Below are positions 1 to 64,000 of a DNA stretch of 64,000 nt, one piece after another. Location of the stretch: assembly GCA_965219415.1 (NCBI GenBank), contig CBDCNP010000002.1, positions 448,001 to 512,000 on the forward strand. The letters run 5' to 3'. This DNA comes from Candidatus Marinacidobacterales bacterium. Its GTDB lineage: Bacteria > Acidobacteriota > Vicinamibacteria > Marinacidobacterales > DATDRI01. The notes under the pieces are model-generated. The model had not been told where the DNA came from and ran no database searches. It saw only the letters and a list, made by a program, of their open reading frames with translations. The translations under genes were made by a program, and so were the position numbers. Every line of letters begins with the position of its first letter. Positions within the stretch are counted from its first letter, which is position 1.

Positions 1-1632
1 AGCTTCCTTCGATATGTAGCCGTCTAGGACATCCTCCCGCACTAGGGCCGGATCTCGCCGCGCTGGGTCGCCGTACCCTCCCCCGCCGGCGGTCAGGTTT
101 CGAACCCTGTCTCCCACAGCGACCGCCGCCCGAAGGGTGCCACCCGCCTTTTCTCGGTCGGTGCCCGGGAATAGAACAAAGCCGTTTCGCTTCGGCTCTC
201 CTCCTCCCGCAAGCGGCCAAGGGCTCGTTTTCGTCTTTTTCGTGACCGAGAGGATCTCTCCGTCAGAGATGAATCGTATGTCGCGCTGGATTCCCAATCC
301 TCCCCGGTACTCTCCAGCGCCGCCGCTATCGATTCTGATCTCCGAACGCTCGAAGAACATACCGGTTTTCACTTCCAAGACCTCTGTCGGTGTGCTGCGC
401 ATGATGCTACCGGAAAAATGGTGTGTGGCGTTCGCCCCGTCGTGAATCGGCGTCGCCCCCCAGCCGATTGGACCACCGTCACTCACCGCGAAGAAACGTT
501 CGGTGTCTGGGTGAAGACCGACCATCATGAACCCCGGCAGATCGCTCCCGGAAGACGCGGCCATGAGCTCCGGCATGCCCTCCGCCAAGGCCTTATTGAT
601 GAGCTCCAATGCGACGATGGCCGTCCAAAGTGTGAATGTGGCAGCAGGATAAACGGCGTGAAAGAGCGTCCCCGGCGGGGCGATGACCGTGAGCGGGCGG
701 AAGTTTCCGGCGTTGGTCGGGGAATGAGGAGTGGTCAACGACTTGAAAACGATCTTGGCCATCGTCTCCGACAAGCCCAACGGCACGTTCACCGGTCCCG
801 GTACTGCCGGTGACGAGCCGGTGTAGTCGACCAAAAACTGATCTTCGTCGATGGTCACCGTGACCCTCATGGGGATCGTATCGTCCGAGACACCGTCATC
901 GTCCAGCAAGTCTTCCGCCATCCAGGACCCTTTTGGAAGCATTCGCAGAGCCTTTCGGGCCAACTGCTCCCCGTGCTCCATGATCCGCGTCACCGCAGCG
1001 TCAAAACTCTCTCGACCAAATTTGTCAAGTATCTCCACCAATCTCTTCTGACCGGTGCGCGTTGCCGCCACTTGCGCATCCAGATCGCCGAACACCGATT
1101 CGGGCATCCGTGAGTTGAAACGGATGAGCTCCATGATTTCCCGATCCGGCCGGCCTCTCTTGTAGACCTTGGTTCCAGGAAATATGAGCCCTTCCTGATG
1201 CATGTCGGTAGAATCGAGTACGTAGCCTGCATCCTTTGCGCCGAGATCCACCCAATGGGCCCGGATGCACGTGTAGGCAAAGGGACGATCTTCATGGGGC
1301 GCAAATGTAGGGGCGAATAGAGTGACGTCGAGAGTATGGGCGGCACTCCAGTAGGGGTAGTTGAGAAGCACTATGTCGCCGGGCTCCAGATTCTCTTCGC
1401 CCACGTGCTTCACCCCCTTGCGTATCGCATGGTCGTTGGCACCCACGAAGAAGGTCAGGCTGGGCGCCTCGGCGACAAGCTCGAGCTCGCGACTGTAGAT
1501 GGAGATACCGAAATCCAGAGCTTCGTAAATGACGGGGTTGAAAGCGGTACGAATGAGAGTACGTTTCATCTCGCTGGCCGCGGAGAAGAGGTAACTCCGA
1601 ACGACTTCGACCGTAGCCCCATCCAAAGTCAT
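1..1632 (-). CDS. Hydantoinase B/oxoprolinase family protein (3' end runs off the window)
   Basis: Manual translation from the ATG at 1632: MTLDGATVEVVRSYLFSAASEMKRTLIRTAFNPVIYEALDFG...AHWVDLGAKD...TAGGGGYGDP...VREDVLDGYISKEA. Close tandem paralog of 1644..3368. Absent from the ORF track because there is no stop inside the window. Confidence 0.92.
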   Translation of the reverse strand, partial: MTLDGATVEVVRSYLFSAASEMKRTLIRTAFNPVIYEALDFGISIYSRELELVAEAPSLTFFVGANDHAIRKGVKHVGEENLEPGDIVLLNYPYWSAAHTLDVTLFAPTFAPHEDRPFAYTCIRAHWVDLGAKDAGYVLDSTDMHQEGLIFPGTKVYKRGRPDREIMELIRFNSRMPESVFGDLDAQVAATRTGQKRLVEILDKFGRESFDAAVTRIMEHGEQLARKALRMLPKGSWMAEDLLDDDGVSDDTIPMRVTVTIDEDQFLVDYTGSSPAVPGPVNVPLGLSETMAKIVFKSLTTPHSPTNAGNFRPLTVIAPPGTLFHAVYPAATFTLWTAIVALELINKALAEGMPELMAASSGSDLPGFMMVGLHPDTERFFAVSDGGPIGWGATPIHDGANATHHFSGSIMRSTPTEVLEVKTGMFFERSEIRIDSGGAGEYRGGLGIQRDIRFISDGEILSVTKKTKTSPWPLAGGGEPKRNGFVLFPGTDREKAGGTLRAAVAVGDRVRNLTAGGGGYGDPARRDPALVREDVLDGYISKEA

Positions 1633-1643
1633 CGCAGTGCCTG

Positions 1644-3368
1644 TCAACCGGTCCGCAGTTTGCGGGTCGCTTCTTCATCCAACGCACCGTCGGCGACGAC
1701 GACCTTGTACACTTCTCGGGCTGCATCGCGAGACACGTACCCGTCGAGGACATCCTCGAGAACCCGAGCCGGCACCCGGTCAGCCGGATTCCCGTATCCG
1801 CCTCCGCCGGCGGTGAGATTCCGACACTTGTCTCCCGCCGCCACCGCCACTCGGTAGGTCCCCACCTTCTTCTCCCGCTCTGTCTCCGGATAGAGAACAA
1901 AACCGTTCCGCATCGGTTCCTTGCCGCCGGCGAGGGGCCAAGCGCTGGTCTTCGTCTTCTTCATCACCGAAAGCATCTCGCCATCGGAGATGAACCGGAT
2001 GTCGCGCCTTATGCCCAACCCGCCCCTGAATTGTCCCGGGCCACCGCTATCGGTGCGGAGCTCCAGGCGCTCGATGAACATCCCGGTCTTGACCTCCAAG
2101 ACTTCCATCGGTGTATTGCGGACTAGACTCTCCGACAAATGGCTGTTGGCATTGGCGCCATCATGGTCGGGCGTCCCACCCCAGCCTACCGGATCGTTAT
2201 TGCTCACCGCGAAGAAACGTTTCGTGTCCGGGTGAATACCGATCATCATGAACCCGGGCACGTCGCTTCCCGAGGAAGCCGCCATGCGTTCGGGCATGCC
2301 CTTGGCGAGGGCCTTATAGATGAGCTCCAGCCCAACGATACCCGTCCACAGCGTGAAGGTCGCGGCCGGGTACACGGCGTGAAAGAGGGATCCGGGTGGC
2401 GCGATGACCTCCAAGGGCCGGAAGTTGCCGGCATTGGTCGGGGAATAGGGTGTGGTCAGCGACTTGAGCACGACCTTGGCCATGGTCTCCGTTAAACCGA
2501 ACGGAACGTTGACCGGTCCCGGAACCCCCGGCGAAGAACCGGTGAAATCGACTACCAGCCTATCGTCGTCGATGGTCACCGTGACTTTCATGGGGATCAT
2601 GTCGTCGGAGACGCCGTCATCATCCAGTAGGTCTTCCGCGGTCCAGGAACCGTTGGGAAGCTCCTGAAGCCCTCTCAGTGCCAGTTGTTCACCGTGCTCG
2701 AGAATACGTTTCACGGCCGCATCGAGGGTCTCCCGACCAAATTTCTGGAGAATCTCTACCAATCTCTTGTGCCCGGTCCGAGTCGCAGCAACCTGGGCTT
2801 CGAGATCGCCGAATACCGACTCTGGCATGCGCGAGTTGAACCGGATGATCTCCATGATCTCTTTGTCCGGTTTGCCTTTCTTGTAGACCTTCGTACCAGG
2901 AAAAATCAGCCCTTCCTGGTGCATGTCGGTAGAGTCGAGCACGTAGCCCGGATCCTTGGCTCCGAGATCCATCCAATGGGCGCGGATGCACGTGTAGGCG
3001 AACGGCTTGTCCTCGTTCGGCGCAAAGACCGGAGAGAAGAGCGTGACGTCCAGAGTGTGTGCGGCGCTCCAGTAGGGATAATTGAGAAGAACAATGTCTC
3101 CGGGCTCAAGGTTTTCTTCGCCGACATGCTTCACCCCCTTGCGTATCGCATGGTCGTTGGCACCCAGAAAGAAGGTCAGGCTGGGAGCCTCGGCAACCAA
3201 CTCGAGGTCCCGACTGTAAATCGAGATACCAAAGTCGAGAACCTCGTAGATGACCGGGTTGAATGCCGTGCGGATGAGGGTTCTCCTCATCTCCCCGGCA
3301 GCCGAGAACAGATAGCTCCGAACGACTTCGACGGTGGCCCCGTCCAATTCCTTCGTCTGTTCCTTCAT
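1644..3368 (-). CDS. Hydantoinase B/oxoprolinase family protein
   Basis: 574-aa ORF with RTAFNPVIYEVLDF, AHWMDLG, QEGLIFP, DSGGPGQFRGGLG and TAGGGGYG motifs typical of HyuB/OplaH C-terminal half. Confidence 0.95.
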   Translation of the reverse strand: MKEQTKELDGATVEVVRSYLFSAAGEMRRTLIRTAFNPVIYEVLDFGISIYSRDLELVAEAPSLTFFLGANDHAIRKGVKHVGEENLEPGDIVLLNYPYWSAAHTLDVTLFSPVFAPNEDKPFAYTCIRAHWMDLGAKDPGYVLDSTDMHQEGLIFPGTKVYKKGKPDKEIMEIIRFNSRMPESVFGDLEAQVAATRTGHKRLVEILQKFGRETLDAAVKRILEHGEQLALRGLQELPNGSWTAEDLLDDDGVSDDMIPMKVTVTIDDDRLVVDFTGSSPGVPGPVNVPFGLTETMAKVVLKSLTTPYSPTNAGNFRPLEVIAPPGSLFHAVYPAATFTLWTGIVGLELIYKALAKGMPERMAASSGSDVPGFMMIGIHPDTKRFFAVSNNDPVGWGGTPDHDGANANSHLSESLVRNTPMEVLEVKTGMFIERLELRTDSGGPGQFRGGLGIRRDIRFISDGEMLSVMKKTKTSAWPLAGGKEPMRNGFVLYPETEREKKVGTYRVAVAAGDKCRNLTAGGGGYGNPADRVPARVLEDVLDGYVSRDAAREVYKVVVADGALDEEATRKLRTG

Positions 3369-5407
3369 TTGGCCTCCGTCTGGATCACGAGTTGTCCGTA
3401 GGGATCCACGCGCACCGATTGTTTCGAGTGAATGACGGTAGTCGAAGTTCCCTCATCGACGATGGCCGGGCCCTTGAACTCGTCACCAGGCTGCAATGAT
3501 TTCCGGCGATACACTTCGAAGGGGACGACCTTGCAAAGATCGAAGCAGTAAGCGTCTCTCGCCCCGAGAATGGCTCCGCCGAACGTGACTTCTTCTTTCG
3601 GAAGCTCGGTCATCTCGGGCTTGTCCATTAGGCCGCGGCCGCGGACTCGCAAGTTGACGGTTTGCATCAAATCCGAAGTCGTATGTCCGTAGCGTGTTTT
3701 GTGTAAGGCTTCGAAACGCTTGCGGAGCTCCTCGAACGGTAGCCCTGGGTCGACCGAGACGTCCAAAGCGTGCTCCTGTCCCAGGTATCGGAGCTCCAGC
3801 ACCCGATCGATCTCGATCTCCTTGTCGGACATACCTTGTTTCCGAAGCGCGTCGATCGCTTGTTTCTCGAGCTCCCGAAACCCATTCTCCAACTTCTCGG
3901 GATCGTAATCTTCTAAGACCTGCACATCGGTGCGCGAAAAATCGGCCGCGAGATCCGACATCAACATTCCCCAAGCCGAGAAGGCGGCGGGAGCAAGAGG
4001 AACAATAGTCTGAGGTATGGCCATTTCCCGCGCCAGGAGAGGCGCGAACATCGGACCGGCACCGCCGAAGGCCAGCAGCGTAAACTCCGTCGGATCGTAA
4101 CCACGTTCGACGGAGATCTCGCGGATGGCACCGACGGTGTTCGCCATCACGACGTCAAACATCCCGGCCGCCGCTTCGAGCACGTCGATCCCGAGAGGCT
4201 TGGCGATGACCCGATCGATGCCCTGCCGACTAGCTTCCGCGTCGAGCTCCATGCGCCCCTTTAGAAACTTGTTCGGGTCGATGTATCCGAGAGCCAGCGC
4301 CGCGTCGGTCGTCGTCGGCTCGGTGCCTCCTTTTCCGTACGCAATCGGTCCCGGCGCCGCTCCCGCACTTTGGGGCCCCACTTTGAGTAGCCCTTCTTCT
4401 AGCCAAGCGATGGAGCCGCCGCCCGCCCCAATGCTGCGGATGTCGTAGATCGGAATGAGGGCGGGGAGATGCTCGAGGTCGGCCTCGTGCATGAGGACCG
4501 GCTTCCCGTCCTCGATGAGGCAAGAGTCCAAACTGGTCCCCCCGAAGTCGACAGAGATGAGACGGTTGTTGCCGATCGTCCGTGCGATATGGGCCGCCCC
4601 CACAATGCCACCCGCCGGCCCGGACATGACGGTGAAGATCGGGCTCCGCCGCGCCACTTCCGCGGTCATGGCTCCGCCGCTCGAGCGGGTGATGAGAAAC
4701 CTGCCGTCGAAGCCTCTCGACCCCAACTCTTCCTTCAACCGGTCTACGTACTCCTCATAGATGGGGCGAATGTAAGCGTCGAGGACCGTCGTGCTCGTGC
4801 GCTCGTACTCACGATACTCGCGCGTGATATCTGTGGAGATCGAAACCGCAACCTCCGGGAAGTTTTCCTTCAACAGACGCGCCGCGCGCTGCTCATGCTC
4901 CGGGTTCTTGTAAGAGTGCAAGAAAACGACCGCTAGCGAGCGGAGCTCGTGATCTTCGATCAGGGTTCGCGCCGCTTCCAGCAGTGCCTTTTCGTCGAGC
5001 TCTTCGACGACCTCACCCTTGACATTGATGCGCCCGGGGACTCCCGCGGTGTGCCGGCGTCTCACCAAGGGTACCGGTTTTTCGTACCGGAAGTTGTACA
5101 TGTGCTCCGCCGGGACATTGGCGCGGCCGATTTCGAAGATGTCGCGAAAGCCTTCATTAGTAATGATGCCGGTCAGCGCGCCCTTCCTTTGAAGAATGGC
5201 ATTGAGACCGAGCGTGGTGCCGTGAATGAAAAGGCTCGCTTGTTTGAGATCGGTGCCGAGCTTCTCGAGGGCTTCGAGCACTCCCTTCCAGGGCTCTTGC
5301 GGGGTGGCGGGAGATTTTTCGAGCCGGACGGACTGGTTCGAGACGTCGAACTCGATGGCGTCGACGAACGTGCCACCGATGTCGACCGCGAGTCGATATG
5401 GCTTCAT
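3365..5407 (-). CDS. Hydantoinase A/oxoprolinase family protein (ATP-binding subunit)
   Basis: AVDIGGTFVD, HGTT, SGPAGG, DFGGTS, IGAGGGS and GPQSAGAAPGP motifs. Start moved to the ATG at 5407 (MKPYRL), which overlaps the stop of the upstream gene. Confidence 0.95.
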   Translation of the reverse strand: MKPYRLAVDIGGTFVDAIEFDVSNQSVRLEKSPATPQEPWKGVLEALEKLGTDLKQASLFIHGTTLGLNAILQRKGALTGIITNEGFRDIFEIGRANVPAEHMYNFRYEKPVPLVRRRHTAGVPGRINVKGEVVEELDEKALLEAARTLIEDHELRSLAVVFLHSYKNPEHEQRAARLLKENFPEVAVSISTDITREYREYERTSTTVLDAYIRPIYEEYVDRLKEELGSRGFDGRFLITRSSGGAMTAEVARRSPIFTVMSGPAGGIVGAAHIARTIGNNRLISVDFGGTSLDSCLIEDGKPVLMHEADLEHLPALIPIYDIRSIGAGGGSIAWLEEGLLKVGPQSAGAAPGPIAYGKGGTEPTTTDAALALGYIDPNKFLKGRMELDAEASRQGIDRVIAKPLGIDVLEAAAGMFDVVMANTVGAIREISVERGYDPTEFTLLAFGGAGPMFAPLLAREMAIPQTIVPLAPAAFSAWGMLMSDLAADFSRTDVQVLEDYDPEKLENGFRELEKQAIDALRKQGMSDKEIEIDRVLELRYLGQEHALDVSVDPGLPFEELRKRFEALHKTRYGHTTSDLMQTVNLRVRGRGLMDKPEMTELPKEEVTFGGAILGARDAYCFDLCKVVPFEVYRRKSLQPGDEFKGPAIVDEGTSTTVIHSKQSVRVDPYGQLVIQTEAK

Positions 5408-6579
5408 GATGGATCCTTTCGAACGGTGCGGCCCGCCTGCATGACGAAGAAAATCCCTTCGAGCGCTTTGATATCTTTGAGGGGATCTTCGCGGACGGCG
5501 ATCAGGTCCGCGCAATAGCCGGACTCGACAAGCCCGACGTCGCCGTCGATACCCATGAGCTCGGCAGGGCGAATGGATGAGGAACGAATCGTCTCGAGCG
5601 GCGAGAGGCCCGCGTCAACCATATAGGACATCTCTCGTACGGTGGCGTTGACTCCGTCCGACACTTCGCCGGGCGGTATATCGGTGCCGTTGACGATCTG
5701 AACCCCTTCCCGCACCGCGGTGCGGATGCTGTCCAGGTGCATACCACCGGCCCCGGTAGCCTTCTCGATGGTCCAGCCTGCGAACCCGTGATCCTTCATC
5801 CATCCCGGCGACCGCGTCACCGACAACGTCGGTACGACATACCCCGCGGCTTCTTTGATGGCCTGGCAGGCTTCCTTATCGAGCTGATATCCGTGCTCGA
5901 AACAGCGGACTCCGGCCTTCGCGGCTTTGATGATCTGCCCCGCCCCTCCCGCGTGCGCACAGACGTAGGTGTCTCGGGATCGCGCCACCGAAACGACGGC
6001 CTCCATTTCCTCGACACTCATCTGCGGCTCGGAGAAGGTCTCCTTCTCCTGCGCGATGCCGCCGGTGATGAAGACCTTGATATGGTCGGCGCCGGCGGTG
6101 AGCTCCTCGCGACCGGCCTTGCGAAAGGAGTCCGGACCGTCGGCGATGAGAGCACCGAAGCCACTCCCGTGACCGCCGGTCACGGAGATGCTCTTACCTC
6201 CGGAGACGATGCGCGGCCCGGTGGCCCAGCCCTTCTGGATCATCGTCCGCAGCGACAGATCGGCACGATGCATCTCCCCTACCGTACGAACGGTGGTGAT
6301 CCCCGCATGGAGAGCGTCGTTCGCCCTCTTCTGACACCTGAGCGCGGTGATCGCCGGACTCTCGTTCTCGTCGGTTTCGTGAAAAGGGAAGACGATCGAT
6401 AAATGAGTATGACAAGTGATGATGCCAGGCAGCAAGTAGGCCCCTTCGAGATCGATCGCATCTCTAATGCCTGACGCACGATCGATGGAAGCGATCCGGC
6501 CGTCGCCAATGGTGAGTGATCCCTCCTTGAACGATCCTTCCCGAACATCGAGGATCCTTGCGTTGGTCAGTACCGTCAT
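5404..6579 (-). CDS. Amidohydrolase family protein (metal-dependent, Xaa-Pro dipeptidase/imidazolonepropionase-like)
   Basis: LLPGIITCHTH (HxH), GADHIK, AHA, EHG and NGTD motifs; ADLIAV..DPL C-terminal signature. Confidence 0.9.
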   Translation of the reverse strand: MTVLTNARILDVREGSFKEGSLTIGDGRIASIDRASGIRDAIDLEGAYLLPGIITCHTHLSIVFPFHETDENESPAITALRCQKRANDALHAGITTVRTVGEMHRADLSLRTMIQKGWATGPRIVSGGKSISVTGGHGSGFGALIADGPDSFRKAGREELTAGADHIKVFITGGIAQEKETFSEPQMSVEEMEAVVSVARSRDTYVCAHAGGAGQIIKAAKAGVRCFEHGYQLDKEACQAIKEAAGYVVPTLSVTRSPGWMKDHGFAGWTIEKATGAGGMHLDSIRTAVREGVQIVNGTDIPPGEVSDGVNATVREMSYMVDAGLSPLETIRSSSIRPAELMGIDGDVGLVESGYCADLIAVREDPLKDIKALEGIFFVMQAGRTVRKDPS

Positions 6580-7942
6580 GTTGAGGCCTCCACACGAAAC
6601 TGGAGCGGGTAGAGTAGCCTCATCCCACCGCCATAGACCACCATCGTCACCACGAGTGACACGATAGGCTGGATACTCTCCGGCGGCGCGAGACGGCCGG
6701 CCACCACCCCCGCCGCGAGAGCAACAAGAGCCGCCAGATTCACACCGCGGGTGTATCGATACCGCCCATCCCTACTGTAGAAATCTTCCATGGCGGGTCG
6801 CCGACCTCTCACCAGGAAATAGTCCGCGATCATGACACCCACGAGTGGCGCAAAGATAGCCCCTAAGGCTACGAGGAATTCCGCTAGGTATCGTGTCACG
6901 CCAAAGTAGCCGAGCGCCGTGACGAAGAACCCAAGGACCAGGGTGTGAAGCCAACGCGAGCGACCGGGGAAAATATTCGTAAGCGCCAGCCCCCCGGAGT
7001 ACAAATTCTTGTCGTTGGTCGTCCAGGTCGCGAAGATGATGAGAACAAGCGCCGGTATTCCCAGGCCGAGCTGCTGAACTCCCAACACCGGATTCCACTC
7101 TCCGCTGACGAGGCGAGAAAGTGCGCCGAGGCCGATCATGAAGGCCGAGACCGGCACGATCCCGGACCAAATCCCAAGCCACAGCGAGCGATGGTCTTTC
7201 GAGTAGCGAGAGAGATCGGAAGAAGTGAAAGCGGCGGTGAACTGGCCCGACACCATGATGTTCATTCCGGCGAGAAAGCTCAGGCTTCCGTCACCTGGCC
7301 GATTGATGAGCTCCTGGAAGGGATGATCCAAGGCGATCTTCCAGGACAAGAGGCTGCAGAGAACGAGTAGAGCCGGCACCGACCAGGTGGCCAGCCTTTG
7401 AATCCAGCCGAAGCCCATGACCGCGATGACCACGTTGAGCGCCCCCATGACAATATCATGAGGACCGGCGAGGAAAAGCCGCTCATTCGCTCCATCACGC
7501 CATCCGCGGCCAACCCCGCAAGCTCTGCCTGAAACGCGAACCAACCGATCCCTGAGACTGTGATCGCTAATGAGGCGATCCAGGTCCCCGATGGAAAACC
7601 CAGCGATGAGCGGGTGAGCACGGACGCGGGGAGTCCGTGATCCGCCCCCGGGTAACCGGTCAAACTAATTATCGCGGCGGCGACGGTGTTTCCGATGAGG
7701 CCCACGACGACCGCCTCTTTGAAGGAAAGCCCGGGGAGCAAGATACCCCCCATCATCATCATGGGCAGGCAGACGTTGATTCCCGCATACATGACGAAGA
7801 GCGAGAACCAGCCGCCGGTGCGCGAGGCAGCGGGGACGGCGTCGACGCCGAAAGATTCGGCCTTCAGTGACAATAGACCCTGCCTACTAGAGAAAAAGCC
7901 GGCCGCGGCTGAAGCGTCTGCAGACGGCCCTTGCGCTTCCAA
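6576..7942 (-). pseudogene. NCS1/cytosine-permease family transporter, split by a 1-bp frameshift near 7454 (may be a sequencing error)
   Basis: ORFs 7280..7942 (N-half) and 6576..7544 (C-half) align end to end with the intact paralog 41862..43139 (SSPVLMI|xVMGALNV vs SSPLAMIALMGAANV). Motifs SDLSRY and ATWTTNDKNLYSGGL. Confidence 0.88.
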
Positions 7943-8090
7943 ACACTTCTTTGGGGAAGCGGTCGCGCTCTCCCCTAAAGTGAAACTACCACAGTCCTTA
8001 CTTTAGAAGCCCACGCGAACGCCGCGACGGATCTCGCGAAGGCTGACACGGTGCATCTGTCACCTTGGCCGTGACAGCTAGAATCGGTGG

Positions 8091-8120
8091 ACTCTACCCT
8101 GGCCCTGTCCGCGGTGTCAA
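8091..8120 (-). promoter_or_regulatory. Putative sigma70 promoter of the permease-amidohydrolase-hydantoinase operon
   Basis: Minus strand TTGACA-N18-TAGAGT about 150 nt upstream of the permease start. Confidence 0.5.
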
Positions 8121-8207
8121 GGGAAAAACCAGCGGATATGGCCCGAAATTCAAGCTTCGGGTCGAATAAACTGAAGGGTGTTTGGGTATGCATCACGAAG
8201 CAAGTTC

Positions 8208-8226
8208 TGTTACAGTACGCGTAACA
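8208..8226. promoter_or_regulatory. Palindromic operator candidate TGTTAC-N7-GTAACA
   Basis: Perfect 6-bp inverted repeat in the divergent intergenic region between the catabolic operon and the GntR gene. Confidence 0.4.
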
Positions 8227-8354
8227 ACCGTCTTATCGGATGTGTGTGACTGTGATGCCCGCGGAGCGCCGAACGATGCTCGAACGAGGTGTGCGGGTGC
8301 TCGAGCCGATGGATGGTAGCGTTCGTCCCTACACTATCGTCGAGCCCTGACGCC

Positions 8355-9329
8355 ATGGTTCGCGCAAAAGAGCCAAAGCAAATCGAGTTCCAGATCCGGC
8401 AGGACTCTCCGCTCTCGCCCGAGCAACAGTTGGTCAGCCAGCTGAAGCTCGCCATCATGCTAGGAGAGTTGAAGCCGGGCCAGACCCTTCCGTCGATTCG
8501 CGATATGGAGGGCGTGACCGGGCTGGGGCGCAACGTCGTATGGCGCGCCTACTCCAAGCTCGCCGAATTGGGCGCCCTGACGATCGAGCAACGAAAGCGC
8601 GCCGTTGTCAGCTCCAACGCCGACCCGAGTCGGGCCTCCAAGCTGGTGGCGGTCTACGATTGGCTAGGCAGAGATGTACTGGAGCGGATTCGGGCCCTTC
8701 GAGTGAACCCGCAATCTTTCGTGCGTTACCTGGATCACAGACTTCAAGAATCCGACGCCATCCAACACGACACGGTGTTCGTCGAGTGCTGCAAGGTGTT
8801 TGCTCAAGCTTGGTCGGCGGAGATCTCACAGCGCTGGGGTGTCCTGGTTCCCGGCTACGACTTCAATAAGATACGAGAGATGTCTTCCGATGAGCAGGCC
8901 CGTTTCAAATCGGTCTTGGTTCCTCTGGCGCACCACGAAGAGGTGCTCAAATTGTTTCAGGGCCCTCACACGCAAGTTATCCCCCTGACGTTCGTTTGGG
9001 ACGAAAAAATCATCCAAGAGCTCCAATCGCTCCCGGAAGGGGCCGCTCTGGTCATGTTCTTCGCACAATCCGCCTACTCCGATCCCTGGGTGCGAGAGCT
9101 CCGGAACGTTTGCCCCAACTTGACCATCGACGTCGTGCCCTATGAAAGCCCGCAGCAAGTCCACAACGTCATCGCATCGGGAAAGTATCAGCGGGTTCAC
9201 GTGAGCGGCGCCGTCATCGACGATGTGTACAGTGAGGTCAAGACCCACCCCGACTTCATCCAACAACCCCTCGAGCTAGACCTGCGCTCCCTGGAGGAGG
9301 CGCGCATCCAGGCGGGCGTCGTTTTGTGA
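8355..9329 (+). CDS. GntR family transcriptional regulator with extended C-terminal domain
   Basis: QLVSQLKLAIMLGELKPGQTLPSIRDME...GRNVVWRAYSKL is a GntR wHTH signature. Start set at ATG 8355. Confidence 0.88.
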   Translation: MVRAKEPKQIEFQIRQDSPLSPEQQLVSQLKLAIMLGELKPGQTLPSIRDMEGVTGLGRNVVWRAYSKLAELGALTIEQRKRAVVSSNADPSRASKLVAVYDWLGRDVLERIRALRVNPQSFVRYLDHRLQESDAIQHDTVFVECCKVFAQAWSAEISQRWGVLVPGYDFNKIREMSSDEQARFKSVLVPLAHHEEVLKLFQGPHTQVIPLTFVWDEKIIQELQSLPEGAALVMFFAQSAYSDPWVRELRNVCPNLTIDVVPYESPQQVHNVIASGKYQRVHVSGAVIDDVYSEVKTHPDFIQQPLELDLRSLEEARIQAGVVL

Positions 9330-9397
9330 GGACCAAATCGACTTTATCTCGGTAACCGTAACTTAACGGCGACGAGCCAGCCTGTTAATATGCGTTC

Positions 9398-11671
9398 ATG
9401 AAGGGAGCGTGGCCGACCCTTATTGTGCTGGTTGCGATCGCGACTGGGCCATCTCGAGGAATCGATGCGGCTCCGGCTCCGAGCCTATTGCTCATCACGA
9501 TCGACACCCTCCGCGCCGACCACTTGGGTGCCTACGGTCGGCGTTCCGCCGAGACGCCCAACCTCGATAGACTCGCCTCCTCCGGTCTTCTGGTCGAGAA
9601 CGCGTTCACTCATAGCCCGGTGACGCTCTCTTCCCATGCGGTCTTGTTGACGGGTCGCCTCCCCTTCCAGACGGGTGTGAGAAGCAACTCTCTTTATCGG
9701 CTCGCGGACGCCGAGACCACGATGGCGGAGATGCTACGCGGACGAGGGTACCGCACCGCGGCCTTCGTTTCGGCGGCCGCCTTGGACAACCGTTTCGGTT
9801 TGGGACAAGGTTTCGAAGTTTACGACGATGAGATGAACCCGACAGAAGGCGGCCAGCTGATCGCCGAGCGGAGCGCCGGGGAGGTCGTACGCACCGCACT
9901 CGAATGGCTCGATGACGTCGATCCGTCACCCTTTTTCCTTTGGGTCCATTTCTTCGACCCCCACCACCCTTACAGCCCGCCCGAGCCCTTTCGATCCCGG
10001 TTTGCGGATTCCCTTTACGAAGGCGAGATCGCCTATACCGATCGGGAAATCGGACGGCTACTCGAAGCCATCGATCTCGCCAACACCGTGGTCGTGACGA
10101 CCGCCGACCATGGGGAAAGCTTGGGCGAGCACGGAGAGCAGACACACGGCATCTTCGTCTACGACGCGACCCTCCGCGTCCCCCTCATCCTCGCCGGTCC
10201 CGGCATCTCCCCGGCTCGGATGCAACAAGGGCCCGTCGGCTTGGTGGATGTACTTCCGACCGTGCTGGAGAAGCTTGCCATCGAACGACCACCCAAACTG
10301 GCTGGCAAAGACGTTCTAAGCGAAGGTCCCTCTGATCTCCTCTACGCCGAAACCTATATGACACGGGATTTCTACAACTGGAGTCCCCTGAGAGCCGTGC
10401 GCTCGACACGCGCCAAATTCATCGAAGCGCCGCGGTCCGAGCTATACGACCTCGTCGCGGATCCCGGCGAGACCAAGAACCTAGTCGAGGAGAGGCAAAG
10501 GACGGCGCGTCAACTCTCAGAAAAACTCAGCGAATTTGCTGATTCAGAAGACGCAAAGGCCACATCCTTCCAACCGGACGCGAAGCTGCTGTCCGAGCTT
10601 CAGAGTTTGGGATACGTCGGCGGAGGAGTTCCGGCGAACGCCCGTCCGGCAGACGAGCGACGGCTACCCGACCCCAAAGACAAGATTGGCATCGTCACCG
10701 ACCTGGACGATGCAATCAGTTTGTTCGGCACGAAGCGATTCGAGGAAGCTGCCGTCATTCTTCGCGAGATCCTTCGGGTCGATCCAACGAATTTTCTCGC
10801 GTCCCACTACCTGGGAGAGACACTCTTCGAGCTCTCGTCGCCCCGCCAAGCGATCGAGGCCTACCAACAAGCCATCGAGCAAGGCAACGAAACGCCGTAT
10901 CACCGTTTTCGCCTCGGTTTGCTCTACGAACAGCTGAAGGAGTATCCGGCCGGGGCCGACCAGTTCGGTCGAGCCATCGATCTCGACCCCGATGCGGCGC
11001 GCGAGGTTCTGAAGCGCGCACGCGATTTGCTTCAAGCAGGAGAAGTAGACGGAGGCCTTCAATACCTGAGCATGCTCGAAGAGCGTGGCGGCGGTGGCAC
11101 CTCACTTGGTCTGCTGCTCGCTAGCGCTTGGGAGCGCAAGGGCGAGACCGGGAAGGCGCTGGCCGCCATCGATCGTGCCCTAGAAGCGGATGCCTCCAAC
11201 CCGACCCTTCTCGCGACGCGAGGGCGTCTACTAATTGAGCTTGGCCGAACCGAAGAGGCGGTTGGCGCGCTCGAGCAAGCGTCGCCAGGACTAGAGGACC
11301 CCACCGAGAAAGCGGCGGTCGTCAAGACGCTGGCGACTCTTTATGGGAACAAGGGAGAGCTCGAGAAGGCGATCGCCTATTTCGAGCAAGCCGCGACCCT
11401 CACCCCAAACGACTCAGAGATCATGGCGAATCTGGCGCTGACTCTCGTGCGCGCCGGGCGAACGAGCGAGGCGCTCGAGCCCCTGACCCGCGCCATCGAG
11501 CTCCGGCCGGAGGAGGTGCGTCTACTCAATCTCAAGGCGGAGATCCTCTACAGGGAGGGAAAGCTAGAGGGCAGCCGCGATCTGTTGCGCCGTTCGCTCG
11601 CTCTCCGCCCCGATCAGCCTCGCATCAAAGCGGCGCTCGCCGAGGTCGAGGCCAAACTCGAGTCGCCGTAA
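9398..11671 (+). CDS. Sulfatase-like hydrolase with C-terminal TPR repeats
   Basis: Signal peptide; LLITIDTLRADH, WVHFFDPH, TADHGE, LRVPLI and ELYDL..DPGE motifs; followed by several TPR-like helices. Confidence 0.92.
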   Translation: MKGAWPTLIVLVAIATGPSRGIDAAPAPSLLLITIDTLRADHLGAYGRRSAETPNLDRLASSGLLVENAFTHSPVTLSSHAVLLTGRLPFQTGVRSNSLYRLADAETTMAEMLRGRGYRTAAFVSAAALDNRFGLGQGFEVYDDEMNPTEGGQLIAERSAGEVVRTALEWLDDVDPSPFFLWVHFFDPHHPYSPPEPFRSRFADSLYEGEIAYTDREIGRLLEAIDLANTVVVTTADHGESLGEHGEQTHGIFVYDATLRVPLILAGPGISPARMQQGPVGLVDVLPTVLEKLAIERPPKLAGKDVLSEGPSDLLYAETYMTRDFYNWSPLRAVRSTRAKFIEAPRSELYDLVADPGETKNLVEERQRTARQLSEKLSEFADSEDAKATSFQPDAKLLSELQSLGYVGGGVPANARPADERRLPDPKDKIGIVTDLDDAISLFGTKRFEEAAVILREILRVDPTNFLASHYLGETLFELSSPRQAIEAYQQAIEQGNETPYHRFRLGLLYEQLKEYPAGADQFGRAIDLDPDAAREVLKRARDLLQAGEVDGGLQYLSMLEERGGGGTSLGLLLASAWERKGETGKALAAIDRALEADASNPTLLATRGRLLIELGRTEEAVGALEQASPGLEDPTEKAAVVKTLATLYGNKGELEKAIAYFEQAATLTPNDSEIMANLALTLVRAGRTSEALEPLTRAIELRPEEVRLLNLKAEILYREGKLEGSRDLLRRSLALRPDQPRIKAALAEVEAKLESP

Positions 11672-11701
11672 CGCGCCATAACGAAATGAGGAGTGCCTAT
11701 C

Positions 11702-12166
11702 ATGTCTAATAGGGTGAGCGGGACTAGTGCAAAGTCCGTTGTATTCCTGTTCGTCGTCCTGTTTCATATTGGATGTGCCGGCAAAACTGAAAACCAACGT
11801 CTCGCACCGAGCGAACACGAAGAGTTTACTCAATATATGGTCGAGGGCCAGAACCTCTACAACCTAAACTGCGCCAATTGTCATCAACACAATGGAAAAG
11901 GACTGGGGAGGGTGTTCCCCCCGCTGAAAGATTCCGATTATATGGAGGCGAATTTCAATCAAGTCATCTGTCTTATCAAAAACGGGCGGGAAGGAGAAAT
12001 GACTGTAAATGGGATTCTGTTCAACGAACCGATGCCCGGTACACCTCACCTGACGAATTTGGAGTTTGCAGAAGTCACGACCTATATCTACAACGCATGG
12101 AGTCACAAGAAAGGCATGATTACGGTGAGTGAAGTAGAGACGGTGCTGGAGAATTCCTGTGAGTGA
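11702..12166 (+). CDS. Monoheme c-type cytochrome (probable lipoprotein)
   Basis: CANCH heme motif, FPPL, distal MPG Met; lipobox-like LFHIGC. Visibly more AT-rich than its neighbours. Confidence 0.88.
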   Translation: MSNRVSGTSAKSVVFLFVVLFHIGCAGKTENQRLAPSEHEEFTQYMVEGQNLYNLNCANCHQHNGKGLGRVFPPLKDSDYMEANFNQVICLIKNGREGEMTVNGILFNEPMPGTPHLTNLEFAEVTTYIYNAWSHKKGMITVSEVETVLENSCE

Positions 12167-12230
12167 TTCGTATTCCCTTGACACTTTCAAACCCAGAGCC
12201 TAAGGTGAGAATCTTCAAAGGAGGGCGGAC

Positions 12231-13475
12231 GTGTGCGGTTCGAGACGGCGATTTCTAAAGACCGGGTTCTTGGGCCTTATCGGTCTCGGGGCGGCCGTAC
12301 GGTCCTCCGGCCAGAGTGGCGCGAAACCTCACGTGCTCGTTGCCGGCGCCGGCGCGTTCGGAGGATGGACGGCGCTTTATCTTCTCCGCCAAGGTGCTCG
12401 CGTCACCCTCGTCGACCCTTGGGGGCCAGGAAACTCCCGATCGAGCTCCGGCGGCGAGACGCGCAACATAACGGGTGACTACGGGTCGCCCGAGGTCTAT
12501 CGGAATTGGGCCCGGCGCGCCCTGCCTCTTTGGCAAGAGCACCAGAAGCAATGGAACGTCCCGCTTTATCGACCGGCCGGGGCCCTATGGATGGTTCGCG
12601 GGAGCCTTGGAGCCGGCGACTCGGCGACCGACCGGACGGCAGACTACACGAAATGGGTTGATGAAGACGTTGGGGGTGGTGAGAAATTGACGCCAGACGA
12701 TGCGCACGCGCGTTTTCCCCAAATTCATTTCGACGGGGTCCGTACGACTTTCTACGAGAAAGAAGCAGGCTTCTTGATGGCCCGTCGTGCGTGTCGAGCT
12801 GTGCTCGATGGATTCTCAGCGGAAGGAGGAGTCTATCGACAAGCTTCGGTCGTCTCTACCCAAATCAAGGGCGGGGAGATGCAGGGAGTGACGCTCAGCG
12901 ATGGCTCACAGATCGAAGCGGGGCGCTACGTCTTCGCCTGCGGCCCCTGGTTGGCAAAGCTGTTCCCGAACGTAGTTGGGCCACACTTGAAGATTACGCG
13001 ACAGGAAGTCTATTACCTCGAGACGCCAGAGGGAGACGAGCGCTTCCGGGAAGGCCACCTGCCGCACTGGGTCGACTGGGGAGAGGAGATTTGGTGGGGA
13101 GTGCCCGCCCACCAGCAGTGGGGATTTACGGTCGCCGACCATAGGCTCGGGCCACGCTTCGATCCGACTTCTGGTGACCGACAGATCACCATGCCCGCCA
13201 TGGAAGCAGCGCGTAAGCACGTGGGTTTCCGCTTCCCGGGAATGAAGGGGGCTCCCTACATCGGCGGACGAGTTTGTCAGTACACGAGCACTCCGGACGG
13301 CGACTACATCATCGATCGCCATCCGGAGGCGGAAAACGCCTGGATCACCGGCGGGGGTTCCGGCACCGGCTTTCACGCCGGACCGGCTCGCGGTCAGGAC
13401 GTGGCCAAGTATGTCCTTGGGGAGGGCTCGCCGGATCCGCGGTTTTCGCTGTCTCGATTTTCCAAGAACCCGTAA
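12231..13475 (+). CDS. Tat-exported FAD-dependent oxidoreductase (monomeric sarcosine oxidase/SolA-like)
   Basis: SRRRFLK Tat motif, VAGAGAFG dinucleotide fold, SSGGETR, ACGPW and CQYTSTPDGDYIIDRHP motifs. Confidence 0.88.
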   Translation: MCGSRRRFLKTGFLGLIGLGAAVRSSGQSGAKPHVLVAGAGAFGGWTALYLLRQGARVTLVDPWGPGNSRSSSGGETRNITGDYGSPEVYRNWARRALPLWQEHQKQWNVPLYRPAGALWMVRGSLGAGDSATDRTADYTKWVDEDVGGGEKLTPDDAHARFPQIHFDGVRTTFYEKEAGFLMARRACRAVLDGFSAEGGVYRQASVVSTQIKGGEMQGVTLSDGSQIEAGRYVFACGPWLAKLFPNVVGPHLKITRQEVYYLETPEGDERFREGHLPHWVDWGEEIWWGVPAHQQWGFTVADHRLGPRFDPTSGDRQITMPAMEAARKHVGFRFPGMKGAPYIGGRVCQYTSTPDGDYIIDRHPEAENAWITGGGSGTGFHAGPARGQDVAKYVLGEGSPDPRFSLSRFSKNP

Positions 13476-13481
13476 CGACGA

Positions 13482-14435
13482 TCAGCTTGCGCCGTTAACG
13501 GGAATGACCATCGCATCTTCCCCGATGACGATCGGGCCGGTAAAGTTTTCTTTGGCCTCGCCGAGGATCTGCGACCAAATCTGCGGCCCCCGACGCGGGC
13601 CGTAGTACATCGACGCCATTTCGATAGCGGCGGGAGGGCTGTCGTACGGCCCCAGATGGGTCAGAACCAGTTTCTTGGCGCCGGCCCGTTTCGCGATATA
13701 TCCCGCTCCGCGAGGCCCGGTGTGCCCGGTCCATGCCACCTTCTCGGCTCCTTTTTTTCCTTCAGTGTTCTGCCGGTAGTCCAAGATGTCCTCCAGGAAG
13801 GTGCATTCGTGAACGAGTACATCGACATCCTTGGATAACTCGACCATGGCGTCGCAGGGCTCGGTATCCCCACTAAAAGCCGCCGAGCCGTACTCGCTGT
13901 CGATTCTGTATGCATAGGAAGACCGTTCGAAGCCAAGCGGCTGGAGGTGAACAATCTCGCGCGAGGTCACTTTGAACTTATCGGTCTCCACGATGGTTCC
14001 TTCGTGGATCTCCTTCACTTCGATCGGCGGGTCGTACCGGGGGCGATTCGTAATGTGGTCGGGTAGTTGGTCGATGTAGCGCCTCACGAACTCGACGTCG
14101 ATGTGGTGCGCTTCCAACATGCCGTCAGACATGCGTTTCGTCCCCACCGGCCCAAAAACCTTGATCGGGGTCGACTTGCCGCAGTTCCAAGTGCTGAACA
14201 AGAGGTAGTTGTAGTCGACCATGTGATCCCAGTGCAGGTGGGTGATGAACAAGTAGTTGACATCGAGAGGGTTGATACCTGCACGGACCAGGTTGACGGT
14301 GGCGCGTTCGCCGCAGTCGACCACCATCACTTCGCCGTCGATCACCACCGCCTGAGACGGATTTCCCCGCACCGGATCCGGAACCGCGGAGCCCGCGCCC
14401 AACAAGACGACGCTCATTCCCTTCCAGTCGTTCAT
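13482..14435 (-). CDS. MBL-fold metallo-hydrolase (RNase Z/AtsA-like)
   Basis: LLGAGSAVP, VDCG, THLHWDH, FSGDT, VHEC, GHT and LTHL motifs. Confidence 0.9.
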   Translation of the reverse strand: MNDWKGMSVVLLGAGSAVPDPVRGNPSQAVVIDGEVMVVDCGERATVNLVRAGINPLDVNYLFITHLHWDHMVDYNYLLFSTWNCGKSTPIKVFGPVGTKRMSDGMLEAHHIDVEFVRRYIDQLPDHITNRPRYDPPIEVKEIHEGTIVETDKFKVTSREIVHLQPLGFERSSYAYRIDSEYGSAAFSGDTEPCDAMVELSKDVDVLVHECTFLEDILDYRQNTEGKKGAEKVAWTGHTGPRGAGYIAKRAGAKKLVLTHLGPYDSPPAAIEMASMYYGPRRGPQIWSQILGEAKENFTGPIVIGEDAMVIPVNGAS

Positions 14436-14480
14436 GACGTTGCCCTCGTTCTTGTCTTGACGTTCATGTCGATCTGCTCC

Positions 14481-15935
14481 CTAATTTGCTGTCAGTACCT
14501 TCTTGATCGGAAGTTGGTCCCGGTCAACCACCTCGCCGTCTTTGAGAATCATAGCGATTTTTCTGAAATTGTTGACATCCTGCAGGGGGTCGGCATCCAG
14601 AATCACGAGATCGGCCAACTTGCCAACTTCCAACGTCCCTATCTGGTCAAGTTTGTCATAGGCGGCGGCGACGTTGCGGGTGGCCGAGACCAGAGCATCC
14701 ATGGGGGTCATCCCCTTCTGCGACATTGCCTTGAACCAAAGGAAGTGGGCCTCGCCCAGTTCTTCGGGGTGCTCTTCTCCAAAATCGGTCGGGCCGGATT
14801 CCGCCTCCGTCTTGGTGGGGTTTGAAACCCCCGCGTCGGTAGCCAGCGCGAAGGCCACACCGGCCCGAATGTACCGAATGATGTTCTCATTCTGAACTCG
14901 GGTGTGCTCCCGCGCACGATATAGAAGGTCAGGGTTGGCCAGCGCGAACTCTAGCCGTTTGTCGGTGTGCGGAAGTTCAGCGGCGTAGATATTCTTGTCG
15001 AGAATCATCTTGATGGTCGAGTCTGGAATTGGTGTAGGACCCGTCTCGCTGCCGTGTTGCAACAGGTCGACCCCTAAGTACGCCGCTTCCCGGAGGCTCT
15101 CCACCGACGTCGTGTGCGTTTGGACCGTGATACCTGCCCTTCGGCACTCTGCGACGATCTGCTTTTGTGCTTCAAGACTGAACAACAGCATGGCGTTCAT
15201 ACCCAACGATTTGGGCAACCCGGAACACCCGGTGCAATCGTGGCCGCCCACGCCGTATTTGAGAAAATCGATCCCACGGGTGATGTATTTCCGGATTTCG
15301 ACCCCCACCTGTTCCGGGGTCATCCAAAGGAGCTCCGGACCGGAGTTCTCAGTGAACATCCAATTGATCCGCTTCACGAAATCCGAGGGGGCCGTCCAAG
15401 TTGCCGCCGCGTTGAAATCGCGACCGAAGGGGCCGCTAAAACCGACGATGTTCCCCGCTACGAACATCCGACTGCCCACCGTTTCACCGCGATTAATCCG
15501 ATCGCGAACATCCATCAGTGATTGCAAAGGACCCCAGGTGTCGAAGACGGTTGTCAATCCCTGCTTGAGTGCGATCTGCGCGGCTTCCTCGATCAGGTCA
15601 TCGAAACGACCTTCGTGGCGGGCAATGAACTCCACCGAAACGTCCCGGAACAAGTGGACGTTGGCATCCATCAGGCCCGGAATCACGTACTTACCCTGCG
15701 CATCGATCTGCTTGGCTCCGGCCGGTACCTGAACTTGCCCGCGGGGACCCACGGCGGCGATAGTTCGGCCTTCGATGACAATGACCGCGTCTTCGACCGG
15801 AGGACCCCCGTTTCCATCCATCAGGGTCGCTCCCACGATCGCGGTCTGTCCGTGACCCGTCGCCACCGATGCAAGCAGGCAGGCGAGCAACGCCGGAAAG
15901 AGGCAGATGAAATTCTTCCTTGTCATGACGTTCAT
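14481..15935 (-). CDS. Secreted amidohydrolase family protein
   Basis: Signal peptide; GKYVIPGLMDANVH, DFLK, QTH, QHG, LATD and GKLADLVILDADPL motifs. Confidence 0.9.
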   Translation of the reverse strand: MNVMTRKNFICLFPALLACLLASVATGHGQTAIVGATLMDGNGGPPVEDAVIVIEGRTIAAVGPRGQVQVPAGAKQIDAQGKYVIPGLMDANVHLFRDVSVEFIARHEGRFDDLIEEAAQIALKQGLTTVFDTWGPLQSLMDVRDRINRGETVGSRMFVAGNIVGFSGPFGRDFNAAATWTAPSDFVKRINWMFTENSGPELLWMTPEQVGVEIRKYITRGIDFLKYGVGGHDCTGCSGLPKSLGMNAMLLFSLEAQKQIVAECRRAGITVQTHTTSVESLREAAYLGVDLLQHGSETGPTPIPDSTIKMILDKNIYAAELPHTDKRLEFALANPDLLYRAREHTRVQNENIIRYIRAGVAFALATDAGVSNPTKTEAESGPTDFGEEHPEELGEAHFLWFKAMSQKGMTPMDALVSATRNVAAAYDKLDQIGTLEVGKLADLVILDADPLQDVNNFRKIAMILKDGEVVDRDQLPIKKVLTAN

Positions 15936-15949
15936 GTCGGCGGCCACTC

Positions 15950-16447
15950 CTATGAGCTCGGCTTGGTGTACTCGCCCACGCAGTCCCAAACGATCGGGCT
16001 ATCGGGACTGAACTCGCCCTTACAGGAACCCTTCCCTTTGATGCCCTTCAACTTGCCGGTGCCGCGAAAGATGGTCCACTCGTTCTTTCCGCTCACCGGC
16101 TGCCCATCCTTTAGCATCATCTTGCCTGTGTAGCGGTAGTGGGCTTGGTCCCCGTTGGCCATGGTGTCGATATGATAGCCGCTAAACGTGGACTCGTTGC
16201 CAATGGTCTCATCGGCGCTCACGCTGTAGCCCTTGGTGTTCTCGACCCCGTCGATCACCATCGGTTTGACCCAGGTGCACTGCGACTTGCTGATCGAATA
16301 GGAATGATTGGGCACGTCGCCGATCTCGATCGCGTGCTCGGGCTCACCGGGGGAACAGCGTATCGTTCCTGACATCTTAGTTTGCGCACCAGCCAATGTT
16401 GCAAGCGAGACTGCAACGAGAGCGGCGAATACGGTTTTGAACTTCAT
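15950..16447 (-). CDS. Secreted hypothetical protein (predicted all-beta)
   Basis: GGAGGAGG RBS, clear signal peptide, 4 Cys, GTGKLKGIKGKG turn reminiscent of dirigent/AOC-like barrels. Co-oriented within the operon. Confidence 0.75.
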   Translation of the reverse strand: MKFKTVFAALVAVSLATLAGAQTKMSGTIRCSPGEPEHAIEIGDVPNHSYSISKSQCTWVKPMVIDGVENTKGYSVSADETIGNESTFSGYHIDTMANGDQAHYRYTGKMMLKDGQPVSGKNEWTIFRGTGKLKGIKGKGSCKGEFSPDSPIVWDCVGEYTKPSS

Positions 16448-16489
16448 CAGAACCTCCTCCTTGAACGGTAGGTCGGCGAGAAATGTGAC

Positions 16490-17527
16490 TCAGGAATCGG
16501 CAAATTGCGGTATGACCTTCTCCCCAAAGAGCCGGAGGCTGGACATTGCCTCCTCCATACTCGGGCCGGTTCCGTAGCGACTGCGGAAGATCACGTAGTC
16601 GACGCCAATTTCTTCTTTGAGGCGCTCAATCTGATCGGTGACCTCTTCGGGTGTCCCCAGTAGGAGGTTCGGCCGGACATCTTCGCGCTTGAAGTCTTCC
16701 TCCTTCTTCAGCCGCTCCGCCATCCCGAACCATTCATCCTCTCGGCCCGGAAAACTGGAGAAATAGAACCAAAGTTCCTCCCTCCCGTACTTCCAGAAGG
16801 TCTCCTCGACTTCCTTCGCCTTGGCTCGGTTCGGTGAGACGAAACCGTCACGCCAGAGAATCACCTCTGGCCGATTCCCTCTTTGCTTCGCCAGGCCGCG
16901 ATAAATCTGCGTCCACTCCTTTGCAACATCAACAGGAAGATAGGCCGACAAAAAGACCGGCAACCCCAGCCTGGCCGCCCGACGGAACCCGAAGGGAGTT
17001 CCTGCGCCTAGCCAGATGGGGGGATGAGGTTTCTGGATGGGCTTCGGCGTCACCCGTTCGTTCTGGAAGCTGTAGTTTCTCCCGTAGAAGGAGAACACGT
17101 CCTCGGTCCAGGCTCTCTGTAAGATCTCGATACCTTCCTCGAAGATCGACACCTGGTTCTTGATCTTCAGCCCATGGCGAATGAATTCCCGTTCCGCATT
17201 GGAGATTCCTAGACCCAGGATAAGACGTCCGTTGGACAAGACGTCCAGCATGGCGGCGTCTTCGGCCACATGGAGAGGATGGTAGAACGGGAGCAGAAAC
17301 ACTCCCGTGCCGACTTTGAGCCTCGTGGTTTGACCGGCGATGAACGCGCAGGTGATCAACGGCGAGGGGTTGTAGCCGTCGATGATGCCGTGGTGCTCGG
17401 CGGTGAAGCAGGAATCGAAACCGACTTCTTCGCAGAACTTGGCCACCTCGAGATTCTCCAGCCACATTTGGCGAACGTTCCCGCCTCGCGGCGGGTCCCG
17501 AAACCGGAGAACAAAACCGAACTTCAT
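16490..17527 (-). CDS. LLM-class flavin-dependent oxidoreductase (luciferase-like monooxygenase)
   Basis: GFDSCFTAEHHG, HPLHVAEDAAMLDVLSNGRLILGLG, PKPIQKPHPPIW and GTPEEV motifs. Confidence 0.93.
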   Translation of the reverse strand: MKFGFVLRFRDPPRGGNVRQMWLENLEVAKFCEEVGFDSCFTAEHHGIIDGYNPSPLITCAFIAGQTTRLKVGTGVFLLPFYHPLHVAEDAAMLDVLSNGRLILGLGISNAEREFIRHGLKIKNQVSIFEEGIEILQRAWTEDVFSFYGRNYSFQNERVTPKPIQKPHPPIWLGAGTPFGFRRAARLGLPVFLSAYLPVDVAKEWTQIYRGLAKQRGNRPEVILWRDGFVSPNRAKAKEVEETFWKYGREELWFYFSSFPGREDEWFGMAERLKKEEDFKREDVRPNLLLGTPEEVTDQIERLKEEIGVDYVIFRSRYGTGPSMEEAMSSLRLFGEKVIPQFADS

Positions 17528-17548
17528 GGCCTGAGCATCTAGAAACGT

Positions 17549-19003
17549 CTAGCGGCGAGCGGTCAACACTTTCTTGATGGGCAGTTCATCCCGATTCACG
17601 ACCTGCCCGTCCTTCATGATGATATTGATCCGTCTGATGTTGTCCGTGTCCTCAAGGGGGTCGGCATCCAGGACGAGCAGATCGGCCAGCTTGCCAGGCT
17701 CCAAGGTCCCGAGCTCGTCCAACTTGTCGTAGGCCGCGGCATTGTTTCGCGTCGCGGCGACGATGGCGTCCATCGGTGTCATCCCTTTTTCCGCCATCGC
17801 CTTGAACCAAACGAAATGGGCGTCCCCCAGTCCCTCAGGATGATCCTCCTTGAGCTCCTCCTTGCCCGATTCCACCTCGGTCTTGATGGGGTTCGACACC
17901 CCTGCGTCGGTGGCGAGCAATAAAGGCACGCCGGACTGAATCAATCTTACGATGTTCTCGTGTTTGATGGAGACAAATTTCTTGGGCCGCTGAAGTATCT
18001 CGCTTTCCTCAATTTCCCTCTCCATACGCTTCCGAGTCCGCGGCTGCACGGCGCAGTAGATTTTCTTCTCGGCCATCAAATCAATGGTGGAATCCGGAAT
18101 CGCCGTGGGCCCGGTGTAGTTCCCGTGTTGCATCATGTCGACACCTAGCTCGACGGCCTGCCGTAGGCTCTCGACGGAGCTGGTATGGGTCTGGACCGTA
18201 ATCCCAGCCCGTCGACACTCGTCGATCATCGCCTGCTGCTGTTCCGGAGTGAACATGAGTAAGGCGCTCAACTCCAACGCCCTGGGGAACCCGGAGCATC
18301 CCCAGCAATCGTGGGCGCTCACCCCGTACTTGAGGAAATCGATTCCCCGCGCGATGTACTTCCGGGTCTCCACGCCAACCTGCTCCGGCGTCATCCAAGA
18401 GAGCTCCGGACCCATGTTCTCGGTGAACATCCAATTGATCCGCTTCGCGAAATCCGAGGCGACGCTCCAGCTTGCAACGGCGTTGAACTCGCGGCCGAAG
18501 GGACCGCTGAAACCAACGATGTTGCCGGCTACGAACACCCGACTGCCCACGGTTTCGCCCCGGTTGATGCGGTCACGAACGTTCATCAGCTGTTGTAACG
18601 GACCCCACGTATCGAAGACCGTCGTCACCCCCCCTTTCAAGGCAACCTGCGCGGCCTCCTCGATGAGGTCCTCGAAACGGTCTTCGTAGCGGGCGATGAA
18701 CTCCACCGAAACGTCCCGGAACAAGTGGACATTGGCATCCATTAGTCCGGGGATGACGTACTTCCCACTCCCGTCGATCTCGCGCGTGTCCGCCGGAACC
18801 TGGACCTCGCTCCGAGGCCCCACCGCCTTGATCTTCGTTCCCTCAATGACGATGACCGAGTCCGGTACCGGTTTTCCACCCGTTCCGTCGATCAGCGTAG
18901 CGCCTACGATCGCCGTCGATTCCTGGGCGTAAAGGGTAACGAAGCCAACTAGTATGAGCAGCCCGCATATCGCTGCCGCCCGCCACTGTTCGCGTCTTTT
19001 CAT
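17549..19003 (-). CDS. Secreted amidohydrolase family protein (paralog of 14481..15935)
   Basis: GKYVIPGLMDANVHLFRDVSVEFIAR is shared verbatim with the paralog; LATDAG and GKLADL motifs. Confidence 0.9.
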   Translation of the reverse strand: MKRREQWRAAAICGLLILVGFVTLYAQESTAIVGATLIDGTGGKPVPDSVIVIEGTKIKAVGPRSEVQVPADTREIDGSGKYVIPGLMDANVHLFRDVSVEFIARYEDRFEDLIEEAAQVALKGGVTTVFDTWGPLQQLMNVRDRINRGETVGSRVFVAGNIVGFSGPFGREFNAVASWSVASDFAKRINWMFTENMGPELSWMTPEQVGVETRKYIARGIDFLKYGVSAHDCWGCSGFPRALELSALLMFTPEQQQAMIDECRRAGITVQTHTSSVESLRQAVELGVDMMQHGNYTGPTAIPDSTIDLMAEKKIYCAVQPRTRKRMEREIEESEILQRPKKFVSIKHENIVRLIQSGVPLLLATDAGVSNPIKTEVESGKEELKEDHPEGLGDAHFVWFKAMAEKGMTPMDAIVAATRNNAAAYDKLDELGTLEPGKLADLLVLDADPLEDTDNIRRINIIMKDGQVVNRDELPIKKVLTARR

Positions 19004-19076
19004 GCCATGCTCTCCGTCCCCGCGTAGAGACACAAACCCCCCCGCTAGATGCCCCTTGACTCAGTCTTAACTATCC

Positions 19077-22000
19077 TTAGAAATTGAATCGAAAACCGAT
19101 TTGGATCTCCCGGCCCGGGAGCGGCTCAACGGTCGCACCGGTGCCGAACGCCTCACCGCAACCAGCGGCGTCTGGTAGCCCATCACCGGTCGAATCGCCA
19201 CAAGCCGTCGAGAACCTGAACGGATTGGCCCGGTTGGTGACGTTGAATATCTCAAAGAGCACAACGACATCTTGGCCACCGGAAAAACGGAACTCCTTGG
19301 CCACCCGGAGGTCGATATTGAACAAGCTGTCGGAAAGGAACCCACCCTTTTCGGTCCCGAGCAGACGATTGTCGAATTGAGTATCCCCATCCGAATCCAG
19401 GGGTAAGCCGGCGGCGTTGAACGGTCGTCCCGATTGCGCGTTCATGACGCCAGAGAGATCGAACCCGTAGGGCAACCTCCATAATCCGCTGAACACGAAA
19501 ACGTTTTTCGGCGCGCTCAAACTTCTTCCGATGTCGAGCTCGGGTTGATTGTTGAACAGGAAGCTCGTTTCGGCCGACGCCGGTGGCACACGCAAGGTCG
19601 AAAAGTTGTCCTCTGCGTCGGTGTACGTGTAGCTGGCAAGAAACGAATACCGGCTGCTGAAGCGCTTACGTAGGGCAACGGTGACGGCGTTGGTGTCGAG
19701 AAACCCACGGGGCTCGATTACGTGCGTACAGCTCCCCCCGTCTACGGTATTGCCGTCGCAAGTGTTGGATATGGGAACGTCTCTTAGATTGGTGACCCTT
19801 CGAGTCAGAAGATTCTTGGATCGGCGGATAAACAGCTCCACATCGATGGAGAGATCGCCACCAAGCGCCTGCTCGATCCCGACGTTGAAGGAATCCGTGT
19901 AGGGAGTGGTGTGAGGACGCTGGATGGACTGAATTCCGTCGAAAGCCCTTGGAGACTCTATGAACGACAACGGTCGACCAGCATTGACGCTGGTTTCCCC
20001 GGTTTCATCCAAGAATATAAACGTACCCGTGGAAGGCGCACCGGGCAAGGCGGTCGGGCTATCCGGAACGGGAAAAAAGTCATTCAAAATGTCGAGCGCC
20101 GCCTCCGGCGATAGCCGGCCCCCGGTGAGCTCAGGAATACTGCCATATTCCAATATAGGCGGATTCACGGGATCAGGCACCGGGATTCCCAGTAAGTCAT
20201 AGACGATGAAGGGTTCTCCCTTGCCGGTAATGGTGATATCGCCGGAGGTCCTGACGTCCCCCAAGGGAATGAGGTAGCTGTAGTAATCTGGGCTCGCCAA
20301 CCATCGGATTCCAGAATCCTGCAAAATACCTATCGCCCCGAGACCCGGATTGTTGATATGGGCGCCGCCTCGCGGGATGGTGTGCCAGCTCTCTGTGGCG
20401 AATTGCACTCCACCCAAGTCGGGCGTCCTCTCCACAATCTCCATGATGAACTGGTTGTAGAACCGGCCCCAGGACGAACGAAAAACCGAGTTACCGTCTT
20501 TTCCGAGATCCCAGGCGAACCCGATCCGTGGCCCGATGTTGTTCTTGTCGTCGGAGTATAGGCTCGCGTAGTCGTAACGCAGACCTACGTTCACGGTAAG
20601 CCCTTCCGCGGCCTCCCAATTGTCCTGCACGAACAACGCCCATTGGTTATTCGTGGCCGCGGCATTTGTATTGTCACTCACGATGTCGTGGGTGAATCGG
20701 AGCATCGTGACATCGAGTCCCAGCGTTTCGTAGTTCACATCGATGATCGGATTGGCGATGATGGTTTGGGCGGCTGAGAGGAAAGTGTGATCCAAGGAGA
20801 CGCGGTTCAGATCAACTCCGAACTTGAGCGCGTGATCTCCCTTGAAGTAGGAGAGTCTTTCAACCCACTGAAACTGGTCCTGAGAGCGATCCACCTCGGC
20901 AATCGGGGACGCATTCGACATCCAAATCTGAAACGTGGGAATAAAGGTGATGGGGAAGAGCTGCTCGGCTTCGGCCGGTTTCTCCTTGTTTTCTTGGAAC
21001 AAGAGGTTCGCCCAGCGGAAGGACGATTCCAAAAAGGCGTTTTGGCTGAAAAAAGCGGTATACCTGGCATTCACACTCGTCTGGTCTTGCGTCAAATCCG
21101 AACCGATCGACGGCAGTACGAGGGTTCCCGGCGGCGGCGCAGCGAAACCACGATTCGGATCCGGCAGGAAGTTATTCTGGGTGCCGCGATTGATGTTCAC
21201 CGTGACAAACAGTACGTTCTTGTCATTGAATCGATGATCGGCCTTTAGGAACGTGGTGTACCTAGTGTCCTTCGGAGCTTGGTCGAATGGCTCACGGCCG
21301 AAGGCTGGGGTGAAGTAACCACCCGTAATAATCGGTGGAAGAATGCTTTGATCGAAATTGATTCCCCGCTCCTCGCGAAACATTTGAAACGAGCCAAAGA
21401 AGAACGTCTTGTCCTTCGCAATCGGACCGCCGACAAAACCCCCGAACTCCTGTCGGCTTAGTTGCGGTGCCTCCTGTCCCTCGACGTTAGAGGAATCCAT
21501 TGCGTCATCGCGGAAAAAGGCCCACACCCTGCCTCCGAGATCGTTGGTGCCGGAACGAGTGATCACGTTGGCGACCGCACCCGAGGCCCTGCCGAACTCG
21601 GCCTGGTATCCACCGATCAAGACGTTGAACTCCTGGATCGTGTCTTGTATGTAGAACTCCGCGAAGTTGCGAGTATACGCATCGTTGTTGTCCAACCCGT
21701 CGGCGAGAAACGAGTTAGTAATGGAGCGCTCGCCGAAGAAGGTTACATTCGCACCCTGATCGGAGGCGGAGGGCCTTTCAGCGGCCCCCGGCACGAGCTT
21801 CACCAAGTCCAGAAACTCGCGGCCGTTTAGCGGGATGTTGTCGATGGTCGCGGTATCTACCGCGACTTGAAGGTCCGACTGCGTCGGACGCACCATAGGC
21901 AGCTCAGCCGTAACGGTCACTTCTTCCGTAACTCCAGCCACGGTCATGGTGATATTGATCGGCACCTCCCGATCGAGGGCCACATTGATGCCGGTAACTC

Positions 22001-22280
22001 TCTCGACGGCAAAACCGTCGAGCTGTGCGGTCAGCTCATAGAGCCCCGCCTGAATGCCCGGAATTCGGTACCGTCCATCGTCGGCCGTCGCCACCGTAAC
22101 CGTGCCTCGTAACAACGAAGGACTGGTGATGGATATGGCGACTCCCGGTAGCACCGCACCCTGGCTATCCCGAACGACGCCGTGGATGGTGGACGTGATC
22201 TGCCCGTAGGCCGAGCCCACTGGCAGTGCCAAAAAACTGGCGAACAGACCGATCGCAATCAGTACCCTATGGATGCTCAT
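19077..22280 (-). CDS. TonB-dependent receptor with N-terminal carboxypeptidase-regulatory-like domain (Oar-like)
   Basis: GVVRDSQGAVLPGV, IPLNGREFLDL, IQEF..YQAEFGRASG, FVQDNW..GLRYD motifs; C-terminal GREIQIGFRFNF. Confidence 0.93.
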   Translation of the reverse strand: MSIHRVLIAIGLFASFLALPVGSAYGQITSTIHGVVRDSQGAVLPGVAISITSPSLLRGTVTVATADDGRYRIPGIQAGLYELTAQLDGFAVERVTGINVALDREVPINITMTVAGVTEEVTVTAELPMVRPTQSDLQVAVDTATIDNIPLNGREFLDLVKLVPGAAERPSASDQGANVTFFGERSITNSFLADGLDNNDAYTRNFAEFYIQDTIQEFNVLIGGYQAEFGRASGAVANVITRSGTNDLGGRVWAFFRDDAMDSSNVEGQEAPQLSRQEFGGFVGGPIAKDKTFFFGSFQMFREERGINFDQSILPPIITGGYFTPAFGREPFDQAPKDTRYTTFLKADHRFNDKNVLFVTVNINRGTQNNFLPDPNRGFAAPPPGTLVLPSIGSDLTQDQTSVNARYTAFFSQNAFLESSFRWANLLFQENKEKPAEAEQLFPITFIPTFQIWMSNASPIAEVDRSQDQFQWVERLSYFKGDHALKFGVDLNRVSLDHTFLSAAQTIIANPIIDVNYETLGLDVTMLRFTHDIVSDNTNAAATNNQWALFVQDNWEAAEGLTVNVGLRYDYASLYSDDKNNIGPRIGFAWDLGKDGNSVFRSSWGRFYNQFIMEIVERTPDLGGVQFATESWHTIPRGGAHINNPGLGAIGILQDSGIRWLASPDYYSYLIPLGDVRTSGDITITGKGEPFIVYDLLGIPVPDPVNPPILEYGSIPELTGGRLSPEAALDILNDFFPVPDSPTALPGAPSTGTFIFLDETGETSVNAGRPLSFIESPRAFDGIQSIQRPHTTPYTDSFNVGIEQALGGDLSIDVELFIRRSKNLLTRRVTNLRDVPISNTCDGNTVDGGSCTHVIEPRGFLDTNAVTVALRKRFSSRYSFLASYTYTDAEDNFSTLRVPPASAETSFLFNNQPELDIGRSLSAPKNVFVFSGLWRLPYGFDLSGVMNAQSGRPFNAAGLPLDSDGDTQFDNRLLGTEKGGFLSDSLFNIDLRVAKEFRFSGGQDVVVLFEIFNVTNRANPFRFSTACGDSTGDGLPDAAGCGEAFGTGATVEPLPGREIQIGFRFNF

Positions 22281-22472
22281 CACTCCTCCTCTTGAAGATA
22301 GGTATTCGCCTCGGGAAGTCTCGTTCGTTACCAACACCCCCCGTCTAGACGAGCGCCTCCCGGCGGATGGAGGCCGTCATGCGGCGCAGGCCAACGTGAT
22401 TGCATACAGTATTCAAATAGCCTGGGGCAGCGTATATCACGTGCGAACATCTAGCGTCAAGGCCCGAACCGA

Positions 22473-22700
22473 CTACAGGGGCTCGAAGCACCCGCGGCCG
22501 GGACGACAGTCCTCGCGGTCTGCCGGCTTTCCATCCGGCCCCAGGCAGTTCATGGTATGAATGCACCACACGATGCCGTCACTCGTGTGAGGGACGTCGG
22601 GATCCGGCTCGACCTCGATGAAGAGGCCCTTCCACCGCAAGCACCGGCAGCGCTCACTCGTCTTTACGAGGTCAATCCCCATCGGCCCCATTGGTGCCAT
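22473..22700 (-). CDS. Small Cys-rich hypothetical protein downstream of the Mo-hydroxylase subunit
   Basis: 75 aa, CRC...WCIHTMNCLGPDG...C...RGCF. GGAGAAGGAGG RBS at the end of the upstream gene; 4-nt spacing. Confidence 0.7.
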   Translation of the reverse strand: MAPMGPMGIDLVKTSERCRCLRWKGLFIEVEPDPDVPHTSDGIVWCIHTMNCLGPDGKPADREDCRPGRGCFEPL

Positions 22701-22704
22701 GGGC

Positions 22705-24825
22705 TCAAGCCTCCTTCTCCAAAGCGGCAATGACCCGATCCGCCGTCAGCGGCAGTTGCGGTACGCGCACTCCGATCGCGTTCGCGACCGCATTCGAGAG
22801 GGCGGCACCCGGCGAGATAACCGAAGGTTCGCCCATGCCGATGACGCCTCGCTCGTCGAATCCAGGACCGGTCATCAAGTGAACGACGACCTCGCCGATG
22901 TCTCCGATCCCGGGAAGCTTGTAGAACTCCAAGTCGGCGTTGAGCAAACGACCGGTCACCGGGTCGAATATCTTTTCTTCGGTCAGGGCATAGGCGATCC
23001 CCATGATGACCGCTCCGTAGACCTGGCTCTCGGTGGTCTGGAGATCGATGATGAGGCCGCAATCTTGCACCGCCGCAAACTTGTTGATGCGCACCACGCC
23101 CGTTTCCATGTCCACCGACACGTCTGCCATCTGGACGCCGCCGGTACCGCTGTCGTTGAGCTTGCCCGGGCCCGGGTTGCCACCGGTAACGGTAATGGGA
23201 TTAACACCGAGCTTCGACGCCGCCTCTTTCCAGCTCAGTCTCCGGGCAGGGTCGGCTTTGACTCGAATCACTCCCTCCCTGGCTTCGAGATCGTCCGCGG
23301 TGGCCTCGAGATAGGGAGCGATTCTCTCGAAAAACTGCTCCCGAGCATCTAGCGCTCCCCGACGAGACGAGCCTGTCACTCCTCCCACCGTGGTACTCCC
23401 TCCCGACGGCCCCGACGCCACGTAGCGGCTGTCGCCGAGGGTAACTTTCACCGACTCGAGCGGGATACCGAAAGTCTCCGCCACGACGATGCCCACCACG
23501 GTGCGCGTGCCGGTTCCGATATCTTGGCTAGCCAGCCTAGCCTCCACCAGGCCGTCCGGGTACACGATGACTTCGCAGTTGCTTCGGTGGGCGCGCCCGC
23601 CGAAGGTGTGCATCGACATACCCAAGCCGCGTCGGATCGCACCACTCCCCTCGCCCCGTGGATGCCAGTTCTTCTTCCAGTCGATGAGCTCTGCCGCCTT
23701 GTGGATTTCCTTTTCTAGATCGGCCGCGCGGGATCCGGTGGCCGAGATGTTCTTGAGAAAGAAATCCATCGGATCCATCTGAAGCTCGGCGGCCAGGTCT
23801 TCGAGCGCCGCCATCGTGATGAGGCAGCCCTGAGGATGATTCGGCGCCCGCCAGGCGCGCGCGGCGCCGACGTGCGTGGGAACCGAAGTGTGTTGATGTG
23901 ACTGGTTCTCGAACCGGAAGGGGTACGGAAGCAGCGGCGTTCCGGTCCCTTGAACGCCTCCGGTGCCCCAAGACCGAGAGGACCAAGCGGTGACCGTTCC
24001 ATCTCCGGAAGCCCCTACTTCCACTTCCGCAAAAGCGGAGGGCCGGCCTCCGGCGATGGCGAGCTCGGCGTCGCGCTCCAGCATCAGCTTTACCGGGGCG
24101 TTCGTTTCTCTGGCCAACTCGACACATTCGATGCCCCAGCGATCGGGACTAAACTTGCTGCCGAAACCACCGCCCAAGTGCTGCGTCACGCAACGCACGT
24201 TGGACGCGGGTAGTCCGACCTTTTCGGCGATCTGGCCGGGAATGCCGGAGACACTTTGAGTGGACGCCCAGACGGTCACGTTTTCAGCATCCTGCCATTC
24301 GCTTACCTGGCCGTGTGGCTCGAGGCAACAGTGCGCGATCATCGGGAGGCCGTACCTGTCCTTGATTTTGAATGCCGACGCCGCCATCGCCGACACCGGA
24401 TCGCCGGTCGTCGCTTCTTGGGCCGGCTTGATGGCTGGCGCCGCACCGATGTTCTCCTCGGTCACGTAGTGCGGAAGCACCTCGTACTCGACATTGATGG
24501 CGCGGACAGCGTCGCCCGCAATCTCCTCGGTGGTGGCCGCGACCACCGCGACTTCATCCAGAGACCACTGAATCTCCGCGCCAACGTCCTGTATGACCCG
24601 CACCGCCCGGACCCCAGGCATGCTCTTGGCGGCGGCGACATCGATGCTCGTGATGCGAGCATGGGCGTGCGGGCAACGGAGCACCCTCGCGAAGAGCATC
24701 CCGGGCCGATTGATGTCATATGAATATTTAGCAGCGCCCGTCGACTTGGCCGGACCGTCGACCCTGGTGAGCCGTTTTCCGATGAGCTGGCGATCTTTGG
24801 CTTCCGGCCACCTGTACTCAGCCAT
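22705..24825 (-). CDS. Xanthine dehydrogenase family molybdopterin-binding subunit (YagR/IorB-like)
   Basis: IGKRLTRVDG..KSTGAAKY, HCCLEPH, GGGFGSK, AWRAPNHPQ, QDIGTG and GMGEP motifs. Confidence 0.93.
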   Translation of the reverse strand: MAEYRWPEAKDRQLIGKRLTRVDGPAKSTGAAKYSYDINRPGMLFARVLRCPHAHARITSIDVAAAKSMPGVRAVRVIQDVGAEIQWSLDEVAVVAATTEEIAGDAVRAINVEYEVLPHYVTEENIGAAPAIKPAQEATTGDPVSAMAASAFKIKDRYGLPMIAHCCLEPHGQVSEWQDAENVTVWASTQSVSGIPGQIAEKVGLPASNVRCVTQHLGGGFGSKFSPDRWGIECVELARETNAPVKLMLERDAELAIAGGRPSAFAEVEVGASGDGTVTAWSSRSWGTGGVQGTGTPLLPYPFRFENQSHQHTSVPTHVGAARAWRAPNHPQGCLITMAALEDLAAELQMDPMDFFLKNISATGSRAADLEKEIHKAAELIDWKKNWHPRGEGSGAIRRGLGMSMHTFGGRAHRSNCEVIVYPDGLVEARLASQDIGTGTRTVVGIVVAETFGIPLESVKVTLGDSRYVASGPSGGSTTVGGVTGSSRRGALDAREQFFERIAPYLEATADDLEAREGVIRVKADPARRLSWKEAASKLGVNPITVTGGNPGPGKLNDSGTGGVQMADVSVDMETGVVRINKFAAVQDCGLIIDLQTTESQVYGAVIMGIAYALTEEKIFDPVTGRLLNADLEFYKLPGIGDIGEVVVHLMTGPGFDERGVIGMGEPSVISPGAALSNAVANAIGVRVPQLPLTADRVIAALEKEA

Positions 24826-24883
24826 GGGTCGCTCCTTCCTCTGCCACGTCGAGAGCAGCCTTGCGAATTCCCATGTAGGTCCC
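24818..24883 (-). pseudogene. C-terminal remnant of a (2Fe-2S) small subunit gene
   Basis: Reads GTYMGIRKAALDVAEEGATHG*, the tail that normally follows CRC in CoxS/YagT proteins. Its stop overlaps the Mo-subunit ATG. Upstream sequence has no Fe-S cysteines. Confidence 0.6.
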
Positions 24884-25021
24884 GGCGATCAACCCGGTGG
24901 TCACCGCACCCACCGCGCCGTCGTTTCGGAAAGTAGTTTGCGAAATACCATGCAGGTGTATGCGAGTCAAGTAGGGACGACCTTATCCTCTTGAACCGCC
25001 CCGGGTTTTCCGGAGACTGTT

Positions 25022-26255
<1,234 letters not shown>

Positions 26256-26344
26256 GACTCCATCCTCTCAAGAGGTGGAGTCTCCGGGAAACCCGGGGCG
26301 GTTCACTCTAGAGAACATCAAGCCTGGCACACGGTCAAACACCA

Positions 26345-27706
26345 TCAGTCAGCAATTGACTGATAGGCCAGAACTCGAATTTGGTCATGAAGTCTGTATC
26401 TGTTTTTCCAAGACGCAAGCTGGGTCATGACAATAACTATCAGCTCTTCTTCAGGATCTACATGAAAATATGTGCCAAACGCTCCTTCCCAAAAGTATGC
26501 TCCCAATGATCCTTGTGTTCCTAATTCAGCTAAGTCGGTTGTGACTCCAAAGTGGAGGCCGTACCCATAGTTTCCGACTCCCCGTTGGACAGGAGGAAAT
26601 CTACCGATGTGATCCAACGTCATCAATTCCACAGTCTTACGGCTGAGAACCCTGACGTCGTCCAACTCGCCCATGTTGAGCAGCATCTGACAAAAGCGGA
26701 CGTAGTCCGTGGCTGTAGAAACAAGACCGCCACGGGGAATGAAATAGCGCCTGGAACCATGAATCCAAGAACTTCTGCTTGGCGAGTCAGCTAGTTTCAG
26801 TCCCTCTTCGTCACTCTGGAAATAGACTGAAGTGAGACGAGATGCCTTTTCTTGCGGAAGAAAAAAATAAGTATCCTTCATCCGCAACCGTGAAAATATC
26901 CGTTCCTGGAAAAACCCGTCCAGAGGCATGCCCGAGACGACTTCAACCAGATAACCGAGAACATCGGTCGACCAGTTGTATCCCCACTGGGTACCCGGAT
27001 GGAAGCTTAGCGGCAACGTTGCCAATATTTTCATCGAGTCTGCAAGAGACATATCGGGATGCGGATGGCAGGTCTCGGGTCGAAGGAAGGGCTCGAGTTT
27101 CTGCTGGAAGAGATCTGCAGTGAGCCATCTCTTGTCCTGAGACGTTATTCCCGAGGTGTGAGTCAATAAATCCATGATTGTGATCTCTCGCTTCGCAGGA
27201 ACGGTCATGAACTTTGCCCCGCTCTTATCTCCGGGTGGCGGGGGGACGGCAACATTGGGATTCTTGAACTCTGGAACAAGTCTCGATATGGGATCAGACA
27301 GTAAGAAATGCCCTTCCTCAAACAGCATCATGACAGCGACAGCTGTAATCGGTTTCGTCATCGAGGCAATCCGAAAGATGGCGTCCGCACTCATTGGCTT
27401 CCGGGCTTCCAAATCCATCATCCCCAACGCGTCCAGATGGGCAATTCTGCCGTGCCGGGCAATCAGAATCACGGACCCGGGAATCTCTTGACGATCTATG
27501 AATCCTTGAACAACTGGGCGAATTCGCGCCAGCCGTTCTGAGGACATCCCGACCTCCTCCGGCTTTGCATTAAGCATACCCAGTGCTCTTGCCTTGACAT
27601 CGTCGGAAGCGGTGTGGCAAATCAACAGCATGACTGCCAGAAAACCACGAGTAGCTAGGGTGAAGCCTTTTGAAATAATGTTGGAGAATCCCCGTTTTGT
27701 TAACAT
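26345..27706 (-). CDS. Serine hydrolase, beta-lactamase (class C/EstB-like) family
   Basis: FRIASMTK (SxxK), DLLTHTSG, WGYNWSTD and W.GAFGT motifs. Lower GC than the flanks. Confidence 0.92.
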   Translation of the reverse strand: MLTKRGFSNIISKGFTLATRGFLAVMLLICHTASDDVKARALGMLNAKPEEVGMSSERLARIRPVVQGFIDRQEIPGSVILIARHGRIAHLDALGMMDLEARKPMSADAIFRIASMTKPITAVAVMMLFEEGHFLLSDPISRLVPEFKNPNVAVPPPPGDKSGAKFMTVPAKREITIMDLLTHTSGITSQDKRWLTADLFQQKLEPFLRPETCHPHPDMSLADSMKILATLPLSFHPGTQWGYNWSTDVLGYLVEVVSGMPLDGFFQERIFSRLRMKDTYFFLPQEKASRLTSVYFQSDEEGLKLADSPSRSSWIHGSRRYFIPRGGLVSTATDYVRFCQMLLNMGELDDVRVLSRKTVELMTLDHIGRFPPVQRGVGNYGYGLHFGVTTDLAELGTQGSLGAYFWEGAFGTYFHVDPEEELIVIVMTQLASWKNRYRLHDQIRVLAYQSIAD

Positions 27707-27786
27707 GAATAAACTCCTCTACAACTCAGATGCAGGTGGATTGGGCGAAAAACGTTGTTATTCAGACTCAAAATGAAAAAGTGAGC

Positions 27787-29035
27787 CTAGCTCGCAGAGC
27801 TTCGACCGGCCGGTCCGGTCTCACTCACCATGAACGACAAGAAAACCCCCACGCCAAGGGCTGCTCCCAACAAGCCCACCACCACGAAGAACTGTCGGGG
27901 CGTCGTCGTATCGTAGCTCCCCAGGATCGATCCCAGGACTGGGGATGCCGCGATCCCGAAGAAACAACCAACAGAGATGATAAGACCCTTCGCACGCGCC
28001 GACCTGGTCCTTCGAGACCCCCGGTAGCTCGAGCGGCAAGGCGAACAACAGAACTTGAATCGCCGCGAGGCAAAACCCGATCAAAAGGACCATCGCCCAG
28101 AAGAGCCACCCCAGGGGAACCACGATCAGACCGAGGAATAGCAGGCAAGTGAGGAGAGCCGGGCCGATCAAGAACGGCCGACGCCTCCCGACCCGATCGG
28201 AAAGTCCGGACACGGAAAGCGCCCCGAACACAAAGCCCACCATCGTTAACGCAACCACCTGGCCAGCCGTTTCTTCCGCGGCCCCTTTAGCGATCACCAG
28301 GTACGGAAAACCGAAGGCCAGCCAGCCCAAAATACCGATCTGAGTCACGGCGCCGAGTCCGACCAAGAGCCTCACGTCTCGTTGGCTCGCTACCGAGCGA
28401 AAGCTTCGGAGCATATCGGCGACTCCTTCCGAAGCGCCATGCCCCGACGATGCACGGGAAGATCTCTTGCCGAGGACGAACCATGCGAGAAAAACAACCG
28501 TTCCGATCGCACCGGCTGTTAGGAACAGCTCTGCCCATTTCTCGCCGAACACGGGTATCGCGAACCAGAAGACGGTGAGCACACCGATGGAAGCGCCGGA
28601 CGTATAAAACCCCACCGCTCGTCCCAATTCGTGAGGCGGGAACCACTCGGAGACCGCCTTGGGCATGCCACTCAACAGAAAGGCGTAACCGATTCCAAAG
28701 GCGAAAGTGGCAAGACAGAGCCACGCAAATGTAGGAGCTATTCCCCGCCCCAAGGCGAACACGGCCATCAGCAGCAGTGCGAACCCCACCCCGGCGCGAG
28801 CTCCGAAGCGATCGACCAGTATGCCGGCCGGGATCGAGAAGAGACCCATGGCCAGCAACGGCAGGTTGATCCAGGTGGCCAACTGTGCGGCGCTTAGCCC
28901 GAATTCTTTGGCCACCGAGAGCTGGACCGGGCCACCCGATAGCTGGGTGAGCGCACCGCTGGTGTTGGCGAACCAGATCAGAAAGATAATGTCCCAGCGA
29001 TAGCCTACGGCGTCCGTCTTTGGCTCCGAGCTCAC
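27787..29035 (-). pseudogene. MFS transporter (CynX/NimT-like), 1-bp insertion near 27987 (may be a sequencing error)
   Basis: GILVDRFGAR and GLSDRVGRRRP motif-A copies. Removing one G after ACE restores GLIISVGCFFGIAASPVLG...FMVSETGPAGRSSAS*, giving the last two TM helices and a stop at 27787. Confidence 0.85.
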
Positions 29036-29151
29036 TGCGATGCCCCGGCGGCGGCCGAGTCCTTCAAAAAGAATCTGCGGTGGATTGGCATGCGACCTCC
29101 ACGGATGTCTAGTCTCAACCGAGTGTGCTAGTTTGGGCTCGATAGAGCGCA

Positions 29152-30558
29152 ATGGGCAAGGCATTTTCCCTCATCTGTCTCGTTCTCGCCATCCACGCGG
29201 GCGTGGGGTGTGAATCGCGGCCCGCGAGCCCTCAACTCTTAGTCGCGAACGGCACGCTGATTGACGGTACCGGCGCCGCTCCACGGACCGGGGTGGATGT
29301 CTTGCTTCGGAATGGCGAGATCATAGCCATTGAAGAAGACCTGCGGCCGACCGGCCCTTTCGAGGTTCTCGATGCTACCGGGAAGTTTCTCGTACCTGGA
29401 TTGATCGACACCCACGTCCACTTGGACGCCCCGATCGTTTACCAGATAACAGAGCAAGAACGTTTCCAGATCTTGGAACATACACCGCGAGCGTTTCTCT
29501 ACAGCGGCGTCACGACCGTGCTGGATCTTTCCTCGTACGTCTCTGGGGAGCCGGGTGAGATCTTGGCGAACCGCACCGCTCAGAGAGCCGGACGTCTATT
29601 GTCACCTCGCATCTACACCGTGGGTCTGGCCTTCACGCCGAAAAACGGATGGGGGCCGGAGGGCGAGAGCGCTCTCACCAACGCCGATGAGGCTCGCACC
29701 CGAGCTCGGCGTTACGTAGCGGACGGGGTGGACGGGTTCAAGATCATGGTCGAGGATGATGTGCTGGACCCGGGACCACTACGGGAGAAGTTGGACCAGA
29801 TGGTGGGTGCCGTAGCGGAGGAAGCGCGCCGCGCCCACCTCCCGGTCTATGCCCATGCGGTCAACCTGAGGGAATACCGGCGCGCCCTCGAGCTGAGGCC
29901 CCGGGCGATCGTTCACGGCCTGGAAGACGAGATCACGGATGACGATGCCCTCATCGGTGAGATAGTCCGAACCGGAACCTACATCGTCCCGACTCTGAAC
30001 CTCTTCGAGTCCTTCAACCGATTCGAAGGAAGCCGGACATGGTTCGAGGATGCGATCCTGAAGGCGAGCGTTCCCTCCTTCTTGCTCGAGAAGATGCGCG
30101 ACCCCAACTACATCTCGGAGGAACGACGGCGATTTTCGGCCGACGGCTTTCCGAAGACCACCCCGGAGCGAAACGACCCCTACGCATGGGTAGTGAAGAA
30201 GCTCCCGGTGCTGAAAGAAAACGTGACGAAAATGCACCGAGCCGGCGTCAAGCTCGCGGTAGGCACGGATGCCGGCGGACGAGTGGGCTACAATTTCCAA
30301 GGCTATCAGACGCCCCGAGAGGTGGAGTTGTTGGTTGAGTGCGGACTCACTCCGATGGAGGCGATCGTCGCCGCGACACGGACCGGCGCCGAAGTGATTG
30401 GAGCGAGCGACCGCCTCGGGACCATCGAGCCGGGCAAGGTAGCCGACCTATTGGTTTTGAGCGCCGACCCCACCGAAGACATCCATCACTTGCGACGGAT
30501 CGAGCTCGTCATCCAGGAAGGTCAGGTTCGGGAGAGATCGGAGCTCTCCTACCATTAG
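29152..30558 (+). CDS. Amidohydrolase family protein (secreted/lipoprotein)
   Basis: GKFLVPGLIDTHVH, DGFK, YAHA, VHG, VGTDAG and GKVADLLVL motifs. Confidence 0.92.
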   Translation: MGKAFSLICLVLAIHAGVGCESRPASPQLLVANGTLIDGTGAAPRTGVDVLLRNGEIIAIEEDLRPTGPFEVLDATGKFLVPGLIDTHVHLDAPIVYQITEQERFQILEHTPRAFLYSGVTTVLDLSSYVSGEPGEILANRTAQRAGRLLSPRIYTVGLAFTPKNGWGPEGESALTNADEARTRARRYVADGVDGFKIMVEDDVLDPGPLREKLDQMVGAVAEEARRAHLPVYAHAVNLREYRRALELRPRAIVHGLEDEITDDDALIGEIVRTGTYIVPTLNLFESFNRFEGSRTWFEDAILKASVPSFLLEKMRDPNYISEERRRFSADGFPKTTPERNDPYAWVVKKLPVLKENVTKMHRAGVKLAVGTDAGGRVGYNFQGYQTPREVELLVECGLTPMEAIVAATRTGAEVIGASDRLGTIEPGKVADLLVLSADPTEDIHHLRRIELVIQEGQVRERSELSYH

Positions 30559-30636
30559 TGGAGACTATTGAGATCCGCTGGCTCGGGCGAGTGGCCGGTC
30601 GAAGCGAGGCGAACGCAGGCCAAAGCCTGTAGAGAG

Positions 30637-30669
30637 AAAAAGGCCGGCTGCGGCTTCCCGCAGCCGGCC
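30637..30669 (-). terminator. Rho-independent terminator of the TonB receptor gene
   Basis: 12-bp perfect stem GGCCGGCTGCGG-4nt-CCGCAGCCGGCC followed by T5 on the minus strand, 30 nt after the stop. Confidence 0.85.
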
Positions 30670-30699
30670 CGGAAGCCTTACCCGAACTTCCTTAGCAGG

Positions 30700-33600
30700 T
30701 TAGAAGTCGACCTTGAACCCGATCTGGATCTCGCGACCCGGGAAGGGCTCCACGATGCTGCCGAAGACATCGCCTCCACATCCGCCCAGATCGGGCAGAG
30801 CGTCGCCGGTCGAGTCTTGACAGGTCCTGTTCACCACGAACGGGTTCGCACGGTTCGTCAGGTTGAAGAACTCGATCAGTGCGGTGAAATTCTTCCCCTC
30901 CCCGAACGGGAGGTTCCACGCGATCCGGAGGTCGACGTTGAAGAAGTCCGGTCCTTTGAACTGACCCTTCTCGGTTCCGATGAGGCGATTATCGAAGATG
31001 TTGTCCCCGTCGGTGTCGAACGGAAGCCCCGCCGCATTGAACGGGCTTCCCGACTGCCAGTTGAGCACGCCCGAAACGTCGAAGCCAGCCGGCAGTCGGT
31101 AGAGACCACTGAAGACCAAGACGTTCTTCGGCGTATTCAAGCTGCGGCCGATGTCACGCTCCGGAAAGTTGTTCCACAGGAAGCTGATCTCCGCCCCGCG
31201 TGGCGGTACTCGAAGGGTCGAGAAGTTGTCGGTGGCGTCGGTGAACGTGTAGCTCAGCAGGAAGTTGTAGTTCTGGCGGAACCGCTTCTGTAAGGCAAGA
31301 GTAAACGCGTTGGTATCCAGGAACCCCAGGTTCTCGATCTCACTGAGACAAGGCCCCGGGCCGTTGACGGTGTTTCCGGTGCAGCTCGCGGAGATGGGCT
31401 CGAGGAGCAGGTTCACCACGCGACGGGACAGAAGATTCTTCGAACGTCGGATGTGAACCTCGGCGTCGATGGTGAAGTCGCCGCTTAACGCCTGCTCGAT
31501 TCCGAAGTTCAAGGCGTCGGTGTAAGGAAGCGAATGGTCGTCCGACAGAGTCGTGATCCGGGTCACCTCGACGTCGAGCTGCCGGAATAAGAAAGCCAAC
31601 GGACGGTTGTTGACGATACTTGCGTCCCCTCGCTGCTCGAGAAACGTGAACTGGTCGCCTGCGTCGGTTGGGTTGACAAAGAAGTCATTGAGGAGCGCCA
31701 CCGCTGCTTCCGGTGAGAGCCTTCCTCCCGTGAGCTCCGGAATGCTGTCGAACGTCAGCACCGGTGGCAGCGACGGATCGGGGACGTTGATGCCAAGGAC
31801 GTCGTAGATAATGTAAGGGTTGCCCTTACCCGTGAAGCTGCTATCGGTGACGACCTTCCCATCGCGCTGGATCAGGAACGTACCCGCAGAGGTAAACGTA
31901 AAGCCCTCGGGAAGGATGTGCTCGAACAGCGTCGGATTAGCGAGGATACGGCTGCTGGATGCCTGCAAGGGCCCGAACGCCCCGAGTGCCGGATTGTTGT
32001 AGAAGGAAGCCCCTCGGGGAATCGTCTGCACCGACTGCCCGGCGAGCTGGATGCCACCTAACTCCGGTGTGAACGCGATCACCTCGGCAACGCTCACATC
32101 GTAGAACCGACCCCAGCCGGCGCGGACTATGGTCCTTCCTTCGTTCTTCAAGTCCCAGGCGATTCCAGTCCGCCATGCAACACCCCCCGTATCGAAGAGG
32201 CTGGCGTAGTCCCAGCGGACGCCAAGATTCAGAGTCAGCCCGGGTCTCGGCTCCCACGAATCCTGCCCGTACGCGGCCCAGTTGTTGGTGCTGCCGATGG
32301 CGCGGTTGTTGTCAGGGCCCTGGCCCTCCACGATGATGTTGTTCCCGACTTGGGAGCTGATGTCGTAACCCAGCCTCTCGAAGTTCGTGTCGAGAGCCGA
32401 ATTGCCGATAATGATGGACTGCGGTGGTGTGAAGAAATGATCGATCGCCACGTGATCCAGGTCTATGCCAAACTTGAAGGCATGACTGCCCGTGCTCTCC
32501 GAGTCCATGAAGTACGACAAATGCTCCTGCCATTGCCACCGCTCTTGTTGGCGATCGATCTGCCCCACTCCGGACGAATTGGACACGAAGATCTGGAAAT
32601 TGGGGACGAATACGAGCGGGAACAGCTGCTCCGCAGACGCCGGTTTCTCGGCATTCTCCAGGTAGTCGCTCTTCCAATAACGGAGCGACGACTCCAGGAA
32701 CGAGCTGTCGCTGAAGAAACTGGTGTAGCGTCCGTTGATGCTATTGGTGTTCCGGTCGATGTCGGAGGCCGTCGAGGGAAGCGTGACCGTCCCCGGCGGC
32801 GGAGAGCCGAACAAGGCCTCAGCCGGCGGTTGGAAGTCATTATCCGATCGGCGGTTCAGGTTCCAGGTCACGAACATCTGGTTCTTGGCGTTGAAACGGT
32901 GATCGAACTTGAAGAGGTTCGTGATCCTCCTCTGCTGAGGGACCGCGTCCAGCGGCTCACCCCCCGTGGCGGGCGAAAAATAGCCGGCCTGGACGATCGG
33001 GGTCAGAATCGACTGGTCCAAGTTGGCCCCCCGGTCTTCCTTTACATACTGGAACGCATCGAAGAAGAACGTCTTGTCGGTCTTGATCGGGCCACCAATG
33101 GTGCCACCGACTTCGATACGCTCCAACGCGGGAGGATCCTGCCCCTCGACGTTCGACGAGTTCAGAGAGTCGTCGCGGATGAAGAAGAAGCCCCGAGCAT
33201 CGACCTGGTTGGTCCCGGAACGGGTGACGATGCTGGTCACAGCACCGGAAGCGCGCCCGTACTCTGCCGGATATCCAGCCAAAAAGACCTTGAACTCCTG
33301 GATCGCGTCCTGGACGAAGAACTCCGCGGCCCCCCGTGTCCAGAGGTCGTTGGCGTCGTTACCGTCGATCAGGAACGAGTTCGCGATCGCCCGCTCCCCG
33401 AAGACCGTGAAGGTTGTCCCCTGGTCTGATGACGAGGGACGCTTCGCCACACCGGGTACGAGCTCCACCAGGTCCAGAAACTCACGACCCTTGAGCGGAA
33501 TGTTGTCGATGGTCGTGTTGTCGATAGGAACGCCGAGGCCCGATTCCTTGACCCGGACCGGCGCCGAATCCGCCATCACGGTGATCGTCTCCTCCACGCC

Positions 33601-33942
33601 CGCGAGCTGAAGGACAACGGCTATCCGGACGGTCGTCCCGACCGGGACGACGATTTCCGTCACGGTCTCAGTCGCGAAGCCGGAGAGCTCGACCGTGATG
33701 GAGTAGGTCCCGGCCTGGACACCCGGAATACGGTAGGCGCCTTGAGCGTCGGTCGTCACCGTGACGGTGCCGCGAACCAGCGCCGGGCTGGTGGCGGTCA
33801 CACTCGCACCAGGCAAAACGGCGCCGCCCTGGTCGCTGACCGTCCCCTGGATAACACCGGTAATACCCTGCGCCGAAGCCATAGATGCGGTGGCCACGAT
33901 CATCAAAGCTAAGATAAAGGTACGTAGAAACAATGGTTTCAT
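30700..33942 (-). CDS. TonB-dependent receptor (Oar-like), paralog of 19077..22280
   Basis: Start MKPLFLR with AGGAG RBS. GTVSDQGGAVLPGA, IPLKGREFLDL, AIQEF and GQDSW..GVRWD motifs; C-terminal GREIQIGFKVDF. Confidence 0.93.
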   Translation of the reverse strand: MKPLFLRTFILALMIVATASMASAQGITGVIQGTVSDQGGAVLPGASVTATSPALVRGTVTVTTDAQGAYRIPGVQAGTYSITVELSGFATETVTEIVVPVGTTVRIAVVLQLAGVEETITVMADSAPVRVKESGLGVPIDNTTIDNIPLKGREFLDLVELVPGVAKRPSSSDQGTTFTVFGERAIANSFLIDGNDANDLWTRGAAEFFVQDAIQEFKVFLAGYPAEYGRASGAVTSIVTRSGTNQVDARGFFFIRDDSLNSSNVEGQDPPALERIEVGGTIGGPIKTDKTFFFDAFQYVKEDRGANLDQSILTPIVQAGYFSPATGGEPLDAVPQQRRITNLFKFDHRFNAKNQMFVTWNLNRRSDNDFQPPAEALFGSPPPGTVTLPSTASDIDRNTNSINGRYTSFFSDSSFLESSLRYWKSDYLENAEKPASAEQLFPLVFVPNFQIFVSNSSGVGQIDRQQERWQWQEHLSYFMDSESTGSHAFKFGIDLDHVAIDHFFTPPQSIIIGNSALDTNFERLGYDISSQVGNNIIVEGQGPDNNRAIGSTNNWAAYGQDSWEPRPGLTLNLGVRWDYASLFDTGGVAWRTGIAWDLKNEGRTIVRAGWGRFYDVSVAEVIAFTPELGGIQLAGQSVQTIPRGASFYNNPALGAFGPLQASSSRILANPTLFEHILPEGFTFTSAGTFLIQRDGKVVTDSSFTGKGNPYIIYDVLGINVPDPSLPPVLTFDSIPELTGGRLSPEAAVALLNDFFVNPTDAGDQFTFLEQRGDASIVNNRPLAFLFRQLDVEVTRITTLSDDHSLPYTDALNFGIEQALSGDFTIDAEVHIRRSKNLLSRRVVNLLLEPISASCTGNTVNGPGPCLSEIENLGFLDTNAFTLALQKRFRQNYNFLLSYTFTDATDNFSTLRVPPRGAEISFLWNNFPERDIGRSLNTPKNVLVFSGLYRLPAGFDVSGVLNWQSGSPFNAAGLPFDTDGDNIFDNRLIGTEKGQFKGPDFFNVDLRIAWNLPFGEGKNFTALIEFFNLTNRANPFVVNRTCQDSTGDALPDLGGCGGDVFGSIVEPFPGREIQIGFKVDF

Positions 33943-34120
33943 CGATGATTCTCCTATTGGGGGCGATTGTGAATAGCCCCATGACGCACCGATTCGCCTT
34001 GGGAAAACCTTTGGTGAGGGGGTAAAAGCAAGAATATCGGCTGTTGACCCACCATGGCGCTCTCGGCCGGCGACGATAGAGTCCCAGCATCGAGACCCTT
34101 CCTCCGGGCATACCCGCGGG

Positions 34121-34149
34121 ATCCTAAGCGGTTCATCCACCGCAGTCAA
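34121..34149 (-). promoter_or_regulatory. Putative sigma70 promoter for the TonB receptor
   Basis: Minus strand TTGACT-N17-TAGGAT; the spacer contains the inverted repeat GCGGT...ACCGC. Confidence 0.5.
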
Positions 34150-34174
34150 GTGGTTTATGGCCGGGAGGTAACTA

Positions 34175-34888
34175 CTATTTCACCTGAAAACTCGCTCCGT
34201 CCGACAGGGTGAGTCTCTGACCATCGAAGGTCGCTTTTGTTGTCTCATCGCGGCGGTAGGAGACTTTGGAGCCTTTAGCCTCTGCCCAGCGCAGCACCTT
34301 AAGGTTGTAGGACTCTCCCTGGCGCTCGAAAGCGCCGCAACCTGTGACCACACCGCCCTCTCGGGCCGCGACCAACAGGAAGCGACCGTCGACGAATGCC
34401 AACATCCCACCCACCAGCTCATGGATCTCGCCGACACCTTCACCGAGTCGTTTGAACGTCTGCACCGTCCCGCTCCCAAACGTGAGCGTTAGCTCGTCCC
34501 CCGAGCGCTCCACCAATAGCTGGTGCTCCGTCCTCCCGCGCTCTGAGAAAGCTGGCGCTTTCTTCGGCGAGACGCTGATGGTTTGCTCGGCCACCATCTC
34601 GATGCCGTCCGGACCATGCCGGTAGGTCCCCGCGTGAGCCATCGCTCCCTGCGTCTCGAAGGGCTCTCCGTCGTTGATGGACTGCTGGACGAACTTCCCA
34701 TCCTTGAAGACGAACATCCCAGTCAGAGAAAACTCCCCTTGCCCCCGCGGCGTGAGACCGGTGTAGGCCCAAAGTCCTTCCGCGCCTTCGCTCGCGGACT
34801 CCGGGGCTTGCGCCGTCGCGCCCGCCTCGAGCGCAATCGACACGGCTAGCACATACAGCAACAGGAAAGACTTGATTGCTTTTCTCAT
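34175..34888 (-). CDS. Secreted hypothetical protein, two lipocalin-like repeats
   Basis: Signal peptide and EGLW motif; internal repeat GMFVFKDGKF/GMLAFVDGRF and GDELTL/GQRLTL. Confidence 0.7.
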   Translation of the reverse strand: MRKAIKSFLLLYVLAVSIALEAGATAQAPESASEGAEGLWAYTGLTPRGQGEFSLTGMFVFKDGKFVQQSINDGEPFETQGAMAHAGTYRHGPDGIEMVAEQTISVSPKKAPAFSERGRTEHQLLVERSGDELTLTFGSGTVQTFKRLGEGVGEIHELVGGMLAFVDGRFLLVAAREGGVVTGCGAFERQGESYNLKVLRWAEAKGSKVSYRRDETTKATFDGQRLTLSDGASFQVK

Positions 34889-34953
34889 TGATTCCCCTCA
34901 TGGGTTCGACTTGACGGCAACAGGCTCATCAGCTATGCAAGCATGAGGTTAGC

Positions 34954-35871
34954 ATGCACAAGACGACTTTGCTGGCAATGGGCCTCGCGTGTTTTCACTT
35001 AAGCACGGCGGCCGCGCAAGACCGATCCACATACGCTACGCACCTGAACGCGTCGAGCTCCGGAATCGACTGGATCGCTTTCTACGACGAGATTGACGCG
35101 TTGACGGCAGAAACGCGAAAGGAGCTCCGGCATCATCTCGATCTTCCATACGGCGAGGACCCGAAGCAAAAGCTCGACTTGTACCTTCCCCAGCCCGAAA
35201 TGTCCGAAACGGCCGGCCCGGTCTACATCTTCATTCACGGCGGAGGATTCGTCGAAGGCGACCGTGTGCACTATGGCTACGTGGCTCGGCCACTCGCGGC
35301 GCAGGGGATCGTGACGGTGGTGATGAGCTACCGGCTCTCCCCGGCCCACTACCCCGACCAACTTCACGATGTCCAAGACGTATTGGGCTGGGTGTATCGG
35401 AACATCGAAAAGTACGGTGGCGACCCTTCACAAATTTACGTTGGCGGTCACTCGGCAGGCGCAATCCTGTCGGCCTTCGTCTCGGTAGACAGCACCTGGC
35501 TTTCCTCGACGTCTCTTCCGGACGATCTCATCAAGGGCTATGTTCCAATCAGCGGGCCCTATGATCTCCGCAAGCCGGGCGGTTTCGTTGACAACTATCT
35601 ACCCGACGATGCCATGCGCACCGAGGCGAGCCCGATTCTCAATATCCAGAACGTCGCTCCGAAGGCCGTTGTGGCGGTTGGCACGCTCGAGAAACCGTAC
35701 CTCGAATCATCGAAGGCATTTGTGGAAGCGCTTCGTGCGGATGGTGGCGATGCAAAACTTCTCGTGCTCGAGGACATGGCTCATGATGCCACCGCATTGA
35801 CCGCGGGTGACGAGGATGGCCCTCTCGTCCGAGCCTTGATCGAGCTGATCGAGTCCAACCGTCAGAACTAG
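34954..35871 (+). CDS. Alpha/beta hydrolase (arylformamidase/BD-FAE-like, HSL family)
   Basis: QKLDLY, IHGGGF, GHSAG nucleophile elbow, ISGPYD and MAH motifs. Confidence 0.9.
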   Translation: MHKTTLLAMGLACFHLSTAAAQDRSTYATHLNASSSGIDWIAFYDEIDALTAETRKELRHHLDLPYGEDPKQKLDLYLPQPEMSETAGPVYIFIHGGGFVEGDRVHYGYVARPLAAQGIVTVVMSYRLSPAHYPDQLHDVQDVLGWVYRNIEKYGGDPSQIYVGGHSAGAILSAFVSVDSTWLSSTSLPDDLIKGYVPISGPYDLRKPGGFVDNYLPDDAMRTEASPILNIQNVAPKAVVAVGTLEKPYLESSKAFVEALRADGGDAKLLVLEDMAHDATALTAGDEDGPLVRALIELIESNRQN

Positions 35872-35913
35872 TGCCGTTCCAACTAACGTCGCCGAGCACG
35901 TTGGCTGGTCTGT

Positions 35914-35951
35914 CCCCCTCACCCTCCCCTCTCCCCAAAAAGGGGAGAGGG
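35914..35951 (+). repeat. BoxC-like pyrimidine/purine palindromic repeat
   Basis: CCCCCTCACCCTCCCCTCTCCCC-AAAAA-GGGGAGAGGG. Confidence 0.7.
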
Positions 35952-36052
35952 AAAAAAGGAACAAGACTTGTGCCGCCCCGCGAGCCCCATATAGAATCGG
36001 ACCAAGACGAAGGGCCAACCCAACTGGCCGAGCCTAACTCACGGAGCCATAC

Positions 36053-36442
36053 ATGTCCGCAAACAAGGATCTCACGAAGTCCATGTTCGAACGGTTCAAC
36101 GCGATGGATGCCGATGGCCTTTCGCCACTGGTCAGTGATGGCGTGAAACACAGCGCCCCGGGGACCCAGTTCGGTGTCGATCTCGAGGGGAAATCAATAT
36201 TCATCGCATATTTCCGCGAAAAAGTGTTCCCGAAGTTCGAGAAGGTCCACTTCATACCGGACAATATGTACGACGATGCCGAGGCCGGTGTGGTAGTGAC
36301 TGAATGGCACGGAGATTTCCTGACTAAGACGGGCAAGCCGTTCTCGAGCAAAGGCGTCTTCGTCGTGGCGATCACCGAGGGAAAGATCGATTGGGTACGC
36401 GAGTACTTCGACACCGAGAAAACCAAGAAAGCCATGAGCTAG
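36053..36442 (+). CDS. SnoaL-like/NTF2 family protein
   Basis: 129 aa; FNAMD..G.., VVTEW, GKPFSSKGVFVV..TEGKI..VREYFDT pattern. Confidence 0.88.
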   Translation: MSANKDLTKSMFERFNAMDADGLSPLVSDGVKHSAPGTQFGVDLEGKSIFIAYFREKVFPKFEKVHFIPDNMYDDAEAGVVVTEWHGDFLTKTGKPFSSKGVFVVAITEGKIDWVREYFDTEKTKKAMS

Positions 36443-36443
36443 G

Positions 36444-36479
36444 CCCCCTCTCCCCTCTGGGGAGAGGTTGGGTGAGGGG
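36444..36479 (-). repeat. Second BoxC-like repeat, opposite orientation
   Basis: CCCCCTCTCCCCTCTGGGGAGAGGTTGGGTGAGGGG is a reverse-oriented relative of 35914..35951. Confidence 0.7.
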
Positions 36480-36505
36480 CCACGAACAACTAAGGAGGAC
36501 CGGAG

Positions 36506-38299
36506 ATGTCAGCACAAGCGAAAGAAAAGAGTGGCGGAGTCGATCCGATCACGCTGGCGGTGGTCCGGGGCGCACTCGAGACTACCCAGCGCCAGATGAC
36601 TCTGACCATGGAGAGAACCGGACGCTCGAGCGTCGTCGCCGTTTCGCGCGACTTCTCCAACGCCATCTTCGACTGGACTCCCGAGATGATTGTGCAAGGG
36701 CAGGATCTGCCGATTCACTTGGGCTCACTGATCTTGGCTACCCGAACCATCTCCGATTATTTCAAGGAAGACATCGAGCCCGGCGACGTGATCATCCACA
36801 ACGATCCCGTCTACGACGGAAGTCACACGTTGGACTGGTGCCAATACAAGCCGGTCTTCTTCGAGAACGAAATCGTCTTCTGGTTGGTTAGCAAAGGCCA
36901 CATGGCGGATGGAGGCGGACCCGTTCCGGGCGGTTACAACCCGGAAGCGACCGAGATTTACGCCGAGAGTTTGCGCATCCCGCCGATCAAGATCATCGAA
37001 GCCGGAAAGTTGAAGAAAGACCTCTTCAACCTCCTGGTGACGAACGTCCGCACGCGGGAGAACATATCCGGCGACCTCAGAGCGCAGCTCGGTGCACTCC
37101 GGGTAGGCGAGCGCAATCTACTCGCCCTTCTGAAGAAGTACGGAAAAGAAGAGGTCAAGGCGTGTGTGTCGGAACTCTTGAATCTCTCCGAACGTCACAT
37201 GCGTGAGCTGATCCAGGAGCTCCCTGATGGCGTCCACCAAGGACAAGCCATGATCGAAGACATCGGACACGGGTTGGGAGACAAGCCGGTCGATGTCGAG
37301 GTCGAGGTCACGGGAGATCGGATGAAGATCCGTTTGGAGGCGCCAGCTCAGATTCCCTTCTACACCAACTCCTATCGAGCTAACACCACGAGTGCGGTCT
37401 ACCTAGGGCTAGTCATGTTCATGAAGCCGGAGCCTCCCTACAACGAAGGCATGTACCGATCCATCGAGCTCGACTACGGCCCGCACGGAACCATGGTCAA
37501 CGCGAAGGAGCCGGCTCCTCATGTCGCGAGTACGACCTGTCCTGCGGAGACGGTTACCGATGCGGTCCGCAACACATTGGCGGCGGCCTACCCCGGCAGG
37601 GCCTCCGCCGGCTGGGGGCATTGCTCCTGCATCAACGTGTCCGGTATCGATCCCAGGACCCAAGCCGAATACGTCCATATGATGGTCTCGACGCTTTCCT
37701 GCGGCGCGGGCGCGGTAGAAGGGTTGGACGGATGGCACGGCGTCGGCCCGCAAGCAGGATTGGGAGGGGCCACCTGCGGTGAGCAGGAACAGCTCGAGTA
37801 CGGCTATCCGCTCATCGTTCACAACTACTCGATCACCAAGGACTCGGGCGCGGCGGGCAAGTACCGTGGGGGTTGCGGGACGACCTGCGAGGTGGAACCG
37901 GTCGGACACGAGATGACTGTGGTGGTGTGGGGTGAAGGTCGCAAGTATCCCGCGTCAAACACGGAAGGAGCGAAGTCGGTCTGGATCGACAACAAGATCT
38001 GCCAAGTCGAGTTGATCAAGAAAGACGGCACGGTGGAGACGATCCGCGAGAACAAGCTGCTCAAGATCGGACCGGGCGAGCGCATCCGCACCACTAGCGC
38101 CGGGGGTGGCGCGGTCGGTCCACCGTTGGAACGCGATCCCGAAGCAGTCGCCGACGACGTCCGGAACGAAAAAGTCTCTCCAGAGGGTGCCCGTGTCGAA
38201 TACGGCGTGGTCATCGATCCGAAAACGCTTCAAGTCGACGAGGCGGAAACCACGAAGCTGCGTGCCGAGTCGCGAGAGAAAGTGTCCCATGGGGTATAA
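36506..38299 (+). CDS. Hydantoinase B/oxoprolinase family protein
   Basis: VDPITL, DFS, NDP.YDGSH, GHMADGGG, DSGAAGKYRGG and AGGGAVGPPLERDP motifs. Confidence 0.94.
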   Translation: MSAQAKEKSGGVDPITLAVVRGALETTQRQMTLTMERTGRSSVVAVSRDFSNAIFDWTPEMIVQGQDLPIHLGSLILATRTISDYFKEDIEPGDVIIHNDPVYDGSHTLDWCQYKPVFFENEIVFWLVSKGHMADGGGPVPGGYNPEATEIYAESLRIPPIKIIEAGKLKKDLFNLLVTNVRTRENISGDLRAQLGALRVGERNLLALLKKYGKEEVKACVSELLNLSERHMRELIQELPDGVHQGQAMIEDIGHGLGDKPVDVEVEVTGDRMKIRLEAPAQIPFYTNSYRANTTSAVYLGLVMFMKPEPPYNEGMYRSIELDYGPHGTMVNAKEPAPHVASTTCPAETVTDAVRNTLAAAYPGRASAGWGHCSCINVSGIDPRTQAEYVHMMVSTLSCGAGAVEGLDGWHGVGPQAGLGGATCGEQEQLEYGYPLIVHNYSITKDSGAAGKYRGGCGTTCEVEPVGHEMTVVVWGEGRKYPASNTEGAKSVWIDNKICQVELIKKDGTVETIRENKLLKIGPGERIRTTSAGGGAVGPPLERDPEAVADDVRNEKVSPEGARVEYGVVIDPKTLQVDEAETTKLRAESREKVSHGV

Positions 38300-40361
38300 G
38301 CTCGGGATCGACACCGGCGGCACGTTTACCGACTTCGTGGTCTTTCGCGAAGACGGTACTTGGGAGCTGTCGAAGACCGCCTCCACACCAGAGCACCCAC
38401 CGAAGTCGATCCGCGAAGGGCTCGTCCAAATCTGCGACGGCCTGAAAGTGGATCAGAAAGAATTCCTCGCCAACTGCGACTACATCATCTATGGAACGAC
38501 GGTCGGCCTGAACTCCTTGATTCAACACAAAGGCGCGAAGCTCGGTCTGTTTTGCACGAAAGGCCATCAAGATTCTCTCGAGCTCCGCTTAGCTCACAAG
38601 GAAGACGGACACCGTTACGACTTCTACTACCCACCGGCGGAGATGTTAGTTCCTCGCTGGCTCCGGGTCCCGGTGCAGGAACGGATCACCGCCGCCGGCG
38701 AGGTGTTGACGCCCCTCAAGGAAGAAGATGTCCGCGCCGGAATCGAAAAGTTCAAAGAGGCGGGTGTGGACTCGGTGGCGGTCTGTTTTCTGTGGTCCTT
38801 CCTGAATCCAGCACATGAAAAACGTGTGGGTGAAATCATCCGTGAGGAATTTCCCGACGCTTACCTGACACTCTCGGTCGATGTGTTGCCTCAAATCCGG
38901 GAGTACACCCGGGTCAGTACGACCGCGGTGAATGGTTTCATTGGGCCGGTGCTCCGAAACTCGATCCAAGAGATCGAGAGCATGTTGCACGACATGGGTT
39001 ATCGCAACCCGATCCGTTACATGCAATGCAACGGTGGGATCTCTTCGGGCGACTTTATTTCCCGCAAGGCGGTCTACGCCATCAACTCCGGGCCGGCGGC
39101 GGGCCCGACGGCGAGTCTCTTTTTCGGAGAGCGGGCCGAGCTGAGCAGTCTTTTGACCCTCGATATGGGAGGTACCAGCACCGACATCAGCATCGTTCAG
39201 GACGGCCAGGTGGACATCGTCAAGAACTTGGAGGTCGAGAGGTACTTGCTGGGTATTCCGCTGGTGAACGTCGTCAATATTGGCGCCGGCGGCGGGAGCA
39301 TTGCCTGGCTCGACTCCAAACGTATCTTGAGAGTGGGACCGCAAAGCGCGGAAGCAAACCCGGGACCGGCCTGCTACGGCCGGGGGGGTACCGAGGCGAC
39401 GGTCACCGATGCGCTCAGCGTCCTGGGTTACCTCAACCCCGACTACCTCTTGGCGGGCGCCTTCAAGCTCGATCGGGATGCCGCCCACCGTGCGGTGCGC
39501 GAGAAAGTCGCGGAGCCTTTGGGTCTCACGATGGAACGAGCCGCGCTTGGTGTCTTCGACGTGGTCAACTCCAACATGATCGGGGGGATTCGAGCCGTTT
39601 CCGTCGAGAGGGGCTACGATCCTCGCGACTTCGTCTTCGTGGCCGGAGGCGGTGCCACCAGCGCGTTCATCGGTCGGCTCGCCGCCGACCTGGACGTCGA
39701 GCGCGTCCTGATTCCGAAAGTGGCATCGGGCCTATGCGCCTTCGGAGAAGCGATCGCCGACGTCAAACACAGCCACATGGCGACTTATATCACCCACTTC
39801 TCCAAACTGGACCTCGGTCGCCTGAACCGCATTCTTTCAGACCTCGAGTCCCTGGGCCGGAAGGATCTCGAAGAAGAAGGGTTCGCCCCCGAGGACATCA
39901 CGATCCAACGTTCCATGGAGATCCGATACGCCGACCAAATACACGAATGCACGGTGCCGATTCCGTTCCAGGGCGAGCTCTCCGAAGAGTACGTCGGCAA
40001 GGTCAAAGAGCTGTTCCACCGCCGGCACGAGGAAATCTACACCTACTGCGAGCCCGATAATGAGCCGGAGTTGGTCAACATGGAAGTGAACGCGATCGGA
40101 TTAACGCGCGCGTCCAGCCGCGCCGTCGGCCAGGTCGATGGAAACGGCGCGGCCGGAGGCGGGGTGACCGCGAAGCGTCGCGCCTATTTCCACGAGCACA
40201 AAGACTATGTGGAAGTTTCGGTCTATGACGGGCGGCAAGTAAAGGTTGGACAGAGCATCGCCGGCCCCGCGATCATCGAAGAACCGACGACGACCATCGT
40301 GGTCTTCCCCGATTGGAAAATCGAACTGAAGCCGGCCAGTTACTATCTGATGACTCGTTGA
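38289..40361 (+). CDS. Hydantoinase A/oxoprolinase family protein
   Basis: Start MGYKLGIDTGGTFTD at 38289; SGPAAG, DMGGTSTD, IGAGGGS and GPQSAEANPGPACY motifs. Confidence 0.94.
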   Translation: MGYKLGIDTGGTFTDFVVFREDGTWELSKTASTPEHPPKSIREGLVQICDGLKVDQKEFLANCDYIIYGTTVGLNSLIQHKGAKLGLFCTKGHQDSLELRLAHKEDGHRYDFYYPPAEMLVPRWLRVPVQERITAAGEVLTPLKEEDVRAGIEKFKEAGVDSVAVCFLWSFLNPAHEKRVGEIIREEFPDAYLTLSVDVLPQIREYTRVSTTAVNGFIGPVLRNSIQEIESMLHDMGYRNPIRYMQCNGGISSGDFISRKAVYAINSGPAAGPTASLFFGERAELSSLLTLDMGGTSTDISIVQDGQVDIVKNLEVERYLLGIPLVNVVNIGAGGGSIAWLDSKRILRVGPQSAEANPGPACYGRGGTEATVTDALSVLGYLNPDYLLAGAFKLDRDAAHRAVREKVAEPLGLTMERAALGVFDVVNSNMIGGIRAVSVERGYDPRDFVFVAGGGATSAFIGRLAADLDVERVLIPKVASGLCAFGEAIADVKHSHMATYITHFSKLDLGRLNRILSDLESLGRKDLEEEGFAPEDITIQRSMEIRYADQIHECTVPIPFQGELSEEYVGKVKELFHRRHEEIYTYCEPDNEPELVNMEVNAIGLTRASSRAVGQVDGNGAAGGGVTAKRRAYFHEHKDYVEVSVYDGRQVKVGQSIAGPAIIEEPTTTIVVFPDWKIELKPASYYLMTR

Positions 40362-40398
40362 TTACGGCCACCCGGATCAACAAACCGATCGCACCAAA

Positions 40399-40966
40399 CT
40401 AAGAAGCGGTGGGTGTGAGTCCCAGAAACTCCGTCTCGACGTATCGGAAATCCTCGTCCATCCTGTCCTGCTCGTCGCGATCGAACGTTTCGCGAGCCTC
40501 ACGATACCTCTCTCGCAGAACCTCTGGCAGGATGCGAGCGTTGTCGCAGACGTCGCGAATGTCCTCACGGTCCTTGGGTCCAAACCGCTTGGGACCAAGC
40601 TTGCTGACCACAAGGTCGTAAGGATCCAGCACGTGGACGCGCAAGTTCTCGAGGTCAGGAATGTCGACCAATCGGCTACACGCTCTCCATCCCAGCGCAT
40701 GGGGGAACATACCCTCGGTCCAAGTAGTAGCGTGTGACTCGGTGAATGTCAGAGTTCCGACCCGCGGCTCTGCGAAGCTCTCCTAGGGTTTCCTCCGGAC
40801 TTCCGATCGCGTCAACGTCCACCGTCGCCTGTCGTCCACCGTAGGCTAGCAGAACCGCCGCGCCGCCACCAAGGTAGAGGTCGAGTTTCCTTGGCGGCTT
40901 CAAGAGGGCATCCACTTTTCTTAAGAACCCAACGATGGACTCTCCACTGGAGCTGATAAGAATCAC
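40399..40966 (-). pseudogene. DUF6036-like nucleotidyltransferase-fold protein, frameshifted near 40715
   Basis: N-half LYLGGGAAV...ATVDVDAI (GG + DxD). C-half in another frame VLDPYDLVVSKL..RFGPKDREDI (SK..R..KD). The start overlaps the XRE stop. Confidence 0.75.
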
Positions 40967-41706
40967 GGGGCACCCAGGATGGTACGAGCACGTGTCAGAA
41001 AATCATCAAGCGATAGGTCGAGAGCGATTCTCCATCGACGACTCACAGCCGGAGAATCTCCCGGGGTACGGTCGGCGAAGATTACTGGCTCGACGACCTC
41101 TTCTCGCCCCGCGCCCTGTCTCACTTCAGTCCACACGGTCCTCCAGGCTGCGTGAACGTTTGCGGCGGCGTCTGGGTGGATCCAACGGACCTCGAGCTTC
41201 CGCGAGATGATCTCTGCCACTTCGCTCAGCCAGCCGACACGCTGCAATGTGCCATAGCGTTTGGCCGATGCCACCAGCTCGGGGGCGGCGAAGTCGTTCC
41301 GTAGAAGTAGAGCGGGCACCGCTTCGATGAGCCGTACTGCTGCGCGGTCCCTTACGCTCTCCGGAACCACGTCTTCGAACGCTCGCACCTCTCCGAGAAC
41401 TGGGCGTCCCGAGATGCTCAGGTCTCTGAGCCCCCAATGGAAAAGTTGAGCAGCCAGAGCACGACCGTCCGTGCCGGTGCGCAGGCGTCCCGTCGCAAAG
41501 TACAGAAGAGGCCACCCGAACTTTTCCGCAAGCAGGCACATGTCACCGAAACTGGGCTGCGAGCGGTTGGTTTCGAAACGGGACAAACTTGCTGCAGAAA
41601 TGCCGGTCAGGTCCGCGGCGTCTTTCAATGTGAGCCCCGCGTCGTTACGGGCCGTCCGGAGACGAGGGCCAATCGGCTCGTGTTTTCTTGGGCTTCGGCG
41701 GGGCAT
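40963..41706 (-). CDS. XRE-family HTH protein with uncharacterised C-terminal domain (putative antitoxin/regulator)
   Basis: IGPRLRTARNDAGLTLKDAADLTGISAASLSRFETNRSQPS is an HTH_3 signature; GAGGAA RBS. Confidence 0.85.
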   Translation of the reverse strand: MPRRSPRKHEPIGPRLRTARNDAGLTLKDAADLTGISAASLSRFETNRSQPSFGDMCLLAEKFGWPLLYFATGRLRTGTDGRALAAQLFHWGLRDLSISGRPVLGEVRAFEDVVPESVRDRAAVRLIEAVPALLLRNDFAAPELVASAKRYGTLQRVGWLSEVAEIISRKLEVRWIHPDAAANVHAAWRTVWTEVRQGAGREEVVEPVIFADRTPGDSPAVSRRWRIALDLSLDDFLTRARTILGAP

Positions 41707-41720
41707 CTCGTATTTCCTCT

Positions 41721-41793
41721 ATTCCTTTATAGCACGTCTATTCCTATAAAGCAATAATATTCCTTTACGGTAATACACTTGCCTTATAGGAAT
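41721..41793. promoter_or_regulatory. Array of four 16-bp imperfect palindromes at exact 19-bp spacing (operator array)
   Basis: 41721 ATTCCTTTATAGCACG; 41740 ATTCCTATAAAGCAAT; 41759 ATTCCTTTACGGTAAT; 41778 CTTGCCTTATAGGAAT (reverse complement ATTCCTATAAGGCAAG). Lies immediately upstream of the XRE start in an AT-rich patch. Confidence 0.75.
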
Positions 41794-41861
41794 GACACTT
41801 GGGGATCACTCTCGTAAAACGTTTGAATAGAATTACTTACGGGGTATGCTGCTTTTTCTCC

Positions 41862-43139
41862 TCAAACGGATCGTTGGGACAAACGCATTCCGGCCACGTA
41901 GACGGACCCCGTCACAACCATCGAGACGATGGGCTGGATCATTTCCGGGGGGACTAATCGACCTGCCGCCACTCCGAGAACCATCGCCACGATCGCGGAC
42001 CAATTGACACCTCTCACTGCCCCGTTCAGCTGCTCGGCGTCTGGGACGCCGGCCGCAGGTAGCTGGCGACGGCGGACGAAGAAATAGTCCGCGAGCACAA
42101 TGGCGAGTAATGGAGCGAAGACCACACCGAGCAGCATCAGCCACTCCGAAAAATATTGCGTCAAACGCAAACAGGCGGCGGTGGTTCCGATCGCCCCGAG
42201 CACCAACGTATGAATCCAGCGTGCCCTCCCCGGAAATAGATTCGTTAGGGCCAATCCACCTGAGTAGAGATTCTTATCGTTGGTGGTCCAGGTCGCGAAG
42301 ATGATCAGCAACAGCGAGCCCATTCCCAACCCCAGAGACTGGACACCCAACACGGGGTTCCACTCTCCAGTTGCCAGCGCGGACAGGGCTCCCAATGCGA
42401 TCATGAAAGCGGCCACCGGCGTTACGCCGCCGAAGATCCCTATCCACACCGAACGATGATTTCTCGCATAGCGGGAGATGTCGGAGGCGGTGAAGCTTCC
42501 GGCAACCTGTGCTGAAATCATGAGGTTCATGCCTGCGAGGAAAGTCATCGATCCATCACCGGGCCGACTCACCAGCTCCCAGAACGGAACTTCGCGAACG
42601 ATCTTGATAAAGAGCCAAGCGGTGAGGATCAGCATCGCCGGCACCGCATAGCCGGCGAGCTTACGCATCCAATCGTAACCCATGACCGCGAAGAAGACGT
42701 TCGCGGCGCCCATGAGCGCGATCATCGCTAGCGGCGATGACACGCCGACAAGCTCGTTCATCATTCCATCCGCGGCCATGCCCGCCAGCTCCGCCTGAAC
42801 GGCAAACCAGCCGGACAAAGACATCACCACCGCGAGTGACGGGATCCACGTCCCCCACGGATAGCCGAGCGACATCCGGGTGAGAACCAACGTGGGCACG
42901 CCATGGTCGATTCCCGGATACGCGGATAGCGCCGTAAAGGAGAACCCGATCCCGTTCGCGAGCAACGCAACCAAGACCGCGTCGCGGAAGGACATACCGG
43001 GCACGAAAAGCCCCCCCATCATGATCATGGGGAGACAGATGTTGATGCCCGCGTACATCGCGAACATGCCGAACCAACCCTGGGTCCGAGAAGATCTTGG
43101 GACGGCGTCGAGGCCTCGCCGTTCAAGCTGGAGCGTCAC
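41862..43139 (-). CDS. NCS1/cytosine-permease family transporter
   Basis: About 12 hydrophobic segments; SDISRY and ATWTTNDKNLYSGGL motifs. Start set at GTG 43139, since the longer ORF overlaps the upstream gene. Confidence 0.9.
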   Translation of the reverse strand: MTLQLERRGLDAVPRSSRTQGWFGMFAMYAGINICLPMIMMGGLFVPGMSFRDAVLVALLANGIGFSFTALSAYPGIDHGVPTLVLTRMSLGYPWGTWIPSLAVVMSLSGWFAVQAELAGMAADGMMNELVGVSSPLAMIALMGAANVFFAVMGYDWMRKLAGYAVPAMLILTAWLFIKIVREVPFWELVSRPGDGSMTFLAGMNLMISAQVAGSFTASDISRYARNHRSVWIGIFGGVTPVAAFMIALGALSALATGEWNPVLGVQSLGLGMGSLLLIIFATWTTNDKNLYSGGLALTNLFPGRARWIHTLVLGAIGTTAACLRLTQYFSEWLMLLGVVFAPLLAIVLADYFFVRRRQLPAAGVPDAEQLNGAVRGVNWSAIVAMVLGVAAGRLVPPEMIQPIVSMVVTGSVYVAGMRLSQRSV

Positions 43140-43162
43140 CGGATAAGAGTTCCGATTGGCGG

Positions 43163-44080
43163 TTAGTCGCCTCGAGGTAGGTCGAAAACCATCGCGTCTT
43201 CTCCGATGACGATCGGTCCGTCGAACTCGGACTTGGCGGCGGCGAGAATCTTCGACCAAATCTCCGGACCGCGGCGTGGGCCGTAGTACATGGACGCCAT
43301 CTCCACCGCCACGGGATGAGAGTCGTAAGGTCCAAGATGCGTCAACACGAGCTTCTTGGCACCGGCGCGACGGGCGACGCTTCCCGCGCCGCGAGGCCCG
43401 GTGTGTCCCCGCATCTCCCGGTGCTCCATGATTTCCTCCAGAAACGTGCATTCATGGACGAGAACGTCGACGTCTCGCGCGAGCTCCACCATCGCGTCAC
43501 AAGGCTCGGTATCTCCGCTGATCGCCGCCGAACCGTACTCGGTGTCTACACGGAATCCGTAGGAGGAGTTCTCGAAACCCAAAAGTTGAATGTGCGTTAC
43601 CTCTCGGGCCGTTACCTTGAATTTGTCGGTCTCGAGAACTGTGCCCTCTCGAATCTCATTCACTCGTATGAGTGGCTCGGGCGTGGGCCGCTCGGTGATG
43701 TGATCCGGCAGGCTCGCAACGAACCGCTTCACGAACTCCACGTCGATGTGATGCATCTCCAACATCCCGGCCACCATTCGCTCGGTGCCCATCGGACCGT
43801 ATACGTTCAGCGGAGCAGCCTTCCCGCAGTTCCAGGTGCTGAGAAAGAGATAGTTGCAATCCACCATGTGATCCCAATGGAGATGGGTAATGAACAAGTG
43901 GTCGACATCCATCGGATTGATCCCGGCGCGGACCAGATTGACGGTTGCCCGCTCTCCGCAATCGAAGAGCAGCACTTCCCCATCGACGACGACCGCTTGG
44001 GACGGATTGCCGCGTGACGGATCGGGAACTGCCGAGCCGGACCCTACCACGACGACCTTCATACCTCGCGCGCCGGCCAT
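43163..44080 (-). CDS. MBL-fold metallo-hydrolase (paralog of 13482..14435)
   Basis: GSGSAVPDP.RGN, THLHWDH, ISGDT, VHEC and GHT motifs. Confidence 0.9.
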   Translation of the reverse strand: MAGARGMKVVVVGSGSAVPDPSRGNPSQAVVVDGEVLLFDCGERATVNLVRAGINPMDVDHLFITHLHWDHMVDCNYLFLSTWNCGKAAPLNVYGPMGTERMVAGMLEMHHIDVEFVKRFVASLPDHITERPTPEPLIRVNEIREGTVLETDKFKVTAREVTHIQLLGFENSSYGFRVDTEYGSAAISGDTEPCDAMVELARDVDVLVHECTFLEEIMEHREMRGHTGPRGAGSVARRAGAKKLVLTHLGPYDSHPVAVEMASMYYGPRRGPEIWSKILAAAKSEFDGPIVIGEDAMVFDLPRGD

Positions 44081-44156
44081 AGTGGCACGCAGTATACACT
44101 CTCAATGAACTGCCCTATACTCCTCAACAAATTTGCCGGGGATGAAGGAGAAAGAG

Positions 44157-45257
44157 ATGAAGAAAAAAGTCGAGACCGAAGTGAGTCAAGGATTCAGCCG
44201 TCGAAACCTCTTTCGCGCAGTTCTTGGAGGAACGGTGGCTTCCGCCGTCTCGTCACGCGCTTCGAGTGTCGAAGCGGCTCGTCCAACCCTTGAGGCCCTC
44301 GAGGCCGACGTCGGCGACCAAGGTATGTACGCGGTGATCACGGGGTCCGGCTCCGCCATGGCCGATCCCGAGCGAGGCAACGCCAGTGCCGCGGTGGTCG
44401 TAGATGGAACCGTTCTACAGTTCGACTTCGGCCGTAAAACGATGGACAACTTGATGCGCGTCGGGATCAATCCAATAAACATCGACTACATTTTCTTCAC
44501 CCACCTTCATTTCGACCACATCGCTACCTACGACTATTTCATCATCTCGTCTTGGATCGCGGGGCGTAGGACTCCCTACAAGGTGTTCGGACCTCCGGGC
44601 ACCGAGGCGATGTCGAACGGGGCGCTCCATCACATGCACGAAATGGACGTCCGATTCGTAAAATATATCGTCGACACCTGGCCCGACATTGCCGAGAAGC
44701 CTCCGGTGGCGGAGCCGCCCGTCGAAGTCACCGACGCCGAACCGGGTCTGGTGGTCGAGACCGACGATTTCAAGGTCACTTCGACCGCAACTCCGCACCT
44801 CAGTCCCCCCAACATGTACAGCAGAGGTTATCGGGTCGACTCCAAATACGGCTCGGTCGTCATCAGCGGAGACACTGCCCCTTCCGAGAATATGGTTGGG
44901 CTTGCCAAGGACGCCGACATCCTCATTCATGAGTGCGTCATCCCCGACTACGGTATGACGACAGCCGGCAAGTTCAGCCGCAAGGAATTCCACGTGAAGG
45001 AAACGAAGAATCAACGGACTGGCCACACCTCGCCGACCGGCCTGGGGAAACTGGCCGCACAGGCCGGGGTGAAGAAACTGGTGGCCTACCACCTCGCTCC
45101 TTACACCAGCGTGCCGGCGGCGGTGGAAATGTCCGAGAAGTACACCGGTCCCAACCCGGGTCCGGAGATCTGGTCGAAGTACATCCACGCCATGAAGAAC
45201 CAGTACTCGGGCCCGGTCATCCTGGCGGAAGACGCGATGGTGATCAAAGTTTCGTAA
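44157..45257 (+). CDS. Tat-exported MBL-fold metallo-hydrolase
   Basis: SRRNLF Tat motif; THLHFDH, ISGDT, IHEC and GHT motifs; AAGGAG RBS before ATG 44157. Confidence 0.9.
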   Translation: MKKKVETEVSQGFSRRNLFRAVLGGTVASAVSSRASSVEAARPTLEALEADVGDQGMYAVITGSGSAMADPERGNASAAVVVDGTVLQFDFGRKTMDNLMRVGINPINIDYIFFTHLHFDHIATYDYFIISSWIAGRRTPYKVFGPPGTEAMSNGALHHMHEMDVRFVKYIVDTWPDIAEKPPVAEPPVEVTDAEPGLVVETDDFKVTSTATPHLSPPNMYSRGYRVDSKYGSVVISGDTAPSENMVGLAKDADILIHECVIPDYGMTTAGKFSRKEFHVKETKNQRTGHTSPTGLGKLAAQAGVKKLVAYHLAPYTSVPAAVEMSEKYTGPNPGPEIWSKYIHAMKNQYSGPVILAEDAMVIKVS

Positions 45258-45269
45258 GGTGGTCCCGTC

Positions 45270-46298
45270 ATGAAGGGCTTCACACGAAGAGGGTTCTTCG
45301 GCGGCCTCCTGGTAGCGCCCGCCGCCTTCGGCCTCAAAAGCGCCGAAGCCGCGAAGAGCGTGGACTTGGAACGCCCCGGCATGCGGGCGTTGATCACCGG
45401 CTCCGGATCGGCGCTCATCGATCCACTCCGCGGCAACGCGAGTGTGGCGGTGATCGTCGACGGAACGGTCCTTCAGTTCGACTTCGGCCGTCGCGCAATG
45501 GACAACCTCGCGCTGGCGGGGATCAATCCGGTGAACGTGGATTACATTTTTTTCACGCACCTCCACTTCGACCACATCGCGACGTACGACTACCACGTCA
45601 TCTCCAGCTGGATCGCAGGACGTCAGACTCCGATTGAAGTTTATGGACCCCTGGGTACGACAGAGATGTCGGACAAAGCCATCTATGGAATGCACGCGGT
45701 GGACATCGTTTTCGTCGAGAAGCTCTTGGCCGGGTGGCCGAAGCGGCTCGATCGTAGACCGAAAGATAAGCCGCCGATCGATGTGCACGATGTCGGGGCC
45801 GGGGTGGTGACGGAAACGGATACCTTCAAGGTCACGGCGGTGGAAACGCCGCACTATCGATCGATGGGCGTTCGAAGCCTCGGCTATCGAGTCGACTCCG
45901 AGCACGGATCGATCGTCGTGAGCGGAGACACCGCACCATCGGACGCGCTCGCCGAGCTCGCCCAAGGAGCAGACCTCCTCATTCATGAATGTGTGATTCC
46001 CGATCCCGGCATGACGAAGTCGGGTAAGTTCGCGGAAAAGCCTCCCGAAGACGAACCGCCCGAGGGGCACACGTCTCCCACTGAGCTCGGGCAACTAGCG
46101 CAACGTGCGGGTGTGAAGAAGTTAGTCGCCACCCACCTTGCTCCGTATACGAGCGTCGACGCCGCGGTAGAAATGTCGAGCATGTACCTCGGCCCTCGGC
46201 TGGGCGAGGAAATCTGGGGAGAATTCGTACACGCGATGAAGCAGCAATACGAGGGCCCCGTCGTCTTGGCCGAGGACGGGATGGTGTTCGAAATTTAA
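45270..46298 (+). CDS. Tat-exported MBL-fold metallo-hydrolase
   Basis: TRRGFF Tat motif; THLHFDH, VSGDT, IHEC and GHT motifs. Confidence 0.9.
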   Translation: MKGFTRRGFFGGLLVAPAAFGLKSAEAAKSVDLERPGMRALITGSGSALIDPLRGNASVAVIVDGTVLQFDFGRRAMDNLALAGINPVNVDYIFFTHLHFDHIATYDYHVISSWIAGRQTPIEVYGPLGTTEMSDKAIYGMHAVDIVFVEKLLAGWPKRLDRRPKDKPPIDVHDVGAGVVTETDTFKVTAVETPHYRSMGVRSLGYRVDSEHGSIVVSGDTAPSDALAELAQGADLLIHECVIPDPGMTKSGKFAEKPPEDEPPEGHTSPTELGQLAQRAGVKKLVATHLAPYTSVDAAVEMSSMYLGPRLGEEIWGEFVHAMKQQYEGPVVLAEDGMVFEI

Positions 46299-46306
46299 AT
46301 GCAGTG

Positions 46307-47975
46307 CTAGGGTTTGTAGAGTTCCGCGATGTGGATGTCGGCTTCTTGAGTCAGGCGTGAAAAAACGATCTTCTTTCCGTCCGGAGACCATCCTCCGTTT
46401 AGAACAACTCCGACTTTGGCGTCGGTGAGCCGCTGCGGTTGTCCCAAGGCCCTAGGCAACTCTCCAGGTGCGTTAGGCGGAGCCAACCGCAGCAAGAAGA
46501 GCGCTTGGCCGGTAAGCTCGTGGTTGCTCGTACCCGGTTTCCCGTCATCGCAATAGCTTACCGCGCGACCGTCCGGGGCAACATCTAGCTCCCAGTGATC
46601 GCCGCGATAGAGTGTCACCTCCTGGCCACTCTTCAGGTCGGCAACTACCATTTCCCGTGTTGTGGGCGCGTCTTCCCCAAGACGCGTGTAGACGACGTGT
46701 CGGCTGTCTCGGTACCAATCGAAACGAACGGCGCGCGGAAAATGGGACCGGGCGTTTTGGCCGTCCCGGTCCACGACCCAGAGAACCTCACCTTGATCTG
46801 CCGCGCCGATGTAGCCGATGGCCTTGCCGTCGGGAGACCATCGGGGGGCTAGCTCCCGATAGGTTTGCTCTTCCGTCCCTCGGATCAGGATCCTGTGATC
46901 CGTCAGGGGGCGCGGGGCGCCACCTTCGACACTTGTGACCCACACTTGGAAATCCCCGCCACGGTTCGAAAGAAAGACGATCTCGCGTCCGTCTGGCGAC
47001 CAATCAGGCTGGATATCCATGGCGGGTTGATCGGTAAGTTGCCGTTCCGAGCTCGTGTCCAGATCGAGGAGCCAGATCTCATTGTTGCCCGTGCGGTCGG
47101 ACTGATAGACGATCTTTCTCCCGTCCGGGGAGACGCGGGGAAAAAAGTTGTCGCGGGTAGTCAAGGTCAAACGTTGTTCCGCTTCGCCTTCCAACCCACG
47201 TAAGTATAGGCCCGACTCGGGGTTAAACCGCGCGTAGGCGAGAACGGCCTGGCGTGAAACGACCGGATCACCCTCACTTTCAACTCCCGAGGTCAACTGG
47301 CGTATGCGACCCGACGCGATCTCCATCTCCCATAGGTTTCTTGTTCCGGACCTCATGGACGCGAAGAGAATGTGTTCGCCGTCGGGTGACCAGGAGGGCT
47401 GAAAGTCCCAGTCCCGACCGCCGAGAAGCAAGCGCGCCTCGCCGCCGCTCCCAGGCAATACGAACAGGTTTACGGTCCCTTTCGCCCGGCGGGTAAACGC
47501 AATCCGTTCCCCATCGAAGGACCACGAAGCATGTAGGTCATCGCCGCCGGGTGGCGGCTTGGTCATTTGCGTTTCTTCTGCCGTCGAGGAGGTTGATCTT
47601 CCACACCGCCATTTCCCCGCTCGGTCCAAAGCGGGAGAAAAGCAGCTGCTGACCGTCGGGCGACCAGGGCATGGGGCCGAGCGGGTGATTCAGGGGCACC
47701 CCGTTGGTGTCCGCCAACTCTCGTTCGGGGCCTCCCAAGGGCGGAATTAAATAGACTTTCGGCCCGGCGCCTCTGTCCGATAGAAACGCGATGTACCTCC
47801 CGTCGGGGGACCAGCGCGGGGAGACCTCATCCGCGGCGCTGTGGGTGAGCTGAACCGGCTCTCCCCCAGCTACCGGTTTCACGAAGATGTCGGTGCTCCC
47901 GGCCTGAGGACGCTCGTAGGCGATTAAGCTCCCGTCAGGAGACCACGTCGGGTACCGCTCCACGCCAACGAAGCT
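46307..47975 (-). pseudogene. TolB-like PD40 beta-propeller part of a wHTH-TM-propeller regulator (detached from its N-terminus; 1-bp insertion near 47588)
   Basis: Repeated P.WSPDG units; colinear inverted paralog of 48767..50434. Begins abruptly at AGC TTC GTT GGC (SFVG). Confidence 0.88.
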
Positions 47976-48192
47976 CCATGATCGAAGCATCTGTAACGGA
48001 GAAACTCGAACGGCTCGAGGCCAAGCGCCTTGGCAAAGTCAAGAATCCGAGAAAGAGCCTCGTAGACGCCGACACGTCACCGGGAGCGCGCGCAATACCC
48101 GCTCCTGTGAGGCGCTTCGTGTGGGCGCGCGACCAGGGTCAATGCACCTTTGAGAGCGGGGACGGTAGACGATGTCCCGAGCGCCTAGGACT
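47976..48192 (+). pseudogene. Displaced internal fragment of the HNH endonuclease gene at 51101..52051
   Basis: Encodes (S)MIEASVTEKLERLEAKRLG...RAIPAPVRRFVWARDQGQCTFESGDGRRCPERLG(L), the RD..QC...RC half of an HNH domain. Fits exactly into the break at 51366|51367. Confidence 0.85.
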
Positions 48193-48240
48193 AACGAAGA
48201 GCTCTTCAACGATCCCCCCTAGTAATGAAAATGAGAGTCT

Positions 48241-48269
48241 TTGCGGTCTGGCGGGCGTAATGCTACACT
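48241..48269 (+). promoter_or_regulatory. Putative sigma70 promoter of the wHTH regulator (second copy at 50497..50525)
   Basis: TTGCGG-N17-TACACT with extended TG; conserved in both duplicated upstream regions. Confidence 0.5.
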
Positions 48270-48293
48270 TTTGCCTCTTTCCCGGAGGAATCG

Positions 48294-50434
48294 ATGCCAA
48301 CCTCATTCCGCATCGGCGAATGGTTGGTTGACCCTCGCGCCGACCGAATCGTCAGCCCCGACGAGACCGTACACATCGAACCCCGCGCCATGCAGGCGCT
48401 GGTCTATTTGGCCGAGCATGCCGGCGAAGTGGTCACCCGCGATGAAATCCTGCGAGCGGTTTGGGAAGAAACGTTCGTCGCCGACGAGGTGCTGACTAGT
48501 GCCATCGCAAAGCTGCGTCGAGCGTTCGGCGACGAAGGCACGAACCCGACCTTCATTCAGACGGTACCCAAGAAAGGCCCTAACGTAACGATCGTTCCCA
48601 TTCGTCGAGGAATTGGCGTTGCTCGGTCCTGCTGCTGCTCCGCCGGCGAAACGGAAGCATTCAGTCGATAGCGGTCGCGGTGTTCGTAGTCGGTGCCGGG
48701 ACTTATCTCTTCACCAACTCCACTCCGCCTGACCCGACGCCGTCTCTGAACGTCAAGCTCTTCACCAGCTCCGTTGGCGTGGAGCGGTACCCGACGTGGT
48801 CTCCTGACGGGAGCTTAATCGCCTACGAGCGTCCACAGGCTGGCAACACGGACATTTTCGTGAAACCGGCAAGTGGGGGAGAGCCGATTCAGCTCACCAG
48901 CAGCCCGGCGGATGAGATCTCTCCGCGCTGGTCCCCCGACGGGAAGTACATCGCGTTTCTATCGGACCGAGGTCCCGGGACCAAAGTTTATGTGATCCCA
49001 CCTCTGGGAGGCGCCGAACGAGAGTTGGTGGACACCAACCGGGTGCCCCTGAATCACCCACTGGGCCCCATGCCTTGGTCGCCTGACGGTCAGCACCTCC
49101 TGTTCTCACGCTTGGGACCGAGCGGAGAAATGGAGGTGTGGAAGGTCAACCTCTCGACGGCAGAAGAAACACAAATGACCGAACCGCCCCCCGGCGGCGA
49201 AGACCTGCACGCATCGTGGTCGTTCGATGGGGAAAGGATTGCGTTCGCCCGCCGGGGGAAGGGGACCGTAAACCTGTTCGTATTGCCTGGGAGTGGCGGC
49301 GAGGCCCGTTTACTTCTCGGCGGTCGGGACTGGGCCTATAAGCCTGCCTGGGCACCGGACAACCAACACATTGTCTTTGGGGCCTTGACGTCCGGAGCTA
49401 AAGATCTGTGGGAGGTGGAAGTTGCGTCGGGTCGCCTACGCCAGTTGACCTCGGGAGTTGCAAGTGAGGATGATCCGGTCGCTTCACGCCAGGGCTCTCT
49501 CGCATACGCGCGCTTTAGCGAAGAGTCGGGCCTGTACTTACGTGGGTTGGAAGGCGAAGCGGAACAACGTTTGACCTTGACTACCCGCGACAACTTTTTT
49601 CCCCGCGTCTCCCCTGACGGCAAGAGAATCGCCTATCAGTCCGACCGCACGGGCAACAATGAAATCTGGCTCTTCGACCTGGACACGAGCTCGGAACGGC
49701 AACTTACCGATCAACCCGCCATGGATATCCAGCCTGATTGGTCACCCGATGGACGCGAGATCGTCTTTCTTTCGAACCGGGACGGGGACTTCCACGTGTG
49801 GGTCATGAATGTAGATCACGTAGTCCCGCGCCGCTTGACGGACCACAGCATCTTGATCCGAGGGACGGCAGAGGAAACCTATCGGGAGATAGCCCCCCGA
49901 TGGTCTCCGGACGGCAAGGCCATCGGCTACATCGGCGCGGCCGAGCAGGGTGAGACTCTTTGGGTCGTGGACCAGGACGGCGAAAATGCCCGGTCCTATT
50001 TTCCGGACGCCGTTCGTTTCGATTGGTATCGAGACAGCCGACACGTAGTCTACACGCGTGTGGCGGAAGGCGATTCGGCAACACGGGAAATGGTAGTCGC
50101 CAATTTGGAGAGCGGCAAAGAGTTCATACTCTACCGCGGCGATCACTGGGAGCTAGACGTCGCCCCGGAGGGTAGCGCCGTAAGCTATTGCGACGACTTG
50201 AGACAGGGTGGGAGCGCCCCCGAGCTTTCCGGTCAAGCGCTCTTCCTGCTGCGATTGGCTCCGCCTAACGCACCTGGAGAGTTGCCTAGGGCCTTGGGAC
50301 AACCGCAGCGGCTCACCGACGCCAAAGTCGGAGTTGTTCTAAACGGAGGATGGTCTCCGGACGGAAAGAAGATCGTTTTTTCACGCATGACTCAAGAAGC
50401 CGACATCCACATCGCGGAACTTTACCAACCCTAG
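48294..50434 (+). pseudogene. CadC/ToxR-like wHTH + TM + PD40 beta-propeller transmembrane regulator, disrupted by a 94-bp internal inversion
   Basis: N-terminal Trans_reg_C-type domain (FRIGEW..EPRAMQALVYL..GEVVTRDEIL..VW..LTSAIAKLRRAFGD..FIQTVPKKG). 48579..48672 read on the minus strand gives YRLNASVSPAEQQQDRATPIPRRMGTIVTLG. The propeller ORF 48680..50434 is intact. Confidence 0.88.
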
Positions 50435-50549
50435 CACTGCATTTAGATCTCAATCACCATCCGTGGCCCCCCCTTAGTAAGCGAAAATGAGACTCTTTGC
50501 GGTCCGGCGGGCGTGATGCTACACCTTCGCATCCTTCCCGGAGGAATCG

Positions 50550-51040
50550 ATGCCAACCACCTACCGCATCGGCGAATGGTTGGTTGACCCTCGCGCCGAT
50601 CGAATCGTCAGCCCCGACGAGACCGTACACATCGAACCCCGCGCCATGCAGGCGCTGGTCTATTTGGCCGAGCATGCCGGCGAAGTCGCCGCGATGAAAT
50701 CCTGCGAGCGGTGTGGGAAGAAACGTTCGTCACCGACGAAGTGCTGACTAGTGCCATCGCAAAGCTGCGCCGGGCGTTCGGCGACGAAGGCACGAATCCG
50801 ACCTTCATCCAAACGGTACCCAAGAAGGGTTATCGATTGAATGCTTCCGTTTCGCCGGAGGAGCCACAGCCGGGCCAAGCAACACCCGTTTCAGAAACGG
50901 GGGCCAGACAACTTCCTCGACGAACGCGCACGATCGTTGCGTTGGGGGTCGCAGTGTTCGCAGTCGGTGCTGGCACCTATCTCTTCGTCGACTCAGCTCC
51001 GCCCGACGTAACGCCGCCTCTCAACATTAAGGCCTTCACC
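50550..51040 (+). pseudogene. Second wHTH + TM N-terminal fragment (4-bp deletion near 50687), truncated where the propeller should start
   Basis: Near-copy of 48294 onward: ...TVPKKGYRLNAS...VALGVAVFAVGAGTYLF...NIKAFT, followed by unrelated sequence. Confidence 0.85.
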
Positions 51041-51100
51041 TTCCACCAAGGCGAGATTTTTTTCTCACGTCCTTCGCCTGGACCTGCCAAGTTGCGCGAG

Positions 51101-52051
51101 CTAGAAAACGGCTCGGGGTGGGGTGCGGTCCTTCGTTGCGAGTTGCACAGCAGCACGGAGGGGCGGCGATTCATGAACTCTGTCCGGAAAGAGTGGAAAC
51201 GACGGCTTCGGTTCACCGACCCGGTCGGCGGCACGGCGGTACTGCTCCATCTTGCCTTTGCCGTAGTCTATCTCCGCCATGTAGAGATTGCGGACCACAT
51301 AGAAGTCTGACATTGTCGGCACTTCGATCGCCGCCGAGCGCGTGGGGATCGTCGTGATGGAACTGCAGGCGAGGTCGGCACCCGGCATGAGGGCCGCGAG
51401 CCGTTGGAGCTTGTCCTGAAGGTCAGCACTCGCGGTGAACTGCACGCGGTACCGCGAAGGTGCCAGCGGCTCGACGACCGGCGGCTTGTCAGCCGTTTCG
51501 GGAGCCGGGGCCCGCTCAGGTTCAGGGGCTGGACTCTTTCCGGACGGAGTACCTTCGGCGCCTGACGTACGGAGTTCGCTTGCCGGCTTCTGTCGCCGCT
51601 TCGGAAGCTTCCGGATGGAGGGCGAGACATCCGGTTTCGGCGCAATCTCCGCCGCCAGCACCAGGAGCTCGCGTTTGGTCTTGTGGGTTGCTCGAGCCAA
51701 GAGCTCCTCGCAATTGGTGTCGGTAAGATGCGGTGCCAGCACCGTGATGCCGCTCAAGTGAAGACGCCCATCGTCGAGCATCGTCAGAAGCACCGGATGT
51801 CGGCGCGACGCCCGTGCGGTGGCTATCCGTAGGAAGGCTTCTGCCTCGGACAAGTGCAACACGTCGACGCAATATTTAAACATCGATGACGAAGCTTCAC
51901 GGGCATACAGTCGGCGTGCATCGACTTCGGCGATATGCGCAACGAGAACCGACTCCACACGTCGCGACTGTTTCAAAACGCTCGACAGTCGGCCAAGAAG
52001 CTCGTCATCCGACAGTGGGGAAAGCGATTTCAATTTGTCTTTTTTGTTCAT
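51101..52051 (-). pseudogene. DUF222-like/HNH endonuclease gene lacking its central 217 bp
   Basis: LSDDELL..L..SRRVESVLVAHIAEVDARRLY..SSMFKYC..LHLSEAEA..RI..AR; EPLAPSRYRVQFTAS. Out-of-frame QFHHDDPHALGGDRSADNVRLLC follows 51366, then NLYMAEIDYG. Confidence 0.82.
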
Positions 52052-52345
52052 GCGCCTGTTATAGCATGGACTTTTTTGACGCTCTGTGCCCGCGCGTATT
52101 GAACGCGAATGCGTCGAGACACTTCGAAGTCTATCCAAGCAAACGAGCGTGCCTGTCGTTTCCTTATCGCACGTACAGGCCCACTCCAGATCGTACCTGC
52201 GGTTTTTTTCATATCGCCGCGAATAAGCTGTCAAGAAAAAAGTGAATTATTTTTCTCAGCGATCTCCCCTGTTTTGGGAAGGTGCTCTTAATCCCCCCCT
52301 CCACACGCCGTCCCACACCGTGTACAATGGCGGTCGGTTGCTTGG

Positions 52346-53080
52346 ATGAAGAAAACAGACTCCCCAACCGCAGTCGTTACCGGTGGAAGCAAGGGCATCG
52401 GGGCAGATATCGCGGAGCGGCTTCTCGATAGAGATTACCGCGTCGTCAATCTGTCCAACATCCCCCCGAACTGGAAACATGACCGGCTCGAGACGATCGA
52501 GGTCGACCTATCGGATCTGGACGCAACGCGTGAGACCGCTGCCGCCGTTGCGGCGGTTCAGGACGTCAAGGTTTTCGTGCATAACGCGGGAGTGATTCGG
52601 CCGGCGCTCCTCGAGGCCGTCAAGCAAGAAGACCTCGATCACTTGGTCAGCTTGCACCTCGGTGCTGCGATAGCCCTCGCGCAGCAATTCGTGCCGTCCA
52701 TGCGCACACAAAAGTTCGGACGCATCGTGCTCATTTCCTCTCGCGCCGCTCTCGGTTTGCCCACTCGCACCGCCTATTCTGCCACCAAGGCAGGAATGAT
52801 CGGCTTGACGCGAACCTGGGCTTTGGAGCTCGCGAAGGACGGCATCACCGTGAACGCGATCGCCCCGGGGCCGATCGAGACCGATCAGTTCCACGAGCTC
52901 ATCCCACCCGACAGCCCGAAGAAACCACAGATCGCCGCGAGCGTCCCCGTGGGACGTCTAGGAACACCGGCCGACATCGGAAGGGTCGTCGACTTCCTTG
53001 TCGATCCGGAAAGTAGCTTTATCACCGGTCAGACGCTGTACGTCTGTGGCGGTGTGAGTCTCGGGGGCCTGACACTTTGA
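52346..53080 (+). CDS. SDR family oxidoreductase (FabG-like)
   Basis: TGGSKGIG, HNAG, YSATK, VNAIAPGPIET and FITGQ motifs. Confidence 0.93.
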   Translation: MKKTDSPTAVVTGGSKGIGADIAERLLDRDYRVVNLSNIPPNWKHDRLETIEVDLSDLDATRETAAAVAAVQDVKVFVHNAGVIRPALLEAVKQEDLDHLVSLHLGAAIALAQQFVPSMRTQKFGRIVLISSRAALGLPTRTAYSATKAGMIGLTRTWALELAKDGITVNAIAPGPIETDQFHELIPPDSPKKPQIAASVPVGRLGTPADIGRVVDFLVDPESSFITGQTLYVCGGVSLGGLTL

Positions 53081-53116
53081 CTCTCTAGACTCGTAACCTC
53101 ATAGAGAGGGGTTGCC

Positions 53117-54472
53117 ATGAAGAAGTGCCTGCCTGTTTTTCTCCTTTTCGTTTTCTACGCCTACCCAGCATGGAGCCAACAAGACGCGCTGGTCATTGAG
53201 GATGTGACACTTATCGATGGAACCGGGAACCCTCCGGTGCAGAACGTCACCATCATCGTCCAAGGTGATCGGATTCGGTACGTCGGCCCGGCTGAGGTCG
53301 ACATTCCTCGTGGTGCCCACCGAATCGACGGCAAGGGCAAGTTCGTCATCCCCGGGCTCATGGACACCCATATCCATCTCAAGGGAGGCCGATTGGGTCC
53401 CCACATGGAGGCCGACGAGGACGCTCCCGCCAACGAACAAGACGCCCTGAGCGCTCTTCACAGCTACCTCAATGCAGGAGTCACTGCTGTCTACGACGCC
53501 GGCAGCTATCCCGAGTTCTTTTTTCCGTTCCGGGAGAAGGAGCGCTCGGGAGAGATCACCGCGCCCCGCATCTTCGGATCCGGTTTTGCTATATCCGCTC
53601 CCGGTGGTCACGCCGCACCGGTTCCCGTCACCGTCGAGGACTGGGCGAAGGATCGCAAGAAGGTCGACGAGGTACTGGCCTGGAAGCCCGATCTGGTCAA
53701 GATCACCCAAGACGAGCACGGTTGGAACATGCGGCCTTACGGGAACTACATGCCGATCGACTTGCTCGAAACCGTGATCCGCTACGTAAACGCGCACGGC
53801 ATCCGTACCTGCATCCATACTTCCAACGAGCTCCGCACGTGGGAGGCCATCTATGCCGGTGTGGATACGCTCGCCCACCCCGTCATTCAGGCCCCGGTAA
53901 GCGACAAGTACCTCAATATGATGAGGGTCAAGAAAGTCCCTCAGGTCTCGACACTGACCATCGGGGATGGCTACCGGCGCCTGCTCGACGAGCCTGAGTT
54001 TCTTGATCAGCCGCTTTACCGAGCCACCCTCGAGCCCCAAGAAATCGCCCGGCTCAGGAACAAAGAAGCCAAGAAGCAAGCCGACAGGCGCTGGGTGAAG
54101 TGGATGCGGGTGATGAATCCCGTCGCGCAGGAAAACCTAAGAAGGCTCAACGAAGCCGGCGGCATCGTTTCACTCGGGACCGATCAGGATATGGGACCAG
54201 CCGTCCACCGGGAGCTCGAGCTTCTCGTCGATGGCGGCATATCCTCTCTCGACGCTATCAAGATCGGAACGTTGAACAACGCGATCTTCTTGGGCATGGA
54301 AGACGATTTGGGCACGATCGAAGCGGGGAAGCTCGCCGATCTCGTGATCTTGAACGCCGATCCCACCAAGGACATCAACAACGCGAAGCTCATTCATACC
54401 GTCATCAAGAACGGGCGAGTGATCGATCGGGCCACGCTACAAATTCCCGGTAACGCACAGGGCACCCACTAA
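53117..54472 (+). CDS. Secreted amidohydrolase family protein
   Basis: Signal peptide; GKFVIPGLMDTHIH, DLVK, CIH, LAH, LGTD and GKLADLVIL motifs. Confidence 0.92.
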   Translation: MKKCLPVFLLFVFYAYPAWSQQDALVIEDVTLIDGTGNPPVQNVTIIVQGDRIRYVGPAEVDIPRGAHRIDGKGKFVIPGLMDTHIHLKGGRLGPHMEADEDAPANEQDALSALHSYLNAGVTAVYDAGSYPEFFFPFREKERSGEITAPRIFGSGFAISAPGGHAAPVPVTVEDWAKDRKKVDEVLAWKPDLVKITQDEHGWNMRPYGNYMPIDLLETVIRYVNAHGIRTCIHTSNELRTWEAIYAGVDTLAHPVIQAPVSDKYLNMMRVKKVPQVSTLTIGDGYRRLLDEPEFLDQPLYRATLEPQEIARLRNKEAKKQADRRWVKWMRVMNPVAQENLRRLNEAGGIVSLGTDQDMGPAVHRELELLVDGGISSLDAIKIGTLNNAIFLGMEDDLGTIEAGKLADLVILNADPTKDINNAKLIHTVIKNGRVIDRATLQIPGNAQGTH

Positions 54473-54474
54473 CC

Positions 54475-54592
54475 GCCGACATTCATGACGTTAATAATGT
54501 TAAACGCATACACCTGATCATCAAGAACGGGAGAGTCATCGATCGCACCCGCGCTTTTCCACATCCCAGCCAACGCCAGCGGTACACAGTAG
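54475..54592 (+). pseudogene. Degenerate C-terminal remnant of a tandem amidohydrolase paralog
   Basis: Reads DVNNVKRIHLIIKNGRVIDR...(shift) IPANASGTQ*, compared with the upstream gene end DINNAKLIHTVIKNGRVIDRATLQIPGNAQGTH*. Confidence 0.75.
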
Positions 54593-54642
54593 ACAAGACC
54601 AAAAATCGGATATGATTGCGTTCTAGACGGTTAGGAGTACGT

Positions 54643-57429
54643 GTGCGTGTGCCGAAGAAAAAAAGCCTCGGCTTCGAAGTGAATGGCCAGAGTGAGACGC
54701 TCGAAGTCTCCCCGCGCACCCGTCTCCTCGATGCTTTGCGGCTAGGGCTCGGACTCACCGGCACCAAGGAGGGCTGCGGCACCGGAGATTGCGGAACCTG
54801 CACCGTTTTCCTCGATGGGCGACCGGTCAATTCCTGCCTGGTCATGGCCCTACAGGCCGAGGGCCGGGAGGTCACCACCATCGAAGGCCTGGGAACACCC
54901 GGCCAACTCGATCCGATTCAAGACGCGATGGTGCAGTGCGGCGGGATTCAATGCGGTTTCTGCACTCCGGGCATGGTGATGTCGCTGAAAGGGTTGATGG
55001 CGCGTAACCCGCGACCGTCCGAGGAAGAGGTTCGCGTCGCGATCTCGGGGAATCTCTGCCGCTGCACCGGCTACGGCAAGATTCTCGAAGCTGCCCAAAG
55101 CGTGGTGGGCGGCGTGACACCCGACCAACCTGACAGGCCTGGCAGTAGCGACAAGCCCGATGGCGGCATCGGATCACGCTTCGTTCGCACCGATGCGGTG
55201 GAGAAAGTGACGGGACGGGCCGTCTACGCCGAAGATGTCCAACTTCCGAAAATGACCTACGGCGTGGTCGTGCGGAGTCCCTATCCCCACGCGCGCATCC
55301 TTTCCATCGACACATCCAAAGCGCTAGAGATTCCCGGGGTCAAAGCGATCGTCACCGGCCGCGATTTCGAGATGGGTTTTTACGGCATCGACCTACAAGA
55401 CCAGCAGATCTTTGCCTTGGACAAGGCACGATTTCTCGGTGAACCGGTGGCGGCGGTAGCGGCGACCACACTGGATCTCGCTCGTGAGGCAGTGGACAAG
55501 GTTCGAGTCGAATACGAAGAGCTCCCCGCGGTTTTCGATAGCGAAGAAGCGATTTCCCCGGATGCCCCCTTGGTTCATCTCGACGTGAACGAGTACGAGC
55601 ACAACTGGAAATCGGAGCGGACCGGAAACCTCTGCTACCAAACATGGATCGGTCACGGCGACGTCGACCAAGGCTTTGCGGAGTCGGACTTCGTTGTTGA
55701 GGGGACGTACCGCACCCCGGTCGCTCACCCCGGAGCCATCGAGCCCCATAGCGCTACCGCCAAGGTGGACCCCTCCGGTCGCGTCACCGTCTGGACCACG
55801 ACGCAGAAACCGTTTGCGGTGCGCGCCTACCTTGCTCGTGCCTTCAAACGCCCGGTGAACGATTTCAAGGTGGTGCAAACTCATATCGGCGGCGGCTTCG
55901 GTGGCAAAGTCGTCCTTTGTCTCGAACCTTACGCGGTGGCTCTGGCCGAGCGGGCCGGCGTTCCCGTGCAGATGACCTTGACGCGCGAAGAAGAGATGTC
56001 GACCACGACGCTCCGGCACCCGGCGAGAGTTCGCCTCGAGACCGGAGTGAAGCGCGATGGCACGTTGGTGGCGCATCGAGTCCGGGTCCTTTTCGATACC
56101 GGCGCTTACTCCGGTGACGGGCCGACGGCTGGCGCGCTTGCGACGTTGATGTCCACCGGCCCCTATCGTTTCGAGCACGTCGACGTGACCGCACTCGTCA
56201 CTTACACCAACAACATCCCATGCGGTTCGTGTCGTTGCCCGGCCGGCCCCCAAATGGCGTTCGCGGTCGAGACCCATTTCGAAAAGATCGCTCGGCGATT
56301 GGAGATGGACAGTCTCGAGTTCCGTCTCAAGAACGCATGGGTAGACGGCGATTACACGCACACCGGACAAGAGCTCACTTCGGTGAGCGTCAAGGAGTGT
56401 CTCGAGAAGGCCGCTGCAGCGATCGACTGGGGCAAACCCCGAGCCCCGGGAGTCGGTCGCGGCTTGGCGTGCAACTGGTGGGTCAGTGGAACCTGGGCGA
56501 CCTCGACGCTGATGGAAACAAACGAGGACGGCACCTTCCGTCTTCTCTCTGGTGGTGTCGACATGGGAACCGGCGCCATGAGCACGAGCGTGTTGCAAAT
56601 GGCCGCGGCGGGGCTCGGCGTACCTCCCGAGTCCATTCAACTCGTTCGTGGTGACACCGACACCCTTCCTTGGGATCACGGACATGGCGGCAGCCGGATG
56701 GCGTTCACGGTAGGGCGTTCGGCATATGAAGCGGCGTTGGATCTCAAGAAGCAATTGCTACAGGAAGCGGTCGGGGTGCTGGAATCGCCACTCGACACAC
56801 TTGAGATCGAAGGAGACAGCATCCGAGTCCATGCCGAACCGGAGCGCGCGGTGCCATTGGCCCGAATCTGCTACGCGCGACACAAGAAACACGGAGGCCC
56901 TCTAATCGGGAAATCGTCCCTGCTCCTTGAGCCACCCCCGACCGAGAGGACCCGGCATCGCGATCATCCGTATCCCGCCTTTCCTGCGCCCAGCTTCTGC
57001 GCGCATGCGGTCGAGCTCGTAGTGGACGACGAGACCGGGGAGATTACCGTGAAGCGTTATGCGGCGGCCCATGACGTCGGCAAGGCGATCAACCCGACGG
57101 CCTGCGAGGGTCAGATCGAGGGTGGCGTGTCCATGGGGCTGGGGTTGGCGTTATCGGAAGAGATTCGTGAGGAAAATGGGAAAGTGCTCAATCCGAACTT
57201 CGCGGACTACCTTCTGGTCACCGCGGAGGACATGCCGCCCACCCAAGCGCTTCTGGTGGAAAAACCGGCAACCGAAGGTCCGTTCGGAGCCAAAGGTGTT
57301 GGGGAGCCACCCGCCGCGCCCCCGACCGGAGCGGTCGCCAATGCGCTGACCGATGCTCTCGGCGTCGAAATCGTTCGACTTCCCCTTCATTCTGAAGAGG
57401 TCGTCTCTCTAATAAAGATGCTTCGTTAG
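54643..57429 (+). CDS. Xanthine dehydrogenase family protein, fused (2Fe-2S) + molybdopterin subunits (CoxS-CoxL-like)
   Basis: GCGTGDCGTC..C, QCGFC and NLCRCTGY Fe-S motifs, then GGGFGGK, GQIEGG and AKGVGE. GTG start after AGGAG. Confidence 0.93.
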   Translation: MRVPKKKSLGFEVNGQSETLEVSPRTRLLDALRLGLGLTGTKEGCGTGDCGTCTVFLDGRPVNSCLVMALQAEGREVTTIEGLGTPGQLDPIQDAMVQCGGIQCGFCTPGMVMSLKGLMARNPRPSEEEVRVAISGNLCRCTGYGKILEAAQSVVGGVTPDQPDRPGSSDKPDGGIGSRFVRTDAVEKVTGRAVYAEDVQLPKMTYGVVVRSPYPHARILSIDTSKALEIPGVKAIVTGRDFEMGFYGIDLQDQQIFALDKARFLGEPVAAVAATTLDLAREAVDKVRVEYEELPAVFDSEEAISPDAPLVHLDVNEYEHNWKSERTGNLCYQTWIGHGDVDQGFAESDFVVEGTYRTPVAHPGAIEPHSATAKVDPSGRVTVWTTTQKPFAVRAYLARAFKRPVNDFKVVQTHIGGGFGGKVVLCLEPYAVALAERAGVPVQMTLTREEEMSTTTLRHPARVRLETGVKRDGTLVAHRVRVLFDTGAYSGDGPTAGALATLMSTGPYRFEHVDVTALVTYTNNIPCGSCRCPAGPQMAFAVETHFEKIARRLEMDSLEFRLKNAWVDGDYTHTGQELTSVSVKECLEKAAAAIDWGKPRAPGVGRGLACNWWVSGTWATSTLMETNEDGTFRLLSGGVDMGTGAMSTSVLQMAAAGLGVPPESIQLVRGDTDTLPWDHGHGGSRMAFTVGRSAYEAALDLKKQLLQEAVGVLESPLDTLEIEGDSIRVHAEPERAVPLARICYARHKKHGGPLIGKSSLLLEPPPTERTRHRDHPYPAFPAPSFCAHAVELVVDDETGEITVKRYAAAHDVGKAINPTACEGQIEGGVSMGLGLALSEEIREENGKVLNPNFADYLLVTAEDMPPTQALLVEKPATEGPFGAKGVGEPPAAPPTGAVANALTDALGVEIVRLPLHSEEVVSLIKMLR

Positions 57430-57492
57430 CGACAGCCGAGGCAACGTAATTTCTGATTGCCGTGCCTTTGCCAAAGTAGAATAATTCAGTCC

Positions 57493-60276
57493 ATGGAAAA
57501 AAAGACTCTGAGCTTCACCGTCAACGATGAGCCGGAAACGATTGAAATCACTCCGCGGACCCGCCTGCTCGATGCTCTGCGTGTCGACATCGGCCTGACC
57601 GGCACGAAAGAAGGATGCGGCACCGGCGATTGCGGTAGCTGCACGGTGCTGTTGGACGGAATCGCCGTGAACTCGTGCATGGTTCTAGCGCTTCAGGCCG
57701 AGGGAAGAAACGTCACCACCATCGAGGGCTTGGGAAAACCGGGGGACCTTCACCCGATCCAGCAGTCCATGGTGCAATGCGGCGGCATCCAGTGTGGGTT
57801 TTGCACTCCGGGCATGGTGCTTTCATTGAAAGGACTACTCGATCAGAATCCTCGTCCGAACGAGGAAGAGGTTCGAGTCGCCATCTCGAGCAACCTTTGC
57901 CGGTGCACGGGCTATAGCAAGATCCTCGATGCCGCGAAGGCGGTGATCGACGAAGTTGCAACGCCGGGAGCCGCATCCCCTGGCGGCGACGCCGCGTCTG
58001 ATGATGGCCGGGTTGGAGCGCGAATGGTGCGAACCGACGCGGCGGAGAAAGTGACTGGACGCGCCATCTATGCCGAGGACATCCGACTCCCGCGCATGAT
58101 CTATGGCGTGGTCGTTCGGAGCCCCCATGCACACGCGAAGATCCTTTCTATCGATACCTCCGAGGCGGAGAAGCTGCCGGGGGTCAAGACGGTGGTAACC
58201 GGCCGCGACCTCGAGATGGGCTACTACGGAATCGATCTTCAGGATCAACAAATGTTCGCGCTGGAGAAGGCTCGTTTTCTGGGAGAGCCCGTTGCGGCGG
58301 TCGCGGCGACGACGCCCGATATCGCACGGGAAGCGGCTTCGAAGGTGAAGGTTCAGTACGAAGAGCTACCGGGTGTCTTCGACCCCGAAGAAGCCATCTC
58401 CTCGGACGCGCCACTCGTTCACGACGACGTCAACGCCTATGAACACAACTGGGAGTCGGACCGGAAGGGCAACCTTTGCTTCCAAGCTTGGGTCGGAGAG
58501 GGCGATGTCGATAAAGGATTCGCCGAGTCGGATCAGGTAGTCGAAGGAACCTACTACGCACCGGTGGCGCACCCCGGCTCGATCGAGCCGCACAGCTCGA
58601 CGGCCATGGTGGATCCCGCGGGGCGCGTCACGGTGTGGACCACCAACCAAAAACCCTTCGCGGTGCGAAGTTATCTGGCCCGCGCCTTCAAGCGCCCGGT
58701 AAACGCATTCAAGATCGTTCCCACCCACATCGGCGGAGGCTTCGGCGGTAAATTGGTCCTTTGTCTCGAGCCCTACGCGGTCATGCTCGCCGAGCGGTCG
58801 GGTCTTGCGGTGCAAATGACTTTGACGCGCGAGGAAGAGATGGCGACCACGACGCTTCGCCACTCCGCTAAGGTCGAGCTCAAGACCGGCGTCAAGAAGG
58901 ACGGGACCTTGGTTTCACATCAGGCGCGCCTTCTATTCAATACCGGTGCCTACTCCGGTGACGGCCCTACCGCAACGGCCCTCGCCACGTTGATGGCCAC
59001 CGGCCCATATCGATTCCCGAACTTGGACATCACTGGCCTCGTTGCTTATACCAACAACGTCCCTTGTGGCTCTTGCCGGTGCCCGGCCGGACCGCAGATG
59101 GCTTTCGCAGTGGAGACCCACCTCGAGAAGGTGGCACGCGCCATCGATATGGACAGCCTCGAGTTCCGCCTAAAAAACGCGTGGAAAGACGGTGACACGA
59201 CGTGCACCGGGCAGGCGCTCGACTCGGTCAGCGTCAAGGAATGCTTGCAGAAGGCGGCGGACGGCGTGGAGTGGGACAAACCGCGCGCGCCCGGTGTCGG
59301 AAAAGGACTGGCTTGCAACTGGTGGGTCAGCGGAACTTGGGGAACGTCCACATTAGTCGAAACGAACGAGGATGGTACCTTCCGCCTCATCTCGGGCGGT
59401 GTCGACATGGGCACCGGTGCGATGACCACGAGCGTGTTGCAAATGGCGGCAGCCGGCCTCGGCGTGCCCCCCGAGTCGATCCAGCTCGTTCGGGGTGATA
59501 CCGACACCCTCCCCTGGGATCATGGGCACGGCGGCAGCCGTATGGCATTCACCGTGGCGCGTTCGGCCTATGAAGCGGCCGAAGATCTCAAGCATCAATT
59601 GCTCGAAGAGGGTGCCCGCCATCTCGAGGCTTCGATCGAAGAGCTGGCTCTCGAGGGCGATCGTATCTTCGTCCGCGAAGATACGTCGCGCTCCGTGCCT
59701 TTGTCGAAAGTCTGCTACTACCGTCACAAGAAGCACGGGGGGCCTTTGATCGGCCGCTCATCTATCCTCGACGATCCTCCCCCAACACCGAAGGGACGAC
59801 ACCGCTTCCATCCTTATCCGGCCATGCCCGCCCCGAGCTTCTGCGCCCATGCGGTGGAGCTCGCCGTGGACGACGAAACCGGCGAGGTATCCGTGACCCG
59901 CTACGCGGCCGCCCACGATGTGGGCAAGGCCATCAACCCTACAGGCTGTGAAGGCCAGATCGAGGGCGGCGTCGCCATGGGACTCGGGCTGGCCATGATG
60001 GAGGAGCTGTGCGAAGTAGACGGGAAGGTGCTGAATCCGACCTTTGCCGACTACCTTCTTCTTACCGCCGAGGACATGCCTCCTATGAAGACGATTCTGG
60101 TCGAGAAGCCCGCGACCGAAGGACCAGTCGGGGCTAAAGGTGTGGGTGAGCCACCGATCGCTCCCCCCACCGGCGCGGTTGCCAACGCGTTGACCGAAGC
60201 GCTCGACGTCGACGTCGATCGCCTTCCGCTGACGCCGGAGGCGGTCACAACACTCATCGGATCACGAAAAACATGA
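57493..60276 (+). CDS. Second fused (2Fe-2S)-molybdopterin xanthine dehydrogenase family protein (tandem paralog)
   Basis: Same motifs as 54643..57429 and colinear along the full length. Confidence 0.93.
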   Translation: MEKKTLSFTVNDEPETIEITPRTRLLDALRVDIGLTGTKEGCGTGDCGSCTVLLDGIAVNSCMVLALQAEGRNVTTIEGLGKPGDLHPIQQSMVQCGGIQCGFCTPGMVLSLKGLLDQNPRPNEEEVRVAISSNLCRCTGYSKILDAAKAVIDEVATPGAASPGGDAASDDGRVGARMVRTDAAEKVTGRAIYAEDIRLPRMIYGVVVRSPHAHAKILSIDTSEAEKLPGVKTVVTGRDLEMGYYGIDLQDQQMFALEKARFLGEPVAAVAATTPDIAREAASKVKVQYEELPGVFDPEEAISSDAPLVHDDVNAYEHNWESDRKGNLCFQAWVGEGDVDKGFAESDQVVEGTYYAPVAHPGSIEPHSSTAMVDPAGRVTVWTTNQKPFAVRSYLARAFKRPVNAFKIVPTHIGGGFGGKLVLCLEPYAVMLAERSGLAVQMTLTREEEMATTTLRHSAKVELKTGVKKDGTLVSHQARLLFNTGAYSGDGPTATALATLMATGPYRFPNLDITGLVAYTNNVPCGSCRCPAGPQMAFAVETHLEKVARAIDMDSLEFRLKNAWKDGDTTCTGQALDSVSVKECLQKAADGVEWDKPRAPGVGKGLACNWWVSGTWGTSTLVETNEDGTFRLISGGVDMGTGAMTTSVLQMAAAGLGVPPESIQLVRGDTDTLPWDHGHGGSRMAFTVARSAYEAAEDLKHQLLEEGARHLEASIEELALEGDRIFVREDTSRSVPLSKVCYYRHKKHGGPLIGRSSILDDPPPTPKGRHRFHPYPAMPAPSFCAHAVELAVDDETGEVSVTRYAAAHDVGKAINPTGCEGQIEGGVAMGLGLAMMEELCEVDGKVLNPTFADYLLLTAEDMPPMKTILVEKPATEGPVGAKGVGEPPIAPPTGAVANALTEALDVDVDRLPLTPEAVTTLIGSRKT

Positions 60277-61136
60277 TCAACGACTTCGAGTTCACGCAGC
60301 CGCGCGATGTTCCAGAAGCCCTCAAGGCCTTGACCGAAAAAGGTCGGATCGTACCGGTAGCCGGCGGTACCAACGTGTTGGTCAACATGAAACGCGCCCC
60401 CTTGGAGGCCGATCTCGTCGTTGATTTGACCCGACTCGAAGCCCTGCAACCGATCTCGATCGACAACGGAACCACCCGTCTGGGAGCCGGTGTCTCGTTC
60501 ACTCGCCTGCTCGAATGGGCCCCGGGTGGTGCGGTCGAAGGGCTAATGCGGCCGATGTGCGTCGCCTTCGCTGGCCCGCTCATCCGCAACCTCGCCACAG
60601 TGGGCGGGAACATCTGCGACGCTTCTCCGGCCGCCGACGTGTCCCCTCCCCTTCTCGCCCTCGATGCCAGCGTCCAGATGGAAAGCGTTTTGGGCGGATT
60701 ACGCACGATTTCGCTCCCGGAATTCTTTCAGGGGGTCCGTAAGACGGGACGACGTGCCGATGAGTTGGTCACGAGCATCGAGTTCGCGAAACCCGAAGAC
60801 GATGAGCGCTGGTTCTACTACAAGCTCGGCAAGCGCAAGGCCGATGCGATCTCGATCGTCAGCATCGCCATGACGGTGAAGCTCGCACGAGGTAAAGTAG
60901 AGAGGGTACGGATCGCCTTGGGTGCGGTGGCGCCGGTAGCGATGCGCGCTCCCGACGCGGAAGGGACTCTTCGAGGAGAGGCCTTGAACGATTCCACCAT
61001 CGCCGCCGCGGCGGCGGCAGCTGCTAAGGAATCCCGGCCCATCGACGATTTCCGGGCCACCGGCAACTACCGGCGACAGATGGTAGAAGTCTTGGTAAGA
61101 AGAGGCCTCCACGAAATCGCGGGACAGGGCAAATGA
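60273..61136 (+). CDS. Xanthine dehydrogenase family FAD-binding subunit (CoxM/CutM-like)
   Basis: AGGTN, IRNLATVGGNI.DASPAAD and PIDDFRATGNYR motifs; ATGA overlap with the upstream gene. Confidence 0.93.
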   Translation: MINDFEFTQPRDVPEALKALTEKGRIVPVAGGTNVLVNMKRAPLEADLVVDLTRLEALQPISIDNGTTRLGAGVSFTRLLEWAPGGAVEGLMRPMCVAFAGPLIRNLATVGGNICDASPAADVSPPLLALDASVQMESVLGGLRTISLPEFFQGVRKTGRRADELVTSIEFAKPEDDERWFYYKLGKRKADAISIVSIAMTVKLARGKVERVRIALGAVAPVAMRAPDAEGTLRGEALNDSTIAAAAAAAAKESRPIDDFRATGNYRRQMVEVLVRRGLHEIAGQGK

Positions 61137-61161
61137 CCGTTTAGGTAGGTTCGACTTCACC

Positions 61162-63150
61162 GTGGTCACATCGAGGTTAGGTAAAACCGTCTTGGGATCG
61201 GCAGCCGCAGTGGGTGCCTGGCTACTATTCGTCTCTCCTTCGTTCGGACAAGGCGCCACCCCCCTCGCCGACCAATACATTCGGTTTCTCGAGGGGGAAG
61301 CCTCCTACGTCTTGACCGACCAAGAGGAAGAGGTCTTCGAAATACTCAAGACCGATGAGGAGCGCGATCGGTTCATCGCTTCCTTTTGGGAAGTTCGCGA
61401 TCCTACCCCGGGCACGACCCGCAACGAGTTCCGCGACGAGTACGAAGAGCGGACCAAGGAGGCCAACAAGCTCTTTCGCGGCTACGGACGGGAGGGGTGG
61501 AGAACGGAGCGGGGTCGTACCTACATTCTGCTGGGGGCGCCCCACGAGCGAAGGAGCTACGACCAGGCCCGAGATCTTTATCCGATGGAACTGTGGTTTT
61601 ATCAAACCTCGGATCCCGCTCTGCCAGACTTCTTCTACCTCTTGTTCTACCGAAAGGGCGGTGCGGGTCGCTATCGCCTCTGGAACATGATCAATGACGG
61701 CCCGCAAGCCTTGATCGCGTCGACCTGGGCCCCGGGCGCCGTCCGAGGTCAATTAGATCCCTACTTCCAGAAGGTCGACACCGATCTCTACCAGGCAGTA
61801 GTCGCACCGGTCCCAGGTGAGCCGCGCGCCTCCCAGGCCTTTGCGCAACAGGAGATTCTTGCCGTCATCGAGGACTATCCCAACCAAAGCATGAACCCCG
61901 AGTTCCAGGGCCGCTACGAGCCGGGCAGCGCCATCGTCGACGTCGACTACATGTTCCGTAAGATGGATTTGTCTCCCCTCGTCGCCATCTTGCCTTCCGA
62001 AAACGGCCCTTTCGTTCACTACGCCCTCGAGATGCCCGCCGAAGACGGCAGATTCAATCAATACGAATCGACGTACTACACCGTTTACGACGTCGAGGTC
62101 ATCGTCGAGACGCCAGTCGGCAAGCCCGTCTACCAACTCCGAGACAAACGAGAGATCGAAGTCGGGGAAAGCGCCTGGGAGGACGCGAGGATGCGCCCGA
62201 TAAGCCTCCAGGGACGCTTACCCATCGTGCCGGGCAAGTTCGTGCTCCGCTTCCTAGTACGCAGCCGCACCGGGCACATCTTCGATACCTACGAGACACC
62301 CATTCGCGTCCCGGAGAAGATCGATGTCTCTCACGTTGTTCCGGCGAGCTTCTTTCAACGGCGAGAACGGTTCGGGACCCAGCTCGCGTTCCATTTCCGC
62401 GACGCGATTCCCGTGCCTCATCCGACCGCGCTTTACCGTCCGGGCGGCGCTCTCCGCGCGTTCCTCGTGCTGACACCTTCCGAGTCGAAGGAACCGCTGC
62501 AAGTGAACGGTGAAATCGTGTACGGAGAAGAGCTCATCCACAAAGTAAACCAAGAATTCTCTGGAGGAACACCTGGTCGGCCGGCTCTCATGGCCTTCGA
62601 GATCGGCCTCCGAAGTTCTCTCGTCCCTGGCGACCATCGTCTGGAGCTCGAGCTGAGCTCGGGGCAAAAACGCACCCTGTCGTTTACGGTCGAGCCTGGA
62701 CCGAAGCTGGTCCCCCCTTTGGTGAACAGCCCAACCGAAGCGCCGAATACGAGTGGCCTCTGGAACGTGGAGCGGGCCAAACAACATATTGCTCTGGGAC
62801 AGAACCTCGCCGCACTCGAGTCTCTCGAGAACGCCGTGGAGCGGATGCCCGACTTGGAGTCGGCCCGTCTCCAACTAGCCGTCCTGGCGCTGGGTCTAGG
62901 TCAGCCCGAACGAGCACTGAAGGGCGTCGTTCCGGGACTGATGGCCGATCCCTTCCACTATGACATGCTCGTGCTCGCCGGCTATGCATCCGAGCAATTC
63001 GGTCAGCTCGACGGGGCGGTGAAATACTACGAGCGAGCTCGCGCTGCAGAGCAAGCGGATGAAGAGCTCCTCCAAGCTCTCGCCACTTTGTACGACAAGC
63101 TCGGCGAAGCGCAGAAGGCCGCCGCGGTAAGACGAGAGATCTCGGGCTAA
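61162..63150 (+). CDS. GWxTD-domain protein with C-terminal TPRs
   Basis: Y..T..E..F..L..DEER..FI..FW..RDPTPGT..NEF..E..R..AN..F...GWRTERGRTYI.LG.P pattern. Confidence 0.88.
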   Translation: MVTSRLGKTVLGSAAAVGAWLLFVSPSFGQGATPLADQYIRFLEGEASYVLTDQEEEVFEILKTDEERDRFIASFWEVRDPTPGTTRNEFRDEYEERTKEANKLFRGYGREGWRTERGRTYILLGAPHERRSYDQARDLYPMELWFYQTSDPALPDFFYLLFYRKGGAGRYRLWNMINDGPQALIASTWAPGAVRGQLDPYFQKVDTDLYQAVVAPVPGEPRASQAFAQQEILAVIEDYPNQSMNPEFQGRYEPGSAIVDVDYMFRKMDLSPLVAILPSENGPFVHYALEMPAEDGRFNQYESTYYTVYDVEVIVETPVGKPVYQLRDKREIEVGESAWEDARMRPISLQGRLPIVPGKFVLRFLVRSRTGHIFDTYETPIRVPEKIDVSHVVPASFFQRRERFGTQLAFHFRDAIPVPHPTALYRPGGALRAFLVLTPSESKEPLQVNGEIVYGEELIHKVNQEFSGGTPGRPALMAFEIGLRSSLVPGDHRLELELSSGQKRTLSFTVEPGPKLVPPLVNSPTEAPNTSGLWNVERAKQHIALGQNLAALESLENAVERMPDLESARLQLAVLALGLGQPERALKGVVPGLMADPFHYDMLVLAGYASEQFGQLDGAVKYYERARAAEQADEELLQALATLYDKLGEAQKAAAVRREISG

Positions 63151-63155
63151 CCGTA

Positions 63156-64000
63156 ATGAAATCCACGCATCGACCGATCCTGCCTCAAGTGGAGAACGAC
63201 TCCTTCTGGAGCCGACTCTGGCACTTCCTTCCTCCTGCCCTCGCATACTCCTTTAGGCACCTCACCATCGGCACCTGGATCCGCATGCGCCGCCGGTACC
63301 TGAAGTGGCGCGGGGAGAAGTACTACATATGAGGTCGGCGACGTGAAACTAAAGTCACCGCCTCCCGCAGAGTCCGTTTTCATGTATCGTGATGCGCCGC
63401 CCTCGGGGAACGAGATCAACGGCTTGGGGGAAACCTCACCACGCCGAGCGAGCTACGTCTTCCACTCAAATTTCAAAACCGGCCCGCTGCCGTGGGACGA
63501 GATGCAAACCCACTTTCGTTACACCTATCCGGGATGGATGTTGCCGCGTCTGCTCAAGAGCATGTGGCTGGCTTTTCGTCCCCAAGGCAAGGTCGCCAGC
63601 CAGCGTCGAGAAGTAAGCGATCCCGCCGCCATGGCCGCTGAGGTCAAGGCGAAGGCGAAAGAGTTGGGCGCGGGCATCGTCGGGATCTGCAAGATGCGCG
63701 ATGAGTTCCTCATCGAGGGAACCAGCTCTCCCTATCGTTACGCCATCGCCATGGGTCTCCCGATGGATCGCGACATCATGTCACAAGCACCGCGCCTCAA
63801 GTCGGGGCGCGAAGTCTTGCGGGTTTACCATCAGTGTTCCAAGCTCACGGTGGATCTGGCCCGCCACATCCGCTCGATGGGATGGCCGGCGGAGGGACTG
63901 CCCATCAATAGCAGCGGCGAATACCTCCACATCCCCATCGCGATCGCCGCGGGCCTCGGTGAGCTGGGTAAACACGGCTCGCTGATATCGAAAGAGTACG
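63156..64000 (+). CDS. Reductive dehalogenase-like/QueG-like cobalamin-4Fe-4S protein (partial; probable frameshift near 63325, or true start at GTG 63343)
   Basis: The main frame, open from 63304 to the window end, reads SGNEINGLGE...VKAKAKELGAGIVGIC...AIAMGLPMD...Y....VDLARHIRSMGWPA...IPIAIAAGLGELGKHGSLISKEY. The Fe-S motifs would lie beyond the window. Confidence 0.8.

What the first reader, a model, noticed from the sequence alone, without database searches (positions are those of the whole stretch)
47975..51367. Scrambled locus: gene pieces permuted and inverted, re-joinable without losing a base
Seen: four clean breakpoints at 47975|47976, 48192|48193, 51040|51041 and 51366|51367. (a) The wHTH fragment ending ...AAG GCC TTC ACC at 51040 (+) joins the propeller starting AGC TTC GTT GGC at 47975 (-). 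This reproduces the intact paralog's TTC ACC AGC TCC GTT GGC with no gain or loss. (b) The 217-bp block 47976..48192, flipped and placed at 51366|51367, gives ...GAC CTC GCC T|CC ATG...GGA CT|G CAG TTC CAT CAC and restores the HNH frame (ADLASMIEA...RLGLQFHH). Define M=47976..48192, X=48193..51040, C=51041..51366. The observed order L-M-X-C-N derives from ancestral L-X(inv)-C-M(inv)-N. This needs three inversions with breakpoint reuse, or one multi-break event. The breakpoints share no motif or inverted repeat, so this is not a classical shufflon/invertase. Inference: local shattering and end-joining (a bacterial micro-chromothripsis, e.g. by Ku/LigD NHEJ), which destroys a resident endonuclease gene. 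A library or assembly chimera is the main alternative.
Basis: partly seen in the sequence, partly recalled or inferred. Interest (0 to 1): 0.85.

Follow-up and report, generated by a model that had tools for sequence, protein, structure and literature searches.

The report
Shattered and re-stitched bacterial gene cluster
A 3.4-kb stretch of a bacterial chromosome was cut at seven places and its six pieces rejoined in a new order and orientation almost to the base, and both the scrambled and the original versions occur in natural samples, so this is a real, recent, multi-break rearrangement.

Summary
All four breakpoints and both "perfect re-joins" are confirmed.

The window reads L·M·Xa·s(inv)·Xb·S·C2·N. 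The ancestral order is N'·M·C2'·S·Xa·s·Xb·L', with all genes co-directional. That is 7 breakpoints and 6 fragments, with a reversal distance of 5.

It is not an assembly chimera. Contigs built independently from two public runs bridge 5 of the 7 window junctions. Two other runs carry ancestral junctions, and one run appears to hold both alleles.

Five junctions are flush. Two seem to carry a 2-nt duplication (GC, AA). Undoing the small inversion and dropping one GC restores an uninterrupted 712-aa ORF.

The breakpoints share no motif or inverted repeat, and no recombinase gene lies in the window. Ku and a three-domain LigD are encoded.

Best reading: a recent multi-break event repaired by end-joining. 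A single event is favoured but not proven. The gene it killed was the intact wHTH-PD40 paralog. The HNH copy also carries a frameshift whose timing is unknown.

The parts
46307..47975 (-). Block L: PD40 (TolB-like) beta-propeller part of wHTH-PD40 copy 1. It is cut off from its own wHTH/TM part. It already carried a 1-nt insertion at about 47589.
   Evidence: PD40 Pfam hits. 88% inverted repeat with paralog 2 (I1/I2). Indel list. A flush join to 51040 reproduces the paralog's register.
47976..48192 (+). Block M: the 217-nt middle piece of the local HNH-like gene. It has moved 3.2 kb and is inverted relative to the rest of that gene.
   Evidence: exact 217-nt gap in N'+C2', and flush junctions in paralogs. 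The best identity to any other copy is 90.8%, so it is the local piece and not a recent copy of another. The M|Xa junction is bridged by contigs of X4 (48033-48337) and X7 (48028-48337).
48193..48578 (+). Block Xa: upstream region and wHTH domain of paralog 2 (ORF starts at 48294). Its first two bases, AA, duplicate the AA that follows S.
   Evidence: Trans_reg_C hit. Joint 51088->48193 with 2 ambiguous letters in X5 and X1.
48579..48672 (.). Block s: the linker segment of paralog 2 inverted in place (core 48579-48670), followed by a second copy of the dinucleotide GC (48671-48672, duplicating 48577-48578).
   Evidence: Inverted relative to copy 1 (I3/I4). Contigs of X4 and X7 (48401-48801) bridge both ends as in the window. 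X5 and X1 show the un-inverted joint 48576<->48672. Re-inversion plus removal of one GC restores a 712-aa ORF, and the three controls fail.
48673..51040 (+). Block Xb: TM segment and propeller of paralog 2 (to 50434), an intergenic region, and the wHTH/linker part of copy 1 (50550-51040). Copy 1 has a 4-nt deletion at about 50689.
   Evidence: The X5 contig 50657-51040 ends exactly at 51040. The X4 contig 50657-51203 runs on as in the window.
51041..51090 (.). Block S: a 50-nt intergenic block (TT + core 51043-51088 + AA). In the ancestral form it lies between the end of the HNH-like gene and Xa. Here it is flipped relative to C2 and moved to the other end of X.
   Evidence: X1 contig of 328 nt with joints 51088->48193 and 51040<->51092 on opposite strands. 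X5 shows 51088->48193. Homology to the other HNH copies starts only at 51094.
51091..51366 (-). Block C2: C-terminal part of the local HNH-like gene (H-N-H-type motif region). It has a 2-nt deletion near 51288-51292.
   Evidence: Paralog-derived contigs of all four runs 'put in TG behind 51288' (table 4). Intact paralog protein.
51367..52234 (-). Block N: N-terminal part of the local HNH-like gene. Element homology runs to about 52266.

Best explanation
The locus is a real, recent, complex chromosomal rearrangement in a natural strain.

The ancestral locus read, all on one strand: HNH-like gene (N'·M·C2'), a 50-nt spacer (S), the intact wHTH-TM-PD40 gene (paralog 2 = Xa·s·Xb), and then its already frameshifted tandem copy (end of Xb + L').

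The DNA was broken at seven places within 3.4 kb. The six released fragments are 217, 276, 50, about 384, about 92 and about 2368 nt long. They were ligated back between the unbroken flanks in a new order and orientation by homology-independent end-joining. The most likely machinery is the genome's own Ku/LigD system.

Five joints are flush. Two seem to carry a 2-nt duplication, as expected if a 2-nt 5' overhang was filled in on both ends before ligation.

Most likely this was one event or a very short burst. It inactivated paralog 2 and further dismembered two genes that already carried frameshifts.

Shown: the structure, the flush joints, both alleles in nature, the ORF restoration, and the presence of ku and ligD.
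Inferred: end-joining as the chemistry, the fill-in, the single event, and the cause of the breaks.
For: 1. The junctions are real. X4 contigs cover 48033-48337, 48401-48801 and 50657-51203 with 0 differences. X7 contigs cover 48028-48337 and 48401-48801. That is 5 of 7 window junctions bridged.
2. The ancestral allele is observed. One 328-nt contig of X1 carries rc(Xa)-rc(S)-C2. X1 and X5 carry the un-inverted s joint. In X1, wHTH1 is followed co-directionally by copy-1-like propeller sequence (joint 50752->49390, 92% identical).
3. X5 seems to hold both alleles. Its contigs stop exactly at 51040 and 48578, and its ancestral-junction contigs have only 28-30 letters on the shorter side, about k-1.
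4. The event is recent. Eight X5 contigs totalling about 2.6 kb across the locus have 0 differences from the window. Paralog 2 becomes a clean 712-aa ORF once the inversion and one GC are undone.
5. The joins are conservative. There are no indels at N'|M, M|C2' or Xb|L'.
6. There are 7 breakpoints. Any inversion-only path needs at least 5 steps with base-exact reuse of breakpoints.
7. There is no site motif or inverted repeat and no recombinase gene in the window.
8. Ku (304 aa) sits beside an ATP-dependent ligase gene. A 706-aa LigD has phosphoesterase, ligase and Prim-Pol domains.
9. Passages in print describe matching NHEJ behaviour. Fill-in of 5' protruding ends is a characteristic bacterial NHEJ outcome, and NHEJ can capture DNA fragments in either orientation into a chromosomal break (PMC6379672). 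LigD PolDom does templated synthesis on 5'-protruding substrates (PMC3898472).
Against: - Zero deletion at any of seven breaks is cleaner than the outcomes usually described for bacterial NHEJ, which include resections (PMC6379672 passages).
- Retention and re-ligation of 50-nt and 92-nt fragments is demanding.
- The AA duplication rests on my reading of two joints. For one of them the tool notes 'between: not known'.
- Junctions 47975|47976 and 51366|51367 are not visibly bridged in the listed contigs. Paralog contigs swamp those bins, and 396 pieces were not shown.
- X4 and X7 come from one study and may include the sample the genome was assembled from.
- No single molecule phases all seven junctions, so intermediates cannot be excluded.
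- Nothing identifies what made the breaks.
Confidence: 0.58

Rival explanations
1. Serial independent events: five or more separate inversions or inverted transpositions, each by illegitimate recombination or a two-break end-joining, accumulated in a decaying and dispensable locus.
For: All three genes carry other lesions: a 4-nt deletion and a 1-nt insertion in copy 1, and a 2-nt deletion in the HNH copy. The genome is very rich in repeats and IS elements, with many decayed HNH copies. X1 has its own ~0.9-kb deletion in copy 1. So the locus tolerates damage.
Against: The minimum is 5 inversions on 7 breakpoints, which needs base-exact reuse of breakpoints with no site motif. Only two haplotypes were seen: all-ancestral junctions in X1 and all-derived in X4 and X7. 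The X5 junction depths are similar at 8 and 9.3. The alleles are identical over about 2.6 kb of shared contigs. Paralog 2 has no lesion other than the inversion footprint.
Confidence: 0.2
2. Replication-based template switching (serial strand switches of the MMBIR/FoSTeS or short template-switch type) copied the blocks in a new order.
For: Small in-place inversions (46-92 nt) with 1-3 nt of ambiguity or overlap at the joints resemble template-switch products. The 2-nt 'duplications' could be over-copying at a switch point.
Against: Every block is present exactly once, and the source positions are emptied to the base. M is missing from N'|C2' as exactly 217 nt. A copying mechanism would not be expected to give zero net duplication or loss over seven switches, one of them spanning a 2.8-kb block.
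Confidence: 0.09
3. A conservative cut-and-rejoin enzyme acted on pseudo-sites. Candidates are topoisomerase subunit exchange, one of the multicopy IS-borne serine recombinases, or the HNH-like element's own protein.
For: Five flush joints with no loss would fit covalent-intermediate chemistry. The genome carries 17 resolvase-domain matches, several with identical scores, so such enzymes are abundant in trans. Two of the seven breaks lie inside the HNH-like gene and two just downstream of it.
Against: There is no shared sequence at the breakpoints. Conservative recombinases do not add 2 nt. None is encoded in the window. The local HNH copy is frameshifted.
Confidence: 0.08
4. A programmed, reversible inversion system (shufflon or intragenic inverton) is switching gene variants.
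For: Both arrangements seem to coexist in one sample (X5). Two paralogous genes are involved, as in some shufflons.
Against: There are no inverted repeats at the segment ends. The maximum exact inverted repeat is 6 nt, and 97% of random sets do as well. No recombinase gene lies within the 64-kb window. The derived state yields only broken ORFs. The derived state differs by 2-nt gains, so it is not a clean flip. One block (M) changes place, not only orientation.
Confidence: 0.03
5. An assembly, library or MDA chimera.
For: The genome bin has 8.45% estimated contamination and strain heterogeneity is possible. Two junctions are not visibly bridged.
Against: Five junctions are reproduced with 0 differences by k-mer contigs of two separate runs. 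The structure is conservative to the base, unlike typical chimeras. The alternative allele occurs in two other studies.
Confidence: 0.02

Closest known systems
Chromothripsis / balanced complex rearrangements of eukaryotic chromosomes (criteria recalled from memory, not taken from a call)
   Same: Breakpoints are clustered. Fragments are rejoined in apparently random order and orientation. Junctions have 0-3 nt of homology. A single derivative can be walked end to end.
   Different: The scale is 3.4 kb with fragments of 50-2368 nt instead of kilobases to megabases. It is fully balanced, with no fragment lost. It lies in a bacterial chromosome with a two-protein NHEJ system. No micronucleus or bridge mechanism applies. 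A single event is not proven. Two literature searches gave no bacterial case among the papers listed (15 of 21 and 12 of 248 listed).
Bacterial Ku/LigD NHEJ outcomes (PMC6379672 and PMC3898472, passages read; PMC5869714 seen only in the listing)
   Same: Joining is homology-independent. 5' overhangs are filled in, giving small duplications. DNA fragments are captured into a break in either orientation. The genes are present in this genome.
   Different: The published cases read here concern one engineered break or one captured cassette, with frequent deletions. Here seven natural breaks were rejoined with no deletion at all.
Shufflons and programmed or intragenic inversions (10.1101/2023.03.11.532203 and PMC9881135, seen only as listing and start of abstract)
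   Same: DNA segments inside and between genes are inverted in place, and two forms coexist in a population.
   Different: Here there are no flanking inverted repeats, no recombinase nearby, no alternative functional ORFs, a 2-nt gain at junctions, and one block that is transposed.
Template-switch mutations / MMBIR-type complex rearrangements (recalled from memory)
   Same: Short inverted segments lie close to their origin, with a few nt of microhomology or overlap.
   Different: Those mechanisms copy, so the source stays in place. Here every source position is vacated exactly.

Membership tests
Chromothripsis-like single-event shattering | Clustering of many breakpoints in a small region | tested here: met
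   7 breakpoints between 47975 and 51367. None of this kind was detected elsewhere among high-identity repeats, apart from a few IS-context flips.
Chromothripsis-like single-event shattering | Fragments rejoined in scrambled order and orientation, forming one walkable derivative | tested here: met
   The signed permutation (1,3,-4,-7,6,-5,-2,8) has reversal distance 5 and DCJ distance 5.
Chromothripsis-like single-event shattering | All breaks arose in one event (no intermediates) | tested here: inconclusive
   Only all-ancestral (X1) and all-derived (X4, X7) junction sets were seen. X5 holds both, at similar depth. The alleles are identical over about 2.6 kb. But contigs are short, and no molecule phases the junctions.
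Ku/LigD NHEJ product | Ku and LigD are encoded and apparently intact | tested here: met
   Ku: 166 bits, 304-aa ORF. LigD: 706 aa with LigD_N, ligase and Prim-Pol domains.
Ku/LigD NHEJ product | Junctions without homology and with small fill-in or processing footprints | tested here: met
   0-3 nt of ambiguity at joints. The GC duplication is supported by ORF restoration. The AA duplication is inferred and is less certain.
Ku/LigD NHEJ product | Genetic dependence on ku/ligD | not testable with these tools
   Needs an experiment.
Shufflon / site-specific invertase system | Conserved crossover sites in inverted orientation at the segment ends | tested here: not met
   word sharing and inverted-repeat length are not above random positions.
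Shufflon / site-specific invertase system | Dedicated recombinase gene adjacent | tested here: not met
   the nearest resolvase-domain and integrase-domain matches on contig C3 are at 2.52 Mb and 2.87 Mb. The window is at 0.448-0.512 Mb.
Shufflon / site-specific invertase system | Inversion is sequence-neutral and reversible | tested here: not met
   Re-inversion alone does not restore the frame. A 2-nt removal is also needed.
HNH endonuclease / DUF222-type protein (the multicopy gene that M, C2 and N belong to) | Match to a curated HNH or DUF222 profile | tested here: not met
   No Pfam family at E<=0.1 and no NCBIfam family at E<=0.01 for the intact 389-aa paralog or for the local pieces.
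HNH endonuclease / DUF222-type protein (the multicopy gene that M, C2 and N belong to) | Homologs annotated as such, and an H-N-H-like motif | tested here: inconclusive
   Of the 120 homologs listed, 5 carry PF02720. One is named 'HNH endonuclease' and one 'McrA' by their sources. The motif ...HHDDPYGVGGDRSADNVRLLCRPHN... is visible, and reading it as HNH is from memory.
ToxR/CadC-like membrane-bound regulator (the wHTH-PD40 genes) | N-terminal OmpR-type winged helix, one hydrophobic segment, periplasmic sensor domain | tested here: met
   Trans_reg_C and PD40/TolB-like hits. The hydrophobic stretch TIVTLGVAVFVVGAGTYLF appears in the restored ORF. Topology is inferred.

The most novel reading that the evidence does not exclude
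A bacterial chromosome underwent a one-shot, chromothripsis-like local shattering: seven double-strand breaks within 3.4 kb, possibly inflicted by a nuclease attack. All six fragments, down to 50 nt, were held together and re-ligated by Ku/LigD without loss. Both the intact and the shattered allele are still segregating in natural populations, which would make bacterial NHEJ-driven complex rearrangement directly observable in the wild.
Probability: 0.4. Interest if true: 0.78.

Novelty: new variant of a known kind. Interest (0 to 1): 0.62.

Why it matters
Bacterial NHEJ is known mainly from engineered single breaks. Its footprint on natural genomes is mostly inferred from deletions.

Here a base-resolved, balanced rearrangement of seven breaks can be read together with its ancestral allele. 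It shows that homology-independent joining can shuffle gene pieces, including tiny ones, in a bacterial chromosome. It can also kill a working gene in one stroke.

If it was a single event, it is a prokaryotic counterpart of chromothripsis. It would also be a natural test case for how many ends Ku/LigD can keep together.

Practically, it warns that 'scrambled' loci in MAGs need not be misassemblies. Small inversions with 2-nt duplications could be searched for as an NHEJ signature.

Tried and rejected
- Relatives. A DNA search of 31 genomes matched 23. All listed matches outside the own genome fall in the HNH-like parts, except one 89-nt hit in G002. 125 matches were not listed. So no unscrambled orthologous locus was found among those searched.
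- Reference species genomes. A protein-based scan with the paralog-2 propeller gave only distant relatives, at 22-32% identity in the 80 loci kept. The top ones are titled Candidatus Poribacteria and Acidobacteriota MAGs. No ortholog was usable for synteny.
- Metagenome contigs. Two exact-pattern scans found 0 records.
- Genome-wide hunt for further scrambles.
  - A megablast of the genome against itself gave 60,439 HSPs.
  - A three-HSP in-place-inversion screen found 0. It was too insensitive even for the known small inversion.
  - A gap-reversal screen found 42 cases, all trivial: segments between terminal inverted repeats of IS-like elements, or palindromic self-hits.
  - A two-HSP screen found 55 junction clusters, dominated by one IS copy.
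  - So I cannot say whether such events are rare or common in unique DNA.
- Simple re-inversion of the small segment with any boundary did not restore the frame. This led to the 2-nt model.
The parts of the stretch without cover in X1 (5 of 30 bins) are not used as evidence.
- The joints 47300<->49523, 47398->47799, 51216->51584 and 51224->51533 I read as cross-mapping of paralogous propeller or HNH copies, not as features of this locus.
Supplementary files of the papers were not consulted. Supplementary Figures S2 and S5 of PMC6379672 may bear on how often NHEJ joints are flush.
- G007 is flagged unpublished.

Full report
**What is there**

The window is C3:448001-512000 of an 8.05-Mb genome in 3 contigs, 59% G+C. 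Homolog names suggest Acidobacteriota.

Between two tandem MBL-fold hydrolase genes (to 46298) and an SDR gene (from 52346) lie three gene remnants.
- **Two paralogs of a membrane-regulator-like gene.** Each has an OmpR-type winged helix (Trans_reg_C), a hydrophobic segment and a PD40/TolB-like propeller.
- **One copy of a multicopy gene of about 1.4 kb.**
  - Its intact 389-aa paralog hits no Pfam or NCBIfam model.
  - It has 2848 homologs at E<=0.001 among the 8000 candidates scored.
  - Of the 120 listed, 5 carry PF02720 (DUF222). One is named HNH endonuclease and one McrA.
  - The genome holds at least 11 other M-like hits, 5 of them full-length. Several copies carry internal deletions.
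  - Copies also occur in 22 of 30 relatives searched.

**Check of the observation**

Both re-joins are exact.
- **Join of 51040(+) to 47975(-).** It gives ...TTCACC|AGCTTC..., in register with the paralog's ...TTCACCAGCTCC.... The reconstructed copy 1 aligns to paralog 2 with no indel at the join, position 491.
- **Block M (217 nt).** It is exactly what the local HNH-like gene lacks.
  - N'+C2' aligned to an intact paralog shows one 217-nt gap.
  - N'+M+C2' aligns to three paralogs at about 91% with no indel at either joint.
  - Four other copies show N, M and C hits abutting base to base.
  - M is at most 90.8% identical to any other copy, so it is the local piece.
- **Breakpoint sequences.** They share no word or inverted repeat beyond what random positions give.

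1. Within paralog 2, 48578-48670 is inverted relative to copy 1 (I3/I4).
2. Public-run contigs place 51088 directly before 48193 (X5, X1) and join 51040 to 51092 on opposite strands (X1). Hence a 50-nt block S (51041-51090) is flipped relative to C2.

The ancestral order, read in gene sense, is N'·M·C2'·S·Xa·s·Xb·L', with all genes co-directional. The window is L·M·Xa·s(inv)·Xb·S·C2·N. This gives seven breakpoints. The reversal distance is 5, with 140 equally short scenarios, and the DCJ distance is 5.

**Is it an artefact?**

No. One search found 9 runs from 5 studies holding part of the stretch. I laid four of them (Logan contigs).
- **X4 and X7** are two samples of one study.
  - They bridge the window's junctions with 0-1 differences.
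  - Both cover 48192|48193 (48033-48337 and 48028-48337) and both ends of s (48401-48801).
  - X4 also covers 51040|51041 and 51090|51091 (50657-51203).
  - So 5 of 7 junctions are bridged.
- **Junctions 47975|47976 and 51366|51367** are not visible in the listing. Those bins are flooded by paralog contigs, and 396 pieces were not shown.
- **X1** comes from another study and differs by about 1%.
  - It carries only ancestral joints, on one 328-nt contig.
  - It also shows wHTH1 followed co-directionally by copy-1-like propeller sequence, with a deletion of its own of about 0.9 kb.
- **X5** comes from a third study.
  - Its contigs are identical to the window over about 2.6 kb.
  - They end exactly at 51040 and at 48578.
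  - Its ancestral-junction contigs have 28-30 letters (about k-1) on the short side, at depths 8 and 9.3 against 14-16 for the flanking contigs.
  - I read this as both alleles being present. That is an inference from contig ends, not a direct observation of the derived joints in X5.

**Footprints**

Three joints (N'|M, M|C2', Xb|L') are flush by alignment. C2'|S is flush given 3 ambiguous letters.

- **At s.** The dinucleotide GC stands at both ends (48577-78 and 48671-72).
  - Re-inverting 48579-48670 and dropping one GC gives a 2139-nt ORF of 712 codons with no stop.
  - That ORF reads ...KKGYRLNASVSP...TIVTLGVAVFVVGAGTYLF..., colinear with copy 1.
  - Re-inversion alone, dropping 2 nt alone, and the sequence as it stands all stop at codon 125-131.
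- **At S|Xa.** The ancestral contig has one AA where the window has two: 48193-94, and 51089-90 after the S core. This rests on my reading of the 'both' columns, and the tool marks one joint 'between: not known'.

So there is no loss at any break. Two breaks apparently gained 2 nt, as expected for 2-nt 5' overhangs filled in on both ends.

**State of the genes before the event**

- **Paralog 2** was intact.
- **Copy 1** already had its 4-nt deletion at about 50689. That deletion is present in contigs of X1 and X5, which carry ancestral joints. It also has a 1-nt insertion at about 47589.
- **The local HNH-like copy** has a 2-nt deletion in its motif region near 51288-51292. When that arose is unknown.

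**Mechanism**

- **Site-specific inversion is unlikely.** There are no sites. None of the 17 resolvase-domain and 13 integrase-domain matches lies in the window. The products are not functional. The flip is not sequence-neutral.
- **Copy-based template switching is unlikely.** It does not explain why every source position is vacated to the base.
- **Break-and-join fits.** The genome encodes Ku (304 aa) next to an ATP-dependent ligase, and a 706-aa LigD with phosphoesterase, ligase and Prim-Pol domains.
- **Published passages support this.**
  - They describe fill-in of 5' protruding ends as a characteristic outcome of bacterial NHEJ.
  - They also describe NHEJ capture of DNA fragments, in either orientation, into a chromosomal break (PMC6379672).
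  - And they describe templated synthesis by LigD PolDom on 5'-protruding substrates (PMC3898472).
- **One event or several?**
  - One multi-break event needs 7 breaks.
  - Serial inversions need at least 5 steps and base-exact reuse of breakpoints.
  - The two alleles are identical in about 2.6 kb of shared contigs, and no intermediates were seen.
  - I therefore favour a single event or a short burst, without proof.
- **Cause of the breaks.** It is unknown. A nuclease is a guess.
- **A point against NHEJ.** No deletion at seven breaks is unusually clean.

**Comparison and novelty**

The closest analogue in form is balanced chromothripsis in eukaryotes (criteria recalled from memory). The closest in chemistry is bacterial Ku/LigD NHEJ.

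Two full-text searches gave no bacterial chromothripsis-like case among the papers they listed. One search listed 15 of 21 papers holding all terms. One search listed 12 of 248. This is not proof that none is in print.

I rate the finding a new variant of a known kind: a natural, base-resolved, balanced multi-break end-joining product in a bacterium, with both alleles extant.

**Verdict**

- The artefact and shufflon explanations are rejected.
- The end-joining interpretation is supported but not proven.
- The main casualty was a working regulator-like gene. The endonuclease-like gene carries a frameshift of its own.
- Interest is moderate to high (0.62).

Noticed in passing
G000 genome-wide; e.g. 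C2:250803-251650: The genome is extremely rich in repeats: 60,439 megablast self-HSPs. An ~846-nt IS-like element has about 44-51 copies. The copy at C2:250803-251650 has its terminal 275 nt flipped in place relative to 42 other copies, with one breakpoint exactly at the element's end. That suggests an aberrant transposase reaction, not the process seen in the window.
   Followed up: partly
G000: C3:3532568, C1:1121016, C3:4727403, C3:5102351, C3:4265169 and others: There are 17 resolvase-domain matches. Several have identical scores and lie in 525-560-aa frames, so a multicopy element carrying a large serine recombinase is present. None lies near the window.
   Followed up: no
window 51094-52266 plus 47976-48192; G000 copies e.g. 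C3:4110527-4111918, C1:646350-647507, C1:98615-99417, C1:878600-879093: The HNH/DUF222-like gene behaves like a selfish multicopy element. The genome has at least 12 copies or fragments at 82-94% identity, several with internal deletions. It is multicopy in many relatives too. No curated family matches it.
   Followed up: partly
window 50753-51040 and 47352-47975 (as seen in run X1): The strain in run X1 appears to carry a deletion of about 0.9 kb that joins 50752 (with two extra letters, AG) to copy-1-like propeller sequence. This is an independent lesion of the already frameshifted copy 1, in the ancestral arrangement.
   Followed up: no
window 43163-46298: Three paralogous MBL-fold (metallo-beta-lactamase-like) hydrolase ORFs lie side by side, one on the minus strand and two in tandem on the plus strand. 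By ORF length they all appear intact.
   Followed up: no
L014-L017, L027, L031 (genome contigs): The nearest, though distant (28-31%), relatives of the PD40 domain among species-representative genomes are in records titled Candidatus Poribacteria MAGs. No close ortholog of the wHTH-PD40 gene was found outside the window's own genome.
   Followed up: no
window 47960-47975 and 48193-48203: Block M is flanked in the window by similar words: AACGAAGCT on the left and AACGAAGAGCT on the right. The left one is coding sequence of the propeller start. I take the likeness to be chance, but did not test it.
   Followed up: no
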